NCBI GenBank assembly: GCA_011176635.1
Contig: DUEC01000027.1
Coordinates: 1 to 59,607, forward strand
From: Dehalococcoidia bacterium
Lineage (GTDB): Bacteria > Chloroflexota > Dehalococcoidia > Dehalococcoidales > BS750m-G39
Direction of reading: 5' to 3'
DNA: 59,607 nt
In this document: one piece after another, positions 1 through 59,607 of the stretch
Numbering within the stretch: position 1 is the stretch's first letter
Layout: the number at the start of each line of letters is the position of its first letter
Notes under the pieces: generated by a model
What the model was told of the DNA's origin: nothing
The model's input: the letters and a program-made list of their open reading frames with translations, nothing else
Databases searched by the model: none
Translations under genes and position numbers: made by a program

Positions 1-329
1 GCGTCCCCAAAGGCAAGCTTATTACCATCAACCACATCCGCGCCAGACTGGCCAAGAAGCACGGCGCCAGCATCGGCTGCCCGATAACCACCGGAATCTT
101 CGCCTGGGTTGCCGCCAATGCCGCCGATGAAGACGCCGCCGAGGGCAAGCAGGATATTACCCCCTACTGGCGGACGCTTAAAGTCGGCGGGGTGCTCAAT
201 GAAAAATACCCCGGCGGGGTGGAAGCCCAGGCCAAGAAGCTGAAAGCCGAGGGGCACGCCATCGCGCCGGATAAGAAGGGCAAACCGAAAAAGGTCAGGG
301 ACTTTGAGAAGGCTTTAGTGGAGGCATAA
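1..329 (+). CDS. C-terminal fragment of an MGMT/ATL-family (alkyltransferase-like) DNA-binding protein; the 5' end lies outside the window
   Basis: Frame 3 is open from the window edge to TAA at 327-329. The translation (..VPKGKLITINHIRARLAKKHGASIGCP..ITPYWRTLKVGGVLNEKYPGG..) resembles the DNA-binding domain of O6-alkylguanine-transferase-like proteins. It has PYWRT where MGMT has PCHRV, so no catalytic Cys is seen. It is absent from the ORF track because no start codon lies in the window. Confidence 0.45.
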   Translation, partial: VPKGKLITINHIRARLAKKHGASIGCPITTGIFAWVAANAADEDAAEGKQDITPYWRTLKVGGVLNEKYPGGVEAQAKKLKAEGHAIAPDKKGKPKKVRDFEKALVEA

Positions 330-452
330 AGGGGACTAAAAGGGGCTGCGCAAACTGTAAAATGAAACTAGCCTGTCCCGGAAGCGTTGGCTAAGGGATT
401 TTTGAGAGGAGTTTGGGGAGGGGTGAAATATGCTGTTGGGAGGAGAATAATC

Positions 453-689
453 ATGCCGACTAAAGTATTGGACCCAAATAACTTAGGGCTAGATGAAGAC
501 TGGGCAGGGAATAATGCAGCTTTTCGGTGTCCTCATTGCCAACAAATCTTCCTTGTCAGTGGGAGTCGAATTCATGGTGGTGACAAAACCCATCCTTCTT
601 CAAGAAAGTGCCCAAATTGTGGCAAGTCAACGGGGCGATGCACCATTCAGGGTAAGCAACAGGGGGGAAGCGCGAGCCTTGAGTGGTAA
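453..689 (+). CDS. Small zinc-ribbon protein (two CxxC pairs), function unknown
   Basis: ORF 387..689. I prefer the ATG at 453 because GGGAGGAG lies 7-8 nt upstream. CPHC and CPNC motifs lie about 27 residues apart. Confidence 0.45.
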   Translation: MPTKVLDPNNLGLDEDWAGNNAAFRCPHCQQIFLVSGSRIHGGDKTHPSSRKCPNCGKSTGRCTIQGKQQGGSASLEW

Positions 690-734
690 TACTTTTGTTG
701 CTTCGTTCACCTAAAAATAGGAGGCCGCTATCTC

Positions 735-1235
735 ATGCTAAAAGGCAAAGTCCATAAATACGGGGCTAATGTTGATACCGACGCCATCATACCGGCGTGC
801 TACCTCAGTATCTCCGAGCCGGCGGAGCTGGCCAAGCACAGCATGGAGGCTATTGATAAAGACTTCGTAAAGAAAGTCAAGCGGGGGGATATAATAATGG
901 CCACCACCAACTTCGGCTGTGGCTCGTCAAGGGAGCATGCCCCGCTGGCCATAAAGGCGGCCGGTATCTCCTGTATAATAGCCAAGAGCTTCGCCCGCAT
1001 CTTCTTCCGCAACTCCATAAACATCGGCCTGCCCCTGTTAGAGTGCGCCGAGGCGGTTGACAAGACCAAAGCCGGCGACACCCTGGAGGTTGACCTGGCT
1101 AAGGGCAAGATAAAGAACCTGACCCGGAAGAAAGAGTTCAAGGCAAACCCCTACCCCGATTTCATGGCGGCGCTTGTCTCTGCCGGCGGGCTTGTTGAAT
1201 ATACCAAAAAGAGACTGGTTAGGAGGAAAGCTTAG
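735..1235 (+). CDS. leuD: 3-isopropylmalate dehydratase small subunit (short/archaeal-type LeuD)
   Basis: 166 aa with typical aconitase swivel-domain sequence ([37 protein letters not shown]). AGGAGG SD upstream. Confidence 0.9.
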
Positions 1236-2330
1236 GTGCAATTTGAACTGGCAGTTTTACCCGGCGACGGCGTCGGACCTGAGGTTACTACCGAGGCAAT
1301 CAAGGTCCTGGAGGCGGTAGGCAAGAAGTTCAGCCACAGCTTTAAGTTAAACTACGGGCTGGTGGGCGGCGTCGCCATTGACCAGGAAGGGACAGCCCTG
1401 CCTGAGGACACGCTGAAGATGTGCCGCGCTTCGGGGGCGGTGCTATTGGGGGCGGTGGGCGGCCCCAAGTGGGACGACCCCCAGGCTAAGGTCCACCCCG
1501 AAGACGGTCTGCTGGCACTGCGCAAGGGGCTGGGGCTTTTCGCCAACCTGCGCCCGGTCAAGGTCTCCCCGGTCCTGGTCGACTCAACAAATCTTAAGCC
1601 GGAGGTTATCCGGGGGGTGGACTTCATCTTTGTCCGGGAGCTTACCGGCGGGCTCTACTTCGCCCAACCCAAGAAACGCTGGCAGACGGCGAAAGGAAGA
1701 ATGGCTACCGACTCCATGACCTACTCCGAGCAGGAGATTGAACGTATCGTCCGCGTCGGCTTTGAGCTGGCCAGGGGTCGGCGTAAAAAGCTGACCTCGG
1801 TGGACAAGGCCAACGTGCTTGAGTCCTCGCGCCTCTGGCGGCAGGTGGCGGTGGAAGTAGCCGGCAAATACCCCGATGTGGAGCTAGACCACATGCTGGT
1901 CGATGCCTGCTCCATGCGGATTATCCAGAACCCGGCCTATTTTGATGTGCTGGTCACCGAGAACATGTTCGGCGATATCCTCACCGATGAGGCGTCAATG
2001 CTGGCCGGCTCTATGGGGATGCTGCCCTCGGCCAGTCTGGCCGGGGTGCCTCAGGAAGGGACTAAGATATTCGGCATGTACGAGCCGATTCACGGTAGTG
2101 CTCCCCGTCGTGCCGGTCTGGATATGGCTAACCCTATTGCTATGATATTAAGCACGGCCATGATGCTGCGCCACTCTTTCGGCCTGGCCAAAGAAGCGCA
2201 GAGCGTTGAAACCGCCGTCGACGAGGTCTTAAGCGACGGCTACCGTACCTATGATATAATGGCTGAAGGCAAAACCAAGGTAGGGACGAAGCGGATGGGG
2301 GACTTAACTGCCGGGAAGGTGGGAGGCTAG
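1236..2330 (+). CDS. leuB: 3-isopropylmalate dehydrogenase
   Basis: 364 aa with a GTG start abutting the leuD stop. Isocitrate/isopropylmalate dehydrogenase hallmarks are present ([38 protein letters not shown]). Confidence 0.92.
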
Positions 2331-2333
2331 AAA

Positions 2334-3926
<1,593 letters not shown>

Positions 3927-3929
3927 GAA

Positions 3930-4082
3930 ATGGACGACAAGGTAGAAGTTAAACCGACCTGGGGCCTGGCCTGGGGTTTGTTCTGGAGAATGTTGCTTAT
4001 CTATCTCGGGCTATCTTTTATAGTCTGGCTGATTCTATTCATAGTGTGTCTGGCGATTAGCACCACCTTTACGCCCTGGTAA
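3930..4082 (+). CDS. Possible 50-aa membrane peptide
   Basis: ATG..TAA ORF below the track cutoff: MDDKVEVKPTWGLAWGLFWRMLLIYLGLSFIVWLILFIVCLAISTTFTPW. One or two hydrophobic helices, and an AAGGGAG about 12 nt upstream. There is no homology support. Confidence 0.3.
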   Translation: MDDKVEVKPTWGLAWGLFWRMLLIYLGLSFIVWLILFIVCLAISTTFTPW

Positions 4083-4118
4083 CCAGGGTCAAGCAAAAGC
4101 TGGACTACCCAGCGTCTT

Positions 4119-5024
4119 CTACTCGGTCTTGGTCCAGAAGTCCAGGCTCAAGTACTTCCAGCCACCGTCAGCCAAAACGGCCACTACATTGCCCTCACCC
4201 ATCTCAGCGGCAATCTTAAGCGCCTGATAGGTTACCGCCCCGGAAGACAAGCCGGCAAAAACGCCTTCCTTCTTTAGCAGCTGCCTGGTAACTTCAGCCG
4301 CCTGCTGGCTGCTAACCATGGCCTTATCGGTGACAAGGGCTGAGTCCCAGAAAGGCGGCGGCTCATCCCCGAGGCACTTCAAGCCCTGGATGCTATCGCC
4401 CGGTGGCGGCTCGACACCGACCACCCTGATATCGGGGTACTTCTCCCTCAGCCGGCGGGCAACCCCGATTACCGTCCCGCCAGTGCCGACACCGGCAACC
4501 AGCACGTCAATCTTATCATAGGGGAAATCACCCATTAGCTCGACGGCGGTAGTCTCGTAGTGAGCCAGCGGGTTGGCCGGATTGGAGAACTGGTCGGGTA
4601 TAAAGTATTTTTTGTCTTTAGCCGCCAGCTCCCTCGCCTTGTCAATAGCCGCCCCCATTCCGTAAGCCCCCTTGGTAAGGATAAGCTCGGCGCCAAAGAT
4701 CTTAAGCAATTGCTGCCTCTCCAGGCTCATACTATCGGGCATAACGATGGTGACCCGGTAGCCCTTCTTGCGCCCCAGCCAGGCCAGGGCTATGCCGGTA
4801 TTACCACTGGTGGCTTCAATGATAGTCTTCTCCTCAGTCAGCTCTCCGCTCTGCTCCGCCTTCTCTATCAGGTATTTAGCCACCCTGTCCTTGAGGCTGG
4901 CGCTCCCCCCGGGGTTCTGCCCTTCAAGTTTGGCCAGGATTTTCACCTTTTTGCCGGGACTTAAGTTACCAAGCTCCACCAGCGGGGTGTGCCCCAGAGC
5001 GTTAACAACATTTTTGAAATACAT
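4119..5024 (-). CDS. cysK: Cysteine synthase family PLP enzyme (CysK/CysM-like)
   Basis: The ORF is 4119..5045. I chose the ATG at 5024 (MYFKNV..) because AGGATAGGAAG sits directly upstream and this removes the overlap with rtcB. Motifs seen: GHTPLVEL, SLKDR (PLP lysine), TSGNTGIALA, GVGTGGT. Confidence 0.85.
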   Translation of the reverse strand: MYFKNVVNALGHTPLVELGNLSPGKKVKILAKLEGQNPGGSASLKDRVAKYLIEKAEQSGELTEEKTIIEATSGNTGIALAWLGRKKGYRVTIVMPDSMSLERQQLLKIFGAELILTKGAYGMGAAIDKARELAAKDKKYFIPDQFSNPANPLAHYETTAVELMGDFPYDKIDVLVAGVGTGGTVIGVARRLREKYPDIRVVGVEPPPGDSIQGLKCLGDEPPPFWDSALVTDKAMVSSQQAAEVTRQLLKKEGVFAGLSSGAVTYQALKIAAEMGEGNVVAVLADGGWKYLSLDFWTKTE

Positions 5025-5028
5025 CTTC

Positions 5029-6489
5029 CTATCCTTTAACGACACCGATTGGTCTTGTTTTAGCCACCTTAAGCGAGATGCCGGCCTTATGGGTTATGTC
5101 AACCACTTCACTGACATCTTTATAGGCTTCAGAGGCCTCCTCAGCCAGCGAAGCCATGCTGCCGGTTTTAACCGTAATCCCCCGGGCGGCCAGCGAGCGG
5201 GCAACATCAACCCCCCGCAGACTGCGCCTGGCTGCCGCCCGACTCTGCACCCTGCCGGCGCCATGGCAGGTGGAGCCAAAGGTCTCCTGCATCGCCGCCT
5301 CCGTGCCCAGGGCTACATAGGAAAAGCGCCCCATATCCCCGGGAATGAGAACCGGCTGACCTATATTCCGATAGACATCGGGTATATCGGGGTGCCCGGC
5401 GGGAAAAGCCCGGGTTGCCCCCTTGCGATGAACGCAGAGCTTCTGCTTCTTGCCGTCAATGGTATATTCCTCTATCTTGGCGATATTATGGCAGACATCG
5501 TAAATCTGCCTCATGCCCAGCTCCTCCTGGCTTTTAGCGAAGACCTTAATAAAAGACTCCCTCGCCCAGTGCAGAATGAACTGCCGGTTAGTCCAGGCAT
5601 AGTTGGCGGCGCAGGCCATAGCCGCCAGGTAGTCCTCTCCCTCCGGCGAGCTTATCGGGGCGCAGGCAAGCTGGCGGTCAGGCAGGCTGATGCCGTATCT
5701 CTTTACCGCCTCCCCCAACAGCCCGACATAGTCGGTGCAGACCTGGTGGCCAAAGCCCCTGGAGCCGGTGTGTATCAGCAACAGCACCTGCCCCACCTCC
5801 TCAATACCCATCGCCCTGGCCGCCTTACGGTCAAAGAGCTCGTCCACCACCCCCACCTCCAGAAAGTGGTTGCCCGAACCCAGCGTCCCCAGCTGCGGGA
5901 TACCCCGCTTCTTAGCCCTGCTGCTGACCTTGTCCGGCTTAGCCCCCTTCATACAGCCCGACTCCTCGGTAACGATAATATCCTCCGCTAGACCGTAGCC
6001 CTTCTCCACCGCCCAACGGCTGCCCTGCACCATAACCTCGTCCAGCTCCTTCTCGCTGGCCCTTATCTTGCCCTCTGAACCCACTCCGGAGGGAATATTG
6101 AGGAAAAGCTCGTTTACCAACCGCTCAATCTTGGCCCTCACCTCTTCCTCGGTGAGGTTAGTCCTCACCAGCCGGACACCGCAGTTGATATCAAAGCCGA
6201 CGCCGCCGGGCGATACCACCCCGTCCTTCACCCTGGTCGCCGCCACCCCACCTATGGGGAAGCCGTAGCCCCAGTGAATATCAGGCATGGCCAGCGAGTT
6301 GCGGACTATGCCGGGGAGAAAAGCCACGTTAGCCACCTGCTGAAAGACCTGCTCCTCCCAGATATGGGAGAGCATGGCTTCGCTGGCGAAGATAAGACCG
6401 GGCACGGTCATGCCCTGCTTATAGCTGGTCGGTATCTCCCAGCGATAGTCGTCTATCTTCTTTAGTACTCCCTGCCAGGGGGCTGCCAT
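5029..6489 (-). CDS. rtcB: RNA 3'-phosphate/2',3'-cyclic-phosphate ligase RtcB
   Basis: About 486 aa with RtcB signatures (GYGFPIGG, DINCGVR, GSGNHF, HTGSRGFGHQ, CHGAGR). I chose the ATG at 6489, which follows a GAGG SD; the track start at 6495 is a TTG. Confidence 0.93.
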   Translation of the reverse strand: MAAPWQGVLKKIDDYRWEIPTSYKQGMTVPGLIFASEAMLSHIWEEQVFQQVANVAFLPGIVRNSLAMPDIHWGYGFPIGGVAATRVKDGVVSPGGVGFDINCGVRLVRTNLTEEEVRAKIERLVNELFLNIPSGVGSEGKIRASEKELDEVMVQGSRWAVEKGYGLAEDIIVTEESGCMKGAKPDKVSSRAKKRGIPQLGTLGSGNHFLEVGVVDELFDRKAARAMGIEEVGQVLLLIHTGSRGFGHQVCTDYVGLLGEAVKRYGISLPDRQLACAPISSPEGEDYLAAMACAANYAWTNRQFILHWARESFIKVFAKSQEELGMRQIYDVCHNIAKIEEYTIDGKKQKLCVHRKGATRAFPAGHPDIPDVYRNIGQPVLIPGDMGRFSYVALGTEAAMQETFGSTCHGAGRVQSRAAARRSLRGVDVARSLAARGITVKTGSMASLAEEASEAYKDVSEVVDITHKAGISLKVAKTRPIGVVKG

Positions 6490-6501
6490 TTTCAACCTCG
6501 A

Positions 6502-6924
6502 TTAGATATCAAATAATACCTGAACCCTAAAGCCATCATTTTTCTCCACCTTGAGCATGTGGTAGGTGGCTGCCTTGACCTCTGTTTTTAGCCTGTGCCT
6601 GGAGCTATCCGCCTTCTCTCCATAGCCTCTGGCTTTTAGATGGGTATTATTCAACCGGGTAATATCAAAGCGCTTGAAGATAATACCCTCGGTGTCAAAG
6701 CGATAGACCAGCTCGTTCAGCCAGGCCACCAGCAGGCTCTCCTCGTCGCTGGCTGTCAGCTCTATATCCTGACGGGTCACCTCCTCCACGTCATCAAGCT
6801 CGGCTATCAGGCTGAACAAGCCCCTAGCCGCGTTGGCAAACGCCTGGCGCAGGTCAGCGCCATAGGCGATTATACCGACATCGGCGGTATGGTCTAAGAT
6901 TTCAAAGTCTTTATCCATAGGCAT
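6502..6924 (-). CDS. Archease (RtcB activator)
   Basis: 140 aa with the N-terminal FEILDHTADVGI motif typical of archease. It lies 12 nt upstream of rtcB on the same strand. Confidence 0.85.
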   Translation of the reverse strand: MPMDKDFEILDHTADVGIIAYGADLRQAFANAARGLFSLIAELDDVEEVTRQDIELTASDEESLLVAWLNELVYRFDTEGIIFKRFDITRLNNTHLKARGYGEKADSSRHRLKTEVKAATYHMLKVEKNDGFRVQVLFDI

Positions 6925-6968
6925 TAGTTATTTGGCAGGAATTCTACGCTAATATATAAACCTCGACT

Positions 6969-7667
6969 TTAAGGGAAAATAATATCTACATACCCCTCTT
7001 CCTCAAATTCACGTTCCCCCTCTTCACTCCAAGACTCGAAGACCTCATAAACTAACCTAAGCCTAACCGGTTCCACATCCTCAGGCACCTCAAATATGAA
7101 CATCCCTTCCGCTCCCTCGGGTAACTCGAATTGGTATTCAGGAACACTCCACCCGATCGTCCAGCTACACTGCATTCCTTTGTACCCTTGGTATTCGCCC
7201 CCCAAGTCATCAACGAGAGTGGAGCCGGTGCCGCTATCAAAATGTCCGTCAGTTATGTGTACAATTGTCACATAAACAAAGATAAAGTCATACCCTTCTT
7301 TTGGCTCGCTTCCTTCAAATCCTCTCCACGCTAGTCCGGTTAGTTCTTCTGGCCATACGTTAGTCCTCTCCACATCATCTAGGCCAAAAGTAATTCGTCC
7401 ATCATCACTGGTAAATTGAAGCTCACCAGACGGAGGCGTTGTCGTTTCCTCGGGTGGCGGGGTTGTTGTTTCCTCACCGTCCTCAGTCGGCGGCGGGGTT
7501 GTCGTTTCCTCCCCGTCACCAGGCGGCGGGGTCGTCGTCTCCTCGCCATCACCGGGCGGAGGCGTTGTCGTTTCTCCGCCATTACCGTCACAAGCAACGG
7601 CTCCCATACCTACCAACAGGACCAGGACTGTCAAAAGCGCTATGGCTAATATCTTTACTTTCTTCAT
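6969..7667 (-). CDS. Probable lipoprotein: signal peptide with Cys26, a Thr/Pro/Glu-rich repeat linker, and a C-terminal Ig-like (DUF4352-like) domain
   Basis: 232 aa starting MKKVKILAIALLTVLVLLVGMGAVAC, followed by (GDGEETTTPPP)n. GAGGAGGG SD upstream. The C-terminal domain assignment is pattern recognition only. Confidence 0.7.
   Translation of the reverse strand: MKKVKILAIALLTVLVLLVGMGAVACDGNGGETTTPPPGDGEETTTPPPGDGEETTTPPPTEDGEETTTPPPEETTTPPSGELQFTSDDGRITFGLDDVERTNVWPEELTGLAWRGFEGSEPKEGYDFIFVYVTIVHITDGHFDSGTGSTLVDDLGGEYQGYKGMQCSWTIGWSVPEYQFELPEGAEGMFIFEVPEDVEPVRLRLVYEVFESWSEEGEREFEEEGYVDIIFP
7427..7667 (-). repeat. 5' module (signal peptide plus GDGEETTTPPP tandem repeats) shared with the gene at 7831..8520
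   Basis: The DNA at 7427-7667 aligns by eye with 8289-8520 at high identity, e.g. caccgggcggaggcgttgtcgtttctccgccattaccgtcaca(a/g)gcaacggctcccat in both. Internally there is a ~33-nt periodic repeat. Confidence 0.85.
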
Positions 7668-7710
7668 CCCCTACCCTCCTCTAAAATTATTTTAGCCAAG
7701 CAGGTCTTTT

Positions 7711-7739
7711 AATGTAGTCCGTATTTATATAGTTGTCAA
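7711..7739 (-). promoter_or_regulatory. Putative sigma70-type promoter for the 6969..7667 lipoprotein gene
   Basis: The minus strand reads TTGACA (7739-7734), a 17-nt spacer, then TACATT (7716-7711). Confidence 0.35.
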
Positions 7740-7830
7740 TGCTTAAATGGGCTTCCTAACACGCTGGCGCAAGCACGCTTTTCCCCTCCGCGGCGTACCG
7801 TATCTTGAGTATTTCCCCAATCAGTCTCGG

Positions 7831-8520
7831 TTAGCGCTGGTAGATGCCGATAAGCTCAGCCTGGTCTAATATGTGGCCCTCCATGGCATTTACCACCTGT
7901 GCCTTGCTTGCCCCGCCAGATAGGTCTAGGGTTATGTCCAAGGCATAGACGACAAAGTGAAAATGGTGCGGGCTACCCGGCGGTGGGCAGGGGCCGGCAT
8001 AACCAATCGTGCCGAAGCCATTCCTGCCCTGCGCTGCCCCGTTCGGCAACTGGGCGGTGGTTGGTATCGCCTCCTCCAGCCCGAGGGCGTCGGCCGGGAT
8101 ATTAAAGATTATCCAGTGGGTGAAGGTGCCTTCCACCGCATCGGAGTCCTCCACTATCAGGGCAAAAGACTGGGTCCCTGCAGGCACACCGCTCCAGCTA
8201 AGCGCCGGCGATATGTCCTGCCCGATACAGGTATACTGGACCGGTATCGTTCCACCTTCCTCAAAGGCTGCGCTTACAATCTCCATCTCCACCTCCTCGG
8301 TAGGCGGCGGGGTCGTCGTCTCCTCGCCGTCCTCGGTCGGCGGTGGGGTTGTCGTTTCCTCACCGTCTCCAGTCGGCGGCGGGGTCGTCGTCTCCTCGCC
8401 ATCACCGGGCGGAGGCGTTGTCGTTTCTCCGCCATTACCGTCACAGGCAACGGCTCCCATGCCTACCAGCAGTACTAAGACTGTCAAAAGCGTCACCGCT
8501 AAAATCCTTACTTTCTTCAT
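7831..8520 (-). CDS. Probable lipoprotein with a C-terminal YbhB/YbcL-type PEBP (Raf-kinase-inhibitor-like) domain
   Basis: 229 aa with the same signal/lipobox/TTTPPP linker as the upstream gene. The PEBP-family core follows (GGTIPVQYTC.G.DISPALSW, FALIVEDSDA, THWIIFNIP, GYAGPCPPPGS.HHFHF.VYAL). Confidence 0.8.
   Translation of the reverse strand: MKKVRILAVTLLTVLVLLVGMGAVACDGNGGETTTPPPGDGEETTTPPPTGDGEETTTPPPTEDGEETTTPPPTEEVEMEIVSAAFEEGGTIPVQYTCIGQDISPALSWSGVPAGTQSFALIVEDSDAVEGTFTHWIIFNIPADALGLEEAIPTTAQLPNGAAQGRNGFGTIGYAGPCPPPGSPHHFHFVVYALDITLDLSGGASKAQVVNAMEGHILDQAELIGIYQR
8289..8520 (-). repeat. Second copy of the signal-peptide/TTTPPP-linker module
   Basis: See 7427..7667. The two copies are near-identical over the signal peptide and linker, and the downstream domains are unrelated. 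Confidence 0.85.
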
Positions 8521-8626
8521 CTTCTAACCCTCCCTTCCCGATAAATTATATCATCTACAATGACAAAGGCAAGCCTTCCAATTGTTTAGTAGCCCAAGAT
8601 TGCTTACTTTATTTAATCGGGTGTTT

Positions 8627-8686
8627 AAGAGGGGCGCCAGCCCCTCTTTTCATCTCGTTCCCTCTCCCCTTGCCAAGGGGAGAGGG
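8627..8686 (+). other. Two adjacent perfect GC-rich hairpins in a divergent intergenic region (REP-like or orphan terminator-like)
   Basis: Hairpin 1 is aagagggg(8627-8634)/cccctctt(8641-8648) with a 6-nt loop, followed by tt. Hairpin 2 is ccctctcccc(8660-8669)/ggggagaggg(8677-8686) with a 7-nt loop. Confidence 0.35.
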
Positions 8687-8717
8687 ATAAAGGGTGAGGG
8701 GTTAATAAACAATCACT

Positions 8718-8746
8718 TTGAGGCTTGTTTGACTATCTAGTATAAT
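8718..8746 (+). promoter_or_regulatory. Putative sigma70-type promoter of the 8778-12371 operon
   Basis: TTGAGG (8718-8723), 17-nt spacer, TATAAT (8741-8746). Confidence 0.4.
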
Positions 8747-8777
8747 ATAGGTAAGAATGGGTTTAAGAGGACTTTAT

Positions 8778-9368
8778 ATGGCTGACATCAAGAGCGCCCG
8801 CGAGATAGCGCAGGAAAAGATAGAGAAGATAGGCGAAGCCACGCCTGAAGAGCGCCTGAGGTGGAAACATGTCCCCGAAGGGGAAAAGCTGGCGGCTAAG
8901 TACCTGAAGCAAAACCTGAACCTGAGCGCCGAACTGAGTAATTACGAAGAAAGCGTGGCCGGCTATATCAAAGAGGGGGCAGCCGATATACTGCTCCGGA
9001 ACATCAACCTGCCCGGCAACGACATCGCCAAGAAGAACAACAAAAAGGCAATGGAGGGCATAAAGAGCTTAAAGAAAGACAAGGTGGGCGTGGAGAACAT
9101 CTACAGCAAGATGAGAAACATCTTCAACCACTACGCCGAGCAGGGCGAACAGCAGAGAAGGCAGGCTTACCAGCAGTTAAAGACCGAGTTCGAAGCCAAG
9201 GTCCAGCAGGCGCTCCAGCAGCAGATGGGCTCGGCGGCAGGGTTCAAGATAGACGTGGAAAGACAGCCCCAGTTCCAGGAGGAGTGGCACCAGCTGTTAG
9301 CCCAGCTGGACGGGCAATACATCGTACTTCTCAACGAGTACAAGCAGGAGCTAGCGGCTATAGCCTAA
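8778..9368 (+). CDS. Hypothetical coiled-coil protein (Gln/Glu/Lys-rich)
   Basis: The ORF is 8757..9368. I prefer the ATG at 8778 because AAGAGGA lies 7 nt upstream. I recognise no motif. Confidence 0.55.
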   Translation: MADIKSAREIAQEKIEKIGEATPEERLRWKHVPEGEKLAAKYLKQNLNLSAELSNYEESVAGYIKEGAADILLRNINLPGNDIAKKNNKKAMEGIKSLKKDKVGVENIYSKMRNIFNHYAEQGEQQRRQAYQQLKTEFEAKVQQALQQQMGSAAGFKIDVERQPQFQEEWHQLLAQLDGQYIVLLNEYKQELAAIA

Positions 9369-9373
9369 AACCG

Positions 9374-10093
9374 ATGAAGGGCAACCCGATGAACATTGAT
9401 GACGAGAGGATTAGAGAAGCCGTCAAGCAGACCGAGATATTAAGGCCGCCCAAGCGGAGCCTGGCTACCTTCGGCACGACCAACATATACTACTACCTGG
9501 TCACCGAACCGGTCTACTCCGAGCTAATCAAGACCGCCGCCGAGACCGTGATTAGAGAAGGCAGGGTAATCGCCGAGAGACCAAAGATTGTAACCCCCTT
9601 CTACCTATCGCGGCTGGAAGGGTTCAGCCTGGAGGCGAGGCAGTACTTCGATGGCCTGATTAAGAACTATGGCTCCAACGCCCCCGGCCTGTTTTATACC
9701 TACAAGAACGAAGCCAAGGAGCTTTCTATTGTTTCTGATAACCTGCTGGCGGTAGTCGCCAAGCTCAACGACGACATTGATAGGCGCGGCGACCCGCTGA
9801 CCTCTATCATCAGGGGGCAGGACGAGCTCTGGGATGTATCCTTGATGAAGTTCATCTACGAAATGACCCAAAGCTCTCTGCCCGATAACATTTCGCAGCT
9901 GGAGACCAGAGGCCTACTGGATGTAGACTCCAGCGGCATTCCGGCCGACACCAGGATAAGGATTAACGAGCTTTTTAATATGGTCGCCAGAGGCGAGTTT
10001 GAACCCAGCGAGCTAAAAAAAGAACTCGACCGCTGGGGCCTCTTTGAGGAATACGAAGACAGGTTCTTTGCCATCTTCAAGAAGGGGCGTTAA
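9374..10093 (+). CDS. Hypothetical protein (~239 aa)
   Basis: The ORF is 9284..10093. The ATG at 9374 lies 5 nt after the upstream stop, avoiding an 85-nt overlap. I recognise no motif. Confidence 0.55.
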   Translation: MKGNPMNIDDERIREAVKQTEILRPPKRSLATFGTTNIYYYLVTEPVYSELIKTAAETVIREGRVIAERPKIVTPFYLSRLEGFSLEARQYFDGLIKNYGSNAPGLFYTYKNEAKELSIVSDNLLAVVAKLNDDIDRRGDPLTSIIRGQDELWDVSLMKFIYEMTQSSLPDNISQLETRGLLDVDSSGIPADTRIRINELFNMVARGEFEPSELKKELDRWGLFEEYEDRFFAIFKKGR

Positions 10094-10111
10094 AGATAGG
10101 AGCGCGTTTAA

Positions 10112-10990
10112 GTGGACTATGAGCAGGTGATAGTAAGACCCCCCAGCGAAGCCAACAGCCTTCTGCTGCCGGTGACCTACGGCTGTTCCCATAACAAGTG
10201 TACCTTCTGCGGCACCTACACCGGGGTCAAATTCAGGATAAGGCCCCTGGAAGACATCAAGAAGGACATCGACAAGGCAGCCCAAAATTACAGTTGGAGC
10301 CTGCGGCGGGTATTCCTGGAAAACGGAGACGCCCTGATTGCCCCCCAGGCCAGGCTGGTGGCGGTGCTGAAATACCTCAACGAGAAGTTCCCCCATTTAG
10401 CTAAGATTGGCACCTATACCACCCCCCAGGCGGCACTGATAAAGAGCCTCGATGAACTTAAAGAACTAAAGCGGCTGGGGCTCACCATTGCCTACATGGG
10501 CGTTGAGAGCGGCGACGAGGAAATACTGGAGAAAATTAACAAGGGGGCCACCTACGACCAGATAGTGGAAGCGGGGAGAAAGATAAAGCAGGCCGGCATC
10601 ACCCTCTCGGTGACGGTAATACTGGGGCTGGGCGGCATTGAGGGCAGCCGGAACCATGCCCTGAAGACCGCCTGTATACTCTCCGATATCGACCCTGATT
10701 TCGCCGGCGCCCTGACCATAATACTCGTCCCCGGCACTCCCCTGCACCGGGACTGGGAAGAAGGCAGGTTCCAGCTTATCTCGCCCTTCCAGTCTTTGGA
10801 AGAGCTGAAACTAATAATCGAGAACTCTCAGTTTAGCAACTGCTTCTTCACCGCCAACCATGCCTCTAACTACCTGCCGATTAAGGCAAGGCTGCCCCGG
10901 CAGAAGGCAGAGGTGCTCAAGCTTATTGACGAGGTCCTGACCACGAAAGATATGTCCCGGCTCCGCCCCGAGTTCATCCGGGCTCTATAG
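10112..10990 (+). CDS. Radical SAM (Elp3-type domain) protein
   Basis: 292 aa with a GTG start. The Cys triad in YGCSHNKCTFCG has CX4CX2C spacing, followed by a TIM-barrel-like pattern (AYMGVESGD, LSVTVILG). Confidence 0.78.
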   Translation: MDYEQVIVRPPSEANSLLLPVTYGCSHNKCTFCGTYTGVKFRIRPLEDIKKDIDKAAQNYSWSLRRVFLENGDALIAPQARLVAVLKYLNEKFPHLAKIGTYTTPQAALIKSLDELKELKRLGLTIAYMGVESGDEEILEKINKGATYDQIVEAGRKIKQAGITLSVTVILGLGGIEGSRNHALKTACILSDIDPDFAGALTIILVPGTPLHRDWEEGRFQLISPFQSLEELKLIIENSQFSNCFFTANHASNYLPIKARLPRQKAEVLKLIDEVLTTKDMSRLRPEFIRAL

Positions 10991-11008
10991 AAAGGGATGG
11001 TTTAAGGC

Positions 11009-11656
11009 GTGAAAATATCGGTAATTGAAGCCAGAGACCTCGCCGAGGCCTGGTTTCTCTGCCTTCGCAAAACCCTGACCGAGGGCTTTGAGTATAAGAT
11101 TGACCGCGGCAGCTACGCCGGTCAGCGCCGCAAGGAACTTGACCTGGTGGTGGTGCAGGTCAGCAATCCGGCAACCAGACCTATTATTCCCTCCACACCG
11201 CAGGGCGTGCCGCCGCCTACATCCATGGAATACATGGAGAGCTACCTCCCCTACCTTATGACCGCCCATAAAAGGGAAGGCGAGCAGTATACCTACGGTC
11301 AATACCTGGAGGCGCAGATACCCAAGGTAATCGAAATGTACAAGCAGGACGGCTACGATACCAATCAGGCTTTTATGGCCGTGGGAGACGCCAGCTCCAT
11401 AGAACTTGACGACCCCCCCTGCCTCAGGGCCATAGACACCAGGATCCGCGATAATAAACTCAAGTTCATCGTCTATTTCCGCTCCTGGGACCTGTGGGCT
11501 GGCTTTCCCTCGAACCTGGCCGCTATTCAGCTTTTGAAAGAATACATGGCCGCGGAGATAGGGGTTGAAGACGGCGAGCTCCTGGCCATGAGCAAGGGCC
11601 TGCACCTCTACGAATACTCCTGGGAGCTGGCCAGGGCTACCGCCAGAATTAGTTAG
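11009..11656 (+). CDS. Thymidylate synthase (ThyA) family protein, short archaeal type
   Basis: 215 aa with a GTG start. DDPPCLRAID..YFRSWDLWAGFPSNLAAIQLL aligns with the ThyA catalytic-Cys (PC-H) and YQRSxD..G.P.N.A motifs. Confidence 0.72.
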   Translation: MKISVIEARDLAEAWFLCLRKTLTEGFEYKIDRGSYAGQRRKELDLVVVQVSNPATRPIIPSTPQGVPPPTSMEYMESYLPYLMTAHKREGEQYTYGQYLEAQIPKVIEMYKQDGYDTNQAFMAVGDASSIELDDPPCLRAIDTRIRDNKLKFIVYFRSWDLWAGFPSNLAAIQLLKEYMAAEIGVEDGELLAMSKGLHLYEYSWELARATARIS

Positions 11657-11669
11657 GAGGCAAGAGCCG

Positions 11670-12371
11670 ATGAAGGACATTGTATCAAAAGAGGTACTGG
11701 CCAAGTTCCCCGATTATATTCGGGGGGTGGTCATCGCCAGGGGGGTCGATAACCACGGTGAAAACCAAAAGCTGATTGAGCTATTGAGCCAGATGGTGGA
11801 AAAGGCTACCCATGATGAGTCCCTGCAGGAGATTAAGAGCCACCCCCGCATAGCCAACTGGCGGCAGGCTTATACCGACTTTGGCACCAACCCCAATAAG
11901 TTCTACTGCTCAATAGAGTCGCTGGGACGGCGCGCCCGGCGTGGCGACCAGCTGCCCTATATCAACACCCTGGTAGCCCTGTTTAACTACTTCTCCCTCA
12001 AACATATGGTGCCCAGCGGCGGCGACGACCTGGAATCGGCTGACGGCGACCTGCGCCTCACCCTGGCTAAGGGCGATGAGCCCTTCACCCCGCTGAACTC
12101 GGAGACCGTTGAGTACCCGCCGGCGGGCGAGGTAATCTATGTCGATAATTCCAGGGTAATGTGCCGGCGCTGGAACTGGAGGCAGGGCGACCATACCAAG
12201 CTTTCCCCAGAGACGGCCAATGTGGCCATAAACGTGGACTGCTTACCGCCGGTGGCTAAAGGGGAGGCTAAAGCCATAACCAGTGAGCTGGCCGACTTGG
12301 TCCGTGAGTTCTGCGGCGGCGAGGTAAAATGCCTCTTCCTTGATGCCAGCCAGAACGAGGCAGAGATATAG
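11670..12371 (+). CDS. B3/B4 (PheRS-beta-like) tRNA-binding domain protein
   Basis: 233 aa. The pattern ..WRQAY..FG.NP.K...S.ESL.RR...G..LP.IN.LV...N..SL......GG.D matches stand-alone B3_4 domain proteins. Confidence 0.68.
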   Translation: MKDIVSKEVLAKFPDYIRGVVIARGVDNHGENQKLIELLSQMVEKATHDESLQEIKSHPRIANWRQAYTDFGTNPNKFYCSIESLGRRARRGDQLPYINTLVALFNYFSLKHMVPSGGDDLESADGDLRLTLAKGDEPFTPLNSETVEYPPAGEVIYVDNSRVMCRRWNWRQGDHTKLSPETANVAINVDCLPPVAKGEAKAITSELADLVREFCGGEVKCLFLDASQNEAEI

Positions 12372-12372
12372 G

Positions 12373-13242
12373 TTAATCTCCATAAAAGCTCAGGCCCAGC
12401 ATCTTGGGGCCGGTAATCAATGCCGCTACGGGCTGGGTTTCGCGGAGGAGGACCTCGGCGCAATCAAACTCCTCACTGAGCATCTGCCCTAGCTTCTCAG
12501 CTTCACCAGCCGAATTGGTATGATCCACCGAAAAATGCATTTTGTCACCGGGCTTTGACCTCCGCCGGACTATTTCCAAAAGGTGCTTTATCGCCTTGGG
12601 CCTGGTCCTAATCCTAGTTACCGGTTCAACTATCCCTGTCGAGGTTGACACCTCAACAATTGGCTTTATGCTCAATACATTGCCCATCAAAGCCCTCCCC
12701 CGCCCCACACGCCCACTCTTAGCCAGATAGGAAAGCGTATCGAAGAGGACAACACAGTTGACCTTGTTCCTGACCTCGCTAGCGGCTTTGATAACCTGGT
12801 CCATGTCCTTGCCCTCGGCAGCGGCCCTGACCGCCGCCAGCACTATCAGACCAAAACTACCCATCGTCGTCCTAGAGTCAAATATCTCAATATTGACCTT
12901 GGGCAGCTCTTTCCGAGCCATTTCCTTAGCCATGGTGGCTGACTTAAAGCACATGCTCATCTCTGATGATACCGTTACGCAAAGAATACTATCCACCTTC
13001 TTCTGGCTCAGCTTACGGTAAAAGCTGAGGTAATCAGCCGGCGACGGCGCTGAAGAGGTTGGGAACTTATCTGCCTTATCGATTAACTCGAAAAGTTGTG
13101 ACGCCTCTTTTAAGTCTATCCGGTCCCGGTAAGTATTATCGGAGAAAACAGACAGTAAGGGGATCATGCTAATTTCATATTTCTGAACCAGTTCTTCGGG
13201 GATGGAAGCCGCTGTATCAGCAATGAAACCTACCTTAGCCAT
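12373..13242 (-). CDS. DegV family fatty-acid-binding protein
   Basis: 289 aa. The N-terminus (VGFIADTAASIP..L....I.MIPL) and the overall pattern are typical of DegV. Confidence 0.85.
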   Translation of the reverse strand: MAKVGFIADTAASIPEELVQKYEISMIPLLSVFSDNTYRDRIDLKEASQLFELIDKADKFPTSSAPSPADYLSFYRKLSQKKVDSILCVTVSSEMSMCFKSATMAKEMARKELPKVNIEIFDSRTTMGSFGLIVLAAVRAAAEGKDMDQVIKAASEVRNKVNCVVLFDTLSYLAKSGRVGRGRALMGNVLSIKPIVEVSTSTGIVEPVTRIRTRPKAIKHLLEIVRRRSKPGDKMHFSVDHTNSAGEAEKLGQMLSEEFDCAEVLLRETQPVAALITGPKMLGLSFYGD

Positions 13243-13281
13243 TTTGGTTCTACCTCCAAAATAATTCAGTCGAAGTAAATC

Positions 13282-13650
13282 TTAAGCCGTTTTAGAAGAC
13301 ACAGCCTTACCAGTATCGCTTACCCCCATAAGCATAGTTACCGTGGCCGAAAAGTCTCTCCAATCAGCCAACCTGTTAGCCAAAAACTGCTTGCCCTGCT
13401 CGGTTATCCGGTAATACTTCCTGGAATGACTCCTAGCAGTCCGCTGCCAGCGGCTCTTTATCAGCCCCTTAATCTCCAGCCGCCGTAGCGCCGGGTAAAT
13501 GGTCCCCCCTTTGAACCTGAAATAGCCAGTAGTCCTTCTCTCCAGCTCCTTGATAAGGTTATAGCCGTAGGTCTGCACTTCGTTAATCAAGTAAAGAAGC
13601 GCCATCTCGGTCAGCCCTTTTTTCAGTTGCTCGATGTATTGCCTTTTCAT
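13282..13650 (-). CDS. PadR family transcriptional regulator
   Basis: 122 aa. The winged-helix sequence YGY.L.KELE.RT.G.....GTIYPAL.RLE..GLI is diagnostic of PadR. Confidence 0.85.
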   Translation of the reverse strand: MKRQYIEQLKKGLTEMALLYLINEVQTYGYNLIKELERRTTGYFRFKGGTIYPALRRLEIKGLIKSRWQRTARSHSRKYYRITEQGKQFLANRLADWRDFSATVTMLMGVSDTGKAVSSKTA

Positions 13651-13689
13651 GGGTTATATCGTTATCCTATCTACATAGTATTACTACCT

Positions 13690-13717
13690 ATTTTACCACA
13701 AGCAATTAACCTGTCAA
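13690..13717 (-). promoter_or_regulatory. Putative sigma70-type promoter for padR-degV
   Basis: The minus strand reads TTGACA (13717-13712), a 16-nt spacer, then TAAAAT (13695-13690). Confidence 0.35.
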
Positions 13718-13738
13718 TACTTAAATGGGGGAATAGGG

Positions 13739-14524
13739 TTAGTCCTTAACCTTTATATTGAGATAGAGGTCGCCGTGTTTTTGACCCTTCTTCTTGCCCA
13801 TGCCCCTGAGCCTGATTTTAGTCCCCGTCTTGACTCCCGGCGGTATCTTGACCATCAGCTTCTTTTTCCGCCCGTCTCTCTTAAAAGCGACCTGCCTCTC
13901 GCCCCCGCTGGCAGCCGCGGCCCGGGAAATCTCCAGCTCCATGTGCCGGTCAAACTGCCCTGGCGGCTCAAATTCAACGCCGAGGAGCCGGCGCAGGGCA
14001 AACCGGCCGACCTTAAAAGCCGCCTTGGAAAGCAGCCTTTCCATCCAGCTCGGCTTATAGGTGGAGACGGCGCTTTCGGAGGGATAGCCCGACTGATAGG
14101 CTCTCTGCCCCGCCCCACCCGGGGCGGTATAGAAGCGGAAGGCGAAGCCCCTCCCCCCGAAAAACACCCGGTTGAGAAACTCGGGGTCGAACCTGAGACC
14201 GGCTTGGGCGAACATCCGATTGAGCTCGTCGACCGTAGCCGGGTTGGAGAAGATATCGCGGAAAATGTCCTGCTGGGAGTAGCCACCGTCATAACCAGCG
14301 CCGGCAAACTGCCCCTTGCGGGCTAAGTCATACTGCCGCCTTCTGTCCTCGTCGCCGAGCACCCCGTAAGCCTCGTTTATCTCCTTAAAGCGCTCGGCGG
14401 CTTGCTGCTCATTGCCGGGATTGGTATCGGGGTGATGCTTGAAAGCCAGCTTGCGGAAGGCTTTCTTTATCTCTTCCTGGCTGGCGTTCTCGCCAATGCC
14501 CAGTATCTGGTAATAGTCTTTCAT
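13739..14524 (-). CDS. J-domain (DnaJ-like) co-chaperone
   Basis: 261 aa with the N-terminal sequence DYYQILGI....[16 protein letters not shown] (HPD tripeptide present). The C-terminus resembles a single DnaJ C-terminal beta domain, and there is no Zn-finger region. Confidence 0.8.
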
Positions 14525-14615
14525 ATCGTTTCTCTGGCTAACAATTAGCCTCCGGGTATGGTAGGATTATTATAGCATCGAAAACCTTTGATAGCGAAGC
14601 CTCGGGGGACTTAAA

Positions 14616-15383
14616 GTGGACCAGACCGATTCCATCTCAGAGATGATTCTAAGGTCAAAAAGGCTGGTGGTCTTCACCGGGGCCGGCATCAGCACCGAAT
14701 CGGGCGTTGCCGATTTTCGCAGCCCGGGGGGAATCTGGGAGCGGTTCGACCCCAACGAGCTTAACTACCAGAGCTTTCTGGCTAGCGAGGAAGGCAGGGA
14801 GAAGTACTGGCAGTTCTCTCGTGTCCTCTGGACAGAGATAGCCAAGGCCCAACCCAATGCCGGTCACCATGCCATCGCCGAGCTACACCGCCTGGGCAAG
14901 CTGGAGTGCCTGATAACCCAGAATATAGATAGTCTGCATCAAAAGTCCGGCGTCCCCGAGGAAAAGATAATCGAACTGCACGGCACGCTCAAGTGGGTCA
15001 ACTGCCTGGAATGCGGGCAGAGATACCCCAGGGAGCAAATCCAGGCCAGGCTTGACTCCGGTACCAAGGTGCCGCGGTGCGATAGCTGCCAGGGCATCAT
15101 GAAGCCGGCCACCGTTGCCTTCGGCCAGCCGATGCCCGAAGAAGAGACCCGCCAGGCGGAAGCGGCCGCTGCCGCCTGCGACCTGTTTCTATCGGTCGGC
15201 TCATCGCTGGTGGTCTACCCCGCCGCCCAGATGCCCTTAATCGCCAAGGATAACGGCGCCAGACTGGTTATCATCAACCTGACGCCGACCCCTCACGACC
15301 ACTATGCCGATATCGTAATCCAGGAAAAGACCGGCCCGGCGCTGTCCCGGATAGCCAAAAAGGTAAAGGCGCTCTTAAGTTGA
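14616..15383 (+). CDS. cobB: NAD-dependent protein deacylase, Sir2 family
   Basis: 255 aa. Motifs seen: GAGISTESG..DFRS, TQNIDSLH, and a Zn module CxxC...CxxC (CLECG...CDSC). The start is uncertain: GTG at 14616 or ATG at 14643. Confidence 0.85.
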   Translation: MDQTDSISEMILRSKRLVVFTGAGISTESGVADFRSPGGIWERFDPNELNYQSFLASEEGREKYWQFSRVLWTEIAKAQPNAGHHAIAELHRLGKLECLITQNIDSLHQKSGVPEEKIIELHGTLKWVNCLECGQRYPREQIQARLDSGTKVPRCDSCQGIMKPATVAFGQPMPEEETRQAEAAAAACDLFLSVGSSLVVYPAAQMPLIAKDNGARLVIINLTPTPHDHYADIVIQEKTGPALSRIAKKVKALLS

Positions 15384-16609
15384 GACTGAAATTAGTCTTT
15401 ATAAGCCTGCTGTTGCTCTGCCTGCTCGGCGCGGGCTGTTCTTCCGCACAGGACTTCGATAGCCACCTCAACTCAATCGTGGACCCCTATCGCTTCAACT
15501 GGGTGATGTGGGAGCTTGAGTCTTTATGCTATGAAATCGGGCAGTGGTTTTCCGGGGACAGTGTAGAACCCGAAGACCAACCGGCCACGGTAATAGAGTA
15601 TTTCGAGCTGGGGGAGCAGATAAGAAGCCTGGAATGGGAGATAGCCACCGTCGGCGCCGGCAATGAAGAGGGGGACTTAGCCGCGCTTGAGGCCGAGCTG
15701 GAGAGCCTGCAAGAGCAAAGGGCGGCTCTAACCAGCAGTGTCGAGAGGATAATAGCCAGCCAGATAAGAGAGGTCCTGGCCGAGCAGGGCATCTTCCACC
15801 CGGCCTATCAATATATAGGGCTGGAGATTAGCTTCCCGCCGCTGAACTTCAGGCTGGGTGAACTGCCCCACCTGCTGGTGGTTTCGCCCCGGGAGAGCAT
15901 AGAGAGCATGAGGGAGATAGCCCTCAGAGCCGACCTCGCCCTGGAGGAAATAGAGAGCATTGAAGAGCAGGTCGATGAACTGGGCGTCTCCGCCCTGGTG
16001 GTGAGGCTGGGCGGTGCCGGGGCGCTGTATCCCACACTGGTCACCGACAACGCCAGCCTGCAGTTCACCATCAACGCCGCCGTCGAGGAATGGCTGCACC
16101 AATACCTGGCCTTCAAGCCGCTGGGCTTTCTCTACATACTTGACCTTCTCGGCATATCCCGAAACTATGAAATCGCCACCATGAACGAGACCCTGGCCAG
16201 CATGGTCAGCGACGAAATCGGCGCCATCGTCTTGGAAAGATACTACCCCGAATACGTCAATAACGGCCAGCCCCAAGACGGTGGAGGGTTTGACTTCAAC
16301 CAGGAGATGAGGGAGATAAGAATAACCGTCGACCAATACCTGGCACAGGGAGAGACGGAGCTGGCCGAGGAATACATGGAGGAGAGGCGGCAGTACCTAG
16401 CCTCAACGGGCTATTACATCAGAAAGCTGAACCAGGCCTATTTTGCTTTTTACGGCGCCTATGCCGACAGCCCGACCTCCGTCAGCCCCATCGGGGCCGA
16501 GCTCAGAGAGCTAAGGGAGCAAAGCGCCTCACTGGGGGACTTCCTGGAAACGGTCGCCGGCATGAGCAGCCGACAGGAGCTAAGCGATATATTAAGCGAG
16601 AGCCAATAG
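15380..16609 (+). CDS. Hypothetical lipoprotein
   Basis: 409 aa. The TTG start overlaps the cobB stop (TTGA). The N-terminus MRLKLVFISLLLLCLLGAGCSS contains a lipobox. The rest is unrecognised. Confidence 0.55.
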   Translation: MRLKLVFISLLLLCLLGAGCSSAQDFDSHLNSIVDPYRFNWVMWELESLCYEIGQWFSGDSVEPEDQPATVIEYFELGEQIRSLEWEIATVGAGNEEGDLAALEAELESLQEQRAALTSSVERIIASQIREVLAEQGIFHPAYQYIGLEISFPPLNFRLGELPHLLVVSPRESIESMREIALRADLALEEIESIEEQVDELGVSALVVRLGGAGALYPTLVTDNASLQFTINAAVEEWLHQYLAFKPLGFLYILDLLGISRNYEIATMNETLASMVSDEIGAIVLERYYPEYVNNGQPQDGGGFDFNQEMREIRITVDQYLAQGETELAEEYMEERRQYLASTGYYIRKLNQAYFAFYGAYADSPTSVSPIGAELRELREQSASLGDFLETVAGMSSRQELSDILSESQ

Positions 16610-16650
16610 TACCAAAGGTGGATGTTAAGATGCCTTATCCTGACTTTACC

Positions 16651-17655
16651 TTAACGCGGATACTGCAGAAAGCCATTCTCAATAGCCGCCCGAACCTCAT
16701 CGTTGAGCCGGCCGTTGCCATTGGTATCGGTCACCATATTGAAAAGCAGTGCCGCCAGCCCGCTGACATGGGCGCAGGCGAAAGAAGTGCCGCTCTTATA
16801 GCCGTAGTCGTTATCGGGCAAGGTGGAGTAGATATTAAAGCCAGGAGCAGCCACGTCCACCCAATCGCCGTAGTTTGACAGCGGCGCCAGGGTATCATCC
16901 TCGGTGGTAGCCGCCACGGCGATACAGTTTTCATAATAAGCGGGATAGACCGGCGACGAACTGCCGTCATTACCAGCGGCAGCGATAATCACCGCTCCCC
17001 TGTCCCAGGCATAATTTATGGCTTCCTCCAGCTCCGCTGAAGGCCCTCTAAGCTCAATGCTGATATTGATGACGCTGGCCCCATTATCAACGGCCCAGAT
17101 GATGCCCGTGGCCAGGGTTGACGCCTGACACAGACCACCGTCGCCAGCCACCTTGATATTCATCAGCCAGCTCTCCGGCGCCATACCGGCAATGCCCAGA
17201 CCGTTATCACTGTAAGCGGCGATAATACCGGCTACGTGAGTACCGTGCCCGTAAACGTCGCCTGAGGTCGGACTGCCACTAAAATTAATCTCAATTATCA
17301 CCTTGCCGGCCAGGTCTTCGTGGTCTGGGTCGATGCCGGTATCGAGGACTGCCACCACTACTCCAGAGCCCCCGCTGGCGGTCTGCCACAAATCAATTAT
17401 CTGAAGCTGGCCAAGCGCCCACTGGTTAGCCAGATAGGGGTCGTTGGAGATTCTTGCCTCAGATTGGTCAGGCATGGCCGCAGCGGCAGGGCTGCCGTCA
17501 CCAGAAGTAAGCGCCCCGGCTTGGGCCGCCGGCGTAAGCCTTGCCGTATTGCCGCTGGTCGCCAGGGTACCGACGCCCAGTCCTCCGACTGAGATTACCA
17601 GGTAGCTGACGACTAATACTATAAATAATGGAACGGTGAACTTTAATGTCTTCAT
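16651..17655 (-). CDS. Secreted S8 (subtilisin-like) serine peptidase
   Basis: 334 aa with a signal peptide. The catalytic triad contexts are present: VAVLDTGID (Asp), HGTHVAG (His), SGTSFACAHVSG (Ser). Confidence 0.87.
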   Translation of the reverse strand: MKTLKFTVPLFIVLVVSYLVISVGGLGVGTLATSGNTARLTPAAQAGALTSGDGSPAAAAMPDQSEARISNDPYLANQWALGQLQIIDLWQTASGGSGVVVAVLDTGIDPDHEDLAGKVIIEINFSGSPTSGDVYGHGTHVAGIIAAYSDNGLGIAGMAPESWLMNIKVAGDGGLCQASTLATGIIWAVDNGASVINISIELRGPSAELEEAINYAWDRGAVIIAAAGNDGSSSPVYPAYYENCIAVAATTEDDTLAPLSNYGDWVDVAAPGFNIYSTLPDNDYGYKSGTSFACAHVSGLAALLFNMVTDTNGNGRLNDEVRAAIENGFLQYPR

Positions 17656-17822
17656 CTATCATTATATCTATCACAGCCCAAGCCTCACAGGAATAGCTAG
17701 ATAGTCTCAAAGTGGGGGGGCAATTAGTAATGTGACTGGCGTCATAGCCCTTTTGGTACTTTTTTCGCCTGCTGACCTAATACTGGTGTGGGTAAAATAG
17801 GGAAAGGATAGGATAAGTAGTC

Positions 17823-17879
17823 TTGACAACTACCATTTGATGGAGTACTATTTACCCAATACTATTTACCTATAGTACT
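17823..17879 (+). promoter_or_regulatory. Putative sigma70 promoter of the sipW operon with overlapping direct and inverted repeats (candidate operator)
   Basis: TTGACA (17823-17828), 17 nt, TACTAT (17846-17851). An 11-bp direct repeat tactatttacc occurs at 17846-17856 and 17860-17870. An 8-bp inverted repeat pairs agtactat (17844-17851) with atagtact (17872-17879). Confidence 0.4.
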
Positions 17880-17885
17880 GGTAAA

Positions 17886-18440
17886 ATGAAAATTCTGGGC
17901 TGGCTAGTCACAGCAGTGCTGGCTTTAATCGTTGCTGGCTTTCTCTTTGTGTACTTCTCACCCGACTACGATATGCGCCTGGTGAGGAGTGAGAGTATGC
18001 GGCCAGCCATCAATATGGGGGACATGGTAATCACCGGTCCCGTAGGTGGAGAGGTCGAACCAGGGACCATCATAACCTATCAGCGTGGGGAAGAGCTGGT
18101 CACCCACAGGGTGCTCTCGGTTGACGGTGACACCCTGGTGACCAAGGGTGACGCCGTGGAAGACCCCGACCCCTGGCCGGTTACCCTCTCAGATGTCGAG
18201 GGTGTTTACCTCTTCAAGCTTCCCTATGTCGGCTATCTAGCCAATTTCATCGGCACCAAGCTTGGTTGGTTCTTAGTGATTATTCTTCCCGCCACAGCGC
18301 TGGTGGCTCTCATTGTCAGAGATATCTTCAAAGAGCTGGGACGCAATAAAGAGCCGGAGCGCAGTCCGGAAAAAATAAATCGTCAACCGGAAAAAGTAAC
18401 CCCAAAAAGGGAGGTGATGCCTAAAGACCTGTGGGACTGA
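17886..18440 (+). CDS. sipW: Signal peptidase I, SipW (archaeal/ER S26B) type
   Basis: 184 aa with an N-terminal TM segment, then SESMRPAINMGDMVI (catalytic Ser context), THRV (His context), a second TM and a basic tail. Confidence 0.8.
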   Translation: MKILGWLVTAVLALIVAGFLFVYFSPDYDMRLVRSESMRPAINMGDMVITGPVGGEVEPGTIITYQRGEELVTHRVLSVDGDTLVTKGDAVEDPDPWPVTLSDVEGVYLFKLPYVGYLANFIGTKLGWFLVIILPATALVALIVRDIFKELGRNKEPERSPEKINRQPEKVTPKREVMPKDLWD

Positions 18441-18488
18441 TAAAACCTTTAAAGGCAGACTAACAAATTACAGGAGGAATAAGAGAAG

Positions 18489-19649
18489 TTGAAAAAGATA
18501 ATTGGATTGACAATAGCAATTTTAGCCATAATCGGATTGGTTGTTGGCGGCACCCTTGCTTACTTCACTGATACCGAGACCAGCACCGACAACACCTTTA
18601 CCGCGGGGACAATTGACATTGACGTCAACGGTGAAAATCCCTGGGAAGGTGAAGGCTATTTCACTATTGAGGACATGAAGCCCTGCGCTGTCGAGCTCAT
18701 AGACTTCACCATTACCAATGTGGGTGAGAATGAAGTCGATGTCTGGAAGCATCTGGATGTGACTGGCTTCAATACTGGAATAACAGTTTATCCTGACCCT
18801 TCTAGCGGGCCGGTCTCTTCAGAGCCTGAATATCTGGCTGAAGGTGCGGTGTATGACCCTGTAACTTTAACATGGGATGACACTTACTTTTCAGCAATCG
18901 ATGACATCAGCCAAGTCATCAATTATGACCTCACAGTGGATGGTGTGGTAATTATTGACGAAACAGACGATGTACAGATGGCCGACATCGATTGCTGCTG
19001 GATATACCTCGGGGTAATACAGCCGGGAGCAAGCATGGAGGTAACCCAGAGCTATCACATGCAAGGCGATACCGGAAATGAGTATCAGGGCGATGTTGTG
19101 GAATTCACCATTGAGCTCTTTGCCCAGCAGACAGTAGGCTGTCCGCCACCTCCAGGCACTGAATGTGATCTTTACGGAAAGCCTTTCCTGGATTACATTG
19201 ACATTGACAGTACGTCTAGCATGAGCGCTCACAATGCTTGGGGATGGTTCCCTGACCCAGGAGTAGGGAATTACGGCCTTCGAGATGGTGGTTCCTCCAT
19301 TGCCATGATTGGCGGGGATGATGATGGTGGTGGTACCTGTGATATGGATGAGAATGATGCCACCTTTGAAATGAATGCTTGCGCAGAGACGGCCAATAAC
19401 CTGGTTATCAGACACCTTGACGGTTCAGCTAACGACTCGTTCGATATCTATGTAGATGGTGTTTACGTGACCAACTATGTCGGCGGCACAATACCGGGTG
19501 AAGTTTGGGTTACAACAACCTTCCCTCTCGGCGCCCAAGCCTTTACCGGTCAAGCAACGATAAGGTTAGTCATTACCGGAAACTATCCCTGGCCTAGCTG
19601 TCTGACATACGGACAAGGTGCGGTTAACTGGGCATATATTACAAAGTAG
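18489..19649 (+). CDS. TasA/camelysin-family secreted protein with a SipW-cognate signal peptide and an extra C-terminal beta-rich domain
   Basis: 386 aa with a TTG start after AGGAGG. The N-terminus ..GGTLAYFTDTETSTDNTFTAGTIDIDV matches the SipW-dependent signal/TasA N-terminal pattern. Confidence 0.7.
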   Translation: MKKIIGLTIAILAIIGLVVGGTLAYFTDTETSTDNTFTAGTIDIDVNGENPWEGEGYFTIEDMKPCAVELIDFTITNVGENEVDVWKHLDVTGFNTGITVYPDPSSGPVSSEPEYLAEGAVYDPVTLTWDDTYFSAIDDISQVINYDLTVDGVVIIDETDDVQMADIDCCWIYLGVIQPGASMEVTQSYHMQGDTGNEYQGDVVEFTIELFAQQTVGCPPPPGTECDLYGKPFLDYIDIDSTSSMSAHNAWGWFPDPGVGNYGLRDGGSSIAMIGGDDDGGGTCDMDENDATFEMNACAETANNLVIRHLDGSANDSFDIYVDGVYVTNYVGGTIPGEVWVTTTFPLGAQAFTGQATIRLVITGNYPWPSCLTYGQGAVNWAYITK

Positions 19650-19693
19650 TAAGACGGGATTTAAGAATCTTAAGGATTTAATGTAGACAGGGT

Positions 19694-19721
19694 GGTGGGG
19701 TGAGAGAGGTTTCACCCCACC
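19694..19721 (+). terminator. Perfect 10-bp hairpin downstream of the first TasA-like gene (possible partial terminator/attenuator that raises the relative level of the major subunit transcript)
   Basis: ggtggggtga (19694-19703) pairs with tcaccccacc (19712-19721) across an 8-nt loop. No U-tract follows, so intrinsic termination is uncertain. Confidence 0.35.
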
Positions 19722-19823
19722 AGAGACCTGTTATAATGAGAGCTTAAAGCGATAGCGTAAGCTATAGCGGCAAGCAGGTATAGCTATGAATAGAATGCTG
19801 AAAGAAAGGAGGTGCCATAAATA

Positions 19824-20567
19824 ATGAAGAAGGTTTTAGTCCTCTCATTAGCTCTTATCCTCCTGCTGGGGATAATGAGCAATGGCACCTCCAGCTATTT
19901 CAGTGACACCGAGACTGGCTCTGGTACCATATGTGCCTGGCTAGGCTGCCCGCCTGGAAGTATGATAATTGTCAGCGACACGAATACAATGGTCACCGAG
20001 GTCAACAACGCGCTACTAATTACTCCCCAAAATGCGGTACCTGCCTGGGAGCCATGTCTTTCATATCCAGCTTGTGACACAAGCATAGAAGATGACCCTT
20101 CACTCTGGGATAACAGCACGGGTAATTACTTCACTCTTACAGGTGCCGACTGGATATGGGACACTCGATTAACCAGTGACCCGGCAGCGGATGCGCCGGT
20201 ACTAGGACGGGTGGTGCGCTTTGAAAGGACATTCGATATCCCCTGCTCGCCGATTGGGGCTACCCTGCATATGGCAGTGGATAACGGCTACACCGTCTGG
20301 CTAAATGGAAACCTTGTCGGTTGCGCACAGGTTAATTCCGGTGGGGCTGACCCCTGTATAGACTGGTGGACCACTGACCTCACAGAGGCTTACGTGCATA
20401 CCGACGGCTGGCAGACTGTAGGGCATTATGCTATTCCTTCAATGTACTTAGTAGTCGGGACGAATACCCTCGTAATCCTGGCCGCTAATGAGCAGCTGCC
20501 GGATGGTACGGCGGAGAGCAATCCCGCCGGGTTAATTTACCAGCTTGAAGTTACATGGGGAGATTGA
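19824..20567 (+). CDS. Secreted protein with a SipW-cognate-type signal (SYFSDTETGSG) and a C-terminal beta-sandwich, possibly carbohydrate-binding-like, domain
   Basis: 247 aa with an AAGGAGG SD. The N-terminal motif is shared with the 18489 gene. Confidence 0.62.
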   Translation: MKKVLVLSLALILLLGIMSNGTSSYFSDTETGSGTICAWLGCPPGSMIIVSDTNTMVTEVNNALLITPQNAVPAWEPCLSYPACDTSIEDDPSLWDNSTGNYFTLTGADWIWDTRLTSDPAADAPVLGRVVRFERTFDIPCSPIGATLHMAVDNGYTVWLNGNLVGCAQVNSGGADPCIDWWTTDLTEAYVHTDGWQTVGHYAIPSMYLVVGTNTLVILAANEQLPDGTAESNPAGLIYQLEVTWGD

Positions 20568-22288
20568 TGACGATAAAGATGGGAAACGGTAGAATTATTA
20601 AGTATGCCGCCAGGCTGTTGCTGGCGGTAATAATAGGGCTGTTTATGCTCGGCTCATCACCGACCCCGGTACAAGCCGCAGACCCGCCATCAATAATCCT
20701 GACCCTGGGAGGAACGGGAGCTACCCCCTGGAGCATAGATGGTATTATGCCCTGCCAGAGCGGCACCGAGACGCTCACCCTGCACAACGCCGGTAACCTG
20801 GACGGCTTTGTTATTATCTGGATAGAAAATATCGTCAGCGATGAAGGTCTAAACTCCGAACCCGAAACTAATACCGCACCCGAAGACGGCGGTGAGCTTG
20901 ATGACTACCTGCTGTTTGACCTCTCCACCAACCCCGCCGGCGCTCTAGATACCAACCTAGCTCCGCCGACGACCATTGACAACTTCCCCCAGGACGCTTT
21001 CGACCCCAACTATATCTGGATAGTCCCCTTAAACCCCGGTGATACCGTCACCCTGAATTGGCATTGGGAGCTACCCTGCGCCACCGGTAACGATGCCCAG
21101 GGAGATACCCTTTCCTTCGACATAACCTATTTCCTGGTCGACGATTTTCCTCCTCCGCCGCCTCCACCTCTATTCACCGGCGGCCCTGGTGCTGAGGAGG
21201 ATTGTTTCATGGAAATAGACATGCTGGGTGAAATAACCATCATAGAGATGGACTGTTGTCTCAACAGGTCCCTTGAAGAAGAGCTGGCCTATGACCCCGA
21301 TGACCTGCACTTCATGGAGATTCTCTATAACATGGAGATACTTTGCGGTGAGTGTGCGGGATGCTACTGCTTCCCCCGCGTAGTGGTGATGAGTCTGTCC
21401 GAGCATGGACCGCCTCCACCGGAGGATATGACAACAGTAGGCCCGATTTATGATTTTACGGGGTATGAAGACAGCGACAGGAATGACCCCTGCTCTATCG
21501 CCACCTTCTTCGACCCGTTACTGATAATACAGCTCAGCTATAACCCCGACGACCTGCCTCCTGGCGCTTCTTCACCCGTTATCGCCTTTTATGACGATGT
21601 ACAGGGCTTATGGGTTACCCTACCCCCTGCCAGCGGTATACCGGCCGAAATCGGCAGGATAACCGCAGAGACAAATTACCTCGCTTCACCGTTCGCCATA
21701 CTGGTGAACGTACCTCCCCCATCCCAACCCCCCACTCTGGCCAATTTTGTGGTCAGTGACTTGAACATCACACCCGGCGTGAGGGAAATATGGCAGCCGG
21801 TTACCTTTGTCACCAAGACGGGAGAAAGCGTCACCATCACCGCCAATGTAACTAATGACGGCGGGCAGGCGGGCACTTTTACCGTCGAGCTACAGATAAA
21901 CGGGGAGACAATAGCCACTAAAGAAGTAACGCCGGGTGCCGGTCAAAGCGAGCTGGTAAGCTTCACCCTGACCGACTTAGAATCGGGGCGTTATGGGGTA
22001 ATGCTTTCCGGCTTGAGCGGTGATTTCAGGGTGTTCCTGAGCATCAACTGGTGGCTCATAATAAGTATAATCGCTGCCCTCTTGCTGTTAGGCTGGCTGA
22101 ACTGGTATCTCTGGTATCGTAAAAAGTGGCCCCGCGTTTGGAATCGCAGAAAGTGGCCCCGCATAAATTGGGCCCGCATCTGGTCTGATACCAAGGGGGC
22201 TCCCGTTTGGAAACGTGGATACTGGGCCCGCATCTGGTCACATATTCAGTCCTTTATAAAGGGGCTGAGACCAAAGCTGGCGTCTTAA
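20567..22288 (+). CDS. Membrane-anchored protein: signal peptide, TasA-like N-terminal domain, central domain, CARDB-like domain, TM helix, and a Trp/Arg-rich repeat tail
   Basis: The ORF is 20555..22288. I prefer the ATG at 20567, which overlaps the upstream TGA (TGATG) and follows GGGGAG. Signal cleavage is predicted at ..PVQA/ADPP. The CARDB-like segment is VVSDLNITPG...VTITANVTNDGGQAGTFTVEL.ING. The TM is WWLIISIIAALLLLGWLNWYLW. Confidence 0.62.
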   Translation: MTIKMGNGRIIKYAARLLLAVIIGLFMLGSSPTPVQAADPPSIILTLGGTGATPWSIDGIMPCQSGTETLTLHNAGNLDGFVIIWIENIVSDEGLNSEPETNTAPEDGGELDDYLLFDLSTNPAGALDTNLAPPTTIDNFPQDAFDPNYIWIVPLNPGDTVTLNWHWELPCATGNDAQGDTLSFDITYFLVDDFPPPPPPPLFTGGPGAEEDCFMEIDMLGEITIIEMDCCLNRSLEEELAYDPDDLHFMEILYNMEILCGECAGCYCFPRVVVMSLSEHGPPPPEDMTTVGPIYDFTGYEDSDRNDPCSIATFFDPLLIIQLSYNPDDLPPGASSPVIAFYDDVQGLWVTLPPASGIPAEIGRITAETNYLASPFAILVNVPPPSQPPTLANFVVSDLNITPGVREIWQPVTFVTKTGESVTITANVTNDGGQAGTFTVELQINGETIATKEVTPGAGQSELVSFTLTDLESGRYGVMLSGLSGDFRVFLSINWWLIISIIAALLLLGWLNWYLWYRKKWPRVWNRRKWPRINWARIWSDTKGAPVWKRGYWARIWSHIQSFIKGLRPKLAS

Positions 22289-22387
22289 AAAGAGCCTCCC
22301 CGCTTTTTCACCCCCTAAGCTATTATCCTATCCCAGCGCCACCGACTTGCTAAAAGCCATCACACCCTCTAAAATATCAGATAGTCC

Positions 22388-22460
22388 GGGCCGCTAGCTC
22401 AACTGGCAGAGCAGCTGACTCTTAATCAGCAGGTTGGAGGTTCGAGTCCTCCGCGGCTCA
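22388..22460 (+). tRNA. tRNA-Lys (anticodon CTT)
   Basis: A 73-nt cloverleaf read by hand. Acceptor gggccgc/gcggctc (one G-U); D-arm gctc/gagc; anticodon arm gctga-ctCTTaa-tcagc; T-arm ggagg-ttcgagt-cctcc; discriminator A. CCA is not encoded. Confidence 0.9.
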
Positions 22461-22480
22461 TTTCAAAGCTAAATCGGCTT
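22418..22480 (+). repeat. attL: 63-bp direct repeat (43 nt of the tRNA-Lys 3' part plus 20 nt downstream)
   Basis: Identical to 27590-27652 except for two positions (G/A and C/T). These two positions pair with each other in the T-stem. Confidence 0.88.
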
Positions 22481-22497
22481 TCCCTACGCCGTAAAAG

Positions 22498-23460
22498 ATG
22501 GTTTTAGACCAACTGATTCAAGGAAAAGCCCAGATAGGCCGCGTATCTGGGCTAGACCAACTGATTCGTCGCGGCAACCTCACAGCACACCTTCAAGCCT
22601 TCCTGCTATCCTGCAGGGTGGACGGGCTCTCCCCGGCATCGCTGAGGGACTATCGGCAGAAGATAGGCGCCTTCGTCATTTTCTGCGCCGGCCACAACAT
22701 CGACAAACCCAAGCGGCTGACCGTCTCCGGCATCCGCACGTTCCTGGCGAAGACGCGGGAGACCAACTCCCCGGTCTCGGTCGCCGACTACTACCGGTGC
22801 GTCAAGCGGTTCCTGAACTGGATGGTCGAGGAGCGGATGCTAAAGCGCAATCCCATGGCCGCCATCCGCCCGCCGAAGACCCCTCGGAAAGTAATCGCCC
22901 CCTTCACGACGGACCACGTCAAGCGCCTCCTCCTGCTCTGCGACGACCTGAAGTTCCTGGGCGCCAGAAACAAGGCGATAATCCTGATGTTCCTGGACAC
23001 CGGCCTCAGACTCTCCGAGCTGGCCGGCATCCAATTAAAGGACGTGGACTTTGACCGGGAGGTCATCAAAGTCATGGGCAAGGGGGCCAGGGAGCGGGTG
23101 GTCAGAATCGGTAGGGCGGCGCAGAAAGCCCTGCTGCGCTACCTTCTCATGCGGGAGGACGATTACCCCTGCCTGTGGGTCACCGAGGAGCGGAGGCCGC
23201 TCGCTCACTGGGGAATCGAGCTGATGATACGGAAGCTGGGCAGAAGAGCCGGCATCGAAGGGGTAAGGTGCTCGCCCCATACCTTCAGACACACCTTCGC
23301 CACCCGGGCGCTGCTCAACGGCGCCGGGGAGTTCGAGGTGCAGTCCCTACTGGGGCACGAGGGGCTGGATATGACTAGGCGTTACGCGGCCAGTCTGAGG
23401 AGCGAGGCGGCCGTCGAGGGGCACAAGAGATTTAGCCCGGTGGACAATATGGGAATTTAA
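22498..23460 (+). CDS. int: Tyrosine-type site-specific integrase (XerC/D-like phage integrase family)
   Basis: 320 aa. An N-terminal SAM-like domain, then catalytic-domain motifs: LDTGLRLSEL (Arg), HTFRHTFAT (His-x-x-Arg), LLGHEGLDMTRRY (His..Tyr). Confidence 0.87.
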   Translation: MVLDQLIQGKAQIGRVSGLDQLIRRGNLTAHLQAFLLSCRVDGLSPASLRDYRQKIGAFVIFCAGHNIDKPKRLTVSGIRTFLAKTRETNSPVSVADYYRCVKRFLNWMVEERMLKRNPMAAIRPPKTPRKVIAPFTTDHVKRLLLLCDDLKFLGARNKAIILMFLDTGLRLSELAGIQLKDVDFDREVIKVMGKGARERVVRIGRAAQKALLRYLLMREDDYPCLWVTEERRPLAHWGIELMIRKLGRRAGIEGVRCSPHTFRHTFATRALLNGAGEFEVQSLLGHEGLDMTRRYAASLRSEAAVEGHKRFSPVDNMGI

Positions 23461-23543
23461 GAAGTGCCATGATCTATATTTTGATACCCGTGAAGCCATG
23501 GCCCACAGCTGATAAGTTTTTGGGAATTTTCTATAAGAAGGCA

Positions 23544-23572
23544 TTGACAGTTGGCTTAAGTGGTTGTAATCT
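23544..23572 (+). promoter_or_regulatory. Putative sigma70 promoter of the cargo operon; the predicted transcript is (nearly) leaderless
   Basis: TTGACA (23544-23549), 17 nt, TAATCT (23567-23572). The ATG at 23582 is only 10 nt beyond the -10 element, and there is no SD. Confidence 0.4.
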
Positions 23573-23581
23573 TGTTGCAAA

Positions 23582-24880
23582 ATGAGTAAGTTAGATACTA
23601 TTGTCAAGACTGGGTTGTCCGATGATTTTGCTGCTTATATAGACGATTTGAAATCTGAAATCCGGGGGGCTTATCTGGAAAATGATGCTCCTTGGATTGT
23701 TTGTTTTTCCGGGGGTAAGGACAGCACGGCGCTGTTGCAGTTGGTTTTTTACGCGCTGTCAGAGCTTGACGAAAAAGAGCTGGCGAAGGAACTGCATGTG
23801 CTGTCGAACGATACGCTTGTAGAAAATCCTGCAATTAGTAAGCATGTGGATGGGCAACTAGAAAGGATCAGAGTATACGGGCAGGAAAAGCTGTACAAGC
23901 ACAACCCGGGCTTGTTCTTTGTCGAGAAGGGCAAACCTAAGATCGAGGAGAGATTTTGGGTAAATCTTATCGGTAGGGGATATCCTTCTCCTAATAGATG
24001 GTTCCGTTGGTGTACGGAAAGGCTGAAAATAAACCCGACTAGCAAATATATTGGGGATTCGCTGGAGAGGCACGAAAAGGTAATCATAGTTTTGGGGACG
24101 CGAAAAGCGGAGTCGGCAAATAGGGCTGTATCAATGAGAAATTATGCCGGTAATGGGCGTTTCCGTAATCACACATTGCCTGATGCTTTGGTGTACGCTC
24201 CGATTGCTGACGTGTCTAACGATGATGTATGGTCTTACGTTCTGCTGACCCCTAATCCGTGGGGCGGCGATAATATGGACTTGTTAGATATATATGGAAA
24301 TGCTTGTGCCGGCGGAGAGTGCCCGTTTGTGATAGAAACGGGGGTACAAAGTTGCGGCAAATCACGCTTTGGGTGTTGGGTGTGTACGGTTGTAGATAGA
24401 GATAAGTCGATGGAGAACTTCATAGTTAATGGCGAAAAATGGATGGAAGGTTTGCTTGCTTTTAGGAATTGGATTTATGAAATAAGGCAAGAAGATAGCC
24501 AGTATGTTCCTCCAAGATTGGTTGGGAAAGTTCAATTTGGACCTTTCCTGCTACGGGTAAGGGAAGAAATGCTTGAAAGGTTGCTGAAATTGCAGGATGG
24601 AGTCGGCGTAGAGTTGATCGGCGAAGAGGAACTAAATATCACGCGGAGCCTTTTGGAAGAGGATAAAAAGGCACAGTCTGCGGGTGGGATGAGAAGATAC
24701 TTCTTTGAAATGAGTAAAGGGGAGAGAATTGCTGTGGTTTCTGATTGTAATGTAGCCGAAATAAAAAGAAAAAGATTAGGCCCAATATATTTAAAGAATA
24801 TAAAATTTAAAAAATCAGAAGATGTTACAAATAAATATCTGAAATCAAAAAGGGTAATGTACTACAGGGTGAAGACATGA
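23582..24880 (+). CDS. DndC-like / PAPS-reductase-family PP-loop ATP pyrophosphatase with a Cys-rich (probable Fe-S) segment
   Basis: 432 aa. PP-loop CFSGGKDSTAL; ..RWCTERLKI..; a Cys cluster CAGGECPF...SCGKSRFGCWVCTVV, which resembles the DndC/SspD-type RFGCW.CT motif. Confidence 0.8.
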   Translation: MSKLDTIVKTGLSDDFAAYIDDLKSEIRGAYLENDAPWIVCFSGGKDSTALLQLVFYALSELDEKELAKELHVLSNDTLVENPAISKHVDGQLERIRVYGQEKLYKHNPGLFFVEKGKPKIEERFWVNLIGRGYPSPNRWFRWCTERLKINPTSKYIGDSLERHEKVIIVLGTRKAESANRAVSMRNYAGNGRFRNHTLPDALVYAPIADVSNDDVWSYVLLTPNPWGGDNMDLLDIYGNACAGGECPFVIETGVQSCGKSRFGCWVCTVVDRDKSMENFIVNGEKWMEGLLAFRNWIYEIRQEDSQYVPPRLVGKVQFGPFLLRVREEMLERLLKLQDGVGVELIGEEELNITRSLLEEDKKAQSAGGMRRYFFEMSKGERIAVVSDCNVAEIKRKRLGPIYLKNIKFKKSEDVTNKYLKSKRVMYYRVKT

Positions 24881-26499
24881 GCAAAGCCCAAGAACCGATG
24901 AATGGTGAAATTAGGGTCGCTGACGTTTCTATCGCACACCTAAGCCGTGGACTTTATAGAAGTACAGCAGCTGCATTTAAAGAACTAGTTAATAATGCTT
25001 GGGATGAAGATGCCGAAGAAGTCCGTATATATACGAATTTCCCTGAGTTTGACTCCATTTCTTGCATGGACAACGGACCTGGAATGCCTGAAGAAAAATT
25101 CAGAGACTATTTCGCAGAAAAAGGGATAGGCTATGGGGACAAGAGAATTGGCCACAGGAATGTTACTGAGAAATATGAAAGACCAATAATTGGTAGACTA
25201 GGGATTGGATTGCTTGCCATTGGGCAGCTTTGTTATAGTTTCGGAATTGAGTCTCATTATATAGGCAAGGGGGGGAAGGGGCACGCCTACAGAGCAGATA
25301 TTGACTTGCTAGACATGGATGTGCCGGATATAGATGAAAGCTTGAGTAGCGACGAGAAGGAAGAAATAAAGGTAGGAAATTGGAGGTTAACAAGGATTCC
25401 CTATGAAGAGTCAAAGCAAGGTTTTAATATATATACATCAGATACAAGAGAGACATTTAGAAAAGAGATGAAAGAGAGTATAGCTGAAGAAGACAGACAA
25501 TTAATGTCTTTTAGTCTTCCAAAGTTGTACGAGAACTTTTACGACCTGGTTGAAAGGTCTGTTCGTGAAATGGGAGCATATCTTGAGACTATTTGGGAGT
25601 TGTGCGTCTTATGTCCGATAACTTATGGCGATGATAAAAAATTTCCTTTGGACCGTAAGGCGTTTAGTAAGGAATATAAAGACGGGGAATATAGAAAAGC
25701 AATCAATTTTGTTAATAAAAAGCGGTCGGAGTTGGCAAGTTACAATTTTAAAGTCTATTTTGACGGAATAGAGCTTAAAAGGTATGTGCAGCTGCCAAAA
25801 AAGCGAGATACTGTTCCGCATCTATTTTTCATTAATTATAGTGGGGAGGTTGCAGATAGGAAGCTTAATTATTATGGCTATATATATGGACAAACAAAAG
25901 CCATAAGACCGATTGAGCTAAGCGGAATTCAAATAAGGTTAAGAAACGTAGGGATAGGTGGCTATGATGGCACCTTCCTGAAATATGATAAGAAAATAGA
26001 GACAATAAGAAACAGATGGGTATCTGGTGAGGTATTTGTTGAAGATGGCTTAGAAGTGGCTCTGAATATAGACAGGGATAGCTTCAACGAACACGATGAA
26101 CATTTCAAAAAGATACAGGAGGATTTGCACAGCAAATTAGACCAGGTTTTTAAAAAAATTGAATCAACGGCCAACGAACTACGAAAAGAGAAACATGAAA
26201 AGAAAGAGGAAGAGGTTAGGGCTGAGACATGGACAGCAATTAATCAAGGAACGCATGGTAAAGTTGATGTTGTCGAGAAGGACCTGGGAATTAACAGGCC
26301 TTTAATAGTTATTGACAAAATCAATAAACGGTTAGTGCTGAATACGGCAATTAGACCAGTGAAAAAGAAAAAAGCTGATAACTTGATTAGATACGTATCT
26401 TTAGCATATCACGTTGCGAAGTATATATCTAAGACTGAAAACGAAAGGTACGATAATTTTTATAATATTATTAGGGAAATGCTGCGAAAAATAGCATGA
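24877..26499 (+). CDS. GHKL-superfamily ATPase (MORC/Hsp90/MutL-like Bergerat fold) with an uncharacterised C-terminal half
   Basis: 540 aa. The start overlaps the upstream stop (ATGA). N-box ELVNNAWDED; G1 box CMDNGPGM; G2-like GRLGIGLLAIG. A Lys/Glu-rich predicted helix lies near residues 430-450. Confidence 0.72.
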   Translation: MSKAQEPMNGEIRVADVSIAHLSRGLYRSTAAAFKELVNNAWDEDAEEVRIYTNFPEFDSISCMDNGPGMPEEKFRDYFAEKGIGYGDKRIGHRNVTEKYERPIIGRLGIGLLAIGQLCYSFGIESHYIGKGGKGHAYRADIDLLDMDVPDIDESLSSDEKEEIKVGNWRLTRIPYEESKQGFNIYTSDTRETFRKEMKESIAEEDRQLMSFSLPKLYENFYDLVERSVREMGAYLETIWELCVLCPITYGDDKKFPLDRKAFSKEYKDGEYRKAINFVNKKRSELASYNFKVYFDGIELKRYVQLPKKRDTVPHLFFINYSGEVADRKLNYYGYIYGQTKAIRPIELSGIQIRLRNVGIGGYDGTFLKYDKKIETIRNRWVSGEVFVEDGLEVALNIDRDSFNEHDEHFKKIQEDLHSKLDQVFKKIESTANELRKEKHEKKEEEVRAETWTAINQGTHGKVDVVEKDLGINRPLIVIDKINKRLVLNTAIRPVKKKKADNLIRYVSLAYHVAKYISKTENERYDNFYNIIREMLRKIA

Positions 26500-27503
26500 A
26501 CGGGCCAGATTGGGACACAAGATATAGTAAGCACTATGTCCGCCGGGACGGCTGGTTACCAGCGAGTAAAGAATACATAAAAAAAACAGGAAAATCGGTA
26601 GTAAAGTATTTTACTCTATGTGATGTTCATGCAATAGATATATTCATGCTTGAGATGGAAGGAATTCTCCCCCGGGATGAGAATGGTAAACTACCAAATG
26701 TTATAATTTGTGAAGGATCCGTACACAAAGTTCCATTAATAAATAAGTTAGTGAAACCACCGTTAGAAGAAGCAATTATACTTGCAAACCTTGAGGATCT
26801 TATTACGTTTGAAGACGATGAATACACAAGAACTACGCCGTTGAAGACGTATGAAAGAGACAGATCAAAAAGGCAAAGGCTTAGGTTAAAAGAAAGGCAC
26901 GAGCGTTTCAAGCTGTTTCTTCCGTTTGACATTATCAATTTTGATCCGAGCAATAGTATATTAGGACAAGCGCTAGAAGTTAATAAGTTGTATAAAGCTC
27001 TTGAGAAAATATTCGAATTGCAGAAATTAACCAATTATTTCTTATTGTTCGTTACTACCAATATATCAAATCCACACGTCAGCATAGTGAGAAAATGCAT
27101 GAAGGAACTCGGCGAGAACCTGGAAAAGTATCCAAGATTGAAAGAAGCAATGACTAAGCGTTTGGGTGAAGTAGAATACAATAAGATACCTGAGCAATAT
27201 AGAATACCAATCTGCTTTGTTAAATCATTCGTGGTTGATATTGCAAGGCGGAAGGGATGGTATTGTGAACATAGAGGGGTTTTCGTGTATGAAAATCCAG
27301 ATAAAAGTAAAATGTTGGCTTCGGTTGTCTTTTGTACGCAAGTAAGAGGCGAACAAGATGAAGCAGCGTATCTTAATGATATTATCAGCGTGATTGGAGG
27401 CCAGATGAAGTATCACTCTTATGCTGATTCATTAAAGGATAAGCCCATTCAAGAGGACTTAAAAGCGATAATAAGTTACAGAGAGAAGGTGCGTAGGGGC
27501 TAG
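26496..27503 (+). CDS. Orphan hypothetical protein (335 aa), third gene of the cargo operon
   Basis: The start overlaps the upstream stop (ATGA). I recognise no motif. There is a basic patch (YERDRSKRQRLRLKERHERFK) and alternating beta/alpha-like segments (KYFTLCDVHAIDIF, FDIINFDPSNS, FLLFVTTN). Confidence 0.6.
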   Translation: MNGPDWDTRYSKHYVRRDGWLPASKEYIKKTGKSVVKYFTLCDVHAIDIFMLEMEGILPRDENGKLPNVIICEGSVHKVPLINKLVKPPLEEAIILANLEDLITFEDDEYTRTTPLKTYERDRSKRQRLRLKERHERFKLFLPFDIINFDPSNSILGQALEVNKLYKALEKIFELQKLTNYFLLFVTTNISNPHVSIVRKCMKELGENLEKYPRLKEAMTKRLGEVEYNKIPEQYRIPICFVKSFVVDIARRKGWYCEHRGVFVYENPDKSKMLASVVFCTQVRGEQDEAAYLNDIISVIGGQMKYHSYADSLKDKPIQEDLKAIISYREKVRRG

Positions 27504-27589
27504 AATAAATGTCTAGCAGTCTAGAACAGCTGAAAGCCGGGCAAAGCCTTTATTCTTAAGGGCCGGTTTTGCTGGTTTTCGCCAGCAGA

Positions 27590-27652
27590 ACTCTTAATCA
27601 GCAGGTTAGAGGTTCGAGTCCTCTGCGGCTCATTTCAAAGCTAAATCGGCTT
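27590..27652 (+). repeat. attR: second copy of the 63-bp tRNA-Lys 3' repeat
   Basis: actcttaatcagcaggttAgaggttcgagtcctcTgcggctcatttcaaagctaaatcggctt. See the attL entry. Confidence 0.88.
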
Positions 27653-27783
27653 ACCGGGTTTAAGGCCTCCCACCACACCACATTTGAAAGCAACTAGTTT
27701 TACTATTGGCCTTACTATTAATATAATAGAGTCATTGCGGTAACCAGCGGTTTTTAAGACTTTGGCAAAAGGAGTGAAAAGAA

Positions 27784-28248
27784 ATGGCCGAACTAAAACA
27801 CGCCAAAAATATCATCACCGATACAAAACCTCTCCCTAAGGAGATATGGGAAAAAATGCAGGCTTTGCCCAAAGAGGCCGCCACTGCTGTCAAAGCAACC
27901 CGCCTGCTATGGCTGGACGATGATGTGGCTAAAGGGGCTTTTTACATGGAGGGGCTCTGGTTCTGGGAAGGCTCCCAGAAGATTTCTATGGAGGAGCCCC
28001 ATGTACACGATTTCGACGAGATTATAGGATTTATCGGGACTAACCGGGAAGACCCGCACGATTTGGGGGGAGAGGTCGAGCTATGGCTGGACGACGAAAA
28101 ACACATCCTCAAAAAGAGCTGCCTCGTCTTTATCCCCAGAGGACTGAAGCATTGCCCCTTGTTCTTCCGGAGGATTGACTCCCCTATTTTCTGGTTTACC
28201 ATTGGCAACTCCAGTATGTACTCCAGGGAGTCTAAAGAAACGCCTTAA
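27784..28248 (+). CDS. Cupin-superfamily protein (single cupin domain), paralogue family member 1
   Basis: 154 aa. Cupin motif 1 is HVHDFDEIIGFIG (HxHx3Ex6G) and motif 2 is IPRGLKH (PxGxxH). It is alignable with 38282..38722 and 38732..39181. Confidence 0.62.
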   Translation: MAELKHAKNIITDTKPLPKEIWEKMQALPKEAATAVKATRLLWLDDDVAKGAFYMEGLWFWEGSQKISMEEPHVHDFDEIIGFIGTNREDPHDLGGEVELWLDDEKHILKKSCLVFIPRGLKHCPLFFRRIDSPIFWFTIGNSSMYSRESKETP

Positions 28249-28258
28249 AGATAAAGGC

Positions 28259-29038
28259 TTACTGACTATGCTCCCCGGCAAAGATAGCTGCGCCCAGGGC
28301 GGCCGTTATCTGAGGCTCCTGCGGGGTTACTACCTCCTTGCCCAATTCCTCCTCAATCGCTTTCACCACTCCGATATTCCTGGCTACCCCTCCGGAGAAG
28401 ACTATGGGCTCGTTATAGCTGACTTGCCCCCCCGCCCCCATGCCAATCACCCTCCGGGCAATCGCCCTGCTTATGCCATAGGCTATATCCTCTTTAGCCG
28501 TGTGCTCCGATAGCAGGGAGATTATCTCCGATTCGGCGAATACCGTGCAGACACTGCTTAAAGTCAAACGCTTACTTGACCTCAAGGCCAGCGGGCCAAG
28601 CTCGTCAAGGGGCAGGTTTAATATCCTCTCCGTTAAGACCTCCAGAAACCGGCCACTGCCGGCGGCGCACTTGTCGTTCATCTCAAAGCGGACAACCCCT
28701 CCCGCCTCGTCCAGTTCGATTACCTTGCTGTCCTGCCCGCCGATATCGATAATGGTCCTGACCTCCGGAAAGAGGAACTTGGTACCCCTGGCGTGGCAGA
28801 CTATCTCCGGCAACACCTTATCCGCCGAGGCGAAGGCTCGGCGGCCATAACCGGTGGAGACGATATACTTTATGTCACCTTTTGATTTTTGGGCTTTGTC
28901 TAAAGCCAGTTTAAGGACTTCGGCGCCGCTCTCCTGGCGGTCGTAGCTGGTGGGCAGAAGGGAAAAGGCTAAGACTTCTCCCCTATCGATTATCACCGCC
29001 TTACTGCTCACCGAGCCTATATCGACGCCGGCAAACAC
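28259..29038 (-). CDS. 2-hydroxyacyl-CoA dehydratase / benzoyl-CoA-reductase-type activase (BadF/BadG/BcrA/BcrD ATPase, HgdC-like)
   Basis: 259 aa with a GTG start after AAGGAAGG. Motifs: GVDIGS.SSK, DIGGQDSK, NDKCAAGSGRFLE (cluster-bridging Cys context), FSGGVA.N. Confidence 0.87.
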   Translation of the reverse strand: MFAGVDIGSVSSKAVIIDRGEVLAFSLLPTSYDRQESGAEVLKLALDKAQKSKGDIKYIVSTGYGRRAFASADKVLPEIVCHARGTKFLFPEVRTIIDIGGQDSKVIELDEAGGVVRFEMNDKCAAGSGRFLEVLTERILNLPLDELGPLALRSSKRLTLSSVCTVFAESEIISLLSEHTAKEDIAYGISRAIARRVIGMGAGGQVSYNEPIVFSGGVARNIGVVKAIEEELGKEVVTPQEPQITAALGAAIFAGEHSQ

Positions 29039-29042
29039 GGCT

Positions 29043-30455
29043 TCAGGCCTTCCTTATTTTCATTATCTCGCATATGCTCTCAATCCTCGTCCTCAGCGCC
29101 TCCGGGCTGTAATCACGGTCGTCCCAGTTGTCTCCCTCAATATAGAACACCGGTAACCCGGTCTTTTCCTCCACCATCCTGGTCAGCAACCGGTGACTGC
29201 TGCCCAGCCAGCGGTCAAAGTCCATCAGGCCGAAGACCATGCCGTCGAACTTATGCGTTTCCAGCTTTTCACATATCTGCTCCGCCTGATAGCCGGGATT
29301 AACCATCCCCGATGTCCTGAGCCAGCCTTCGGCCGCCGCCATATAAGGGTCTTCGAAGCTAGGCGGCTGCAGCTGTTTCTTGGACATTATGAAAAACTCG
29401 CTCAAAGGTATTCCCACCCCGTTTTCCTCGAACATCTTAGCTATCCAGGGAACGGTGGGGTGAACGCTATAAATCAGCAGTTTGGGCGCTCCTGGAGGCA
29501 GAATGCCCTCTTTGTTAGCCACCCTCTGCTTGACCTCTCTGATGGTAATGTCCAGCGCCTCTTCCAGGTTTTCCATGCCGGTGTTAAAGGGGGTGAACAA
29601 GCCCTCCCAGAAAAGGCGCCCGCTTATGGCGCCCAGTGGCTGGGGGTCGGCGCTCATCAGCAGGGCTAGCTCCGATAGCTTGGCGGCATACCCCTGCCAC
29701 ATTGAGATTACCTCGCTTATCTTCCCCTCCGGCACCTTGATGCCAATCTCCCTCTGGGCCGACTCGAAGCCGTCTTTCATCTGGTTGGCCAGGTACTCGA
29801 CCCGCTCAGCGACCTCGTCCTCCACCGTGCCCAGGGACTGGTCGTGGGGCAGGCGGGTGATATAGGTCTTCCACTCGGGGTCATGGTAGATACGGATGAA
29901 CTCATCGGTCTTGGGCGCCTCATCGCAGATAAAGCCCCATATCCAGTTCACATCGGGCGAGGGAATAATATTCAGGCGGCGGGCGGCATACCTCGCCTTG
30001 TTCAAAGCGCAGTGGCGGCAGCCGTAGGGGATGCCCGCCTTTTCGGCTTCCTCCAGGTAAGGGGCAAGCTTGTGGAAGAAGCCGTTCAGCACCATAGTCA
30101 GGAATATATCGGGGAAGGAAACGAAGACCTTCTCCGGCGCCGTTAATTTGAGGGCATAGTAAAAATGGAGGACGGCGGGCAGAATGCCGTAGACTATCTT
30201 TACCCCCCTCTCCTTGTACTCGCTGGCTTGGGTCAAGTCTATGGTCTCCTTGACGAAACAGCCCAGCAGTTTCCTGATGCCTTCCAATTCTACGGCAAAG
30301 TAGGCGGGCAGCCGCTCCTCGGTGGCGAACCTGACGTCTTCCTCGGTCAGGCCCAGCTTCTCCGATGCTTTACGCCACTGGGGCAGGTATTCCGCTATTT
30401 CCTCCTCTTCAAAACCGGTCAATCTTAAGAACTCTACGTATATATCCCTGGCCAT
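29043..30455 (-). CDS. 2-hydroxyacyl-CoA dehydratase family subunit (HgdA-like size)
   Basis: The ORF is 29043..30464. I prefer the ATG at 30455 after GGAGGAG. 470 aa. Family membership is judged from length, operon context with the activase and the partner subunit, and a general sequence pattern (..YGCRHCALN.., ..LMDFDRW..). Confidence 0.68.
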   Translation of the reverse strand: MARDIYVEFLRLTGFEEEEIAEYLPQWRKASEKLGLTEEDVRFATEERLPAYFAVELEGIRKLLGCFVKETIDLTQASEYKERGVKIVYGILPAVLHFYYALKLTAPEKVFVSFPDIFLTMVLNGFFHKLAPYLEEAEKAGIPYGCRHCALNKARYAARRLNIIPSPDVNWIWGFICDEAPKTDEFIRIYHDPEWKTYITRLPHDQSLGTVEDEVAERVEYLANQMKDGFESAQREIGIKVPEGKISEVISMWQGYAAKLSELALLMSADPQPLGAISGRLFWEGLFTPFNTGMENLEEALDITIREVKQRVANKEGILPPGAPKLLIYSVHPTVPWIAKMFEENGVGIPLSEFFIMSKKQLQPPSFEDPYMAAAEGWLRTSGMVNPGYQAEQICEKLETHKFDGMVFGLMDFDRWLGSSHRLLTRMVEEKTGLPVFYIEGDNWDDRDYSPEALRTRIESICEIMKIRKA

Positions 30456-30460
30456 TTTTA

Positions 30461-31630
30461 TCAACTCCTCCTCTGCCTGACTGATTCGACAAAGCTCTCC
30501 ACCCGCGTGGTTAGCGGCCCTACCGCTTCCCTGGAATACTCGTATGAGGACTCAAGCTTCAGGAAAGGAATCTTAATCTCGTCCATCACCTTGGCCATAA
30601 GGGAGCTTTCCAGGTCGTATATCTCCTCAAAGGACAGCTGGTACCATATCACGCCGTCGATGTTAAAGTCCCTTATCAGCTTCCTTATTATATCGGCCCT
30701 TTTCTCCCAGGCCGGCTGGAATATAGATGGCGGCGTCCTTTCCGAATAATAGGTCTCCCCCAGGTTGGCCATTAAATCACCGTCTGTTTTCACCTTCCAG
30801 GAATGCTGTCTCATCCCTTCGTCGAGAAGCTCAGCCACCACCACTCCCCCGGAGTCTTCAATCAGCTTGGGCACCACATAATCGCCCACCCCCACTACAT
30901 GACCGGCTAAAAGCAGCCTGGGCACATCCTGGGGGAAGGGGCTTTGCCCCTTTTTTAGCTCCGCATAAAGCTCATCTAGCCTGGGCAGCAGCTCCTCCAG
31001 GCGGCAATAGAAGGAATAGTGGTTCAAGCGGATAAAATCGTAACCGCCTATAGGCGGCGGCTGTTGCTTTCTTAACAGGTAAATCCGGCTTAAGATGTCT
31101 CTTAGCTTATTGATGGACTCGGTCGATTTTTTGAGTCTCTCATCGGTTATTTTGTTGCCGGTGAGGGCTTCCAGTTTTTCCTTCAACCAGGCTAATCGCT
31201 TCTGGTAGTACTCCCGAGAGAGGGACTTCTGCCAGTCGGGAGGAACGCCCAGCCTGGCCGTGGGCAGTTTAAAGTACTCCAGCATATCAGCCAGCCTTGA
31301 CTCATGGCAATCACTGCACTGGGCCACGATGAGGTCAAGCATGGGCACTACCGGGTCCATACCCAGAAGGTAATAGCCGATTTGGGCTCTATCATAGGGG
31401 CTCATGAAGCGAAGCATGTAGGGGATTACGGCATCGGGCGGCTCCGGCTCCCCCCCTCTACACATCAGGTATGGCAGTGCGCCGGAGGCATAGAGCAATT
31501 CCTCGGGCACGAACCTGCCTATATAGCCCACCACCTTGACGCCCTTTCCCTTCTCTTCTTTAAGTCTCTCCGGTCTGGTGCGGGCAATCTGCGCCAGCTC
31601 TTCCAGCGTATCCAATGCTTTCACCCCCAT
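30461..31630 (-). CDS. 2-hydroxyacyl-CoA dehydratase family subunit (HgdB-like size)
   Basis: 389 aa. The N-terminus ..KGVKVVGYIGRFVPEELLYASGALPY.. is typical of the HgdB/BcrC-type D-component. Confidence 0.75.
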   Translation of the reverse strand: MGVKALDTLEELAQIARTRPERLKEEKGKGVKVVGYIGRFVPEELLYASGALPYLMCRGGEPEPPDAVIPYMLRFMSPYDRAQIGYYLLGMDPVVPMLDLIVAQCSDCHESRLADMLEYFKLPTARLGVPPDWQKSLSREYYQKRLAWLKEKLEALTGNKITDERLKKSTESINKLRDILSRIYLLRKQQPPPIGGYDFIRLNHYSFYCRLEELLPRLDELYAELKKGQSPFPQDVPRLLLAGHVVGVGDYVVPKLIEDSGGVVVAELLDEGMRQHSWKVKTDGDLMANLGETYYSERTPPSIFQPAWEKRADIIRKLIRDFNIDGVIWYQLSFEEIYDLESSLMAKVMDEIKIPFLKLESSYEYSREAVGPLTTRVESFVESVRQRRS

Positions 31631-31773
31631 ATCTAACTTGCCTACATCATACCAGTTTCAAGCCGCCGCCGACAAATGAGCTAAGTCCCTTCTCCCCAAC
31701 TGTTTGCACATTCCCACGCTTTGCTGATAGAATAGCTTGGTATCTTTGTCCCGGACAAGGGTAAAGGCGATTG

Positions 31774-31812
31774 CCCCCCAGCTTACTGGGGGGCATCTGG
31801 TGTATTTTTCTT
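31774..31812 (+). promoter_or_regulatory. Terminator-like hairpin plus T-tract directly in front of the MFS start codon (possible attenuator)
   Basis: ccccccag (31774-31781) pairs with ctgggggg (31786-31793) across a 4-nt loop. catctggtgtatttttctt follows, then the ATG at 31813. Confidence 0.3.
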
Positions 31813-32979
31813 ATGGACAAAAAAGCCTTCTTTGTGCTGGTGGCTACTATGCTCATCTCCATGCTGGGGTTCGGCATAGTGGTGCCTTTACTGCCAATCT
31901 ACGCCGACCAGATGGGGGCTACGGCGCTTGAAATCGGGCTTATCAATGCCGGCTTCAGCCTGGCACTGCTGGCCGCTCTGCCCTTCATGGGCCGGCTCTC
32001 CGACCGTTTCGGGCGCAAGGTATTTCTCATCACCGGCCTGGCCATCCTGACCGTCGCCTCGCTCGGCTTTATCTGGGCGCAAACCCCCCTCCAGCTGATA
32101 CTGGTACGCATTTTTCAGGGCATCGGCGCCTCGATGCACCTGCCTATCGCCCAGGCCTACCTCGGCGACATCACGCCGAAGGGCGAGGAGGGCAAGTGGA
32201 TGGGGCACTTCAGTGCCATCCTCTTCAGCGGTATGAGCATCGGGCCCCTGTTTGGCGGCGTGCTCACCGACCTCTTCAGCGTCAACACCACTTTCCTGGT
32301 GATGGCGGCACTCTGCCTGACCGGCTTAATAGCCACTATCGTCTTTCTGCCTGAAGTTGCCCTAAAGACTTCCTCGGAAAAGCAAGGTGCGGCTTTTACC
32401 GGCTTAAGGAAGAGCAATATACTGAAGGGGGCATTTGCCTTTCAGATGGCAAATGGCTTCAGTATGGCCTGCATAATGACCTTTTTACCCCTCTTCGCCA
32501 GCCAGAATCTTGGCTTAAGCGTCAGCCTTATCGGGCTGCTGATAGCATCACGCACGCCGCTGGCGCTGTTGCAATCTTTCACCGGCATCCTGGCCGATAA
32601 ATACAGCCGAAGGGGGCTGGTAGCCATCGGCAGCGCCGCCGCCATCATCTTTATCGCGCTAATGCCTCTGGCTGGCGGCTTCTGGTTACTGCTGTTAATG
32701 CACGCTCTCATGTCTATTGGTATTGCCTTTGCCATGCCGGCAAACACCGCCTATGTCGTTGAGGAGGGCAGAGTCTTCGGCATGGGGGCCAGTATGGCAT
32801 TGTTTATGATGGCGATGCAAATCGGTATGGGGACGGGGCCCATCGTGCTGGGGGGAATCGTTGGCTGGCTGGGCATTGAATCGGCGTTTTACTCAGCCGC
32901 TGTTATATTACTGCTAGGTATCGCCGCCTTTATCTGGTTTACCCGAAAGCCCTCGCCGACTATCGCCGAGGCAAAGTAA
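31813..32979 (+). CDS. MFS transporter
   Basis: The ORF is 31771..32979. I prefer the ATG at 31813 (MDKKAFFVLVATML..). There are 12 predicted TM segments, and the motif-A-like sequence GRLSDRFGRK lies between TM2 and TM3. Confidence 0.85.
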   Translation: MDKKAFFVLVATMLISMLGFGIVVPLLPIYADQMGATALEIGLINAGFSLALLAALPFMGRLSDRFGRKVFLITGLAILTVASLGFIWAQTPLQLILVRIFQGIGASMHLPIAQAYLGDITPKGEEGKWMGHFSAILFSGMSIGPLFGGVLTDLFSVNTTFLVMAALCLTGLIATIVFLPEVALKTSSEKQGAAFTGLRKSNILKGAFAFQMANGFSMACIMTFLPLFASQNLGLSVSLIGLLIASRTPLALLQSFTGILADKYSRRGLVAIGSAAAIIFIALMPLAGGFWLLLLMHALMSIGIAFAMPANTAYVVEEGRVFGMGASMALFMMAMQIGMGTGPIVLGGIVGWLGIESAFYSAAVILLLGIAAFIWFTRKPSPTIAEAK

Positions 32980-33002
32980 AGGCCGGAGGCAAAGCCCCAC
33001 CC

Positions 33003-34085
33003 CTATTTTTTGTCCCATGCCCCCGATAGTTTTTTAAGCCAGTCCATGATAGCAATCTCCCGGGCGCAGGCATCGGCGCAAATGCCGCAGTCGGTGCAGC
33101 TATCAATGCGGTGCCTTTCCCGGCGGTAAAGAGAGGCCGCTGTCTCCATGTCATCGTAGATAACGGCATCGTTGTAGAGTTCAAAGAGGCGGGGCACATC
33201 AATGCCCTGAGGACAGGGCATACAGCCGCGGCAGGTGGTGCAGGGGATGGGTCTCAGCTTGCGGTAAGCATCCCTGACCCGGCTTATCAAGACCTCATCG
33301 GCCACGGTAAGGCTATCGGCCTGGGCGCCGTCGGCCAGGGCCACGTTGGCCGCCACCTGCTCCATGGTGCTCATGTCACTGACCAGGGTAGCCACCTCGG
33401 GGTGGTTCCAGACCCAGCGCAGTCCCCACTCGGCCGGCGGGCGCGTTGTTTGAGCATCCGCCCACACTTTGGCTACCGAAGGCGGCGGCTCTTTAGCCAG
33501 CCTCCCCCCACCAAGCGGTTCGGCGGCCACCACCGCCAGCCTCTTCTCGGCGGCGTATTTCAGCCCGCTGACTCCGGGTAAACGGTCTACTTCCATATAG
33601 CTGTACTGGAATTGGGCCAGCGCCCAGCCGTCGTAGTCTTCCAGTATGTCCCTGAGGGCCTGAAAATGGTCGTGGAAAGAAAAGCCCAGCCCGCCGATGC
33701 GCCCATCGGCCATTGCCCCCTCCCCCCAACGCAGTACCCCTAGCTCCTTTAAGCGGGGCCAGACATCCCGGTTCAAGCCCCCCAGAAGGTAAAAGTCCAG
33801 CCTCTCTGTTTTCAGCCACTCAAGCTGCTGGTCCAGGTAGCGGTCAAAGTCTGAGGAGGAACCGACCAAAAGAGAGGGCAGATGGGCGCCGACCCTGACC
33901 TTCTGCCGGTAGCCGTCTTCAAGCCCCCGGCTGAGCAGGCGGGTCAGGCGCTCATGACGCCCCATATCGTAAGGGTAACCCAGGTCCAGGTAGTTAACGC
34001 CCCGGTCAAGGGCGTAGCGGAGCATCTTGATGGACTCGGCCTCATCTATTTTGGTCGGGTCTGCCGCCATCAAGGGCAACCGCAT
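33003..34085 (-). CDS. Aldo/keto reductase fused to a C-terminal Fe-S (CxxCxxC...C) domain
   Basis: 360 aa with an AKR-like TIM barrel (GVNYLDLGYPYD..). The C-terminus has CTTCRGCMPCPQGIDV and CTDCGICADAC motifs. Confidence 0.78.
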   Translation of the reverse strand: MRLPLMAADPTKIDEAESIKMLRYALDRGVNYLDLGYPYDMGRHERLTRLLSRGLEDGYRQKVRVGAHLPSLLVGSSSDFDRYLDQQLEWLKTERLDFYLLGGLNRDVWPRLKELGVLRWGEGAMADGRIGGLGFSFHDHFQALRDILEDYDGWALAQFQYSYMEVDRLPGVSGLKYAAEKRLAVVAAEPLGGGRLAKEPPPSVAKVWADAQTTRPPAEWGLRWVWNHPEVATLVSDMSTMEQVAANVALADGAQADSLTVADEVLISRVRDAYRKLRPIPCTTCRGCMPCPQGIDVPRLFELYNDAVIYDDMETAASLYRRERHRIDSCTDCGICADACAREIAIMDWLKKLSGAWDKK

Positions 34086-34185
34086 AACACCAAAGCCTAA
34101 TACCGATACCTCCCAATCAAGCTTGCCGAACCTGCGGTATTTTATTTATAGCCTCCCTCAAATTACATCGGGCCTGCCAATGCGG

Positions 34186-35154
34186 CTATTCCTCTTCTTG
34201 CACCCAGGGAGAATCGTGCTCGCCGCTGAGGCAGCAGACGATAAAGCCGTAGGGTTTATCCGTCCACCTGGTGATGAGCGGAAGGTGGGGAAAGCCGGAA
34301 GGGCAGACGGCCACGGTGGGCTTGTTGAAGACATGCCTTTCATATTCCTTGCCCAGAGCCAGCTCCTGCTCGCACCCCAGGAAATTCAGGTCGTCAGGGT
34401 CAAGCCCGATGAAGACCAGTATTTCTTCTGAAGGATGGTAGTGGGCTTCGCCGCCGCGGTGCCATATACCGGAGCCGGTGTAAAATCCCCAGGTGAAATT
34501 GACCTCAAACCCCTCAAGGTCGTTACCGTAGAGCCAGACGAGCTGGTCGGCGTTCCCCGGCCCCAGCAGTCCCACCTGGCTCATATCCATCTGAAAATCA
34601 GGATGCTCCTTCTTGAATTCCGCCAGCAGACGCTCGTCCTTGGCGATAATCGACATCCTGACCGGTTCAAAACCGGGGCCGAGCGGCTTAACCAGGCGCC
34701 CGTACTTTGAACCTTTGGTTTTGGCTTTTTCGGGAAGCGACTCGGCTTTGTAGTCGGCGGCCAGGCCGATAGAATAATGGACGATAGGTCTTTCTATTTT
34801 CCCCACTGTAACCGGGCCGTGCGGCGTCCCCTTGGGGACGATGATTACCGAGGGCACGTTAAAGACATGCTCCTCAGCCTCTTCGCCCAGCGCCACCGAG
34901 ACCTCGGCGCCCAGATAGGTGATATCGGTGTTATCGGTGCCGGCAAAGACCAGGCATTCATCGTAGGGGTGAACCAGAGCGCCTTCCATGGGGTGAAGCT
35001 TGCCCGGCTTTTTAACGAACCCGTAGGAGAAATTGGCGTTGAACCCCTCCATGTCCTTGCCCTCCATCCATATCCAGGGCTCAGGATACAGGCCTGCCGG
35101 CGGTTTCTGGACGAGTAAGGTTTTCACCAGATGGGCATACTTTTTCTTGGCCAT
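34186..35154 (-). CDS. Bicupin protein, tandem paralogue A
   Basis: 322 aa with a GGAAGGAG SD. Domain 1 has a degenerate motif 1 (LVHPYDECLVFAG) plus PKGTPH. Domain 2 is intact (AHYHPSEEILVFIG, PSGFPH). Confidence 0.62.
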   Translation of the reverse strand: MAKKKYAHLVKTLLVQKPPAGLYPEPWIWMEGKDMEGFNANFSYGFVKKPGKLHPMEGALVHPYDECLVFAGTDNTDITYLGAEVSVALGEEAEEHVFNVPSVIIVPKGTPHGPVTVGKIERPIVHYSIGLAADYKAESLPEKAKTKGSKYGRLVKPLGPGFEPVRMSIIAKDERLLAEFKKEHPDFQMDMSQVGLLGPGNADQLVWLYGNDLEGFEVNFTWGFYTGSGIWHRGGEAHYHPSEEILVFIGLDPDDLNFLGCEQELALGKEYERHVFNKPTVAVCPSGFPHLPLITRWTDKPYGFIVCCLSGEHDSPWVQEEE

Positions 35155-35200
35155 TTTAATACTCCTTCCAACCAGCGATTTCTAAAGGAACAAAACCGAT

Positions 35201-36172
35201 TTAAGCCTCTACCCAGGGCGAGGCGTGTTCGCCGCTGAGGCAGACAACGATAAAGCCATAGGGCTTGTCCACCCACCTGGTGATTAGGGGAAGGTGTGGA
35301 AAGCCTCCGGGGCAGATGGCAACGGTAGGCGTGTTGAAGATATGCCTCTCGTAGTCCTTGCCCATACCCAGCTCCTGCTCACAGCCCAGGTAACTAAGGT
35401 CGTCGGGGTCAAGCCCGACAAAGACCAGTATTTCCGCCTCAGGGTGGTAGTGGGACTCACCGCCGCGGTGCCACTTGCCGCACCGGGAGTAAAATCCCCA
35501 GGTGAAATTGACATCAAAGCCCTCCAGGTCCTTGCCGAAGAGCCAGGCAATCTGGTCGCCGTTGCCGGGGCCCACGCCATTCTCGGCAGGGTGCAGGATA
35601 CCGGCGCGGTCGGCGATAAAGGCGTAGCTTATCGGCTCATCGGGAGCGGGCGGGCCCGGCTTGCGGGCATCGAACTCTTTCCAGTCTATATAGGTAATCA
35701 GCCGTTTAATCAAGTGCCCGTACTTTGAGCCGCTCGTCTTTGCCTCCCGGGGGACCGGAGTCGCCTTGTATTCCGGAGCCAGGCCGATGGTGTAGTGGGC
35801 GATGGGTCTATCCACCCGCTTATAGGTAACCGGGCCGTGGGGCATGCCCTTGGGGATAAGCACCACCGAGGGCTCGGTAAAGACGTGCTCTTCGCCTTCC
35901 TCGCCCAGCACCACCGAGACTTCGGCGCCCAGATAGAGCATGTTGGTATTATCAATACCGGCAAATACCAGACACTCATCGTAGGGGTGTACCAGCGCTC
36001 CTTCCAGCGGGTGGCAAACGCCGGGCTTCTTGACGAAGCCGAAGGAAAAAGTGGCGTTGAACCCCTCCATGTCCTTGCCCTCCATCCAGAAACGCGGTTC
36101 GGAATATAAACCGGGCGGCGCCTTCTTAGCAACCAGCGGTTTTATCAGATGGGCATACTCTTTTTTAGCCAT
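35201..36172 (-). CDS. Bicupin protein, tandem paralogue B
   Basis: 323 aa with an AGGAGGGG SD. It is colinear with 34186..35154 along its full length, with many identical blocks (WMEGKDMEGFNA, GALVHPYDECLVFAG, YLGAEVSV.LGEE.EEHVF, GFPHLPLITRW.DKPYGFIV.CLSGEH). Confidence 0.62.
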   Translation of the reverse strand: MAKKEYAHLIKPLVAKKAPPGLYSEPRFWMEGKDMEGFNATFSFGFVKKPGVCHPLEGALVHPYDECLVFAGIDNTNMLYLGAEVSVVLGEEGEEHVFTEPSVVLIPKGMPHGPVTYKRVDRPIAHYTIGLAPEYKATPVPREAKTSGSKYGHLIKRLITYIDWKEFDARKPGPPAPDEPISYAFIADRAGILHPAENGVGPGNGDQIAWLFGKDLEGFDVNFTWGFYSRCGKWHRGGESHYHPEAEILVFVGLDPDDLSYLGCEQELGMGKDYERHIFNTPTVAICPGGFPHLPLITRWVDKPYGFIVVCLSGEHASPWVEA

Positions 36173-36266
36173 GCTATAAAGCCCCTCCTTTCAAGGCCAA
36201 GCATAGCACGGCGTTTTCATTCTGGTCAAGCTAATCTTTAAAAAAATTTTACAAAACGATGAAGAT

Positions 36267-36300
36267 TTGATAATATATAGTTAATGTTGTATACTATATA
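36267..36300 (+). promoter_or_regulatory. Putative marR promoter overlapped by an 8-bp inverted repeat (candidate MarR operator)
   Basis: TTGATA (36267-36272), 17 nt, TATACT (36290-36295). The inverted repeat pairs tatatagt (36274-36281) with actatata (36293-36300). Confidence 0.45.
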
Positions 36301-36349
36301 GATAGTAAATTATATCCCCTTTAAGGAAAACCCGGGGAGGAACCAAAAA

Positions 36350-36805
36350 ATGAGAAAGGATATCCTGGATAGCATCGCCACCGACCTGCTATCGGTGCCC
36401 CCTCTTATTTTTAGAGGCATAGGCAGAAAACTGCTAAAGACGGCGCTGGGCAGTGTTGATATGGATATTTCGCCGCTCCAGTTCGGGGTTATGAAGCTAC
36501 TCAAGGAAACGGGAACCCTGCACATCGCTGAGATTGGAGAAAGGTTACAGGTATCAAGGGCACAGATGACCCACCTGGTAGACAGGCTGGTTGATCTGGG
36601 TATAGTCGAAAGGCGGATGGATACCGTCGACAGAAGAATGACCAATATTGTGCTTACCGCTAAAGGCGAAGCTACCCTGGAAGAACACAGCATTCTAATA
36701 AGGAAGGCCACCAAGGAAACCCTATCCGGCCTCACCGATGAGGAACTGGCCGACCTATCGGATTCGCTGCAAAAACTGCAGGCTATCCTATCCAGGCTGC
36801 AGTAG
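36350..36805 (+). CDS. MarR family transcriptional regulator
   Basis: 151 aa. The winged HTH sequence (..LHIAEIGERLQVSRAQMTHLVDRLVDLGIVERR.D..DRR) is typical of MarR. Confidence 0.86.
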   Translation: MRKDILDSIATDLLSVPPLIFRGIGRKLLKTALGSVDMDISPLQFGVMKLLKETGTLHIAEIGERLQVSRAQMTHLVDRLVDLGIVERRMDTVDRRMTNIVLTAKGEATLEEHSILIRKATKETLSGLTDEELADLSDSLQKLQAILSRLQ

Positions 36806-36863
36806 CTGTCCCCTATGCAACCGCTACCGGGTAAACCTGCTTTTTTAAGGACAGACGATTGCC

Positions 36864-38264
36864 ATGATAAATAACCGGAATAAAAGCGTGCTTGACGACA
36901 GCCGAATCGGCCGGCTGCTGTTTAAGCTGTCCCTGCCTACCTTTATCGGCATGTTTGTCATGACCCTTTACAACGTGGTCGACACGATTTTCATCGGTCA
37001 CTACGTCGGCACCCTTGGTATCGCCGGGCTTTCCATCGTTTTCCCCCTGCAGTTACTGTCGGTGGGCATCGGGGAAATGACGGGGATGGGCGGGGCATCG
37101 CTGATTTCAAGGTCACTCGGCGCCGGCGATAAGCCCAAGGCAGAGAGAACGCTGGGCAACGCCCTGACGGCTAACATCTTGCTATCGGTGGCCATGATGA
37201 TAGCCTGCCTGGCCAACCCCGACTTCTGGCTCAGGCTTATGGGCTCTTCGGAGACTATCCTCCCCTACGCGAGGGAATACATGGTAATTATCATCTTCGG
37301 TATGCTCTTCATGACCTTCGCCATGGCATCAAATAATCTGATAAGAGCCGAAGGCAACGCCCGCGTACCGATGATAGGCATGATTATCGGCGCCGTATTG
37401 AACATTATACTGGACGCCATATTCATCATACCGCTGGGGATGGGAGTACAGGGGGCGGCGCTGGCCACAGTGATAGCCCAGCTAATCTCCGTTCTCTACT
37501 TTATGAACTATTATTTTAGGGGGAAGAGCTTCCTTAAGATTCACACCAAGAACCTGATTATCAAATGGCAGATAATGAGAGAGATTCTGGCGATAGGAAT
37601 TGCCTCGTTCGTGAGGATGGTGGCTGGCAGCATATCGGCTATTTTCGTCAACAGAATGCTGGTTACTTACGGCGGCGACCTGGCCATCTCCGCCTTCGGC
37701 ATCATTCACCGCATAATGATGTTCGCCCTCATGCCGGCTATCGTTATCGGCGGGGGCTTGCAGCCGATACTAGGCTTCAACTACGGGGCCAAGCGCTACG
37801 GCCGGGCAATCAGGGCCATAATGATAGCCATAGCGGCGGCTACCGCCTTCGGGCTGTTGGTCTTCGGGGCTCTCTATTTCGCCCCGGAACCGTTTATCCG
37901 CATCTTCACCAACGATACCGGGCTGATTGCTCTAACCGCTTACGCCGCCAAGCGCATCTTCCTGGGCATGTACCTGATAGGGGTTATAATGGTCGGCTCT
38001 CTGGTCTTCCAGTCAATCGGCAAGGCCCTTGAGTCGTTCATCACCGCGGTATCAAGGCCAATCCTGTTCCTGATTCCCCTGATATTCATACTGCCGCCCC
38101 TCTGGCAGCTAGACGGCGTCTGGTGGGCATTCCCCATGGCTGATGGGCTTACCTTCCTGCTGACCTTAGGCTTTCTTATCCCCCAGCTAAGAGAGCTCAG
38201 ACATAAAGACCGGCTAATCAAGCTGGAAGCCCAACCCGGTGTTAGTCCCCGACCGAAATTCTGA
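36864..38264 (+). CDS. MATE family efflux transporter
   Basis: 466 aa with 12 TM segments. The N-terminus ..LLFKLSLPTFIGMFVMTLYNVVDTIFIGH.. is typical of NorM/DinF-type MATE proteins. Confidence 0.88.
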   Translation: MINNRNKSVLDDSRIGRLLFKLSLPTFIGMFVMTLYNVVDTIFIGHYVGTLGIAGLSIVFPLQLLSVGIGEMTGMGGASLISRSLGAGDKPKAERTLGNALTANILLSVAMMIACLANPDFWLRLMGSSETILPYAREYMVIIIFGMLFMTFAMASNNLIRAEGNARVPMIGMIIGAVLNIILDAIFIIPLGMGVQGAALATVIAQLISVLYFMNYYFRGKSFLKIHTKNLIIKWQIMREILAIGIASFVRMVAGSISAIFVNRMLVTYGGDLAISAFGIIHRIMMFALMPAIVIGGGLQPILGFNYGAKRYGRAIRAIMIAIAAATAFGLLVFGALYFAPEPFIRIFTNDTGLIALTAYAAKRIFLGMYLIGVIMVGSLVFQSIGKALESFITAVSRPILFLIPLIFILPPLWQLDGVWWAFPMADGLTFLLTLGFLIPQLRELRHKDRLIKLEAQPGVSPRPKF

Positions 38265-38281
38265 TATTAGATGTATGCGGC

Positions 38282-38722
38282 TTAAAAGTACATCTGGCCG
38301 GGGCCAACGCTGAAGTGGAAGATGGGCTTATCTATCCTAGGGAAATATAACGGGCAGTGCTGCAACCCCTTGGGGATAAAGACCAGACAGCTCTTGTTGA
38401 TGACGTGCTTCTCGTCCCCCAGGTATAACACAGCTTCGCCGTTCAGCTCACGCATATTATTCGTGTCGGAGCCGAAGAAGCCCAGGATTTCGTCATAATC
38501 ATGGCTATGGGCCTGCGGCCCCAGCTTTTCAATGGGAACATCGGACGGGGGCCTCATTCCGGGCATCAGCCAGACGCACTCCATGTAGAAGGCACCGTCG
38601 ATAACCTCGTGGTCCAGGTAGGCGATGCGGCCCGGAATCGGGCCCTGGGGGCTCCACTCTGGCTTGACGATGTTCTCCTTGGGCTCATAGACAATATACT
38701 TCCCGTATTTTGATTCGGCCAT
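38282..38722 (-). CDS. Cupin-superfamily protein, paralogue family member
   Basis: 146 aa. Motifs HSHDYDEILGFFG and IPKGLQH. The closest paralogue is 27784..28248 (shared DGAFYME, KSCLVFIP.GL.HCPL.F.RID.PIF.F). Confidence 0.62.
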   Translation of the reverse strand: MAESKYGKYIVYEPKENIVKPEWSPQGPIPGRIAYLDHEVIDGAFYMECVWLMPGMRPPSDVPIEKLGPQAHSHDYDEILGFFGSDTNNMRELNGEAVLYLGDEKHVINKSCLVFIPKGLQHCPLYFPRIDKPIFHFSVGPGQMYF

Positions 38723-38731
38723 TTTTAATCT

Positions 38732-39181
38732 TTAAGTCTCCTTCCTTTTATATTCACCGGCAAAGAAAAGGTCGTGGAACAGGATGGGCTTAGCCGGGTT
38801 ATTCACCTTCTTGAAATTGAGCGGGCAGTGCATCATTCCGGCAGGAACGTAGACCACGGTAGCCGTGGTAAAGACGAACTTCTCTAATGCGTCCTCACTC
38901 TCGCCCAGGGTCAACTCGACCTCTCCCCCCAGGTCGGGCATACTTTTCATGTCTCCGCCGACGAAGATGAGGAACTGGTCGAAGTCATGGGCGTGGGTCT
39001 CCGAAACCATCTCGAAAGGCTCGGAGATGGGCCACCAGCTCAGCGAGAAATTCTTGCTACCGAGGCTCTGGTCACTCACCAGGCCCAGGACCGGGTTTTT
39101 AACCTCAAGGTGCCGTTTTTGTATATCTTCCGGTACCTGCATGTTTCTTCTGATGTATCTTTCCAACTTTGATTCTGCCAT
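38732..39181 (-). CDS. Cupin-superfamily protein, more divergent paralogue
   Basis: 149 aa with a GAGGAG SD. Motifs HAHDFDQFLIFVG and VPAGMMH; it shares the LGGEVEL.LG block. Confidence 0.58.
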   Translation of the reverse strand: MAESKLERYIRRNMQVPEDIQKRHLEVKNPVLGLVSDQSLGSKNFSLSWWPISEPFEMVSETHAHDFDQFLIFVGGDMKSMPDLGGEVELTLGESEDALEKFVFTTATVVYVPAGMMHCPLNFKKVNNPAKPILFHDLFFAGEYKRKET

Positions 39182-39266
39182 TGGTTTCTCCTCTAAGTCA
39201 AAATCGGTGGTAGCAAAGTGATACGGCCTAACAGAGTTCTTTAGTCCATCTTGATTACCTCCTGCA

Positions 39267-40238
39267 CTATTCCCTGGGCAGCAGACCGAAAGGCACCTGT
39301 TGTCTTAGCTCGTCTATCGTCCACCTGCCCCCGTACTTAATCAGGGTCCTGGCTATTTCGGGCTCCGAGTAAAGACTAATGATGGGTCCGCCCACGTTAA
39401 AGACCTTGCCGTTTATCTTAGCCGATTCCTCGGAGGCAAGATAGGCTATAAATGGGGCCAGCTCCTCGGGAGCGGGGGTATTCTCTGATGAGAAGGCAAA
39501 ACTCCTGTCCATCCAGGGGCTTTCCGCCTCAGCAACCGCCTTATCGTAGGCTTCCAGCTCAAAAGAGGCGCGCGTCAGGGCAAAGGGAGCAAAGGCGTTG
39601 CAGGTTATACCATACGGAGCCAGCTCTTTAGCCACCGCCCTGGTCAGACCCACCACCCCGGCGTTGGCGGCGCAATACTCGGCGTGCTTAAGAATATCGC
39701 CCAGAAAAGCCCGCGAGGTGCAGTTTATTATCCGCCCCCACTTCTGTTTCATCATGAAGGGGACGGCATGGCGAATGCAGTTGAAATAGCCCTTGGGCTT
39801 GGTGAGAGTAACCCTGTCCCAGAGCTCCTCGCTCATCTCCCAGAGAGGGCTGAAGCCGAAAGTCCCGGCCACGTTCAGCAGAATATCAATCCTGCCGAAG
39901 CTATCAACCGCCTTCTGTATCAGCTTGCCGGCGACCTCAAAATCGGAGATATCGCCAAAGAAAGACACCGCCTCACCGCCTTTTGCTCTTATCGCCTGGG
40001 CGGTGGTCTCGGCATCTCCAGTCGCCTCCTCCAGCTGCTTTGACAGGCGCTCCTTCTGCTCGGCGCTCATTGATTTGAGAATCTTTTCGCTCATATGAGC
40101 ATAACCGGTAGACCCCGGGCGGCGGTTATTGGTAACCACCTTGGCGCCCTCCTCGGCTACACCCACGGCGATGGCCCTACCAATCCCCTGACCGGAGCCG
40201 GTAACCACCGCCACTTTGCCTTTTAATATCTCGCCCAT
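39267..40238 (-). CDS. SDR family oxidoreductase (extended C-terminus)
   Basis: The ORF is 39267..40247. I prefer the ATG at 40238 after GAGGGAAG. Motifs: TGSGQGIGRAIA (TGxxxGIG), NVAG, and a YCAANAG context (YxxxK-like). Confidence 0.8.
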   Translation of the reverse strand: MGEILKGKVAVVTGSGQGIGRAIAVGVAEEGAKVVTNNRRPGSTGYAHMSEKILKSMSAEQKERLSKQLEEATGDAETTAQAIRAKGGEAVSFFGDISDFEVAGKLIQKAVDSFGRIDILLNVAGTFGFSPLWEMSEELWDRVTLTKPKGYFNCIRHAVPFMMKQKWGRIINCTSRAFLGDILKHAEYCAANAGVVGLTRAVAKELAPYGITCNAFAPFALTRASFELEAYDKAVAEAESPWMDRSFAFSSENTPAPEELAPFIAYLASEESAKINGKVFNVGGPIISLYSEPEIARTLIKYGGRWTIDELRQQVPFGLLPRE

Positions 40239-40320
40239 AGGACTCACTTCCCTCTTAAATTAATCTCTTCCAGAAAGGATACCCGCAAGTATTAAAGTCA
40301 GGAGCAATCTCAAGTTATGG

Positions 40321-41298
40321 TTAAAACCTGAGGCAGGCTACATAGTGGTTAGCGCCAACCTTGCGGAGCGGTGGCGCCTCCTGGCTGCAGGTCGATGCAG
40401 CTTCGGTGCAGCGCGTGTGGAATCGGCACCCGGGAGGAGGATTCAAGGGCGATGGCATCTCCCCGCTCAATATTATCTGTTTTCTTCCTTTTTCCTCGTC
40501 CTCAGGCAACCTCAAGAGCGATGCCGATATCAATGCCTTTGTGTAGGGATGCAAAGGCCGCTTGAACAGCTCCTCCGCCCCCCCGTATTCCACTATCTGC
40601 CCCAGATACATTATGGCCACAGTGTGGCTCATATACCTTACCGTTGCCAGGTTATGGGCTATGACCAGATAGCTTAAATTGCTCTTCGTCTGGAGGTCTT
40701 TGAGCAGATTCATTATCTGCGCCCGAATCGAGACGTCCAGGGCTGAGACGGGCTCATCCAGAATGACCAGGCTGGGGTTCAAGGCCAGGGCACGCGCCAC
40801 CGCAATCCGCTGCCGCTGTCCTCCGCTGAACTCATGCGGGTATTGGTCGACATGGTCCGCTCTGAGCCCAACCTGCTCTAACAGCTCCACTACCCGACTC
40901 CGAATCTGCCCCTTTGATTTCTTGGTGTTCACCACCAGCGGCTCGGCCACGATATCTCTCACCCGCATCCTGGGGTTCATGGAGCTCCACGGGTTCTGCT
41001 GTACCGAACCCAGGCTGGGCCGGTACTCCCTAGCCAGCTGCGAGCGGGAGAATTTCCTGAGGTCACGCCCTTCAAAGAGGATACTCCCCGAGGTCAACTT
41101 CTCCTGGAGCAGCACCGCCTTGGCCGTAGTCGTCTTGCCGGCGCCCGACTCCCCAACCAGGCTCAGCGTCTTGCCCCGCTCTATGGTGAACGATATGCCG
41201 TCCACCGCCCTTACCCAGCCGACGGTGCGCTGGAGAAAACCTTTTTTAATCGGGTAGTGCTTCGTCAGGTCGCACCCTTCCAATAAAACATCAGCCAT
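40321..41298 (-). CDS. Oligopeptide/dipeptide ABC transporter ATP-binding protein (OppF/DppF-like)
   Basis: 325 aa. Walker A GESGAGKTT, signature FSGGQRQR, Walker B LVILDEP, and the C-terminal oligopeptide-ABC extension (PPGCRFHTRC). Confidence 0.88.
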   Translation of the reverse strand: MADVLLEGCDLTKHYPIKKGFLQRTVGWVRAVDGISFTIERGKTLSLVGESGAGKTTTAKAVLLQEKLTSGSILFEGRDLRKFSRSQLAREYRPSLGSVQQNPWSSMNPRMRVRDIVAEPLVVNTKKSKGQIRSRVVELLEQVGLRADHVDQYPHEFSGGQRQRIAVARALALNPSLVILDEPVSALDVSIRAQIMNLLKDLQTKSNLSYLVIAHNLATVRYMSHTVAIMYLGQIVEYGGAEELFKRPLHPYTKALISASLLRLPEDEEKGRKQIILSGEMPSPLNPPPGCRFHTRCTEAASTCSQEAPPLRKVGANHYVACLRF

Positions 41299-41301
41299 GG
41301 T

Positions 41302-42270
41302 CTATTGCACCCTCCAACATGATACCGAGTGCCCATCGCTAATCTCCACCTGATGGGGCTCTCTCTTGCGGCAAACATCGGTGGCGACAGAGCAGCGGGG
41401 GTAGAATCGGCAGCCGGGAGGCAAGTTCATCAGCGAGGGAGGCTGCCCTTTAATCGAGTAAAGCCGTTTATCCTTATGGTCCAGACGAGGCACCGAGTCC
41501 ATCATAGCCACGGTATAAGGATGTTTGGGGGCTTTGAACAATTCGCTGGTCGTAGCCGTCTCAACTATCTTACCGGCATACATCACCCCTACCCGATGGC
41601 ACATATTGGCCACGACCCCGAAGTCGTGGGTAATAAAGATTATCGAGATATTGGTCTTTTTCTGAACATCCTTAAACAGGGCCAGGTACTGGGCCTGTAT
41701 GGTGGCATCGAGAGCAGTGGTGGGCTCATCGGCTATCAACAGGCGGGGGCGGCAGGACATGGCGATGGCTCCCACCACCCGCTGCCTCATCCCCCCGCTC
41801 ATCTGAAAAGGATATTCCCCCAAAATCGTCTCCGGCGAAGGAATCTTAAGCAACCGCAGCGCCGAAATGACCTCCGGTTCAACCATATTATCAGGCAGGT
41901 CATGGCGCATCCGCACCGCTTCGGCTATCTGGTCGCCGATGGAGTAAACCGGGTTAAGCGAAGTCATCGGGTCCTGGAGAATCATAGAAATCTCTCTACC
42001 GCGATAGGCCCTCATCTCCTTCTTGTCCAGCTCCAGGAGGTTCGTCCCATCGAAGACAACCTTGCCAGCGACAATCCTGCCCGCCGGTTCGGGAAGCAAG
42101 CGAAGGATAGACAAAGCGGTTACCGTCTTGCCACAAGCGGATTCGCCGACCAGCCCGAAGGTCTCCCCCTCACGCACGTAGAAGCTTATCCCGTCGACGG
42201 CCTTGACCACGCCCCTCCGGGTGAAGAAAAAGGTGTGCAGGTCCTCTACTTCAAGAAGAACTTTGCTCAT
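41302..42270 (-). CDS. Oligopeptide/dipeptide ABC transporter ATP-binding protein (OppD/DppD-like)
   Basis: 322 aa. Motifs GESACGKT, MSGGMRQR, LLIADEPTTALD, PPGCRFYPRC. Confidence 0.88.
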   Translation of the reverse strand: MSKVLLEVEDLHTFFFTRRGVVKAVDGISFYVREGETFGLVGESACGKTVTALSILRLLPEPAGRIVAGKVVFDGTNLLELDKKEMRAYRGREISMILQDPMTSLNPVYSIGDQIAEAVRMRHDLPDNMVEPEVISALRLLKIPSPETILGEYPFQMSGGMRQRVVGAIAMSCRPRLLIADEPTTALDATIQAQYLALFKDVQKKTNISIIFITHDFGVVANMCHRVGVMYAGKIVETATTSELFKAPKHPYTVAMMDSVPRLDHKDKRLYSIKGQPPSLMNLPPGCRFYPRCSVATDVCRKREPHQVEISDGHSVSCWRVQ

Positions 42271-43157
42271 ATTTGCCTCAGCCTGGGGTCAAGCTTATCG
42301 CGAAGCCAATCGCCCATAAAGTTCCCGGCCATCACCACCAGCCCGATGGCTACGCCCGGGAAGGTAGATATCCACCAGGCGACATCCAGGAGACTCCTGC
42401 CATCGTTTACCATGTTCCCCCATGACGCGGCTGGAGGCGGGATGCCGGCGCCAAGGTAGCTCAAAACAGCCTCCGTCAGAATCACCATACCCACCGCTAA
42501 TGTCGACATTATTATCAGCGGATTAATAATGTTGGGGAAAATGTGTCTGACCATGATTCTCACCGGGGAGGTACCGATGATGCGCGCCTGGGCCACGAAG
42601 TCTGTCTCACGCAGTTTCAGGGCTTCTCCCCGTATCAAGCGTGCGTAGGGGGCCCAACCGAGCATAGATATAGCAATCACAACGGTCCAATAACCCGGCC
42701 CAATAGTAGCCGCAAAGAGTAGCGCTATTAAAATCGCTGGAAAGGCCAGGCTTATATCGGTTACCCGCATTAAAAAGCCGTCAGTGCGCCCTCCCAGATA
42801 GCCGGCTACTATCCCCAGCGCCGTTCCAACACCGGCGGTAATTACGATAACCATCAGCGCGACGCTTAAGGAAATCTGGGCGCCGTAGATGAGGCGGCTT
42901 AAGATGTCCCGCCCGACCAGGTCCGTTCCCAGGATATGAGCGGTACTGCCCCCCTCCATAAAGGCTGGCGGCATAAGCCTATCCGTTAACGCTATCTGGT
43001 CATAGGGATAAGGCGCCAGTAAGGGGGCGAATATGGCCATAATCATCGCCACGAGCAACACTACCGCCGGGATAATAAAGGTTAAATTGAGGAAAATCGA
43101 CTTCGGTCGCTTTACCCCGCTAACCTTATCCAAACCCATAAGCTTTGTCGTAGCCAT
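42267..43157 (-). CDS. ABC transporter permease (OppC/DppC-like)
   Basis: 296 aa. Multi-TM with an EAA-like loop (..AQARIIGTSPVRIMVRHIFPN..). Confidence 0.88.
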   Translation of the reverse strand: MATTKLMGLDKVSGVKRPKSIFLNLTFIIPAVVLLVAMIMAIFAPLLAPYPYDQIALTDRLMPPAFMEGGSTAHILGTDLVGRDILSRLIYGAQISLSVALMVIVITAGVGTALGIVAGYLGGRTDGFLMRVTDISLAFPAILIALLFAATIGPGYWTVVIAISMLGWAPYARLIRGEALKLRETDFVAQARIIGTSPVRIMVRHIFPNIINPLIIMSTLAVGMVILTEAVLSYLGAGIPPPAASWGNMVNDGRSLLDVAWWISTFPGVAIGLVVMAGNFMGDWLRDKLDPRLRQI

Positions 43158-43170
43158 ACCTTATAAAAAC

Positions 43171-44097
43171 CTACATTTGTTGGTATCGTATCTGCGGCTC
43201 AATGTATGCGTACAAGATGTCCACTAATAAGTTCACCAGCAGAACCATAGCTGCTACCATCAGGACAATACCCTGTACCACTGGGAAATCACGGGAAAAC
43301 AACGCATCCAGCATCAACATCCCGACGCCGGGCCAGGCGAAAACTTGCTCGGTAACTACGGTGCCGGTAACCAGCATAGCTAATATCATGCCCGCCGCCG
43401 TCAGCGGCGCTATCAGGGCATTCCTCAAGGCATGCTTCCAGATAACTATCCTCTCAGGAAGCCCTTTGATTCTGGCCATCTTGATGTATTCGCTGTCAAG
43501 GACATCCAGCATGCTGGAACGGACCAGTCGTAGCATGCCCGGCAACAGGAAAAAGGCCATGGTGGAGACCGGCAGCACATAGTGAGAAAAATCACCCATG
43601 TGGGAGGGCGGAAATATTTGCCAATACACGGAAAAGAGCAGGATGCACATGATAGCTAACCAGAAACCAGGCAACGCCTGCCCCAGGATAGCTACGAACT
43701 TTACCCCGTTGTCCATCCACGTGTCGCGTTTGACCGCCCCCAAAACCCCCAGCAAGAGCGCCACTATCATACTTAGCAAGAATGCCGGGACAGCCAATAG
43801 TAAGGAATTGTCCAGTCTCTCCCAAATCATCTCGGTTACCGGCCGCCTCTGGCCAAGAAGGGATTCGCCGAGGTCGCCCTGAGCCAGGTCGGTTATGAAA
43901 ATCCAGTACTGTTCCGGTAAGGGTTTATCCAGGCCCAGATTGGCTCTGATACGGGCTATGTCTTCCTCTGTAGACATGCTGGTTCGGTACAGCATGGTGG
44001 GGTCTCCGGAAGCCCGAACCAGGAGAAAGATTAATACCGAGATACCGATGAGGGCTACAAATGACTGGAGCAAGCGCACTATGATGAAGCGCGTCAT
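43171..44097 (-). CDS. ABC transporter permease (OppB/DppB-like)
   Basis: 308 aa. The N-terminus IIVRLLQSFVALIGISVLIFLLVR and the loop YIKMARIKGLPERIV.KHALRNA are typical. Confidence 0.88.
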   Translation of the reverse strand: MTRFIIVRLLQSFVALIGISVLIFLLVRASGDPTMLYRTSMSTEEDIARIRANLGLDKPLPEQYWIFITDLAQGDLGESLLGQRRPVTEMIWERLDNSLLLAVPAFLLSMIVALLLGVLGAVKRDTWMDNGVKFVAILGQALPGFWLAIMCILLFSVYWQIFPPSHMGDFSHYVLPVSTMAFFLLPGMLRLVRSSMLDVLDSEYIKMARIKGLPERIVIWKHALRNALIAPLTAAGMILAMLVTGTVVTEQVFAWPGVGMLMLDALFSRDFPVVQGIVLMVAAMVLLVNLLVDILYAYIEPQIRYQQM

Positions 44098-44359
44098 CGG
44101 CTCTTTTCCTTAATACAATATCTGGCTGGCACGGCGTCAGTCCGCATATTACTAAGACTTGCCACTATTATATATCCTTGCCGACGAATTGCCAAATATT
44201 CTTGCCTCCGGGCCGAAAGCTAATCTTTATTCAGTCGGAAGTTTTAGCTACCCGCCCGGCAGGCAAGAGCACAGTTTAATTAAGAACCGTAATTTTAGGC
44301 CACACCAAAGGGCTCCGGGGAGCGAGCTTGCGCCCCCCGGAACCCCATTGCCCAACCTT

Positions 44360-44380
44360 GTAGAACAAGTATTGTTCTAC
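44360..44380 (-). other. Perfect 8-bp hairpin overlapping the stop codon of the substrate-binding-protein gene (possible intra-operon attenuator or mRNA stabiliser)
   Basis: gtagaaca (44360-44367) pairs with tgttctac (44373-44380) across a 5-nt loop. It lies at the start of the 279-nt gap between the SBP and permease genes. A second stem, tccgggg/ccccgga, lies about 40 nt further downstream on the minus strand. Confidence 0.3.
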
Positions 44381-45939
44381 CTGGCCTCAATGTCCGCGTA
44401 AGCGTCGGCCATGGTCATCCAAAGACCCCAGCCGAAATCACCAATGACATCGTCGTTGACGACCATCTGGTCGAATACCAAGGCAACACCAAAGTTCACG
44501 AGCATAACATCATTTACGTAAGTCATAAACTCTGACCAGTACTGCTCGCACAACTCGGGGTCAGGCTCATGGACCGCCTTTTCATAGAGCACCACCGCTT
44601 GTGGGTCGTTCCCGCAGGTGTGCACGCCACCGCAGTACATGTTGAATGAGTGGTAGACGTTGTTAGCCCAGGCGTCAGGGTATACCCACGGGAAAATGGC
44701 GCCTTGACTGGGGAAGTCCGGCTCGTCATAATGCGGGACGAAGAACATGCCGGCCCACTCAAAGGGGTCGACAATGTTTATCCGTGTCTGGATGCCCGCC
44801 GCCGACCAGTAGCCCTGGAGTATCAGCATTAAATCAGCTGTATACGCGGTGCCAGTCTGAACCCATATGTCTATTATCGGGTCATCGAAGTCATCCGGAT
44901 AGCCAGCGTCCGCTAGCAACGATTGGGCCATAGCCAGATCGTATGTTTCAGGCTCCCAATCATCGTCCCAGCCCCAGCTGCCCTGCCACATGAACCACCG
45001 GCCTCCCGGTTCGGCATAACCATGGAAGAAGGTCGCGCAGAGCTCCTCATAGTCAATAGCATAGGTTAAGGCCTGTCGGACCCTTATGTCATAAGTCGGA
45101 CCTGCTTCCGGCATCCAGGTGCCCGGTATACTAAGCATTATTCCGGTGGGAACCCCGGCTGATTGCAATCTCCAACCCTCGTCTCCCAAATCGAGGGCAC
45201 GGTCAAGGGAGATACCAGTGATGATATCAACCTCTCCCCGCTCGAGCATGGCAACTTGGGTCGATTCCTCAGGGACTACATATTGGATAAGAGTCTCGAA
45301 GTCGGGTATAGTGCGCCAGTGTTCCGTGTTGGCAGTCATTTCAATATAATCACCCGAAACGAAACTCTCGAATATCCAAGGCCCGGAGCCGATGGGGTGC
45401 TCCTCAAAATAGTCCCATCCGTTCGCTTCGATATAGGCCTGGGGCAGAACCCGCGTGGCGGCAAAACAAATTGCCAGTGGAATCTCAGGCTCTATGGTCT
45501 GATAGACAAAAGTGTAGTCATCAGAGCAATACATGGTATCGAAGTTGTAGCTTAAGTAAGGAGACCATGGATTCCACGATTCGGGTGACTGCATGTGTTC
45601 CACAGAGAACATGACGTCGGCGGAGGTAAGCGGGTCGCCGTTGTGGAAGTTCACGCCTTCACGGATATCGAAGGTCCAGGTCAATCCATCCTCGCTTATC
45701 GTCCAGTCTTCAGCTATTGCCCCAACGAAGGTGCCGGTATCGTCCCACGTAATTACCGGGTCATACATGGACCAGCCAAAGAACGACTCCCCATCGATTG
45801 GGTCCATCGACTCATAAGCAAAAGTGGGCATGGAGACACGCAGGACGCTGCCGGGCGCTGGCATATCCTCACCGCAACCAGCGAGGCTTATCCCGGCAAC
45901 CAGGATAATGGCTAAAGGAATTAATAGATACTTCTTCAT
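44377..45939 (-). CDS. ABC transporter substrate-binding lipoprotein, family 5 (peptide/nickel/opine type)
   Basis: 520 aa starting MKKYLLIPLAIILVAGISLAGC (lipobox). Length and operon context fit SBP family 5. Confidence 0.85.
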   Translation of the reverse strand: MKKYLLIPLAIILVAGISLAGCGEDMPAPGSVLRVSMPTFAYESMDPIDGESFFGWSMYDPVITWDDTGTFVGAIAEDWTISEDGLTWTFDIREGVNFHNGDPLTSADVMFSVEHMQSPESWNPWSPYLSYNFDTMYCSDDYTFVYQTIEPEIPLAICFAATRVLPQAYIEANGWDYFEEHPIGSGPWIFESFVSGDYIEMTANTEHWRTIPDFETLIQYVVPEESTQVAMLERGEVDIITGISLDRALDLGDEGWRLQSAGVPTGIMLSIPGTWMPEAGPTYDIRVRQALTYAIDYEELCATFFHGYAEPGGRWFMWQGSWGWDDDWEPETYDLAMAQSLLADAGYPDDFDDPIIDIWVQTGTAYTADLMLILQGYWSAAGIQTRINIVDPFEWAGMFFVPHYDEPDFPSQGAIFPWVYPDAWANNVYHSFNMYCGGVHTCGNDPQAVVLYEKAVHEPDPELCEQYWSEFMTYVNDVMLVNFGVALVFDQMVVNDDVIGDFGWGLWMTMADAYADIEAR

Positions 45940-46102
45940 TTTGGTAAATTCTACCTCCTTAGTTGATTCTCCATAGACTATTTCCCCCCCCCTACGTCAT
46001 AGTGTACCTCCTTTCCCTACTCGAGGCCCCCTGGTTTCAAAACAAGGATTGTTTTTAGCCTCCGTTGTATCTTAAGGCTGTTTTCCACAGGGTCGTTTTC
46101 CA

Positions 46103-46130
46103 ATTATACTCCCCTCATCTGGCTTGTCAA
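46103..46130 (-). promoter_or_regulatory. Putative sigma70 promoter of the ABC transporter operon (leader of about 160 nt)
   Basis: The minus strand reads TTGACA (46130-46125), 16 nt, TATAAT (46108-46103). Confidence 0.42.
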
Positions 46131-46149
46131 TACTTGACGGAAGGATGCC

Positions 46150-46172
46150 TAAAAATCCCGGCTCTGCCGGGG
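46150..46172 (-). terminator. Rho-independent terminator after the corrinoid-methyltransferase operon
   Basis: The minus strand reads CCCGGC-AGA-GCCGGG followed by ATTTTTA. Confidence 0.5.
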
Positions 46173-46274
46173 TCAGAGAAATAGAGAGACTCACCTGCCA
46201 TGGTGAGCCTGAACCTGAACATATACGGGCTAAAGTAAGCCCAGGGATTCTGGTACTGGATAGTTTTTATTCTA

Positions 46275-47609
46275 TCAATAGTTGCCATATTCTTTGGCAG
46301 CCTCCATCACAGCGTGCAGATTGTCCGGGTTCCCCTTATCCACGGCTGCTCCTCCGGTTAAGATATAACCGCCGCCTGGGGCACAGGTCTCGATAAGCTT
46401 ACGGCAGTGTTCTTTGACCTCCTGGGGGGTACCGGTGCAAAGCACCGTGACCGGAATATTGCCGGCAATACAGGCGGTATCGCCGAGGACTTTTTTGGCT
46501 TTAGCCATATCCATATGTTCGAACCACCATATCACCCCACTTCGGGGCATATCCTTGATAATCTCCAGCCGCGGTTCGTAGTTCCCCTCAGCGAATGGCA
46601 TCGGCACCAGACCCTCGCTAATCAAGCCCATCATAATCTTCTTGAAGGTAGGCCAGTAGAAAGTCTTAAACTGCTCGTTGGACATGAAACCGCCCGTCCC
46701 TTTATGGAGGGGCATTACAATTATCGGACATCCCGAAGAATTCGCGCCGGCTACGGCCTCATCAATCGCTATAGGCACCATCCTTTCCATCGCTTCCTGA
46801 AGCTTGTCCGGCCGCCGGAACATATCCGTCATTATCCCGGTCGTCCCCCTGAGCATATCGCCTATCATATCAAAGGGCGCCCCAGACATACCACCCCAGA
46901 AAGCGGGGAAACCCGCTTCCAGCGACTCCCGGTTGACATCATTGACAGCCTCCATCCATCTCATGGTTTCTTCTCCGGCATCCATCAGTGTCTTGAAAGC
47001 CGCCTGGATTTCCGGGTCGGCGAAGTAGGCTACATAGAAGACCGGTATGCCGACAAAGGCCGTCAGCTGAGGCAACTTCTCAAAAGCCTTGCAGGCACCC
47101 ATGGCGCGGGGCATGAAGGTCCTCAGCCAGAAATCAGAAGGGTCTTTAATGAGCTTATCGTATTCCTCTGCCTTTATATACTCGCCTTCGATGAACTGGT
47201 AAGATTCGATATCGTCAGCTAGGCCGTGCCCCGGCCATTTTTCCAACTTAAAATCAATGGCTTCAAGTACCCTCCCCGGAAGGATAAGACCGGGACCGAG
47301 AAGCGTGTCCGAGTCAAATTCCCGGATAAACTCCCGCCACGCCCGTCGGAGTTCGTCATAATCATACATAATCGTCTTGAGATTTACCCCGGCGAAATAA
47401 GCCGGGATATTCCCCGCCGGCAGTATGACCGGCACGCGGTCAGGTTCCTCCAGTTTGATGGCTTTAATGAATCTGGTTACCCTCTCCTTATACTTCTTTT
47501 CCGCCTCGGGGGAGGAGAATTTCACGTCTGGTGAGAGCCACTTCTTGAACCGCTCCTCGCGCCTCTCCTGCCAGGTCATATCCGCCCACTTCTTTTCTGT
47601 ATTCATCAT
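46275..47609 (-). CDS. Uroporphyrinogen-decarboxylase (URO-D) family protein, corrinoid methyltransferase-like
   Basis: 444 aa with an AGGAG SD. It is a paralogue of 47631..48983, sharing the N-terminus WADMTWQERREERF.KWLS. It lies adjacent to a corrinoid protein. Confidence 0.78.
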   Translation of the reverse strand: MMNTEKKWADMTWQERREERFKKWLSPDVKFSSPEAEKKYKERVTRFIKAIKLEEPDRVPVILPAGNIPAYFAGVNLKTIMYDYDELRRAWREFIREFDSDTLLGPGLILPGRVLEAIDFKLEKWPGHGLADDIESYQFIEGEYIKAEEYDKLIKDPSDFWLRTFMPRAMGACKAFEKLPQLTAFVGIPVFYVAYFADPEIQAAFKTLMDAGEETMRWMEAVNDVNRESLEAGFPAFWGGMSGAPFDMIGDMLRGTTGIMTDMFRRPDKLQEAMERMVPIAIDEAVAGANSSGCPIIVMPLHKGTGGFMSNEQFKTFYWPTFKKIMMGLISEGLVPMPFAEGNYEPRLEIIKDMPRSGVIWWFEHMDMAKAKKVLGDTACIAGNIPVTVLCTGTPQEVKEHCRKLIETCAPGGGYILTGGAAVDKGNPDNLHAVMEAAKEYGNY

Positions 47610-47630
47610 TTGCCTTACTCCTATTTAAGT

Positions 47631-48983
47631 CTATTTATAAACGCCGTACTGCTTGGCCGTATCGACGATAGCGTGCAGGTTATCCGGATTGCAATTATCG
47701 ATGCTGGCTCCCAGGGTCAGGATGTAACCGCCGTCCGGGGCGCAGGTATCGATGAGCCAGCGGCAGTATTCCTTGACCTTCTCCGGCGTGCCGGTGCGCA
47801 GCAGTGAGCCGGTAACATTGCCGCCGATACAGGCATAGCCACCGAGCACCTTCTTGGCTTTGGCCATATCCGTCTTTTCAAAGACCCATACCACCGAACC
47901 CCTGGGCAGGTCCTTGATATATTCCAGGCGCCGGTTGTAGGTGCCGTCAACGACCATATAGGGCACCAGGCCCTCGTCAATCAAGCCCAGCAACAGCTTG
48001 CGGAAAGAGGGCCAGTAAAACTTCTCGAACTGCTCGTCGGACATGAACACGTCGTCGCCCTTGTGCATGGGAATGAACACGGTCGGGCTCAGGGACATAT
48101 CGGCCTGCTCTTTGACCTCCTGCAGGCTTAAAGGTATGAGCCTCTCCATAGCCTCCAGCAGTTTATCCGGCTGGCGGTACATGTCCATGACGGCACCATA
48201 GGTGCCGCGCAGAATATCGGCGATGGTATCGAAGGGCGCCAGGGCTATGCCCCCACCCTCGGAGGGGTAGCCCGCCTCCAGGACGGCCTGGCTGACTTCG
48301 ATGACGACCTTCAGCCACTTGTCCTTTTCCTCGTTGGCTTTATTGATGGCGTCAAACATGGGGCGAAACTCAGGATCACTGGCAGCATTGAGCATCAGGA
48401 AAGGTATGCCTATAACTGAGGAAATGGAAGGGAGCTTGGCCATAGGAGCAAAAGCCCCCCAGGTGCGGGGCAAGATATAGCGGAGCATAAAATCGGCGGG
48501 GTTGTTGATGAGGGCGTCATACTCATCGGCCTTCATGTACTCTTTCTCGACGAACTGTATCATGGAGGCGCTATCGGGCAGACCATTACCCGGCCATTTG
48601 TAAAGCTTGTAGTCTAAGATATCGTATAGTTTCCCGGGGACGGTGAAAGCGGCCACGCCCACCGTGTCCGAATCGAAGTCAAGGGCAAATTTCACCCAGG
48701 CCCGGCGCATCGCCTCGTAGTCGTACATGATTGTCTTGAAGTCGAAGCCGGCGTAGTAGGCCGGGAAGGAACCGCCCGGAATCTGGCAGGGCACGCGGTC
48801 GGGCTTCTCCAGCTTGATGGCGTTAATGATTCTGGTAGCCCTGGCTTTGTAGCCCTCTCTGGCTTCGGGGCTAACGAAGTTGACGCCCGGCGCCGAGAGC
48901 CACTTCTCAAACCGCTCCTCGCGCCTCTCCTGCCAGGTCATATCCGCCCATGTCTTGGCTACTTTTACTTGACTCCTATCCAT
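47631..48983 (-). CDS. URO-D family protein, corrinoid methyltransferase-like (paralogue)
   Basis: 450 aa, colinear with 46275..47609. The start overlaps the end of the corrinoid-protein gene by 19 nt. Confidence 0.78.
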   Translation of the reverse strand: MDRSQVKVAKTWADMTWQERREERFEKWLSAPGVNFVSPEAREGYKARATRIINAIKLEKPDRVPCQIPGGSFPAYYAGFDFKTIMYDYEAMRRAWVKFALDFDSDTVGVAAFTVPGKLYDILDYKLYKWPGNGLPDSASMIQFVEKEYMKADEYDALINNPADFMLRYILPRTWGAFAPMAKLPSISSVIGIPFLMLNAASDPEFRPMFDAINKANEEKDKWLKVVIEVSQAVLEAGYPSEGGGIALAPFDTIADILRGTYGAVMDMYRQPDKLLEAMERLIPLSLQEVKEQADMSLSPTVFIPMHKGDDVFMSDEQFEKFYWPSFRKLLLGLIDEGLVPYMVVDGTYNRRLEYIKDLPRGSVVWVFEKTDMAKAKKVLGGYACIGGNVTGSLLRTGTPEKVKEYCRWLIDTCAPDGGYILTLGASIDNCNPDNLHAIVDTAKQYGVYK

Positions 48984-49597
48984 TTCTTGACCAGAGATAC
49001 CGCCTCCATAGCATCCTTGCCGTAGGCATCGGCCTTGGCAAATTTCTTAACTTCGTCGTCCATCTGACCGCCGCCAATCATGATTTTCATTTTATCCCTC
49101 AAACCAGCCGCCTCCAGGGCCTCCACCGTTTCCTTCATGGAGTCAAAGGCGAGGGTTAAAAATCCGCTCAAACCCAATACCGGCGCCGAGGTCTCTTTCA
49201 TTTTCTCGACGAACTTCTGCGGGGGGACATCAACGCCCAGGTTGTAGACCTCAAAACCGTGAACGTCCAGCATGAAGCCGACAATGTTCAAGCCGATATC
49301 ATGAATATCACCGGCTACCGTGCCGATAACCACCTTACCCAGACGCTTGCTTTCCGCCGGCCGGGTCAGATACGGTTTAACCAGCTCGGTTATCTGGGTG
49401 AGCAGTTCGCCGGAATAGACCAGCTCGGGAATAAAGTATTTGCCTTCGGCAAAGCGGTCGCCCACCACTTCCATAGCCTTGCGGCTATCATCCAGAATCG
49501 CCAATGCCTCCTCGCCAGCTTCAAGCCTCTGCTTGGTAAGCTTAATAACCTCTTCCTCTTGCAAATCAGCTAACAGGTCAACAAAATCTTTGGGCAT
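48965..49597 (-). CDS. Methyltransferase-cognate corrinoid (B12-binding) protein
   Basis: 210 aa with an N-terminal helical cap and a Rossmann B12-binding domain. The DxHxxG motif is present (GDIHDIGLNIVG). Confidence 0.86.
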   Translation of the reverse strand: MPKDFVDLLADLQEEEVIKLTKQRLEAGEEALAILDDSRKAMEVVGDRFAEGKYFIPELVYSGELLTQITELVKPYLTRPAESKRLGKVVIGTVAGDIHDIGLNIVGFMLDVHGFEVYNLGVDVPPQKFVEKMKETSAPVLGLSGFLTLAFDSMKETVEALEAAGLRDKMKIMIGGGQMDDEVKKFAKADAYGKDAMEAVSLVKKWIGVK

Positions 49598-49667
49598 AAA
49601 TCTATCCTTCTCTAAAGTTTATTGATGGCCGACCCAGCTCAGGGTAAGGAACAACCGACCACGGCTG

Positions 49668-49696
49668 AGTATACTAGTGCTCAGATAAAAAGTCAA
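49668..49696 (-). promoter_or_regulatory. Putative sigma70 promoter of the corrinoid protein/methyltransferase operon
   Basis: The minus strand reads TTGACT (49696-49691), 17 nt, TATACT (49673-49668). Confidence 0.45.
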
Positions 49697-49732
49697 CTGT
49701 TTTCGCCATATGGCTATAGGGAGCCGCCCTTT

Positions 49733-50524
49733 TCATTCCTCTACATCCAGCCCCCACATCTTAAACAGCTCCTTGTAGAAATCAGGACGGGGGAAATCGG
49801 GCCTCAGGTCCATGGTGAAATACTTATAACTCATCTTCATATCGTCAAAGCGCTTCAGCCCCGACATCATCTCGGCCATTTTATCCGCCGGCACGGAGAG
49901 GATAATCTCGTCCTCACCCGCCATCGCCCGCTCGTACTCGCCGGGGTCGGGCAGGGTAATGCGGTACTGGCCGTTGAGCATCACCGGAACCACCGAGTAA
50001 ACGCAGGAATCGATGGGGTCAAACTGGGAGTTCACCAGGTATCCCTCTTTGAACTTCACCGCCATAAGCAGACTCCTTAGCTGGGCCGTGTTGGAATAGA
50101 CGAGCACCAGGTCCGGCTCAAAGCTGGCGCTCTTTAAGGGCGCGGAGAGGATGCCGATATACTTGCCGTATTCCAGGCGGGGGAAAATCTTGGCTACCTT
50201 CTTAGCCGCCTCCATGTTTTCCACGATATAGATAAGGGGGGAGATAGTCTTCTCGTCAAAGGGTTTGACCAGCCCGTAGCCTATCAGGGACGCCCAGCAC
50301 CAGTTGTCCTCTTTGAGCATGGCTATTGTTTCCCCGCGGCGGCGCGTCAGGGCAAAGGCCTGGCACTGGGCGAGGTGGTAACCGCGGTCTCTTTTCGGCC
50401 TGATAGCTTCAGCGGGAATATCCTCTTCCTTCTCCAGCATTTTCACGGCTATGGGCGATGTCTTGAGCATAAGTATCCGCTCCAGCTCCTCCCCATAGCT
50501 ATTGAAGTCTTTCACTGTGGTCAC
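49733..50524 (-). CDS. DUF169-like protein
   Basis: 263 aa with a GTG start after AAGGAGG. The pattern ..LKTSPIAVKML......P....RP......L.QCQA.. resembles DUF169 family members. Confidence 0.62.
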   Translation of the reverse strand: MTTVKDFNSYGEELERILMLKTSPIAVKMLEKEEDIPAEAIRPKRDRGYHLAQCQAFALTRRRGETIAMLKEDNWCWASLIGYGLVKPFDEKTISPLIYIVENMEAAKKVAKIFPRLEYGKYIGILSAPLKSASFEPDLVLVYSNTAQLRSLLMAVKFKEGYLVNSQFDPIDSCVYSVVPVMLNGQYRITLPDPGEYERAMAGEDEIILSVPADKMAEMMSGLKRFDDMKMSYKYFTMDLRPDFPRPDFYKELFKMWGLDVEE

Positions 50525-50727
50525 GTCCTGCCTCCTTAAATAGTTTTATCGCTGTCAGCCCCCATTATGAGAGAAACGGCGCCATTTTGCAAAGTCCGCC
50601 TATTAGCTTGCATTGAAAACGTGGTATGATATAGAAGTTAAAAATGACCATCAAGCTACACCTTTAAGCCGGTGCTCCTGGCTAAAGATGCTAATATCTC
50701 AAATAAGCTATGAATGGAGGTAGCTTT

Positions 50728-52572
50728 ATGTATAAGGGCGGTTATACGGGAAGAATCTTAAGGGTAGACTTAACCAGTCAGTCTGCCAAAGAGGAAGCAA
50801 TCTCTGAAGAATTGGCCAAGAATTATCTTGGCGGTGCCGGTTTCGCCATAAAATACTTATACGATGAGCTAAAACCGGGGACTCCCCCCTTGGATAAAGC
50901 CAACAAGCTAATTTTCGCTGTCGGCCCGCTGACCGCTACCGGCGCTCCCTGTAGCAGCCGAATGGCCGTGGCGGCCAAGTCACCACTGACCAATGCCGTG
51001 GGCATGGCCCTGGCCGGAGGTCATTTCCCGGCCGAGATGAAAAGGGCCGGCTACGACATGATAATCATCGAAGGCAAGGCGGAGAAGCCCACCTACATAG
51101 CCATCAAGGAGGGGGAGGTACGCTTCCGGTCGGCCGAAAAGCTGAAGGGCATGATGACCACCGACACCCAGCTTTTTATTAAGGAAGAGCTGGGCGACCA
51201 TAACTACCGGATTGCCTGCATCGGCCCGGCCGGGGAGAGGCTTGTCCCCCTGGCCTGTATCGTCAACGAGCGCCGGGCGGCCGGTAGAAAGGGGCTGGGG
51301 GCGGTGATGGGCTCCAAGAACCTGAAGGCTATCGCCATACGCGGACATCACCGGCCGGAAATAGCCGACGCCGAGAAGTTCAAAAAGGCGCGGCAGGCTA
51401 TGAACAAGGCGATGAGAGACAGCGAGGTGCTCTACCCCCATTTCGCCAAGGACGGCACCCCCATGATAATCGACGACATGACCAAGATGGGAATCTACTC
51501 GGCCAAGAACTGGTCGGCTACCGGTGAGGTCAATCTGGTAAAAGAGCAGGGCCGCGACGCCCAGCATGCCATGATAGTTACCAGCGCGCACTGCGCCGAT
51601 TGCCCGGTGGGCTGTACCCAGGTCAAGCTGGTCAAAGAGGGCCCCTATGCCGGTTACCTTAGCGAAGGCCCTGAGTTCGAGACGACATATTCACTGGGAA
51701 GCACCGTAGGCGTAGGCTATCTGCCCGCTATCATTGCCGCCGACCGGCTCTGCGACGAATACGGCATAGATACCATGTCGGCCGGGGTTACCATCGGCTT
51801 TGCCATGGAGCTCTACGAGAGGGGCCTGCTGACCAAGCAGGATACCGGGGGATTAGAGCTCAAGTTCGGCAATCACCAGGCAATGATTGAGATGCTGCGG
51901 CAGATGGCTTATAGAGAAGGCCTAGGCGCCATTCTGTGCCAGGGCAGTAAGAAAGCGGCCGAGAAAATAGGCAAAGGCTCAGAAGAGTATGCCATGCAGA
52001 TAAAGGGACTGGAATTACCCGCTTACGACGTCAGGGGGGCCAAGGCACACGGTCTGAATTACGCCACCTCCTACACCGGGGCCGACCACAACCGGGGCTA
52101 CGCCTACCAGGAAATCTTCGGCATACCCCATCCGGAAGAGGTCGATAGATTTGTCATAGAAGGCAAGGGCAAACTGACCAAGTGGAACCAGGACGTCCGC
52201 TGCGTCACCTGTGATTGCGCCACCATGTGCGCCTTTATCCTCGATATGGCCGTGCCCGACATCGCCTGTCAAAACACGGCCGACCTGGTCAGCGCGGCTA
52301 CGGGTATGCACCTCGCCGCCGATGAAGTCCAGCAAATCGGTGAGAGGATAAATAATGTTGCCCGCCTTTTCAACGGCAGGGAAGGATTTAGCCGCAAGGA
52401 CGATACCTTCCCCAAACGCATCATGACCGAGGCGATTAAGGCGGGGGATTCGGCCGGCCAGCTTATCAGCCAGAAAGACCTCGATGCCATGCTCGACGAG
52501 TATTACCAGGCGCGCGGCTGGGATAAAAACGGCAAGCCGACTGCGGCCAAACTTAAAGAATTGGGCTTATGA
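50728..52572 (+). CDS. aor: Aldehyde:ferredoxin oxidoreductase (tungstopterin AOR family)
   Basis: The ORF is 50710..52572. I prefer the ATG at 50728, which is 8 nt after GGAGG. The N-terminus YTGRILRVDLT and motifs such as GLGAVMGSKNLKAI and the CxxCPxGC region are characteristic. Confidence 0.9.
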   Translation: MYKGGYTGRILRVDLTSQSAKEEAISEELAKNYLGGAGFAIKYLYDELKPGTPPLDKANKLIFAVGPLTATGAPCSSRMAVAAKSPLTNAVGMALAGGHFPAEMKRAGYDMIIIEGKAEKPTYIAIKEGEVRFRSAEKLKGMMTTDTQLFIKEELGDHNYRIACIGPAGERLVPLACIVNERRAAGRKGLGAVMGSKNLKAIAIRGHHRPEIADAEKFKKARQAMNKAMRDSEVLYPHFAKDGTPMIIDDMTKMGIYSAKNWSATGEVNLVKEQGRDAQHAMIVTSAHCADCPVGCTQVKLVKEGPYAGYLSEGPEFETTYSLGSTVGVGYLPAIIAADRLCDEYGIDTMSAGVTIGFAMELYERGLLTKQDTGGLELKFGNHQAMIEMLRQMAYREGLGAILCQGSKKAAEKIGKGSEEYAMQIKGLELPAYDVRGAKAHGLNYATSYTGADHNRGYAYQEIFGIPHPEEVDRFVIEGKGKLTKWNQDVRCVTCDCATMCAFILDMAVPDIACQNTADLVSAATGMHLAADEVQQIGERINNVARLFNGREGFSRKDDTFPKRIMTEAIKAGDSAGQLISQKDLDAMLDEYYQARGWDKNGKPTAAKLKELGL

Positions 52573-52596
52573 AGAATAAAGAAAAGGAGGTCAAAA

Positions 52597-52905
52597 ATGG
52601 CCAAGGAAATCATCCTCTACAATCTAAAGCCGGAGGTAACCGACGAGGAATACAAGGACTATGTCGTCAACGAGAAAGGTCCCCTGCTGGATAGCCTGCC
52701 CTCAGCCAAGAAATTCGAGATGGTCAAGATAACCGGCGCCGCCACGGGAGAGATCCCCTATAAATATGTAGGCATCCTGCACCTTTCCAGCCTGGACGAC
52801 TTCTACCAGAAGGACGCCAAGTCGCCCAAGTTCCAGGAGTTCCTGGCTAAGTGGCAGACCAAGGTGTCCGACTTCCATATCCTCTTTGGCGAAGAGATAT
52901 ACTAG
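52597..52905 (+). CDS. Small conserved-looking protein (102 aa), possibly with a dimeric alpha/beta-barrel (EthD-like) fold
   Basis: Strong AAGGAGG SD and tight spacing between aor and the thiolase-like gene. The fold assignment is a guess. Confidence 0.55.
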   Translation: MAKEIILYNLKPEVTDEEYKDYVVNEKGPLLDSLPSAKKFEMVKITGAATGEIPYKYVGILHLSSLDDFYQKDAKSPKFQEFLAKWQTKVSDFHILFGEEIY

Positions 52906-52932
52906 CCCGGAGTTAAAAACAGGAGGCATTTT

Positions 52933-54126
52933 ATGGCGAGGAATACGCATGCGGTAATCGTCGGCGGGGGCACGAGCAAATTCGGCGTAAGAGAAGCAAC
53001 TTTATTCGATATGGTCCAGGAGGCGGCCAAAGCCTGCTCCGACGACATTCCGGCACTGAAGCCCAGAGACATTGACGGCCTCCTCTTTTGTTCCACAAAA
53101 GTGGGCAGGCATTCCAACGCCCTTAACACGGCACCGCTTATCGCTCACCGGTTGGGGCTAAAACCGACCTCGATTTGCACCCGGCTGGATACCCTCTGCG
53201 CCGGCTCCAACACGGGGATTATCCTGGCCAAGGGACTGGTCGAAAGCGGCATCGCCGAGGTAGTCCTGGTGACCGGCGCCGAGAAGAGCTACCTGCCCCA
53301 GAGATGGGAAACAAACTATACGGAACTGGCGGTCAACGACCATGACTGGGACTCGGCCATGGGCCTGGGCGTACCCCCGCCCTTCTTTGCCATGATTGCC
53401 AAAATGCACATGAAGCGCTACGGGACGACCAAGGAGCAGATGGCCCATGTCTCGGTAGCCAACTATAACTACGGCTCGACCAATCCCAAAGCGCACTTTT
53501 ACCCCAAGACGCTCACCATGGAAGAGGCGCTGGAGGCCCGGCTAATCGCCGACCCATTCGGTCTTTTCGACTGCTGTCCCCTAACCGATGGCGCCTCGGC
53601 GGTTATCATTGCCTCGGAGGAGAGGGCCAGGGAGATGTCTGAGCGGCCGCTGGTCTACATCCGCGGCACGGGGCAGCACGCCACCCACAGCATGTCGGCC
53701 GGCTGGCCCGGTGAAACCCTGGCCGAGTGGCCTCATCTGAAGAAAGCGGCTGAGGTAGCCTACAAAAACGCTAGAGTTACCCCCAAGGATATAGACGTAG
53801 CTCAGGTCCATGACTGCTTCACCATATCCGAGATTATAGAGATGGAGGAGCTCGGTTTCTGTGAGAAGGGAGAGGGCGGTGCTTACGTAGCCTCAGGTGC
53901 CCTCAATCTTGGTGGCAAACGTCCCATAAATACCGATGGGGGCCTTATCAGCTGCGGACACCCCTTCGGTGCCTCCGGCGCCCGCCAGTCCCTCGAGCTT
54001 TGCAAGCAACTTCAGGGGAGGGCGATAAACCAGGCGAAAAATCCCAAGTTTGCCCTGGCCCATAACTTGAGCGGTGCCTGTGCCCAGCACACGGTGGTAA
54101 TCTACGGGACGGAACCGGTTGAATAA
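52933..54126 (+). CDS. Thiolase-like (SCP-x / non-specific lipid-transfer type) protein
   Basis: 397 aa with a thiolase-fold pattern (..LDTLCAGSNTGI.. active-site Cys context, ..HDCFTISEI.., ..GHPFGASGARQ..). Confidence 0.85.
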   Translation: MARNTHAVIVGGGTSKFGVREATLFDMVQEAAKACSDDIPALKPRDIDGLLFCSTKVGRHSNALNTAPLIAHRLGLKPTSICTRLDTLCAGSNTGIILAKGLVESGIAEVVLVTGAEKSYLPQRWETNYTELAVNDHDWDSAMGLGVPPPFFAMIAKMHMKRYGTTKEQMAHVSVANYNYGSTNPKAHFYPKTLTMEEALEARLIADPFGLFDCCPLTDGASAVIIASEERAREMSERPLVYIRGTGQHATHSMSAGWPGETLAEWPHLKKAAEVAYKNARVTPKDIDVAQVHDCFTISEIIEMEELGFCEKGEGGAYVASGALNLGGKRPINTDGGLISCGHPFGASGARQSLELCKQLQGRAINQAKNPKFALAHNLSGACAQHTVVIYGTEPVE

Positions 54127-54153
54127 AACATCATTAGGATAAGGAGAAAGAAG

Positions 54154-54666
54154 ATGGCGGAATTACAAGAGGCAACAATAGTAGGGACTCCGGCTCTGGA
54201 CGGAAGATATATTACCGAAATGGATATGTGGCCATTGGAATGCCCGGAATTTAATCGGCTCTATCAGTTTTACGATAACCTCAGAGAGGGCAGGTTTACC
54301 ACCACCAAGTGCCAGAAGTGCGGGCATATCGCCTTTCCGCCGGGCGTTATCTGCCCTAAGTGCTGGTCGGAAGAGCTGGAGTGGGTAGACCTGCCCCAGA
54401 GAGCTAAGGTGGTTACCTTCACCGAGACACAGGCCGGCGCCCCCATCGGTTTTCCCCGCCCGCTAATCATGGCCTGGCTCGGCTTTGATAAGGATAGCCC
54501 GATAAAGCACCTGCTGGTTCGCATCGTAAACTGCACCGAAGGCGAGTTAAAAGAGGGCGATGAGGTCAGGCTGGTCGTCTTTGAAGTCCCGTCACACCCG
54601 ATAGAGGTCAAGAAAGAAACAAAGATATGCGACAGGGTATATTATGCCTTTGAGCCGGTGAAATAG
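54154..54666 (+). CDS. DUF35 OB-fold/Zn-ribbon protein (thiolase partner)
   Basis: 170 aa. Zn-ribbon CQKCGHIAFPPGVICPKC followed by an OB-fold. It lies immediately downstream of the thiolase-like gene, the canonical pairing. Confidence 0.8.
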   Translation: MAELQEATIVGTPALDGRYITEMDMWPLECPEFNRLYQFYDNLREGRFTTTKCQKCGHIAFPPGVICPKCWSEELEWVDLPQRAKVVTFTETQAGAPIGFPRPLIMAWLGFDKDSPIKHLLVRIVNCTEGELKEGDEVRLVVFEVPSHPIEVKKETKICDRVYYAFEPVK

Positions 54667-54690
54667 GCGGCTTTCATACAGGAGGCGTTA

Positions 54691-56025
54691 ATGAAAAAGG
54701 TGGAGCGATACTGGAACCCGGTCCTGGAGACACTGCCGCGTGAAAAACTTCAGCAGTTACAGCTAAAGAAGTTTAAGAACATCCTCAAGTGGGCTTATGA
54801 AAACTCGCCGTTCTACCAGCGCCTTTATAAGGAGGCCGGCCTCGAGCCCGGCGATATTAAAACGCTTGACGATATAGGCAAAGTCCCCAAGACAGAAAAG
54901 TCAATGCTCCGGGAGGCACAGGGCCGAGAGCCCTACCCCTACGGTAGTATACTTTCTGTGCCTTTAGAACAGGTAACCGAATACCGCCAGACCAGCGGCA
55001 CCACCGGACAGCCCGTCTATCACCCGGAGACCTGGCAGGACTGGGAGTGGTCGGCCGAGTCATGGGCTTACGCCCTGTATGCTCACGGCTATCGCGACTA
55101 CGATAGGGTGTTCTTGCCCTTCGGCTACAGCATTAACATAGCTTTCTGGGCGGGTCACTACGCCGCCGAGAAGATAGGCTGTGAGGTCGTTCCCGGCGGG
55201 GTGCTCAATACAGAGGCCAGGTTGCTCAAGATGCAGGAACTAAGAACCACCGCCCTCATGGCCACCCCCACCTATATTTTAGGCATGGCCGACACTGCCA
55301 GGAAAAAACTGGGGATAGACCCGGCCAGGGACTTATATATAAGGAAGATAACAGCCGCCGGCGAACCGGGGGCCTGTATCCCGGCAACCAAAAAGCGCAT
55401 GGAGGAGATGTGGGGGGCTAAGGTCTATGACCAGGTCGGCGCCACCGAGATAGGGCACTGGGGCTTTGAGTGCCAGGCCCAGGCCGGACTGCATGTCCTT
55501 GAAGCCTTCCACCTGGTCGAGATAGAGGATATCGAGAGCGGCCAGGCTATCACCGAGCCGGGCCGGAGGGGCAAGCTGGTCATCACTACCTTTGACCGCT
55601 TCGCCCACCCCTGCATCAGGTTCGATTCCAAGGATATAAGCGAGTGGAGCCCTGACCAGTGCCAGTGCGAGCGGACATTCCGGCTGCTTAAAGGCGGCGT
55701 TGTCGGCCGCGCCGATGACATCACCAAGGTGAAGGGGGTGCTGTTGGCGCCAAGCTCTATTGAGGAGGTGGTCAGAGGCATCCCGGAGCTGGGTGACGAA
55801 TACGAGGTAATAGTGACCAAGAAGGGCGATATTGACGTTATAACGCTGAAAGTAGAGCCAGTCCCGGGGCAGGAGAACAACGCTGAAGCCATCAAGAGTA
55901 AGCTGACCGACCAGCTCAGGGTAAAGACCGGGCTGGGCTACAACCTGGAGTTCTACCAGTATGGCAGCCTGCCCCGCTATGACATCAAGGCGAAGAGGTT
56001 CAAGGACTTAAGAACTAAGGAGTAG
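54691..56025 (+). CDS. Phenylacetate-CoA ligase (PaaK) family adenylate-forming enzyme
   Basis: 444 aa. Motifs QTSGTTGQP (AMP-binding P-loop), ..YDQVGATE.., and GR.DD..KVKG near the C-terminus, as in PaaK/F390-synthetase-like proteins. Confidence 0.82.
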   Translation: MKKVERYWNPVLETLPREKLQQLQLKKFKNILKWAYENSPFYQRLYKEAGLEPGDIKTLDDIGKVPKTEKSMLREAQGREPYPYGSILSVPLEQVTEYRQTSGTTGQPVYHPETWQDWEWSAESWAYALYAHGYRDYDRVFLPFGYSINIAFWAGHYAAEKIGCEVVPGGVLNTEARLLKMQELRTTALMATPTYILGMADTARKKLGIDPARDLYIRKITAAGEPGACIPATKKRMEEMWGAKVYDQVGATEIGHWGFECQAQAGLHVLEAFHLVEIEDIESGQAITEPGRRGKLVITTFDRFAHPCIRFDSKDISEWSPDQCQCERTFRLLKGGVVGRADDITKVKGVLLAPSSIEEVVRGIPELGDEYEVIVTKKGDIDVITLKVEPVPGQENNAEAIKSKLTDQLRVKTGLGYNLEFYQYGSLPRYDIKAKRFKDLRTKE

Positions 56026-56026
56026 C

Positions 56027-56206
56027 ATGGCTGAAGAATATAAAATAGGGGACATGGCAGAAAAGATCAAGATACTTAAAAAGACAGCCACCGAGCTAAA
56101 GCGTATCTCGGGAGGGATTCAGGCCGTAGACAGAAACGTCGACCGCATCCTGGCCAGCATCAAGATGCTGGAGATAAACGTCAGCGATATTAAAGGTCTC
56201 CTTTAG
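56027..56206 (+). CDS. Possible small helical protein (59 aa)
   Basis: The ATG is 5 nt after AAGGAG and 1 nt after the PaaK-like stop. Sequence: MAEEYKIGDMAEKIKILKKTATELKRISGGIQAVDRNVDRILASIKMLEINVSDIKGLL. It falls below the ORF-track length cutoff. Confidence 0.45.
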   Translation: MAEEYKIGDMAEKIKILKKTATELKRISGGIQAVDRNVDRILASIKMLEINVSDIKGLL

Positions 56207-56208
56207 TC

Positions 56209-56859
56209 TTAGCCCTTTTTCATCTGGTCGAACAGCCAGGAGACCCACTGGTCAATCCCCTCGCCGGTGGTACAGGAAATGGGGAAAACCTTCACCTTCT
56301 GGTTTATCCCCCGAATAGTCTTACTAAAAGCGTCAACATCGAATTTCAGGTAGGGCAGCAGGTCAACCTTGTTGATGAGCACGGCGTCCGCCTGGTGGAA
56401 CATCAGGGGATACTTGAAGGGCTTGTCGTCGCCCTCGGGGGTACTGGAGATTAAAACCCTTATATTTTCACCGAGGGTAAACTCAGCGGGGCAGACCAGA
56501 TTGCCCACGTTCTCGATAAGGAGCAGTTCAATATCCTTTAAGGGCACGCTAGGCAGAGCGCTAGAGGTCATATTGGCGTCAAGGTGACACTCCCCGCCAG
56601 TATTTATCTGTACCACGGGCACGCCTTCCTTACCTATGGCCTCGGCATCCAGGCTGGAGCTTATATCACCCTCAACGACCCCGACCCTGGTCTTACCTTT
56701 TAGCCGCTTTATGGTCTCCAGAATAAGGCTGGTCTTACCCGCCCCCGGCGAGGACATTACATTGACCACGAAGACATGGTGGCTGTCAAACAACTGCCGG
56801 TTCTTCTGCGCTATCTGCTCGTTGGCGCCCAGAATATCTTTAACCACCTTGATTTCCAT
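56209..56859 (-). CDS. hypB: Hydrogenase nickel-incorporation GTPase HypB
   Basis: 216 aa. P-loop GAGKTSL and an ENVGNLVCP motif (CH/metal site context). There is no His-rich N-terminus. Confidence 0.9.
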   Translation of the reverse strand: MEIKVVKDILGANEQIAQKNRQLFDSHHVFVVNVMSSPGAGKTSLILETIKRLKGKTRVGVVEGDISSSLDAEAIGKEGVPVVQINTGGECHLDANMTSSALPSVPLKDIELLLIENVGNLVCPAEFTLGENIRVLISSTPEGDDKPFKYPLMFHQADAVLINKVDLLPYLKFDVDAFSKTIRGINQKVKVFPISCTTGEGIDQWVSWLFDQMKKG

Positions 56860-57201
56860 TCATTCCACCTCAATGCTTTCTACGAAGAGTTCTTTACCGC
56901 CGACAATCTCTATATTATTACCCTTACAATAGGGACAAGTCCAGTCGAATTCCCCGAGCTCGAATTTTTTAGCGCAGTGGCGGCACTTAGCCGTGGTCGG
57001 GGTTACCTTGAAATTAAGCAAGGCCCCCTCCGCCGCCGTCCCCTTGCTCAAAAAATCGAAGTAGAACTGAACACACTGCCCGACCACGCCGGTCATCTCC
57101 CCGATGACCAGGTTGATTTTAGCCACGCTCTCAGCCTCGGCCTTTTCCGCCTCTCCCAGCACCAGGTCGAGCATACTCTGAGTGATACTTAATTCGTGCA
57201 T
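56860..57201 (-). CDS. hypA: Hydrogenase nickel insertion protein HypA
   Basis: 113 aa. N-terminal MHE (Ni site) and a Zn motif CxxC...CPxC (CRHC..CPYC). Confidence 0.88.
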   Translation of the reverse strand: MHELSITQSMLDLVLGEAEKAEAESVAKINLVIGEMTGVVGQCVQFYFDFLSKGTAAEGALLNFKVTPTTAKCRHCAKKFELGEFDWTCPYCKGNNIEIVGGKELFVESIEVE

Positions 57202-57204
57202 TTT

Positions 57205-58221
57205 TTAGCAAATCCTGGGCAGTAAGTCTCCGACTAACATGTCAACGATTCTGGAAGCCCCCAGCACGGTCTTCATTACCACCCGCCCCGGAGGCTCCGC
57301 CCCCACCTCCCCGATAATAGCGGATTTTTTGCCGTACCTGTTTTTCTTCATGATTTCAAGAATTCTATCGGCGTCTCCAGCCGGGACTATTGCCACCAGC
57401 TTGCCCTCGTTGGCGACATATAAAGGGTCAAAGCCCAGCATCTCGCAGGCGGCCAGGACCTCCTCCCGCAGCGGAATTTTCTCCTCTTCAATCCTGATGC
57501 TCACCCCCGACTGCTTAGCCAGCTCGTTCAAGGTAGTAGCCAGCCCTCCCCTGGTGGGGTCGCGCAGGCAGTGGATATCAGGGCTCACCTTTAGCATCTC
57601 GGCGACTAAACCGCCGAGGGGAGCGCAATCGCTTTCAAGTTTGGTAGAGAAACTCAAGCCCTCGCGCTGGCTGATTACGGCAATGCCGTGGTCGCCGATA
57701 GTCCCGCTCAAGATAACCTTGTCTCCCGGCTTGGCGTTGCTTCCGGAGACATTAATCCCTTCGGCTATTATACCGACGCCGGCGGTATTGATAAACAGCC
57801 TGTCGGCGCTGCCCCTGGGCACCACCTTGGTATCCCCGGTGATGATTGCCACCTTTGACTCCTCAGCCGCTTTTTGCACCGAGCTTACGATTCGCTCCAA
57901 CTCGCTTAGAGCCAGCCCTTCTTCAATAATGAAAGAAAGGGAGAGATAAAGCGGCTTGGCGCCGGACATAGCCAGGTCGTTCACCGTGCCGCAGACGGCC
58001 AGCTTGCCGATGTCCCCGCCGGGGAAAAATATGGGGCTGACCACATAGCTATCGGTAGTGAAAGCCAGCCGGCCGCTTAAATCAAAAACCGCCGAGTCGT
58101 CAAGCTTAGCTAAAAGAGGGTTAGCCAGAGCCTTGAGGAAGCTCTTCTCGATAAGCTCATGGGCCAGTTTGCCGCCGCCGCCGTGGGCCAGTAAAATCTT
58201 ATCCTCCAATGCCCCCTCCAT
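57205..58221 (-). CDS. hypE: Hydrogenase maturation carbamoyl dehydratase HypE
   Basis: The ORF track gives 402 aa, but the first 64 residues overlap hypD and are low-complexity. I prefer the Met at 58221 (MEGALEDKILLAHGGGGK..). AIR-synthase-like fold and the diagnostic C-terminal PRIC. Confidence 0.87.
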   Translation of the reverse strand: MEGALEDKILLAHGGGGKLAHELIEKSFLKALANPLLAKLDDSAVFDLSGRLAFTTDSYVVSPIFFPGGDIGKLAVCGTVNDLAMSGAKPLYLSLSFIIEEGLALSELERIVSSVQKAAEESKVAIITGDTKVVPRGSADRLFINTAGVGIIAEGINVSGSNAKPGDKVILSGTIGDHGIAVISQREGLSFSTKLESDCAPLGGLVAEMLKVSPDIHCLRDPTRGGLATTLNELAKQSGVSIRIEEEKIPLREEVLAACEMLGFDPLYVANEGKLVAIVPAGDADRILEIMKKNRYGKKSAIIGEVGAEPPGRVVMKTVLGASRIVDMLVGDLLPRIC

Positions 58222-59293
58222 AAAGGTAATGAGCCGAGCAACTGCCCTCGGCAGAGACCATGCAGGGTCCCACCGGGTTTTCTGGGGTGCAGGCCTTGCC
58301 GAAGAGCCGGCAATCATCCGGCGTCTTGACGCCGCGCAGGATGTCGCCGCAGATACAGCCCGCCGGCTCAACAGCCGCCCCCGGCTCGAATTCAAAGTTA
58401 GCCTCGGCATCAAAGCTCTGGTATTTATCCCTCAGCTTCAAGCCGCTATCGGCCACCACGCCTATTCCCCGCCACCTGGCCGGGCAGGGCTCGAATACCC
58501 GCTCCATTAGTTCCAATGCCTGCCGGTTGCCCTCAGGGCGCACCCCTCTCCGGTAGGCGATTTCAACACGGGACTGGCCTTTTTCCACCTGCTCCACCAG
58601 CATATCAACGCACTGCAGGATGTCCAGCGGCTCAAAGCCGGAGACGACGCAGGGAATGCCGTAGTCGGCGGCGATAAACTCCCAGGGGTGAGAGCCGATT
58701 ATGGCGCTGACATGCCCGGGGCAGACTAGTCCTTGAAGCTCGACCTCGCCGGAATCAATCAATGCCCGAATCACTGGCGGGCATAGTTTATGTAAAGAAA
58801 GCACGTAGTAGTTCTTTATCCCCTTCTCCTCCGCCTGGAGGATAGAAGCGGCAATCGTTGGGGCGGTGGTCTCAAAGCCGATGCCCAGAAAGACCACCGA
58901 GCTATCGGGGTTGTCCTCGGCTATTTCCAGGGCGTCCATGGTGGAATATACCGTCTGCACCTCGGCGCCCTCGGCCTTGGCCTTTTGCAGGCTGGAACGG
59001 CTACCGGGGACTTTGAGCATATCGCCGAAGGTGGTAATAATTACCCCAGGAATTTGAGAGAGGGCAATCGCCTTGTCCAGGTCAGCGTTGGCGGTGACAC
59101 AGATGGGGCAGCCCGGCCCCGAGACCATATCAATAGTTTAGGGTAAAACCTGGCGGATGCCGTACCTGAAGATGGTCACGGTATGGCCGCCGCAGAACTC
59201 CATGAAACGCGCCGGGGTCTGGGAGCGGCGCTGAATCCGGGAGATTAGCCCCTCGGCCAGCTCCGAGCGCCTGAATTCAGAGATAAACTTCAA
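58199..59293 (-). pseudogene. hypD: hypD (hydrogenase Fe(CN)2CO-assembly scaffold) interrupted by one in-frame TAA at 59138-59140. It could be a pseudogene, a sequencing error, a split gene or a recoding site
   Basis: The TTG at 59293 overlaps the hypC stop (TTGA). Codons 1-51 encode LKFISEFR..FMEFCGGHTVTIFRYGIRQVLP (CGGH motif). Then comes TAA, followed in the same frame by TIDMVSGPGCPICV.. (GPGCPxCV motif) through the stop at 58199. Confidence 0.8.
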
Positions 59294-59514
59294 TCCTCCA
59301 CCCCCTCGGCTATCTCCCGCAAAATCTCCAGCGTTTCTTCAGCTTCTTTCTGGTCGAGGACGTTTATGGCATAGCCGGTGTGCACCAGCACATAGTCGCC
59401 GACCTTAGCTTCGGGGGTGAGCCAGAGGCTAATGCGGCGGCTGATGCCGCCAATCTCGGCCTCGGCTTCTTTGCCCTCTATTGATGTAATCAGTGCCGGT
59501 ATGGCTAAACACAT
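59290..59514 (-). CDS. hypC: Hydrogenase assembly chaperone HypC
   Basis: The track ORF is 59290..59559. I prefer the Met at 59514 because HypC proteins begin MCLAIP (essential Cys2). 74 aa. Confidence 0.86.
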   Translation of the reverse strand: MCLAIPALITSIEGKEAEAEIGGISRRISLWLTPEAKVGDYVLVHTGYAINVLDQKEAEETLEILREIAEGVED

Positions 59515-59607
59515 ATCAAACTCCTGAGATACCCCTCCCCGCTTTAAATCTTTTCCCACCCACCGCCCAAAAGGGTTGCACCCTCTTGCACTCTCTACCC
59601 CACCACC

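Follow-up and report, generated by a model that had tools for sequence, protein, structure and literature searches.

The window analysed here, a 59,607-nucleotide stretch of DNA from an uncultured Dehalococcoidia-type bacterium, contains a four-gene operon that probably encodes a cell-anchored fibre system of the TasA superfamily, assembled by donor strands from three types of subunit. Strains that are otherwise nearly identical differ in the gene of the main fibre subunit, which has been replaced as a whole between them. The operon is a clean sequence-level case, in an uncultured bacterial lineage, of a tip-shaft-anchor design: one protein has only the donor strand, a second has both the strand and a TasA-like body, and a third has only the body plus a membrane helix. 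ORF calls placed all four genes on the plus strand, as the first-pass annotation had described, and its reading of them as a SipW-type peptidase and TasA-like proteins held, the cut-offs of TIGR02228, PF12389 and TIGR04088 being passed.

17823-17851, plus strand: sigma-70-like promoter, TTGACA-17-TACTAT, 10/12 consensus matches
17886-18440, plus strand: signal peptidase I gene, 184 aa
18489-19649, plus strand: protein 2 gene (putative shaft), 386 aa
19824-20567, plus strand: protein 3 gene (putative tip), 247 aa
20555-22288, plus strand: protein 4 gene (putative anchor), 577 aa

Both promoter hexamers are identical in the window and in the sister strain L015, the spacer being variable. The leader of the peptidase gene is short and lacks a Shine-Dalgarno sequence; the shaft gene has a strong one (AGGAGG). 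The peptidase, which has two hydrophobic segments and ends in a charged tail, scored 75.3 bits against NCBIfam TIGR02228 (archaeal/ER-type signal peptidase I; cut-off 51.85), and was the only protein genome-wide to match this family. Against the Bacillus SipW equivalog NF046067 it reached 66.3 bits, the cut-off being 190. It carries the motifs SESM, THRV and TKGD, which we take to be its catalytic Ser, His and Asp boxes. When aligned with human SEC11A (7P2P), these pair with SGSM, VHRV and TKGD, respectively (SxSMxP, HRV and KGD). As judged from these scores and motifs, the enzyme is an ER/archaeal-type (S26B, SipW-like) signal peptidase I.

Protein 2 scored 51.9 bits against PF12389 (Peptidase_M73; cut-off 22.5) and 41.8 bits against TIGR04088, which describes the SipW-cognate signal (cut-off 19). 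The profile of its family found the TasA fibre 8AUR (E 2.5e-4, profile positions 32-215), as well as the TasA monomer 5OF1; among solved structures TasA was its sole find. The score against the Bacillus TasA equivalog NF046066 was 19.2 bits (cut-off 450), and protein 2 is, on this showing, a distant relative of TasA and not an orthologue. Its parts are the following:

residues 1-24, plus strand: signal peptide (TIGR04088)
18561-18605, plus strand: donor strand, Y25-A39
18606-19130, plus strand: putative TasA-like jelly-roll, residues ~40-214
19191-19646, plus strand: C-terminal CBM6/35-like domain, residues ~235-386 (Foldseek)

The AF2 monomer had a pLDDT of 82, with residues 19-34, in the region of the donor strand, disordered. 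Foldseek searches with the model found CBM6 and CBM35 (8j3x; 2vzp, TMt 0.58); when the model was used whole and uncut, the top matches came from the C-terminal domain and not from TasA. The extra C-terminal domain that had been noticed in the first subunit can thus be described as CBM6/35-like. The Pfam family name, Peptidase_M73, would make of protein 2 a secreted metalloprotease of the camelysin type (M73), its CBM binding the substrate, rather than a structural protein. This is very improbable, since the sequence contains neither HExxH nor any other zinc motif, the Pfam match is limited to residues 2-83, and the solved member of the family, 8AUR, is a fibre subunit.

In TasA fibres the donor strand of one subunit inserts into the next, TapA giving the first strand (PMC9674648, PMC10151520). 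The motif (A/S)YF(S/T)DTE, which had earlier been read as a peptidase signature, is indeed present; it is, however, more than a signature, since its residues line up with the donor strand of TasA. Protein 3 carries it as SYFSDTETG. Against TIGR04088 this protein scored 18.4 bits, slightly below the cut-off of 19, and the Pfam scan gave no match. Comparison of its family with the shaft family by hhalign gave a probability of 98.6%, confined to residues 1-38 of protein 3 and 1-39 of protein 2: the signal peptide and the donor strand are common to both, and nothing further.

cleavage predicted between S24 and Y25, plus strand: SipW-type signal of protein 3
19896-19937, plus strand: donor strand of protein 3, Y25-A38, then a lectin-like beta-sandwich

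The strand is a shorter variant (..TGSGTICAW). When the profile of the protein 3 family was run against PDB sequences, it matched a rhamnosidase N-domain (3w5m, 3.4e-5) and the fungal lectins 6t1d and 6kbj, in agreement with the earlier description of the middle protein as lectin-like; the Ig-like core of TapA was not found in this search. In other loci, a tip N-terminus (..YFSDTETSxGNTFTAW) is joined to unrelated binding-type heads, those recorded across loci being lectin/rhamnosidase-N, Laminin_G_3+DUF2341, F5/8 type C and an SGL/NHL-like propeller; the head in L021 is Laminin_G_3.

The start of protein 4 is probably at 20567 or 20579, and its gene overlaps or abuts that of the tip. The protein comprises:

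signal ending at VQA41, before A42, plus strand: ordinary signal peptide
20687-21163, plus strand: TasA-like domain, residues 45-203 (hhalign, Foldseek)
21203-21709, plus strand: Cys-rich beta domain after a Pro linker, residues 217-385
21746-22045, plus strand: CARDB domain, residues 398-497 (PF07705)
22049-22126, plus strand: membrane helix, residues 499-524 (AF2 model), then a Trp/Arg-rich tail

Alignment of residues 45-203 with the TasA-like domain of the protein 2 family by hhalign gave 97.2% (E 4.6e-11), and the alignment with the shaft family begins exactly where the donor strand ends. The AF2 model (pLDDT 76), submitted whole to Foldseek, found 8AUR with a probability of 1.0 and an E of 7e-4, the TMt being only 0.40. 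CARDB PF07705 was matched at residues 420-480 (26.4 bits; cut-off 22.7). Protein 4 itself gave no direct Pfam match to PF12389 and no match to TIGR04088; precomputed PF12389 is present on some of its relatives. The last protein is, from the hhalign result, the CARDB match and the predicted helix, the membrane-anchored TasA-like/CARDB protein it had been taken for. The anchor-type family comprises at least 185 clusters at 50% identity. The donor motif occurred in none of the 39 listed members (P0121-P0159) and in none of 144 new representatives; the TasA-like domain begins near residues 30-55 in almost every listed relative, and 84 of the 144 new representatives have a C-terminal hydrophobic segment.

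The first-pass annotation had proposed protein 4 as either an anchor or a TapA-like nucleator. The anchor role fits; the nucleator role does not, there being no donor motif and the signal being of the VQA/A kind. The fuller version of that proposal, in which protein 2 forms the fibre, protein 4 is both nucleator and anchor, and protein 3, outside the fibre, acts as a soluble lectin of accessory or matrix type, is quite unlikely. Protein 4 is TasA-like and membrane-bound, and thus placed where assembly begins, but TapA nucleates by donating its N-terminal strand, which protein 4 and its examined relatives lack. The TIGR04088 score just under the cut-off would suit a non-fibre lectin, yet the strand is retained by protein 3 and by each of its replacements in other loci. 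An N-terminus mimicking the donor strand of the major subunit, as in TapA, is found in protein 3 and not in protein 4. A TapA-like role therefore suits protein 3, because it has a donor strand without a TasA body, and does not suit protein 4. By functional analogy only, protein 3 would act as a tip or initiator that only donates, comparable to TapA and TafC, while the features of protein 4 fit an acceptor-only terminal anchor analogous to TafF.

The three gene types occur together in nine loci of related metagenome assemblies, and the module is kept amid differing genomic contexts in L018, L020, L021, L022 and L030; the sampled complete genomes of cultured type from the same order lack it. This conservation bears on whether there is a polymer at all. 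The three proteins might be independent substrates of one dedicated peptidase, carbohydrate-binding and surface- or S-layer-associated, with a shared signal type; all three have sugar-binding-type or Ig-type domains, and the TasA monomer is stable in vitro (PMC9674648). Such an arrangement is rather unlikely, since it leaves unexplained why the anchor family always has the TasA-like body and never the strand, why unrelated heads always come with the full strand segment past the cleavage site, and why the three gene types are kept together in nine loci.

In the fibre system preferred here, Sec would export all the subunits, and the ER-type peptidase is predicted to cleave the shaft and tip precursors right before YF(S/T)DTE, freeing an N-terminal donor-like strand. 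The tip, having a donor strand without a TasA body, would only donate and would therefore start the fibre, as proposed for TapA and TafC; it would sit at the distal end, presenting its lectin-like head. Shaft subunits, able to accept and donate, would thus polymerise head to tail, and because each has a CBM6/35-like domain, the polymer would carry putative sugar-binding modules lining its length. Protein 4, with its TasA-like body and no donor strand, would only accept, taking up the strand left free by the final shaft subunit and so tying the fibre to the membrane by a stalk made of two Pro-rich linkers, the Cys-rich domain and the CARDB domain. For Dehalococcoidia-type sediment bacteria, the fibre would be a candidate attachment structure.

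A perfect hairpin had been reported after the first subunit gene, and it was recovered here as a 10-bp stem, an equivalent hairpin being present in 7/7 aligned loci (the window, L015, L018, L019, L020, L021 and L022):

19687..19731, core 19694-19721, plus strand: stem-loop, perfect 10-bp hairpin, dG -28.4 kcal/mol

The 186-nt spacer that holds it gave z = -4.9. The alignment has 13 pairs, 3 of them with compensatory changes, and the single change in L015 gives a G.U pair on the plus strand only. No Rfam family matched the stem-loop. Termination at the hairpin is uncertain because a U-tract is absent. A hairpin downstream of a major-subunit gene is a classical means of setting subunit ratios. 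As a candidate attenuator or 3'-end stabiliser, the stem-loop would control how much shaft is made relative to the minor subunits; with the tightly packed tip and anchor genes, it is predicted to yield a large number of shaft subunits for each single tip and anchor.

The stem-loop doubles as the right edge of a cassette:

18622..19691, plus strand: replaced (hypervariable) cassette, covering the mature part of the shaft gene as far as the hairpin (blastn)

In blastn comparisons with L015, L019, L029 and L030, similarity always ended at 18617-18621 and returned at 19673-19692. Identity to L015 is 91-93% in the flanks, the cassette giving no blastn nucleotide match to that strain; its GC content falls to 0.489, and the gene trees are in conflict (AU p 7.9e-5 and 3e-64). 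Tentatively, and with slightly less than an even chance of being right, the shaft gene may act as a cassette for recombination, with the 5' signal/donor-strand segment and the 3' stem-loop as homology arms, by which populations could exchange the exposed fibre body; the mature shaft-coding region would be exchangeable between these two conserved elements. If so, lectin-type add-on domains would be exchanged while the assembly interface, tip and anchor are retained, amounting to a pilin-like variation system in a TasA-type fibre, driven by phages or substrate choice. Shaft exchange between close strains is what one would expect if the subunit were a phage receptor or a niche-specific adhesin. 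Allelic variants of the major pilin are known in chaperone-usher and sortase pili; for TasA-type fibres, we know of no earlier description of exchange of the exposed shaft subunit at fixed breakpoints.

TasA-type fibres are an emerging class of surface filaments common to bacteria and archaea. A TasA system outside the Firmicutes, which the first-pass annotation had pointed out, is not new: PF12389 has been reported in Chloroflexota, Actinobacteriota and Patescibacteria (Wang et al. 2022, PMC9245690), and an NCBI entry named 'TasA family protein [Dehalococcoidales bacterium]' exists. Like tapA-sipW-tasA of Bacillus subtilis (8AUR, 5OF1), the operon encodes an ER-type peptidase beside its substrates, a PF12389 major subunit in which the strand following the cleavage site can be aligned with the donor strand of TasA, and a second protein that, like TapA, shares only the donor-like N-terminus. 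It differs from the Bacillus system in gene order, in the CBM6/35-like domain added to the shaft, in an initiator with a lectin head where TapA has an Ig domain, and in a membrane-anchored TasA-like terminator, of which Bacillus has none.

The tip-shaft-anchor design was published in 2025 for archaeal Tafi pili, in which TafC is the tip, TafA the shaft, TafF the membrane-anchored terminator and TafD the peptidase (PMC11821415); the case for it has until now rested chiefly on predictions for these pili. By its described features, the operon resembles a Tafi-type locus in its putative tip, anchor and peptidase (PMC11821415). As in the Tafi pili of Haloarcula (TafA-G) and Natrinema (TafE; PMC11821415, PMC12337348), there is a shaft, a donor-strand tip with a lectin-type head (LamG in Tafi), an anchor whose N-terminal domain is pilin-like and which carries a membrane helix at its C-terminus, and a locus-encoded signal peptidase I. 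In contrast, the operon here comes from a bacterium, its shaft has a direct match to PF12389, and the signals are of Sec type and not twin-arginine, the N-termini MKKIIGL.., MKKVLVL.. and ..GRIIKYAARLLL.. lacking an RR (Tat) motif; Sec-type relatives of Tafi have been reported. Neither an adapter subunit (TafE) nor a DUF5305 partner was seen in the operon, DUF5305 giving 0 Pfam matches among its four proteins and the three neighbouring genes scanned.

Donor-strand fibres with variable tips and anchors in the locus also characterise AbpX-type loci (bioRxiv 10.64898/2026.01.04.697558), whose AbpX has homologues in Chloroflexota, and the archaeal AbpA/AbpB bundling pili, AbpB being a proposed initiator and adhesin (PMC9245690). 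The AbpX-linked peptidase, however, has ten membrane helices, while that of the operon is a small protein in which two such hydrophobic segments occur, and the bacterial anchors reported for AbpX are SLH or LPXTG proteins instead of a protein with a membrane helix. Chaperone-usher and sortase pili (FimH/FimA, PapH terminator) share the three-part design with a terminator or anchor subunit that ends growth, but their folds and assembly machines are unrelated, and no chaperone, usher or sortase is encoded in the operon.

Beside the operon lies one further gene:

16651..17655, minus strand: S8 subtilase gene, divergent from the peptidase gene (PF00082, E 1.8e-49)

Its product has a hydrophobic segment at the N-terminus. 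The divergent subtilase is absent from L018, L020, L021 and L022; it is present in L015, L019 and L029, all of them syntenic, and also in L030 despite different outer flanks, and it may be part of the module.

The interval 17886-22288 is occupied by four ORFs on the + strand, which encode, in order, a SipW-type signal peptidase and the proposed shaft (protein 2), tip (protein 3) and membrane anchor (protein 4) proteins. The peptidase and shaft genes lie 48 nt apart and the shaft and tip genes 174 nt apart; the tip and anchor genes abut or overlap. The operon is set among the following features:

16651-17655, - strand, S8 subtilase gene, divergent from the peptidase gene
17823-17851, promoter-like site TTGACA-17-TACTAT
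18622-19691, + strand, mature shaft-coding region (the cassette)
22388-22460, tRNA-Lys, downstream boundary of the operon, with an integrated islet after it

The shaft scored above the cut-offs of PF12389 and of the SipW-cognate signal model, and its family profile matched TasA both as a fibre (8AUR) and as a monomer (5OF1). In the AF2 model (pLDDT 82), a disordered stretch (residues 19-34) is followed by two beta domains (residues 40-214 and about 235-385), the second of which matched CBM6 and CBM35 modules in Foldseek, in agreement with a weak Pfam CBM_6 match. When the whole model was used as the Foldseek query, CBM folds were returned and not TasA; the TasA relationship of this protein therefore rests on profiles. 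Structural similarity scores to TasA were modest. A camelysin-type protease activity was rejected because the zinc motif is absent. At least four shaft designs were recognised: those with a CBM-like C-terminal domain, those with another C-terminal domain, those with an inserted domain, and a bare form of 221 aa. Relatives of the shaft type, full-length and including the C-terminal domain, were found in Parcubacteria and WWE3 assemblies at ∼40% identity, an occurrence in the CPR that suggests transfer between phyla. They include a Parcubacteria locus (L024, GCA_030635055.1), which bears three PF12389 paralogues in a row, and a WWE3 protein (P0028); their C-terminal domain is of the CBM-like kind.

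In TasA, the donor strand comprises residues 28-38, following the SipW cut, and enters the next subunit, while the first donor strand is supplied by TapA, the N-terminus of which mimics the TasA strand (PMC9674648, PMC10151520). The segment YF(S/T)DTE..NTFTA aligns at the position of the TasA donor strand. In the window, strand and body occur together in the shaft, and the tip combines the strand with an unrelated head. The tip family matched the shaft family over residues 1-38 only (98.6%), which correspond to the signal peptide plus YFSDTETSxGNTFTA; the N-terminal peptide of the tip is YFSDTETGSGTICAW, no Pfam domain was detected in the tip, its SipW-cognate signal score fell just below the cut-off, and its body matched the rhamnosidase N-terminal beta-sandwich and fungal lectins. 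The anchor, which carries a CARDB domain, has no strand, its TasA-like body beginning four residues past an ordinary VQA|A cleavage site. Its AF2 model (pLDDT 76) has four parts:

residues 49-195, N-domain
residues 217-385, Cys-rich beta domain
residues 398-497, CARDB domain
residues 499-524, membrane helix

The N-domain and the TasA-like domain of the shaft are homologous (hhalign 97.2%, E 4.6e-11), and the former matched 8AUR in Foldseek. A search with this N-domain against 1.84 billion representatives returned 327 clusters, 185 of them at E <= 1e-10, and in nearly all matches listed the domain started at residue 30-55. The donor motif was absent from all 39 anchor relatives listed (P0121-P0159) and from all 144 new representatives examined, 84 of which have a C-terminal hydrophobic segment. 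At the related loci, every middle-position protein keeps the full strand segment, and the heads differ (lectin/rhamnosidase-N, Laminin_G_3+DUF2341, F5/8 type C or an SGL/NHL-like propeller). Across these sequences the division between strand and body is general and extends beyond the window. Most members of the anchor family stop a few residues past the membrane helix; a Trp/Arg-rich repeat tail after the helix (window 22127-22285) is limited to P0121 and, in part, P0122 and P0123, which are the closest relatives.

If the three proteins co-polymerise, the order tip - shaft(n) - anchor is forced, which would place the lectin head distally and the anchor in the membrane; assembly might then proceed tip-first with growth at the base, or in reverse. 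Cleavage by the peptidase, which would be expected at A24|Y25 in the shaft and at S24|Y25 in the tip, is likewise presumptive, as are polymerisation and sugar binding. The first-pass annotation had suggested a TapA role for protein 4, but this anchor has no donor strand and the TapA-like strand sits in protein 3, so the assignment should, on this analysis, pass to the latter. Nor is such a system outside the Firmicutes, the setting to which it pointed, new: a 2022 study had already reported TasA homologues from both Chloroflexota and Patescibacteria (PMC9245690), and 'TasA family protein' is already among the NCBI names of Dehalococcoidales proteins. The tip/shaft/anchor/peptidase logic of the operon has been proposed also for the haloarchaeal Tafi pili (TafC, TafA, TafF and TafD, respectively; PMC11821415, PMC12337348) and for AbpX-type loci, some of them in Chloroflexota (bioRxiv 10.64898/2026.01.04.697558). 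The kind of system is therefore already known. A full-text literature search on SipW combined with Dehalococcoid* gave no hits. At nine fetched loci, the flanks of which vary, the genes for peptidase, shaft, donor-only protein and anchor form the same module. Within the same class, SipW-type substrates occurred in 28 of 301 genomes, and a close anchor N-domain in nine, including the window's own.

Comparison with the syntenic locus of a sister strain (L015), which is present in JGI sediment samples 3300031365, 3300031654 and 3300031553, showed that the shaft cassette has been replaced between strains. The S8 protease, peptidase, tip and anchor of the two are 94%, 96%, 89% and 91% identical (aa), respectively, and the shafts 46%, with unrelated C-terminal domains. 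At the DNA level, identity was 93.2% over 15380-18621 and 91.5% over 19692-22483, with no match between 18621 and 19692; both breakpoints recur when the window is compared with loci L019, L029 and L030. The shaft nearest to that of the window is the one at locus L022 (76%; peptidase 77%, tip 69%, anchor 62%, no value for the S8 protease), and the shafts of L015 and L030 share 68% identity. The anchor tree groups the window with L015 (100/100) and the shaft tree groups L015 with L030 (100/100); AU tests rejected the swapped groupings (p 7.9e-5 and 3e-64), the groups having been named after the trees were seen. The GC content of the cassette falls to 0.489. Since the left breakpoint lies immediately past the donor strand, an exchange leaves the assembly interface in the resident flank. 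The idea that the genome contains further, silent shaft cassettes was rejected, there being no second shaft-like (PF12389) copy above the cut-off; the only other piece of the module is an anchor-gene fragment on contig 12.

That region of contig 12 of the window's genome (27201-27928, - strand; L031:5201-5928) holds anchor-type fragments as two short ORFs in scrambled order. One piece, 339 nt long, shows 90.9% identity to window 21299-21637 and 94.1% to L015, and beside it lies a divergent piece of a TasA-like N-domain (49% aa). The fragments adjoin three small secreted or membrane-anchored proteins and a DUF169 gene, which at L029 comes after the anchor gene and a tRNA-Lys. A second locus that has decayed, a rearrangement or a strain-mixed assembly could account for them.

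A perfect stem is present 3′ of the shaft gene at 19694-19721, extending to 19687-19731 (dG -28.4 kcal/mol), and the shaft-tip spacer folds far more strongly than shuffled sequences (z = -4.9). A similar stem-loop follows the shaft gene at L015, L018, L019, L020, L021 and L022. The alignment has 13 pairs, with compensatory changes in three, and the lone stem change in L015 preserves a G.U pair on the sense strand only. Neither a U-tract at the hairpin nor a match to an Rfam family was found. The hairpin may plausibly raise shaft expression over that of tip and anchor, perhaps by attenuation.

The peptidase scored above the cut-off of the archaeal/ER-type signal peptidase I model and failed the Bacillus SipW equivalog model; its SESM, THRV and TKGD segments align to SEC11A. 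It is the one ER-type peptidase of the window's genome (assembly 1.1 Mb, completeness 83%), where the SipW-type substrates are the shaft and tip only. No LepB-type signal peptidase I gene was found in this genome; were its absence real, the cell would depend on the SipW-type enzyme as its sole signal peptidase I. This reading was rejected since, in the order, 36 of 41 genomes carry the LepB type (19/19 of high quality; the ER type in 17/41), and the missing gene probably reflects an assembly gap.

Direct and inverted repeats cover the -10 region (window 17844-17879), where L015 differs by only two substitutions; several changes separate L015 from the window in the -35/-10 spacer immediately upstream. 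At L020:1-4451 and L022:369-1587 an HTH gene (MerR/HTH_17-type) lies immediately 5′ of the peptidase gene, and MmeI-type restriction-modification, HTH_3 and M78-peptidase genes are nearby at L020. The module may be carried by mobile DNA, and at these loci it may have its own regulator. No such HTH regulator adjoins the window's operon. The S8 subtilase is paired with the peptidase also at L015, L019 and L029, and at L030, which differs in its outer flanks; the module may therefore include the protease as an optional fifth component. A Sir2-family gene (window 14616-15383) is also present at L029 and is missing from L015, the flanks of which are joined directly at that site (window 14608 / 15380 = L015 2847 / 2889).

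What the first reader, a model, noticed from the sequence alone, without database searches (positions are those of the whole stretch)
22388..27652. tRNA-Lys(CTT)-integrated ~5.2-kb islet with 63-bp att repeats that differ by a compensatory T-stem pair
The last 43 nt of the tRNA plus 20 nt downstream (22418-22480) recur at 27590-27652. The two copies differ at only two positions, G/A and C/T. Those two positions pair with each other in the T-stem (ggagg/cctcc versus agagg/cctct). Both copies therefore derive from functional tRNA-Lys 3' halves of slightly different origin. This is what is expected when an element's attP replaces the chromosomal 3' end of its target tRNA. A tyrosine integrase sits 38 nt from the tRNA. 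The element is very small: integrase plus one operon, with no excisionase or replication genes that I can see. It looks like a minimal cargo-delivery islet.
Basis: seen in the sequence. Interest (0 to 1): 0.65.

Follow-up and report, generated by a model that had tools for sequence, protein, structure and literature searches.

The report
Mini integrative islet in tRNA-Lys
A 5.2-kb mobile islet (one integrase plus three candidate DNA-modification or defence genes) has inserted into a lysine tRNA gene of an uncultured, probably Dehalococcoidales, bacterium and rebuilt the tRNA with its own slightly different 3' half; this is an ordinary kind of event, seen here with its empty site and sister elements.

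Summary
tRNA-Lys(CTT) (22388-22460) is followed by a Xer-like tyrosine integrase and a low-GC three-gene operon. The tRNA's last 43 nt plus 20 nt recur at 27590-27652 with two differences, the paired T-stem positions 49 and 65.

Related metagenome contigs show every junction expected of a mobile element at this site:
- an empty site, with the tRNA directly followed by the cupin gene;
- attL, attR and attP-type junctions of sister elements, whose integrase is 96% identical but whose larger, primase-bearing cargo is unrelated.

Integrases of this clade sit 35-46 nt behind tRNA genes in Dehalococcoidales MAGs, and also occur on viral contigs. The repeat always starts at the anticodon loop.

Two inverted copies of tRNA nt 37-48 lie inside the 5' end of each integrase gene and co-vary with the target tRNA. 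They mark the integrase half-site and place crossover in the anticodon loop. So the intact tRNA's G49:C65 half is most likely element-borne, and the A49:T65 fragment is the displaced host half.

The cargo is a conserved, uncharacterised trio: DndC-like, Hsp90-like GHKL ATPase and methyltransferase-fold protein. It probably acts in DNA modification or defence.

The islet is ordinary in kind and a new member. The site architecture and the cargo deserve testing.

The parts
22388..22460 (+). Intact tRNA-Lys(CTT). The 5' part (to about nt 31) is host sequence. The 3' part, from the anticodon loop on and carrying G49:C65, is inferred to be element-derived.
   Evidence: ARAGORN. Rfam tRNA at 67 bits. 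The same 5' half is joined to an A49:T65 3' half in the empty site L004, which is also called as tRNA-Lys.
22418..22480 (+). attL copy of the 63-nt direct repeat. It runs from tRNA nt 31 to the 3' end of the tRNA, plus 20 nt of trailer.
22461..22480 (+). Trailer TTTCAAAGCTAAATCGGCTT. The (A/T)AGCTAAA(A) motif follows the tRNA part in elements of this clade at other tRNAs and in free viral attP sites, so it is element (P' arm) sequence.
22498..23460 (+). Tyrosine integrase, 320 aa, of the 'simple' Xer-like type. It has a core-binding domain (aa 32-113) and a catalytic domain (aa 137-300), and no arm-binding domain.
   Evidence: Pfam PF00589 at 1.5e-33, and NCBIfam XerC/XerA-like hits below their cutoffs. 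PDB sequence hits to XerA, XerD, Brujita gp33 and IntI4. R171, K195, H261, R264, H287 and Y296 are invariant in 20 homologues. dN/dS is 0.11 against the sister integrase.
22505..22519 (+). Accessory site 1 (TAGACCAACTGATTC). It is an inverted copy of tRNA nt 37-48 (9 of 12 matches), and I infer that the integrase binds it.
22527..22553 (.). Inverted repeat (hairpin) GCCCAGATA-ggccgcg-TATCTGGGC between the two accessory sites. Relatives conserve it with compensatory changes. Its role is unknown.
22553..22567 (+). Accessory site 2, identical to site 1 and 48 nt downstream of it.
23582..24880 (+). Cargo gene 1: DndC-family PP-loop ATP pyrophosphatase / sulfurtransferase-like protein, 432 aa.
   Evidence: TIGR03183 at 378 bits (cutoff 290), PADLOC DndC at 1.6e-117, Pfam PAPS_reduct.
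24877..26499 (+). Cargo gene 2: GHKL ATPase, 540 aa, with an Hsp90-like N-terminal plus middle-domain fold and a long C-terminal helix.
   Evidence: Pfam HATPase_c_3. The N-terminal 150 aa resemble BbrUII/HgiDII restriction enzymes. AlphaFold2 pLDDT 80; best Foldseek match is Hsp90/TRAP1 at 1e-11.
26496..27503 (+). Cargo gene 3: PP_RS20740-family protein, 335 aa, with a divergent class I methyltransferase-like Rossmann fold.
   Evidence: Precomputed Pfam PF28273. NCBIfam NF047698 gives a weak hit. AlphaFold2 pLDDT 94; all top Foldseek hits are SAM-dependent methyltransferases, but the matches are weak (E 6e-4, TM 0.3-0.45).
27559..27589 (+). Element right arm (P arm). It is the only right-end sequence shared with the sister elements. 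It holds GCCGGTTTTG (27562-27571) and GCTGGTTTTC (27571-27580), the latter ending 9 nt before the core. A GGTTTT-type motif stands at the same distance in clade members that target other tRNAs.
27590..27652 (+). attR copy of the repeat: the displaced tRNA 3' half (A49:T65) plus trailer. It is not a tRNA gene.

Best explanation
The segment 22481-27589, plus one copy of the 63-nt repeat, is a 5172-bp integrative islet in tRNA-Lys(CTT) of a probably Dehalococcoidales host.

Mechanism (inferred). An arm-less, Xer-like tyrosine integrase recombines the element's attP with the tRNA gene, and strand exchange takes place in the 7-nt anticodon loop. The element carries a replacement for everything 3' of that point. 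After integration the expressed tRNA is therefore host 5' part plus element 3' part (G49:C65), and the original host 3' part (A49:T65) is left as a dead fragment at the far end. Both halves have been selected as working tRNA, which explains why their only two differences are a compensatory base pair.

Origin. The integrase-attP module is about 1.2 kb: a 31-nt P arm, the core, the trailer and int, whose first 70 nt contain two accessory integrase sites. The same module occurs in larger replicative sister elements at the same site. In this copy everything between the int stop codon and the P arm has been replaced by a foreign, low-GC three-gene operon (DndC-like, GHKL ATPase and methyltransferase-fold protein). 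That operon most likely acts in DNA modification or anti-phage defence.
For: Shown directly:
- The repeat, the tRNA, the integrase and the GC break are as described.
- Empty site: in L004 the two window flanks (93-94% identical) are contiguous across one core.
- Sister elements at the same site give attL (L005), attR (L010, L011) and attP-type junctions (L006, L008) in several samples.
- Homology between the window and the sisters covers only the core, the trailer and int on the left (window 22418-23459, ending at the int stop codon) and window 27559-27589 on the right.
- The integrase is 96% identical in protein to the sister integrase, with dN/dS 0.11. There is no substitution in the first 84 nt of the ORF, against 7% divergence over the whole gene.
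- The identical islet is present in a second metagenome at 99.98% identity.

Family behaviour:
- In 79 genome loci, mostly Dehalococcoidales or Chloroflexota, the integrase gene usually lies directly 3' of a tRNA gene on the same strand.
- Two integrases 75-76% identical to the window's head islets of 4815 bp (tRNA-Lys-TTT) and 4581 bp (tRNA-Ala-GGC). Each has a 44-nt repeat running from tRNA nt 31 to the tRNA end, a high-GC int and low-GC defence-like cargo.
- Free attP sites on IMG/VR viral contigs start their tRNA identity at nt 31/32.

Crossover position:
- Two inverted copies of tRNA nt 37-48 sit at fixed offsets inside the 5' end of int and co-vary with the target tRNA. Summed matches average 18.7 of 24 for an integrase paired with its own tRNA, against 14.9 +/- 2.1 for cross pairs, and 0 of 2000 permutations reach the observed value.
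- This places the integrase half-site against the anticodon loop.

Cargo:
- The trio recurs in unrelated contexts and in several phyla.
Against: - No attP circle or restored attB of this particular (DndC-cargo) islet was seen. The metagenome collection searched did not return even the window's own contig, so this absence is weak evidence.
- No excisionase is present. That may not matter for an arm-less integrase, but it leaves excision unproven.
- Which T-stem allele came from the element rests on the inferred crossover position. Sister attP sites carry A49:T65, the allele of the window's attR, so the opposite assignment needs the same number of changes.
- The window's attR has a 'TC' (27646-27647) that the L004 empty site lacks, so the window's host must differ from L004 at that point.
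- The window's accessory sites match the core at only 9 of 12 positions.
- The cargo's function rests on homology and predicted fold alone. PADLOC has no model for the third gene.
Confidence: 0.85

Rival explanations
1. Same islet, opposite allele assignment. G49:C65 is the native tRNA of the window's host strain, and the A49:T65 copy at attR came in with the element, because crossover lies 3' of the T-arm (between nt 66 and the 'TC' at 22474).
For: Sister attP sites (L006, L008) carry A49:T65, identical to the window's attR. The sister data only bound the crossover to the 56 nt between nt 31 and the TC indel.
Against: - The only unoccupied host site seen (L004) carries A49:T65.
- In five different target tRNAs, identity between element and tRNA starts at nt 31/32. 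In L016 and L017 it stops at the tRNA end. That is the part an element must carry only if exchange happens at the left end.
- The co-varying accessory sites copy nt 37-48, so the half-site abuts the anticodon loop.
- From established knowledge: anticodon-loop crossover is one of the known sublocation classes for tRNA-targeting integrases (Williams 2002, cited from memory). Islands regenerate the target gene and leave a displaced fragment (Islander abstract).
Confidence: 0.17
2. The DndC-type islet never moved as a 5.2-kb circle. A resident sister element had its interior replaced in place, by recombination at the int end and at a GCYGGT microhomology in the P arm, and the copy is now effectively a fixed remnant.
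For: - The homology breakpoints lie exactly at the int stop codon and at a GGC(C/T)GGT microhomology, shared with the cargo's other context, L098.
- No junction of this cargo type other than the integrated form was found.
- The trio occurs elsewhere without int or tRNA.
Against: - The integrase is under strong purifying selection (dN/dS 0.11), and its arms are identical to those of sisters that show attP junctions.
- Two other islets of the same clade have the same mini-format at other tRNAs, which argues that int plus small cargo is a transmissible format.
- In-place replacement would not by itself explain the G49:C65 pair, but this scenario is compatible with the main model for every later step.
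Confidence: 0.3
3. The two tRNA-complementary 15-mers and the hairpin in the int 5' region act at the RNA level rather than as integrase-binding DNA. In a tRNA-int co-transcript they would pair with tRNA nt 37-48 to control int translation or tRNA processing.
For: The RNA fold of 22414-22580 pairs nt 37-48 with site 2, with MFE -57.1 kcal/mol and z = -3.4. int is 37 nt downstream of the tRNA on the same strand. The intervening hairpin shows compensatory changes in relatives.
Against: - Across 24 distinct tRNA-site pairs, only 5 of 54 non-Watson-Crick positions are G.U. That is no wobble enrichment.
- Mismatches pile up at fixed positions (nt 44, 38, 43), as expected for a protein-recognition pattern.
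- Both sites compete for the same tRNA segment, which in mature tRNA is buried in the fold.
Confidence: 0.15
4. There is no mobile element: the second copy is the remnant of a local tRNA-Lys gene duplication.
For: The fragment keeps a paired T-stem, as a decaying duplicate might for a while.
Against: - No 5' half exists at 27560-27589, and neither ARAGORN nor Rfam calls a second tRNA.
- An integrase abuts the tRNA.
- Empty-site, attL, attR and attP junctions exist in relatives.
- There is a GC break of about 14 points.
Confidence: 0.01

Closest known systems
tRNA/tmRNA-gene genomic islands and prophages inserted by tyrosine integrases (Islander-type islands; anticodon-loop sublocation class of Williams 2002, cited from memory)
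   Same: An intact regenerated tRNA at one end, a displaced 3' fragment as a direct repeat at the other, and the integrase gene next to the tRNA and co-oriented with it. The composition is foreign, and relatives have an empty site.
   Different: - It is very small (5.2 kb).
- The integrase is a simple Xer-like enzyme without an arm-binding domain.
- The repeat runs 20 nt past the tRNA, because the host site already carries element-type trailer.
Tycheposons of Prochlorococcus (Hackl et al.; bioRxiv 10.1101/2020.12.28.424599)
   Same: [quoted passage not shown] They are modular, with one integration module shared between cargo-carrying and replicative or satellite-like versions. Integrases cluster by target tRNA.
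   Different: - The host phylum and the integrase lineage differ. No phylogeny was made here.
- This copy lacks all hallmark replication genes.
- The cargo is defence-like, not nutrient-related.
- Target-matched accessory sites inside int did not appear in the parts of that paper I read.
Arm-less 'simple' phage integrases, e.g. mycobacteriophage Brujita gp33 (Lunt & Hatfull 2016, as cited in PMC8138268; details from memory)
   Same: The protein has only core-binding and catalytic domains. Sequence similarity to gp33 (PDB 5vfz) is detectable at E 1e-11. No excisionase gene is present. From memory, Brujita attP has extra integrase sites beside the core.
   Different: - XerA and XerD match far better than gp33 does.
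- Here two extra sites lie inside the integrase's own coding start and track the target tRNA across the clade.
- Directionality has not been tested.
Integron integrase attI sites with accessory direct repeats DR1/DR2 (from memory)
   Same: A simple tyrosine recombinase uses additional core-type binding sites next to the crossover site. The best NCBIfam hits include XerA/integron-integrase models.
   Different: There are no attC-type folded substrates and no cassette array, and the target is a tRNA gene.
Dnd DNA phosphorothioation system (DndABCDE, with or without DndFGH)
   Same: Cargo gene 1 passes the curated DndC model (TIGR03183, 378 bits against a cutoff of 290).
   Different: The islet has no DndD/DndE core, no DndA or DndB, and no DndFGH. 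Instead the DndC-like gene is fixed next to a GHKL ATPase and a methyltransferase-fold protein, across phyla.
Phage satellites and P4-like or PICI-type islands that carry defence genes (from memory)
   Same: They are small tRNA-adjacent integrase elements with swappable defence cargo. The sister elements carry a primase-helicase-like gene and Cro/CI-type regulators.
   Different: No packaging, capsid-redirecting or helper-interaction gene was identified, and the window copy has no replication gene.

Membership tests
tRNA-integrated genomic island (Islander-type) | Intact target tRNA gene at one end | tested here: met
   ARAGORN and Rfam call tRNA-Lys(CTT) at 22388-22460.
tRNA-integrated genomic island (Islander-type) | Displaced 3' tRNA fragment as a direct repeat at the other end, and not a second gene | tested here: met
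   63-nt repeat with 2 mismatches. No tRNA is called at 27560-27655.
tRNA-integrated genomic island (Islander-type) | Tyrosine integrase gene inside the island next to the tRNA | tested here: met
   PF00589 at 1.5e-33, 37 nt from the tRNA. The RKHRHY residues are invariant.
tRNA-integrated genomic island (Islander-type) | Unoccupied site in related genomes | tested here: met
   L004: tRNA-Lys is followed directly by the cupin flank, and both flanks are 93-94% identical to the window.
tRNA-integrated genomic island (Islander-type) | Excision and integration activity of this copy | not testable with these tools
   Only sister elements show attP-type junctions (L006, L008). Testing this copy needs reads, PCR or biochemistry.
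Simple (Xer-like) tyrosine recombinases (Smyshlyaev 2021) | Core-binding and catalytic domains only, with no N-terminal arm-binding domain | tested here: met
   SAM-like domain at aa 32-113 and catalytic domain at aa 137-300 of 320 aa. Best PDB sequence hits are XerA and XerD.
Tycheposons | Integrase belongs to the tycheposon-specific tyrosine-recombinase lineage | not tested
   No tree with Prochlorococcus integrases was built. The nearest relatives found are from Dehalococcoidales/Chloroflexota MAGs and viral contigs.
Tycheposons | Shared hallmark mobility and replication genes | tested here: not met
   The window islet has int only. Sisters have a DUF3854/DUF927 primase-like gene, but homology to tycheposon profiles was not tested.
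Tycheposons | [quoted passage not shown] | tested here: met
Dnd phosphorothioation system | DndC sulfurtransferase | tested here: met
   TIGR03183 at 378 bits, above the 290 cutoff.
Dnd phosphorothioation system | DndD (ABC/SMC ATPase) and DndE core | tested here: not met
   Neither of the two other cargo proteins hits any DndD, DndE, SspB or SspC model in PADLOC, Pfam or NCBIfam. The rest of the genome was not examined.
Dnd phosphorothioation system | Phosphorothioate in DNA | not testable with these tools
   Needs LC-MS/MS or iodine cleavage of DNA from an expressing host.
Phage satellite (PICI / P4-like) | Replication module and genes that exploit helper capsids | tested here: not met
   None is present in the window islet. 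The sisters have a primase-like gene, but no packaging gene was identified in the parts held.

The most novel reading that the evidence does not exclude
Two linked readings remain open.

(a) This Dehalococcoidales/viral clade of arm-less integrases uses an attP in which two extra copies of the target half-site (tRNA nt 37-48, inverted) are written into the first 70 nt of the integrase's own coding sequence. These copies change whenever the clade switches tRNA target. That would be a readable specificity code, serving intasome assembly or autoregulation, which could explain how a 1.2-kb int-attP module retargets and picks up arbitrary cargo.

(b) The DndC-like / Hsp90-like GHKL / methyltransferase-fold trio is a previously undescribed DNA-modification-based defence system that works without DndD/E.
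Probability: 0.35. Interest if true: 0.65.

Novelty: new member of a known kind. Interest (0 to 1): 0.45.

Why it matters
As an island it is textbook, but it is a well-resolved natural example. All four att junctions, an empty site, a cargo swap with mapped breakpoints, and a compensatory tRNA base pair that records two separate functional histories are all recovered from metagenomes of uncultured Dehalococcoidales-like bacteria.

It shows that a 1.2-kb integrase-attP module is enough to carry either a replicon or a small defence-like operon into a tRNA gene in this group.

If the co-varying accessory sites are integrase-binding sites, the clade offers a set of small tRNA-specific integrases, perhaps independent of an excisionase, whose specificity can be read from their own genes. 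That would be useful for annotation and possibly for engineering.

The cargo trio is widespread and has no PADLOC model for its third gene. It is a concrete candidate for a new defence or modification system.

Tried and rejected
- **Logan contig break-points.** L003 starts exactly at the repeat boundary (27590), while L002 and L014 start near the variable loop. I considered these as evidence for co-existing attB and attP. I rejected them as proof, because with k=31 such breaks can come from other tRNA genes or strains in the sample. L003 is kept only as a hint.
- **Viral contigs.** A scan for the att core DNA pattern gave 0 hits.
- **Exact-protein look-up of the left-flank CARDB gene**, to find an empty site in the window's own strain, returned only the two occupied contigs.
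- **Trio linked to this integrase elsewhere.** I looked at contigs L098, L100-L103 and L184-L188 and found no int, tRNA or T-loop fragment. The many 4-6-kb contigs that hold the trio are therefore not islets of this type.
- **P arm.** I looked for core-like half-site copies there and found none above background. A register comparison of the P arm with site 1 was uninformative apart from the shared GGTTTT motif.
- **Cargo.** PADLOC and PDB sequence searches for cargo genes 2 and 3 gave no system-level assignment. The Dnd reappraisal paper (PMC10853773) does not mention GHKL partners of DndC. The only paper naming PP_RS20740 concerns furfural tolerance and says nothing about function.
- **Brujita integrase paper.** It could not be retrieved, so comparisons with it are from memory.
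- **Host taxon.** It is inferred from the integrase's relatives.

Full report
**1. The observation**

ARAGORN finds a single tRNA in the 59.6-kb window, tRNA-Lys(CTT) at 22388-22460. Rfam agrees at 67 bits, and it finds nothing tRNA-like at the second repeat copy even at E<=1.

The direct repeat is real. 22418-22480 recurs at 27590-27652, 63 nt with two mismatches, and weaker identity continues to 22483/27655. The mismatches are G/A at 22436/27608 and C/T at 22452/27624. These are tRNA positions 49 and 65, which pair to close the T-stem, so G:C in the intact gene corresponds to A:T in the fragment. By my estimate two random substitutions would do this about once in a thousand.

The repeat begins at tRNA nt 31, one base before the anticodon loop. 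Between the repeats lie four ORFs:
- an integrase gene, 22498-23460, starting 37 nt after the tRNA;
- three co-directional ORFs with overlapping stop and start codons: 23582-24880, 24877-26499 and 26496-27503.

GC content is 53-55% in the flanks, 61% in int and 40% in the cargo.

**2. Is it an inserted element? Evidence from related sequences**

I scanned JGI metagenome contigs with a 47-nt core pattern that allowed either allele at the two variable positions. It returned eight loci, which together show all four junction types.
- **Empty site.** L004 (a 408-kb contig) has the same tRNA 5' half, a 3' half with A49:T65, and then directly the cupin-gene flank. Both flanks are 93-94% identical to the window and are contiguous across one core.
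- **attL.** L005 has the tRNA followed by the integrase side.
- **attR.** L010 and L011 have an element right end followed by the cupin flank.
- **attP type.** L006 and L008 have an element right end, the core, then the integrase. This indicates circular or tandem forms.
- L007 and L009 show an element right end plus core and stop there.

The same islet as in the window, 99.98% identical over 17.9 kb and with the same two att alleles, is present in a second metagenome, JGI 3300008516.

**3. Sister elements and the cargo swap**

The elements in L005-L011 are not the window's islet. Their integrase is 92-93% identical in DNA and 96% in protein. Homology to the window stops at the int stop codon (23459) on one side and begins only 31 nt before the core (27559) on the other.

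Their interior holds a Cro/CI-type HTH gene next to the right end, many small ORFs, and an 813-aa DUF3854/DUF927 protein that matches a phage DNA primase family. They are larger replicative elements.

The window's cargo has its own relative. L098 is 80% identical over window 24593-27567 and has no att core after it. So the cargo-type and arm-type homologies overlap at a GGC(C/T)GGT microhomology around 27559-27567.

The integrase is under purifying selection: 68 nucleotide but only 14 amino-acid differences from the sister, dN/dS 0.11. The first 84 nt of its ORF show no difference, against 7% over the whole gene.

I conclude that a roughly 1.2-kb int-attP module is the conserved unit and that the interior was replaced by a foreign low-GC operon.

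**4. The integrase family**

The protein has a SAM-like core-binding domain (aa 32-113) and a catalytic domain (aa 137-300), and nothing that could be an arm-binding domain. R171, K195, H261, R264, H287 and Y296 are invariant in 20 homologues. Its best matches among solved structures are XerA, XerD, Brujita gp33 and IntI4. It is therefore a 'simple' tyrosine recombinase in the sense of Smyshlyaev et al. In their survey only 27 phages carried simple tyrosine recombinases, against 410 carrying enzymes with an arm-binding domain.

More than 2000 homologues exist. A genome scan places the nearest ones almost entirely in Dehalococcoidales, Dehalococcoidia and other Chloroflexota MAGs, which is my basis for the host assignment. 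In most loci int lies directly behind a tRNA gene on the same strand. The targets include Lys-CTT, Lys-TTT, Ala-GGC, Met-CAT, Pro-GGG, Gly-TCC, Arg, Leu and Gln, and the gap is 35-46 nt in most of the closest relatives.

Two integrases 75-76% identical to the window's head islets of the same format:
- L016/L019: tRNA-Lys(TTT), 4815 bp. Cargo is a PD-Lambda-5_A/PDC-M38A-like protein, an unknown protein and a C5 DNA methylase.
- L017: tRNA-Ala(GGC), 4581 bp. Cargo is a PAPS-reductase-NifU fusion and a 631-aa protein with a weak HATPase_c match.

Each has a 44-nt repeat from nt 31 to the tRNA end, int at 59-60% GC and cargo at 44%. Relatives 48-62% identical lie on 14-44-kb IMG/VR contigs with phage-type replication genes.

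**5. attP architecture and where crossover occurs**

Free attP sites on viral contigs, and the right ends of integrated elements, share one layout:
- a GGTTTT-type motif (GCYGGTTTTC in the close relatives, looser on the viral contigs) ending 9 nt before tRNA nt 31;
- tRNA sequence from nt 31/32 to the 3' end;
- a trailer with (A/T)AGCTAAA(A);
- ATGGTTTTA, the start of int.

This explains the 20 extra repeat nucleotides in the window. They are element-type trailer. The host sites in L004 and in the L016 attR already carry a version of it, which I read as a scar of earlier occupancy (inference).

Inside the first 70 nt of int there are two identical 15-mers 48 nt apart, at 22505-22519 and 22553-22567. 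They are the only two matches in the window, and 0 of 100 shuffles gave two. Read on the other strand they copy tRNA nt 37-48: the end of the anticodon loop, the 3' strand of the anticodon stem and the variable loop.

The same arrangement, with different sequence, is found in most clade members examined and follows the target tRNA. For example L024 and L025 match at 12/12 and 10/12, and the Ala, Gly and Met elements at 9-11/12. Over 18 loci the summed match averages 18.7 of 24 for an integrase paired with its own tRNA, against 14.9 +/- 2.1 for other tRNA types, and 0 of 2000 permutations reach the observed value.

The encoded peptide changes with the sites (LDQLI, LEHMI, LNHLT), so the constraint is not at the protein level.

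An RNA-pairing explanation is possible, since the predicted fold pairs nt 37-48 with site 2 at z = -3.4. The mismatch pattern argues against it. Only 5 of 54 non-Watson-Crick positions are G.U, and mismatches concentrate at fixed positions.

My reading (inference, about 0.6): these are accessory core-type integrase sites, used for complex assembly or for autoregulation. They identify nt 37-48 as the integrase half-site. In the tRNA gene the mirror half-site is the 5' strand of the anticodon stem. The exchanged overlap is therefore the 7-nt anticodon loop, which fits the left boundary of identity at nt 31/32 in five different targets.

**6. Which T-stem allele belongs to whom**

With crossover in the anticodon loop, everything 3' of it in attL comes from attP, and everything 3' of it in attR comes from attB. 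The intact tRNA's G49:C65 half is then the element's, and the A49:T65 fragment is the host's original half. That matches the allele in the empty site L004.

The opposite assignment costs the same number of changes, because sister attP sites carry A49:T65. I give it about 0.17. The sister junctions exclude crossover to the right of the TC indel (22474-22475), because attL carries the attP state there and attR carries the attB state.

**7. The cargo**

- **Gene 1** passes the curated DndC model (378 bits against a cutoff of 290) and has the PP-loop SGGKDS motif and a cysteine cluster.
- **Gene 2** is a GHKL ATPase. Its AlphaFold2 model (pLDDT 80) matches the Hsp90/TRAP1 N-terminal and middle domains (1e-11). 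It has a long C-terminal helix and no recognisable nuclease domain.
- **Gene 3** belongs to the PP_RS20740 family. Its model is confident (pLDDT 94), and the only fold neighbours are class I SAM methyltransferases, at weak scores.

The trio recurs with the same order and overlaps in unrelated contexts. Its homologues come from WOR-3, Zixibacteria, Hadesarchaea, Leptospiraceae and Sphingobacteriales records. One locus has only the GHKL-PP_RS20740 pair.

It is not a Dnd system, because no DndD/E partner is present. PADLOC has no model for gene 3.

My best guess (about 0.4) is a DNA-modification-based defence or self-marking module. In it the GHKL ATPase would take the DNA-handling role that DndD has in Dnd systems. 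This is inference from homology and from the defence-like cargo of the sibling islets.

**8. Comparison, novelty and verdict**

In kind this is a classical tRNA-gene island. In organisation it most resembles tycheposons, which also have Xer-like tRNA-specific integrases and modular cargo or replicative versions, and arm-less integrase systems such as Brujita. It fails the replication-hallmark feature of tycheposons and the DndD/E feature of Dnd systems, so I file it under neither.

It is a new, well-documented member of a known kind. The less ordinary parts are the target-matched sites inside the integrase gene and the uncharacterised cargo trio. Both are supported at the sequence level, and neither has been tested functionally.

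Confidence that this is an integrase-borne inserted islet is 0.85. Interest is 0.45.

Noticed in passing
window 22505-22567 and the matching int 5' regions in L017, L019, L021, L024, L025, L036-L043, L107 and L111: Two inverted copies of the target tRNA's nt 37-48 lie at fixed offsets inside the first ~70 nt of the integrase ORF and co-vary with the tRNA targeted. Summed matches average 18.7 of 24 for own pairs against 14.9 for cross pairs, and 0 of 2000 permutations reach this. Mismatches are not wobble-biased.
   Followed up: yes
window 22527-22553; same position in L008, L019, L017, L021, L104, L107 and L109: A 9-bp-stem inverted repeat sits between the two accessory sites and is kept by compensatory changes (GATA/TATC versus GGCA/TGCC). 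In L017 the loop is the reverse complement of the window's. Its role is unknown: a protein-binding palindrome or an RNA hairpin.
   Followed up: partly
window 27562-27580; L008 around 3237-3255; right ends of L016 and L017; L104, L110 and L112 attP: A conserved GGTTTT-type motif (GCYGGTTTTC in the close relatives, two tandem copies in the window) ends 9 nt before tRNA nt 31, whichever tRNA is targeted. ATGGTTTTA at the int start is similar. A second loose motif (CAAGGCT / CAAAGCC) lies about 40 nt upstream of the core.
   Followed up: partly
L004 (empty site) and L016 attR versus window 22461-22480: Host sites carry the element-type trailer (CAAAGCTAAA...) after the tRNA, which suggests scars of earlier integrations. 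The window's attR has a TC (27646-27647) that the L004 empty site lacks.
   Followed up: partly
L016/L019 10001-14734 and L017 10001-14545: These are sibling mini-islets at tRNA-Lys(TTT) and tRNA-Ala(GGC) with high-GC int and low-GC cargo. One carries a PD-Lambda-5_A/PDC-M38A-like protein plus a C5 methylase. The other carries a PAPS-reductase-NifU fusion plus a protein with a weak HATPase_c match. So a PP-loop enzyme next to a possible GHKL-type ATPase recurs in a second form.
   Followed up: partly
L008 4766-4974: An 82-nt AT-rich, internally palindromic tandem repeat (2.5 copies, 100% identical) lies downstream of int and a Zn-ribbon gene in the sister element. It could be an iteron or origin.
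   Followed up: no
window 22110-22233: A 55-nt direct repeat (73% identical) lies inside the 3' end of the 577-aa CARDB surface-protein gene, just upstream of the tRNA. It encodes W/R/K-rich repeats.
   Followed up: no
L003 (SRR3085416) and L002, L014 (SRR3085435): Short Logan contigs carrying the window's cupin or integrase break inside the att repeat. L003 starts exactly at the repeat's first base. This is compatible with an attB or attL branch in that sample but is not proof.
   Followed up: partly
L098 1-2975: The cargo operon (80% nt identical, 41% GC) also occurs in another contig whose distal flank (BcrAD/HGD-D genes) is 78% identical to the window's. There it lies about 5 kb further from those genes and has no att core after it.
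   Followed up: partly

Follow-up and report, generated by a model that had tools for sequence, protein, structure and literature searches.

DNA phosphorothioation (PT) systems include several with features in common with the locus described here. The nearest architectural analogue appears to be TdpABC, a 'hypercompact' PT system of thermophiles (An et al., Nat Chem Biol 2025, cited in PMC12914056), where, according to the account in PMC12914056, one DndC-like gene is enough for PT. By that account, TdpABC and our islet are alike in being three-gene PT modules with a single DndC-like protein as the sole modification gene and two companion genes, in a cluster without DndA, DndD, and DndE. The companions differ: the islet pairs an Hsp90-like GHKL ATPase with a protein that has a predicted methyltransferase fold. 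TdpA reportedly forms a hexamer that translocates DNA, and TdpB is reportedly a nuclease, while sequence-profile and fold searches found no translocase or nuclease relatives of the islet partners in the PDB. An earlier note on this DNA had proposed a new three-gene architecture; this holds for the partners, but three genes with a single DndC-like writer have a precedent in TdpABC as presented in PMC12914056.

Like the Dnd systems (dndABCDE with dndFGH or pbeABCD), the islet has a gene that matches the curated DndC model, and elsewhere the two partner genes are found within bona fide dndCDE islands, next to pbeABCD or dptFGH. The islet DndC differs in belonging to a short subfamily with another C-terminus. 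Common ground with SspABCD-SspE and BREX type 4 (brxPCZL) would be a writer of the PAPS-reductase family combined with a PT-sensing or PT-dependent defence arm. The likeness extends to Hadesarchaea, where the partner genes are coupled to a BrxP/SspD-like reductase, and to BREX-type clusters headed by a short DndC, but the DndC model fits gene 1 far better than those of SspD and BrxP. The MORC and paraMORC proteins (Iyer, Abhiman & Aravind 2008, PMC2292703), whose paraMORC GHKL members are typical restriction-modification (R-M) components, share with the islet a GHKL and transducer ATPase, mobile DNA-conflict operons, and a methylase-like partner, and the ExxxH motif after the transducer loop of gene 2 resembles paraMORC2. 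In contrast to the islet, no link to DndC or a PAPS reductase is reported for them in PMC2292703; moreover, the gene 2 fold is best matched by Hsp90/TRAP1, and the islet has no helicase or endonuclease partner. Gene 3 is related to the PP_RS20740 family (NCBIfam NF047698 / Pfam PF28273), which has no known function (PMC9630843).

A mobile tRNA-Lys islet with three coupled genes

The window, which is the whole 59.6-kb stretch of DNA that we analysed, contains a mobile islet of 5.2 kb with an integrase next to tRNA-Lys (Table 1). Its sole cargo is the three coupled genes at 23582-27503, as the earlier note had concluded, and the two copies of the 66-nt repeat have 3/66 mismatches. The GC content of the triad is 0.38-0.43 (cargo ~39%) versus 0.53-0.56 in the flanks (~55%), and the integrase is unlike the cargo in composition (GC 0.61, GC3 0.81). 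With its tRNA/integrase islet and foreign GC content, the module is horizontally mobile.

Table 1. Features of the islet (positions in the window)
Feature	Position	Strand	Evidence
tRNA-Lys (CTT), integration target of the islet	22388..22460	+	ARAGORN
attL, 66-nt direct repeat (tRNA 3' part + 23 nt)	22418..22483	.	Repeat search
Tyrosine recombinase/integrase, 320 aa	22498..23460	+	Pfam Phage_integrase 1.5e-33
Promoter-like site (TTGACA, 17-nt spacer, TAATCT)	23544..23572	+	Sequence reading; weak evidence
Gene 1, short-type DndC, 432 aa	23582..24880	+	TIGR03183, PADLOC DndC
Gene 2 (G), Hsp90/MutL-like GHKL ATPase, 540 aa	24877..26499	+	Pfam, Foldseek
Gene 3 (P), PP_RS20740-like, predicted divergent class-I methyltransferase fold, 335 aa	26496..27503	+	AF2, Foldseek
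Terminator-like hairpin + T-rich tail, 3' of gene 3	27546..27573	+	Scan, consensus match only
attR, second 66-nt repeat copy, tRNA 3' fragment	27590..27655	.	Repeat search

The ATGA start/stop overlaps noted previously lie exactly at 24877-24880 and 26496-26499, and the triad is translationally coupled. A single good promoter had been claimed upstream. The -35 (23544-23549) is perfect and is followed by a 17-nt spacer, but the -10 agrees at only 3/6 positions, which is why a consensus scan did not call the site. The -10 ends 9 nt ahead of the ATG, implying a near-leaderless mRNA. Across the whole window we found no further dnd, ssp, or brx genes, as had been stated, and in particular no dndA, B, D, E, FGH, or Pbe genes; the islet likewise lacks SspB/C/E, BrxC, PglZ, and BrxL.

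Gene 1 matches DndC and represents a short subfamily

By the curated model, gene 1 is a true DndC, as expected, and belongs to a distinct short subfamily. It scored 378 bits with TIGR03183 (cutoff 290) and 391 bits with the PADLOC DndC model, versus 37-39 bits with the SspD/BrxP models. The sequence contains SGGKDS at residue 43 and SRFGCWVCTVV at residue 261, and alignment showed the SGGKDS PP-loop and C144, C247, C258, C265, and C268 to be invariant between short and canonical DndC. The predicted product of gene 1 is thus a PP-loop ATP pyrophosphatase that has Cys motifs for an Fe-S cluster and would be the PT writer. A metabolic or tRNA-thiolation PAPS reductase, considered as another identity for gene 1, was excluded by the TIGR03183 and PADLOC DndC scores.

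Members of the short subfamily have 408-450 aa and a C-terminal tail of their own, and both the alignment and the profile coverage (2-365 of 447) show that the C-terminal region of canonical DndC is missing from gene 1. BREX-type clusters without G-P and dndD/E also have a short DndC at their head; these copies are 55% identical and share the tail. The writer therefore appears to be portable alone, and the tail, found in copies without G-P, is not a docking device for the pair.

Genes 2 and 3 encode a GHKL ATPase and a protein with a predicted methyltransferase-like fold

The identification of gene 2 (protein G) as a GHKL ATPase was borne out by a Pfam match to HATPase_c_3 (8.8e-12) and by Foldseek, whose top 50 matches were all Hsp90/TRAP1/GRP94 (best E 3.3e-12). 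A profile search of the PDB retrieved MutL/PMS2 N-termini only, and the GHKL domain is nearest the restriction-enzyme (BbrUII/HgiDII) and MutL models. The boxes ELVNNAWDED, DNGPGM, and GRLGIG are at residues 36, 65, and 106, so that all motifs cited previously for genes 1 and 2 are present. The Bergerat boxes and the LNIDRDSFNEHDEH motif are invariant in the G family, as is an acidic/His cluster, E405-H-D-E-H409. After the GHKL domain come a middle (transducer) domain and a long helix, and the protein ends in a C-terminal domain that is small and basic.

Gene 3 (protein P) had been described as having no recognisable motif. Its family is rare and has strongly conserved motifs and invariant polar residues, and the AF2 model (pLDDT 94.4, pTM 0.92) predicts with confidence a divergent class-I methyltransferase (Rossmann) fold. 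The best named Foldseek matches (PDB, BFVD) were mostly SAM methyltransferases, although weak, and the earlier statement that the locus has no methyltransferase needs qualifying on account of this fold. P retains the acidic residue that in methyltransferases binds the adenosine ribose, and family motif analysis found neither a glycine-rich SAM loop nor a (D/N)PP(Y/F) catalytic motif. PF28273 is annotated in gene 3 homologs, including a database protein identical to gene 3. Gene 3 itself scored 50 bits with NF047698 and, with its relatives, 32-80 bits (cutoff 200), the match covering the central beta4-beta5 core; hence the group is a sister to the PP_RS20740 family. Profile, PADLOC, PDB, and Foldseek searches with G and P revealed no recognisable nuclease domain, nor that of any other toxic effector.

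G and P are adjacent and linked to phosphorothioation genes

G and P were adjacent in 47/47 fetched loci carrying them, usually with a 4-bp overlap, and the pairwise identities of DndC, G, and P correlate (r = 0.82-0.90, 66 locus pairs). Co-occurrence, suggested previously as a check, was found: the triad recurs in many phyla, and the module is sporadic in bacteria and archaea. To measure linkage we used 34 species-level loci from GTDB genomes and a 10-kb radius, counting short DndC, full dndCDE, and BrxP/SspD-type PAPS reductase as writers. PT writer or dnd genes were present in 31/34 loci. One of the three loci without a writer has, directly upstream, a full-length relative of a 'phosphorothioated DNA-binding restriction endonuclease' (E 8e-41).

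The arrangements comprise short DndC-G-P, G-P after a complete dndCDE (dndC-D-E-G-P), G-P convergent with dndE-D-C, and dndA-C-D-DndE::HerA-G-P. G-P adjoins DptFGH and dndE/D in Sphingobacteriales islands, shares islands with pbeABCD in Poribacteria, and precedes a coupled BrxP/SspD-type PAPS reductase in Hadesarchaea; the coupling of G-P to DndC or PAPS reductase is by 4-bp overlaps. HinfI R-M, DpnI, HicB, and other defence genes are also among the neighbours, linkage to defence genes having been a further check suggested in the earlier note. Genes 2 and 3 are not covered by any PADLOC model and match none of its Dnd or Pbe models, the PDB contains no relatives of the pair, and a literature search found no description of either gene, in agreement with the proposal of a candidate undescribed PT-linked module.

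Discussion

We see an even chance that the islet is a compact mobile PT module consisting of a DndC writer and a G-P pair acting on the PT mark. Since G-P is found almost only inside PT gene clusters, it probably reads or exploits this mark, and its occurrence beside dndCDE, beside three non-orthologous writers, and beside a lone PT-binding nuclease relative points to recognition of PT-DNA rather than of a writer protein. The earlier note had instead favoured a replacement of DndD and DndE by the ATPase and the orphan protein. G would then take the ATPase role of DndD, SspC, or BrxC, and P the DNA-binding or target-selection role of DndE or SspB, so that the three proteins together would be a minimal PT synthase that lacks a restriction arm. 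Such a synthase is a serious but rather unlikely candidate. The canonical DndC C-terminal region is missing from short DndC, DndD and DndE are missing from the islet and the whole window, short DndC is tightly coupled translationally to G-P and co-varies with the pair, and PT synthesis has been argued to need a PAPS-reductase domain plus an NTPase (PMC12914056). It also counts against our preferred reading that short DndC always adjoins some ATPase, either G or, in the only other context seen, the BrxC of BREX loci, as would also be expected if short DndC required an ATPase cofactor. However, G-P would be redundant after complete dndC-dndD-dndE operons, it also pairs with the non-orthologous BrxP/SspD-type reductase, one locus has the PT-DNA restriction-enzyme relative and no writer, the tail of short DndC is unchanged in BREX-linked copies without G-P, and TdpC, as described in PMC12914056, makes a solo DndC-like writer possible. 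G-P next to dndCDE and short DndC without G-P therefore make reading or exploiting PT likelier than replacing DndD/E, and the other option of the earlier note, modification-coupled defence, fits these loci better.

It is improbable, in our estimate, that G-P is an accessory that maintains, regulates, or processes PT, for example by controlling PT density, handling DndC nicks or adenylated intermediates, or repairing oxidised PT, with the islet being an epigenetic or stress trait and not an immune one. Because pbeABCD (Poribacteria) or dptFGH (Sphingobacteriales) already provides an effector in some islands, G-P is unneeded there as a restriction partner and could be such an accessory; G is of the MutL/Hsp90 type of ATPase that is coupled to nick processing, and P has an enzyme-like Rossmann fold with the ribose-binding acidic residue. 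Yet mobility, sporadic cross-domain spread, and defence-gene neighbours are what immunity or addiction modules typically show, and several effectors on one PT mark are already documented (PMC6459918). We have still less confidence in a self-contained MORC-type, R-M-like pair that is co-localised with PT genes only through defence islands, P being an active methyltransferase and G its ATPase or restriction partner. The BbrUII/HgiDII-like GHKL N-terminus of G, the fold of P, and the association of paraMORCs with methylases (PMC2292703) are consistent with it, but the PT link in 31-32/34 species-level loci is far above the dnd frequency of ~4-10% of genomes (PMC12914056), G-P has 4-bp coupling to DndC or PAPS reductase, P lacks the two methyltransferase motifs, and G lacks a nuclease domain.

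In our preferred reading, a PT writer with a G-P pair acting on the mark, gene 1 would act at a short sequence motif of host DNA, where it would exchange a non-bridging oxygen of the backbone for sulfur supplied by a host cysteine desulfurase. It would work without DndD or DndE, as is reported for TdpC, and the basic C-terminal tail of short DndC may provide the DNA contact otherwise given by the canonical partners. G and P would form an obligate pair of an ATP-driven, Hsp90/MORC-like dimeric clamp and a methyltransferase-fold subunit that acts downstream of the mark, sensing PT and then blocking or marking DNA without it; alternatively, PT on self DNA might activate G-P, as with SspE. Given its enzyme-like fold with invariant polar residues, the role of P may be to modify rather than to read. 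As no nuclease is visible, G-P may act without degrading DNA, like Pbe or BREX, or may instead act through the E405-H-D-E-H409 cluster of G. The outcome would be a restriction-like defence that leaves the cell addicted to the islet, and we infer that the G-P architecture is new as a variant of PT-based defence.

A short DndC and its partner genes on a tRNA-integrated islet

The three coupled genes of the islet encode a short DndC (gene 1, or C), a GHKL ATPase (gene 2, or G) and a third protein (gene 3, or P). This triad is a predicted modification or defense system based on DNA phosphorothioation (PT) with an uncharacterized and rare pair of partner proteins, and is not categorically new. An earlier note on this DNA regarded it as a candidate new modification or anti-phage module; its observations were confirmed and its interpretation was supported in part. 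The start and stop codons overlap as ATGA exactly at 24877-24880 and 26496-26499, and every motif cited in that note was found in the proteins. Direct repeats of 66 nt bracket the integrase and the three genes, so the triad is, as proposed, the sole cargo of the tRNA-integrated islet, which measures 5.2 kb.

Features of the islet and its integration site
Feature	Position	Strand	Description
tRNA-Lys(CTT)	22388-22460		upstream of triad
66-nt direct repeat (att)	22418-22483 and 27590-27655		3 mismatches between copies
Tyrosine integrase	22498-23460		upstream of triad
Gene 1 (C)	23582-24880	+	ORF, 432 aa
Gene 2 (G)	24877-26499	+	ORF, 540 aa
Gene 3 (P)	26496-27503	+	ORF, 335 aa

The islet is compositionally chimeric, since the integrase (GC 0.61, GC3 0.81) differs strongly from the cargo (triad GC 0.38-0.43, GC3 of the three genes 0.37-0.45); the host flanks have a GC of 0.53-0.56. 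This suggests that the cargo cassette and the integrase have different origins. In the T-stem of the tRNA, two of the three differences between the att repeats compensate each other (GGAGG...CCTCC versus AGAGG...CCTCT), and therefore both copies seem to go back to tRNA-Lys alleles that were functional, which fits an arrival of the islet from another host lineage.

The single good promoter previously seen upstream of gene 1 held up in its -35 element, which is perfect (TTGACA, 23544) and followed by a 17-nt spacer, but its -10 element is weak (TAATCT, 3/6) and a consensus scan did not call the site. The -10-like hexamer stops 9 nt short of the ATG of gene 1, and the stretch before this gene (23544-23584) shows no Shine-Dalgarno sequence, so the mRNA from which gene 1 is translated may be leaderless or nearly so.

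Elsewhere in the 59.6-kb window no gene is similar to dnd, ssp, dpt or brx genes, in agreement with the earlier note, or to pbe genes. The window lacks homologs of DndA/D/E/F/G/H and a cysteine desulfurase, the islet contains only the integrase and the three genes, and the remainder consists of housekeeping and metabolic genes. Outside the islet, one protein matches PADLOC mad3 (MADS system, E 1.8e-27) and others match mad8, subtilase/IetS and CARF-type models, which may be generic domain matches in housekeeping genes. Just upstream of the tRNA, an ORF at 20555-22288 encodes a 577-aa protein whose N-terminus is signal-like and whose C-terminus is an unusual repetitive tail rich in Trp/Arg/Lys (...WPRVWNRRKWPRINWARIWSDTKGAPVWKRGYWARIW...); it also has proline-rich stretches and one predicted membrane segment.

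The integrase/tRNA vehicle is not a general feature of triads, as none of the others examined lay next to a tRNA or had an integrase related to this one. Many metagenomic contigs with triad genes span just 4.2-5.8 kb, which is close to the islet in size; in many cases the module may vary between strains or be flanked by repeats, with assemblies breaking at its edges. Plasmid and viral collections contained no relatives of G or P, and hence there is no evidence for a phage or plasmid gene.

Gene 1 encodes a DndC-type protein with its own C-terminal tail

The assignment of gene 1 to the DndC branch proved correct, with 378.4 bits against TIGR03183 (cutoff 290.4) and 391 bits against the PADLOC DndC model, compared to merely 14-39 bits on the BrxP, SspD, TtcA and TilS models. 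A metabolic PAPS reductase or tRNA-thiolation enzyme was ruled out (14-52 bits versus 378-400 for DndC-type models). The match spans profile positions 2-365 of the 447 in TIGR03183, leaving the canonical C-terminal region unmatched. When short and canonical DndCs were aligned, the PP-loop SGGKDS (S43-S48) and the Fe-S cluster cysteines C144, C247, C258, C265 and C268 were invariant, and in place of the canonical C-terminus the short proteins shared a basic tail, about 70 aa long and conserved among them. A homology search delineated a short DndC subfamily of 408-450 aa with at least 54% identity. A search of the PDB detected no relative of DndC.

When short DndCs were taken as the starting point, another one proved to lie in a triad (L044), and two others, 55% identical to gene 1 and with the same tail, head BREX type-1-like clusters that lack G, P, dndD and dndE. 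These clusters (L042 10001-21302, L043 10001-21299) contain the short DndC, an ORF of 227-254 aa, BrxB, BrxC, a PglX-type methyltransferase and PglZ, and judging from their gene content could possibly be hybrids of PT and methylation-based BREX. In L042, a Prok_Ub/Prok-E2/Prok-JAB/ThiF cassette is located just upstream. The distribution of the short DndC suggests a candidate portable 'PT writer cassette', a putative PT-making gene that would plug into different immune systems.

G is an Hsp90-like GHKL ATPase and P has a methyltransferase-like fold

Gene 2 is indeed a GHKL ATPase, as read from its Bergerat boxes: it matches Pfam HATPase_c_3, and residues E36, N40, D65, G67, G69, G106, G109 and G111 are invariant among 54 homologs. 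Its N-terminus is weakly similar to models of the BbrUII/HgiDII restriction enzymes and MutL. The AlphaFold model of G (pLDDT 83) aligned in its N-terminal and middle domains with Hsp90, TRAP1 and GRP94, which made up the best 50 Foldseek matches (best E 3.3e-12). The transducer/middle domain of a GHKL ATPase is thus present, according to this alignment and to an invariant loop, LNIDR400DSFNE405HDEH409, whose LNIDR(400)D part we take to resemble the catalytic-arginine loop LNISRE of Hsp90. The invariant E405 and H409 recall, by description only, the ExxxH motif described for paraMORC2 (PMC2292703). G has no recognizable nuclease domain; in PADLOC it matched solely REase_II N-termini and no component of PbeABCD, DndFGH, SspE or BREX.

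P had no significant match in the local Pfam library and none in PADLOC, and a Pfam scan of 57 gene 3 homologs gave chance-level matches only; P homologs carry Pfam PF28273. Profile scores relate P to the uncharacterized PP_RS20740 family (NF047698), at a level far short of the cutoff (50 bits for P and 32-80 bits for ten relatives, cutoff 200). The P family is rare: of 1.84 billion representative clusters, 463 matched it at E<=1e-3.

The structure model of P (pLDDT 94.4, pTM 0.92) has the seven-stranded Rossmann-like fold of class-I SAM-dependent methyltransferases, with the strands beta1-beta7 in the order of that class. Methyltransferases or methyltransferase-domain proteins made up 49 of the 50 matches listed in a PDB fold search, all of them weak (best E 5e-4), and most of the named matches in the viral structure library BFVD, also weak (best E 3e-4), with TM values of 0.3-0.45 in both. 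An acidic E73 at the end of beta2 and N148-F-D150-P after beta4 are invariant. P lacks the glycine-rich SAM motif I (GxGxG), the loop after beta1 reading C-x-x-x-A-x-D, and the aromatic residue of the (D/N)PP(Y/F) motif IV.

G and P form a gene pair associated with PT genes

G and P were adjacent in all 47 fetched loci carrying them, some of which are redundant, mostly with a 4-bp overlap. We surveyed 34 loci, taking one genome per GTDB species, and added metagenomic contexts for the gene architectures. The recurrence of the triad in other genomes, on which the earlier proposal depended, was borne out. A PT writer or dnd genes lie within 10 kb in 31 of the 34 species-level loci, and 32 have some PT-related gene. 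By comparison, the reported frequency of dndCD clusters is about 4% of genomes (PMC12914056).

Gene architectures around the G-P pair
Architecture	Gene arrangement	Occurrence	Remarks
i	short DndC-G-P	Dehalococcoidia, WOR-3, Ignavibacteria, Anaerolineales, Verrucomicrobiota, Brocadiaceae, Coatesbacteria, others	translationally coupled
ii	dndC-dndD-dndE-G-P, one strand	L015, L022, L030, L032	sometimes with dndA; PADLOC-confirmed
iii	G-P convergent with dndE-D-C	many Poribacteria	also pbeABCD (PbeA 807-860 bits)
iv	dndA / dndC-dndD-DndE::HerA-G-P	Planctomycetota	
v	G-P beside DptFGH-like cluster and dndE/dndD	one Sphingobacteriales genome	
vi	G-P followed by BrxP/SspD-type PAPS reductase	Hadesarchaea	317 aa, 4-bp overlap
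vii	no writer within 10 kb	three loci (L036, L039, L040)	

In sponge-symbiont Poribacteria (L020-L035, L037, L041; for example, L022 4145-15823), the pair lies in large PT islands of conserved arrangement with dndCDE, pbeABCD and sometimes dndA. The Planctomycetota loci encode a 518-aa fusion of DndE to a HerA/DUF87-type ATPase between the DndD-like gene and G-P (L034 6766-8322, L038 6760-8323); in L038 the fusion gene and P appear fragmented. The Hadesarchaea cassette (L003 1-15000) is in surroundings that resemble a defense island, with genes for DpnI, PD-(D/E)xK, SLFN/AlbA_2, HATPase_c_4, nucleotidyltransferase and HicB-like proteins.

Among the three loci with no writer nearby, L036 encodes an HNH_2 protein immediately upstream of G-P (7347-8339), which gave a full-length match to the NCBIfam model 'phosphorothioated DNA-binding restriction endonuclease' (140 bits, below the cutoff of 180; E 8e-41). 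The other two (L039 6935-12063, L040 8318-12063) have a distant G-P pair followed, with a 4-bp overlap, by a gene for a 367-aa protein that gave solely a sub-threshold Radical_SAM match and chance-level PDB matches. In L039, G-P comes after genes for a DUF5131 protein and a fragment of TcmP, which are known as a pair but uncharacterized; a relationship of P to TcmP was unsupported (hhalign probability 0.6%).

In a comparison of 12 triad loci, C, G and P were correlated in their pairwise identities (r = 0.82-0.90). The Chitinophaga G is 50% identical to that of the window, as close as triad-type Gs, yet it is partnered by canonical dndCDE. Despite the co-variation of C, G and P, writers have been swapped.

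Comparison with known PT systems

The triad does not belong to the Dnd systems, as it has no DndD/E, or to Pbe, DndFGH, Ssp or BREX. By gene content the Dnd family is closest, from which the islet differs in having no dndD or dndE beside dndC; by the nature of gene 2, paraMORC restriction-modification systems are closest. PbeABCD comprises the helicase-like PbeA, the 66-aa PbeB, the SMC-like PbeC and the 152-aa PbeD (PMC6459918), a composition that differs from G and P, and no Pbe model was matched, which rules out this identity.

By architecture, the closest system is TdpABC, of which TdpA is reportedly a hexameric translocase and TdpB a nuclease. Like the triad, TdpABC has three genes, with one DndC-like writer and no DndD/E (PMC12914056). 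In the PDB, G and P had no sequence or profile relatives except MutL N-termini, their folds matched Hsp90 and methyltransferases, and these indirect searches gave nothing Tdp-like. Judged from the PDB matches, and provided that the PDB searched includes Tdp structures, G and P are unlikely to be homologous to TdpA and TdpB.

The companion machineries in the PT literature we examined are DndFGH, PbeABCD, SspE, SspFGH, TdpAB and BREX-4, and a December 2025 review lists only Dnd-FGH, Dnd-Pbe, TdpABC, Ssp-E and Ssp-FGH as PT defense systems (PMC13223576). Our literature search, whose coverage excludes most subscription journals, found no description of a module of DndC and G-P, and an earlier description is possible.

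Roles of the short DndC and the G-P pair

We conclude that G and P make up an obligate module of two genes whose function is tied to PT; that an independent MORC-type system came to lie beside PT genes by chance is very unlikely. We favor a reading in which the short DndC would write PT autonomously and G-P would be a reader or effector of the mark, to which we give an even chance, over its main rival, the earlier proposal that G and P substitute for DndD and DndE, which we consider rather unlikely. The latter draws on the missing canonical C-terminus of the short DndC, on the presence of some ATPase near every short DndC, and on the statement that PT synthesis needs an NTPase (PMC12914056); a Bacteroides strain (B. 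dorei CL03T12C01) with a PAPS reductase beside an unspecified ATPase lacked PT by LC-MS (PMC12914056). What tips the balance toward a reader or effector is that G-P accompanies complete, self-sufficient dndCDE clusters as well as three non-orthologous writer types, that a relative of PT-binding nucleases alone adjoins G-P in one locus, and that short DndCs with the same tail exist without G-P. TdpC is a precedent for a single DndC-like writer (PMC12914056).

The context of GHKL proteins in restriction enzymes, MutL and restriction-modification paraMORCs and the mobility of the module fit a role in defense or addiction. Confidence in the favored reading is limited by the lack of a visible nuclease and the enzyme-like fold of P, and by islands containing the pair that already hold Pbe or DptFGH. 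These islands leave room for an accessory, maintenance or processing role of G-P on PT, which we regard as improbable next to a reader or effector. We give similarly little weight to a joint reading in which P would be an active Rossmann enzyme working on the product or an intermediate of DndC, and G an ATP-driven clamp that would deliver P to DNA. P might then alkylate the nucleophilic PT sulfur in a SAM-dependent manner, or bind or resolve an adenylated backbone intermediate. In that case the triad would produce or recognize a second-step modification of the backbone that is so far unknown in nature; alternatively, it would be an immune effector that reads PT without a nuclease and works by a new type of mechanism.

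For most of the known companion machineries, the sensing of PT is poorly understood. The G-P pair is a rare two-gene family of an Hsp90-like ATPase and a methyltransferase-fold protein, found almost always within PT clusters of bacteria and archaea, and the window carries its most compact form, which travels on a 5-kb islet with a shortened DndC as the only PT gene. With three genes in less than 4 kb and a putative promoter of its own, the operon is directly testable, and the small and conserved triad would be informative on both the writing of PT by a minimal enzyme and its reading. If the short DndC alone writes PT, phosphorothioation by a single enzyme would have a second, independent example, and the protein would be a handy minimal tool; should G-P prove to read PT with no nuclease, it would provide a small and tractable system for the recognition of backbone sulfur.
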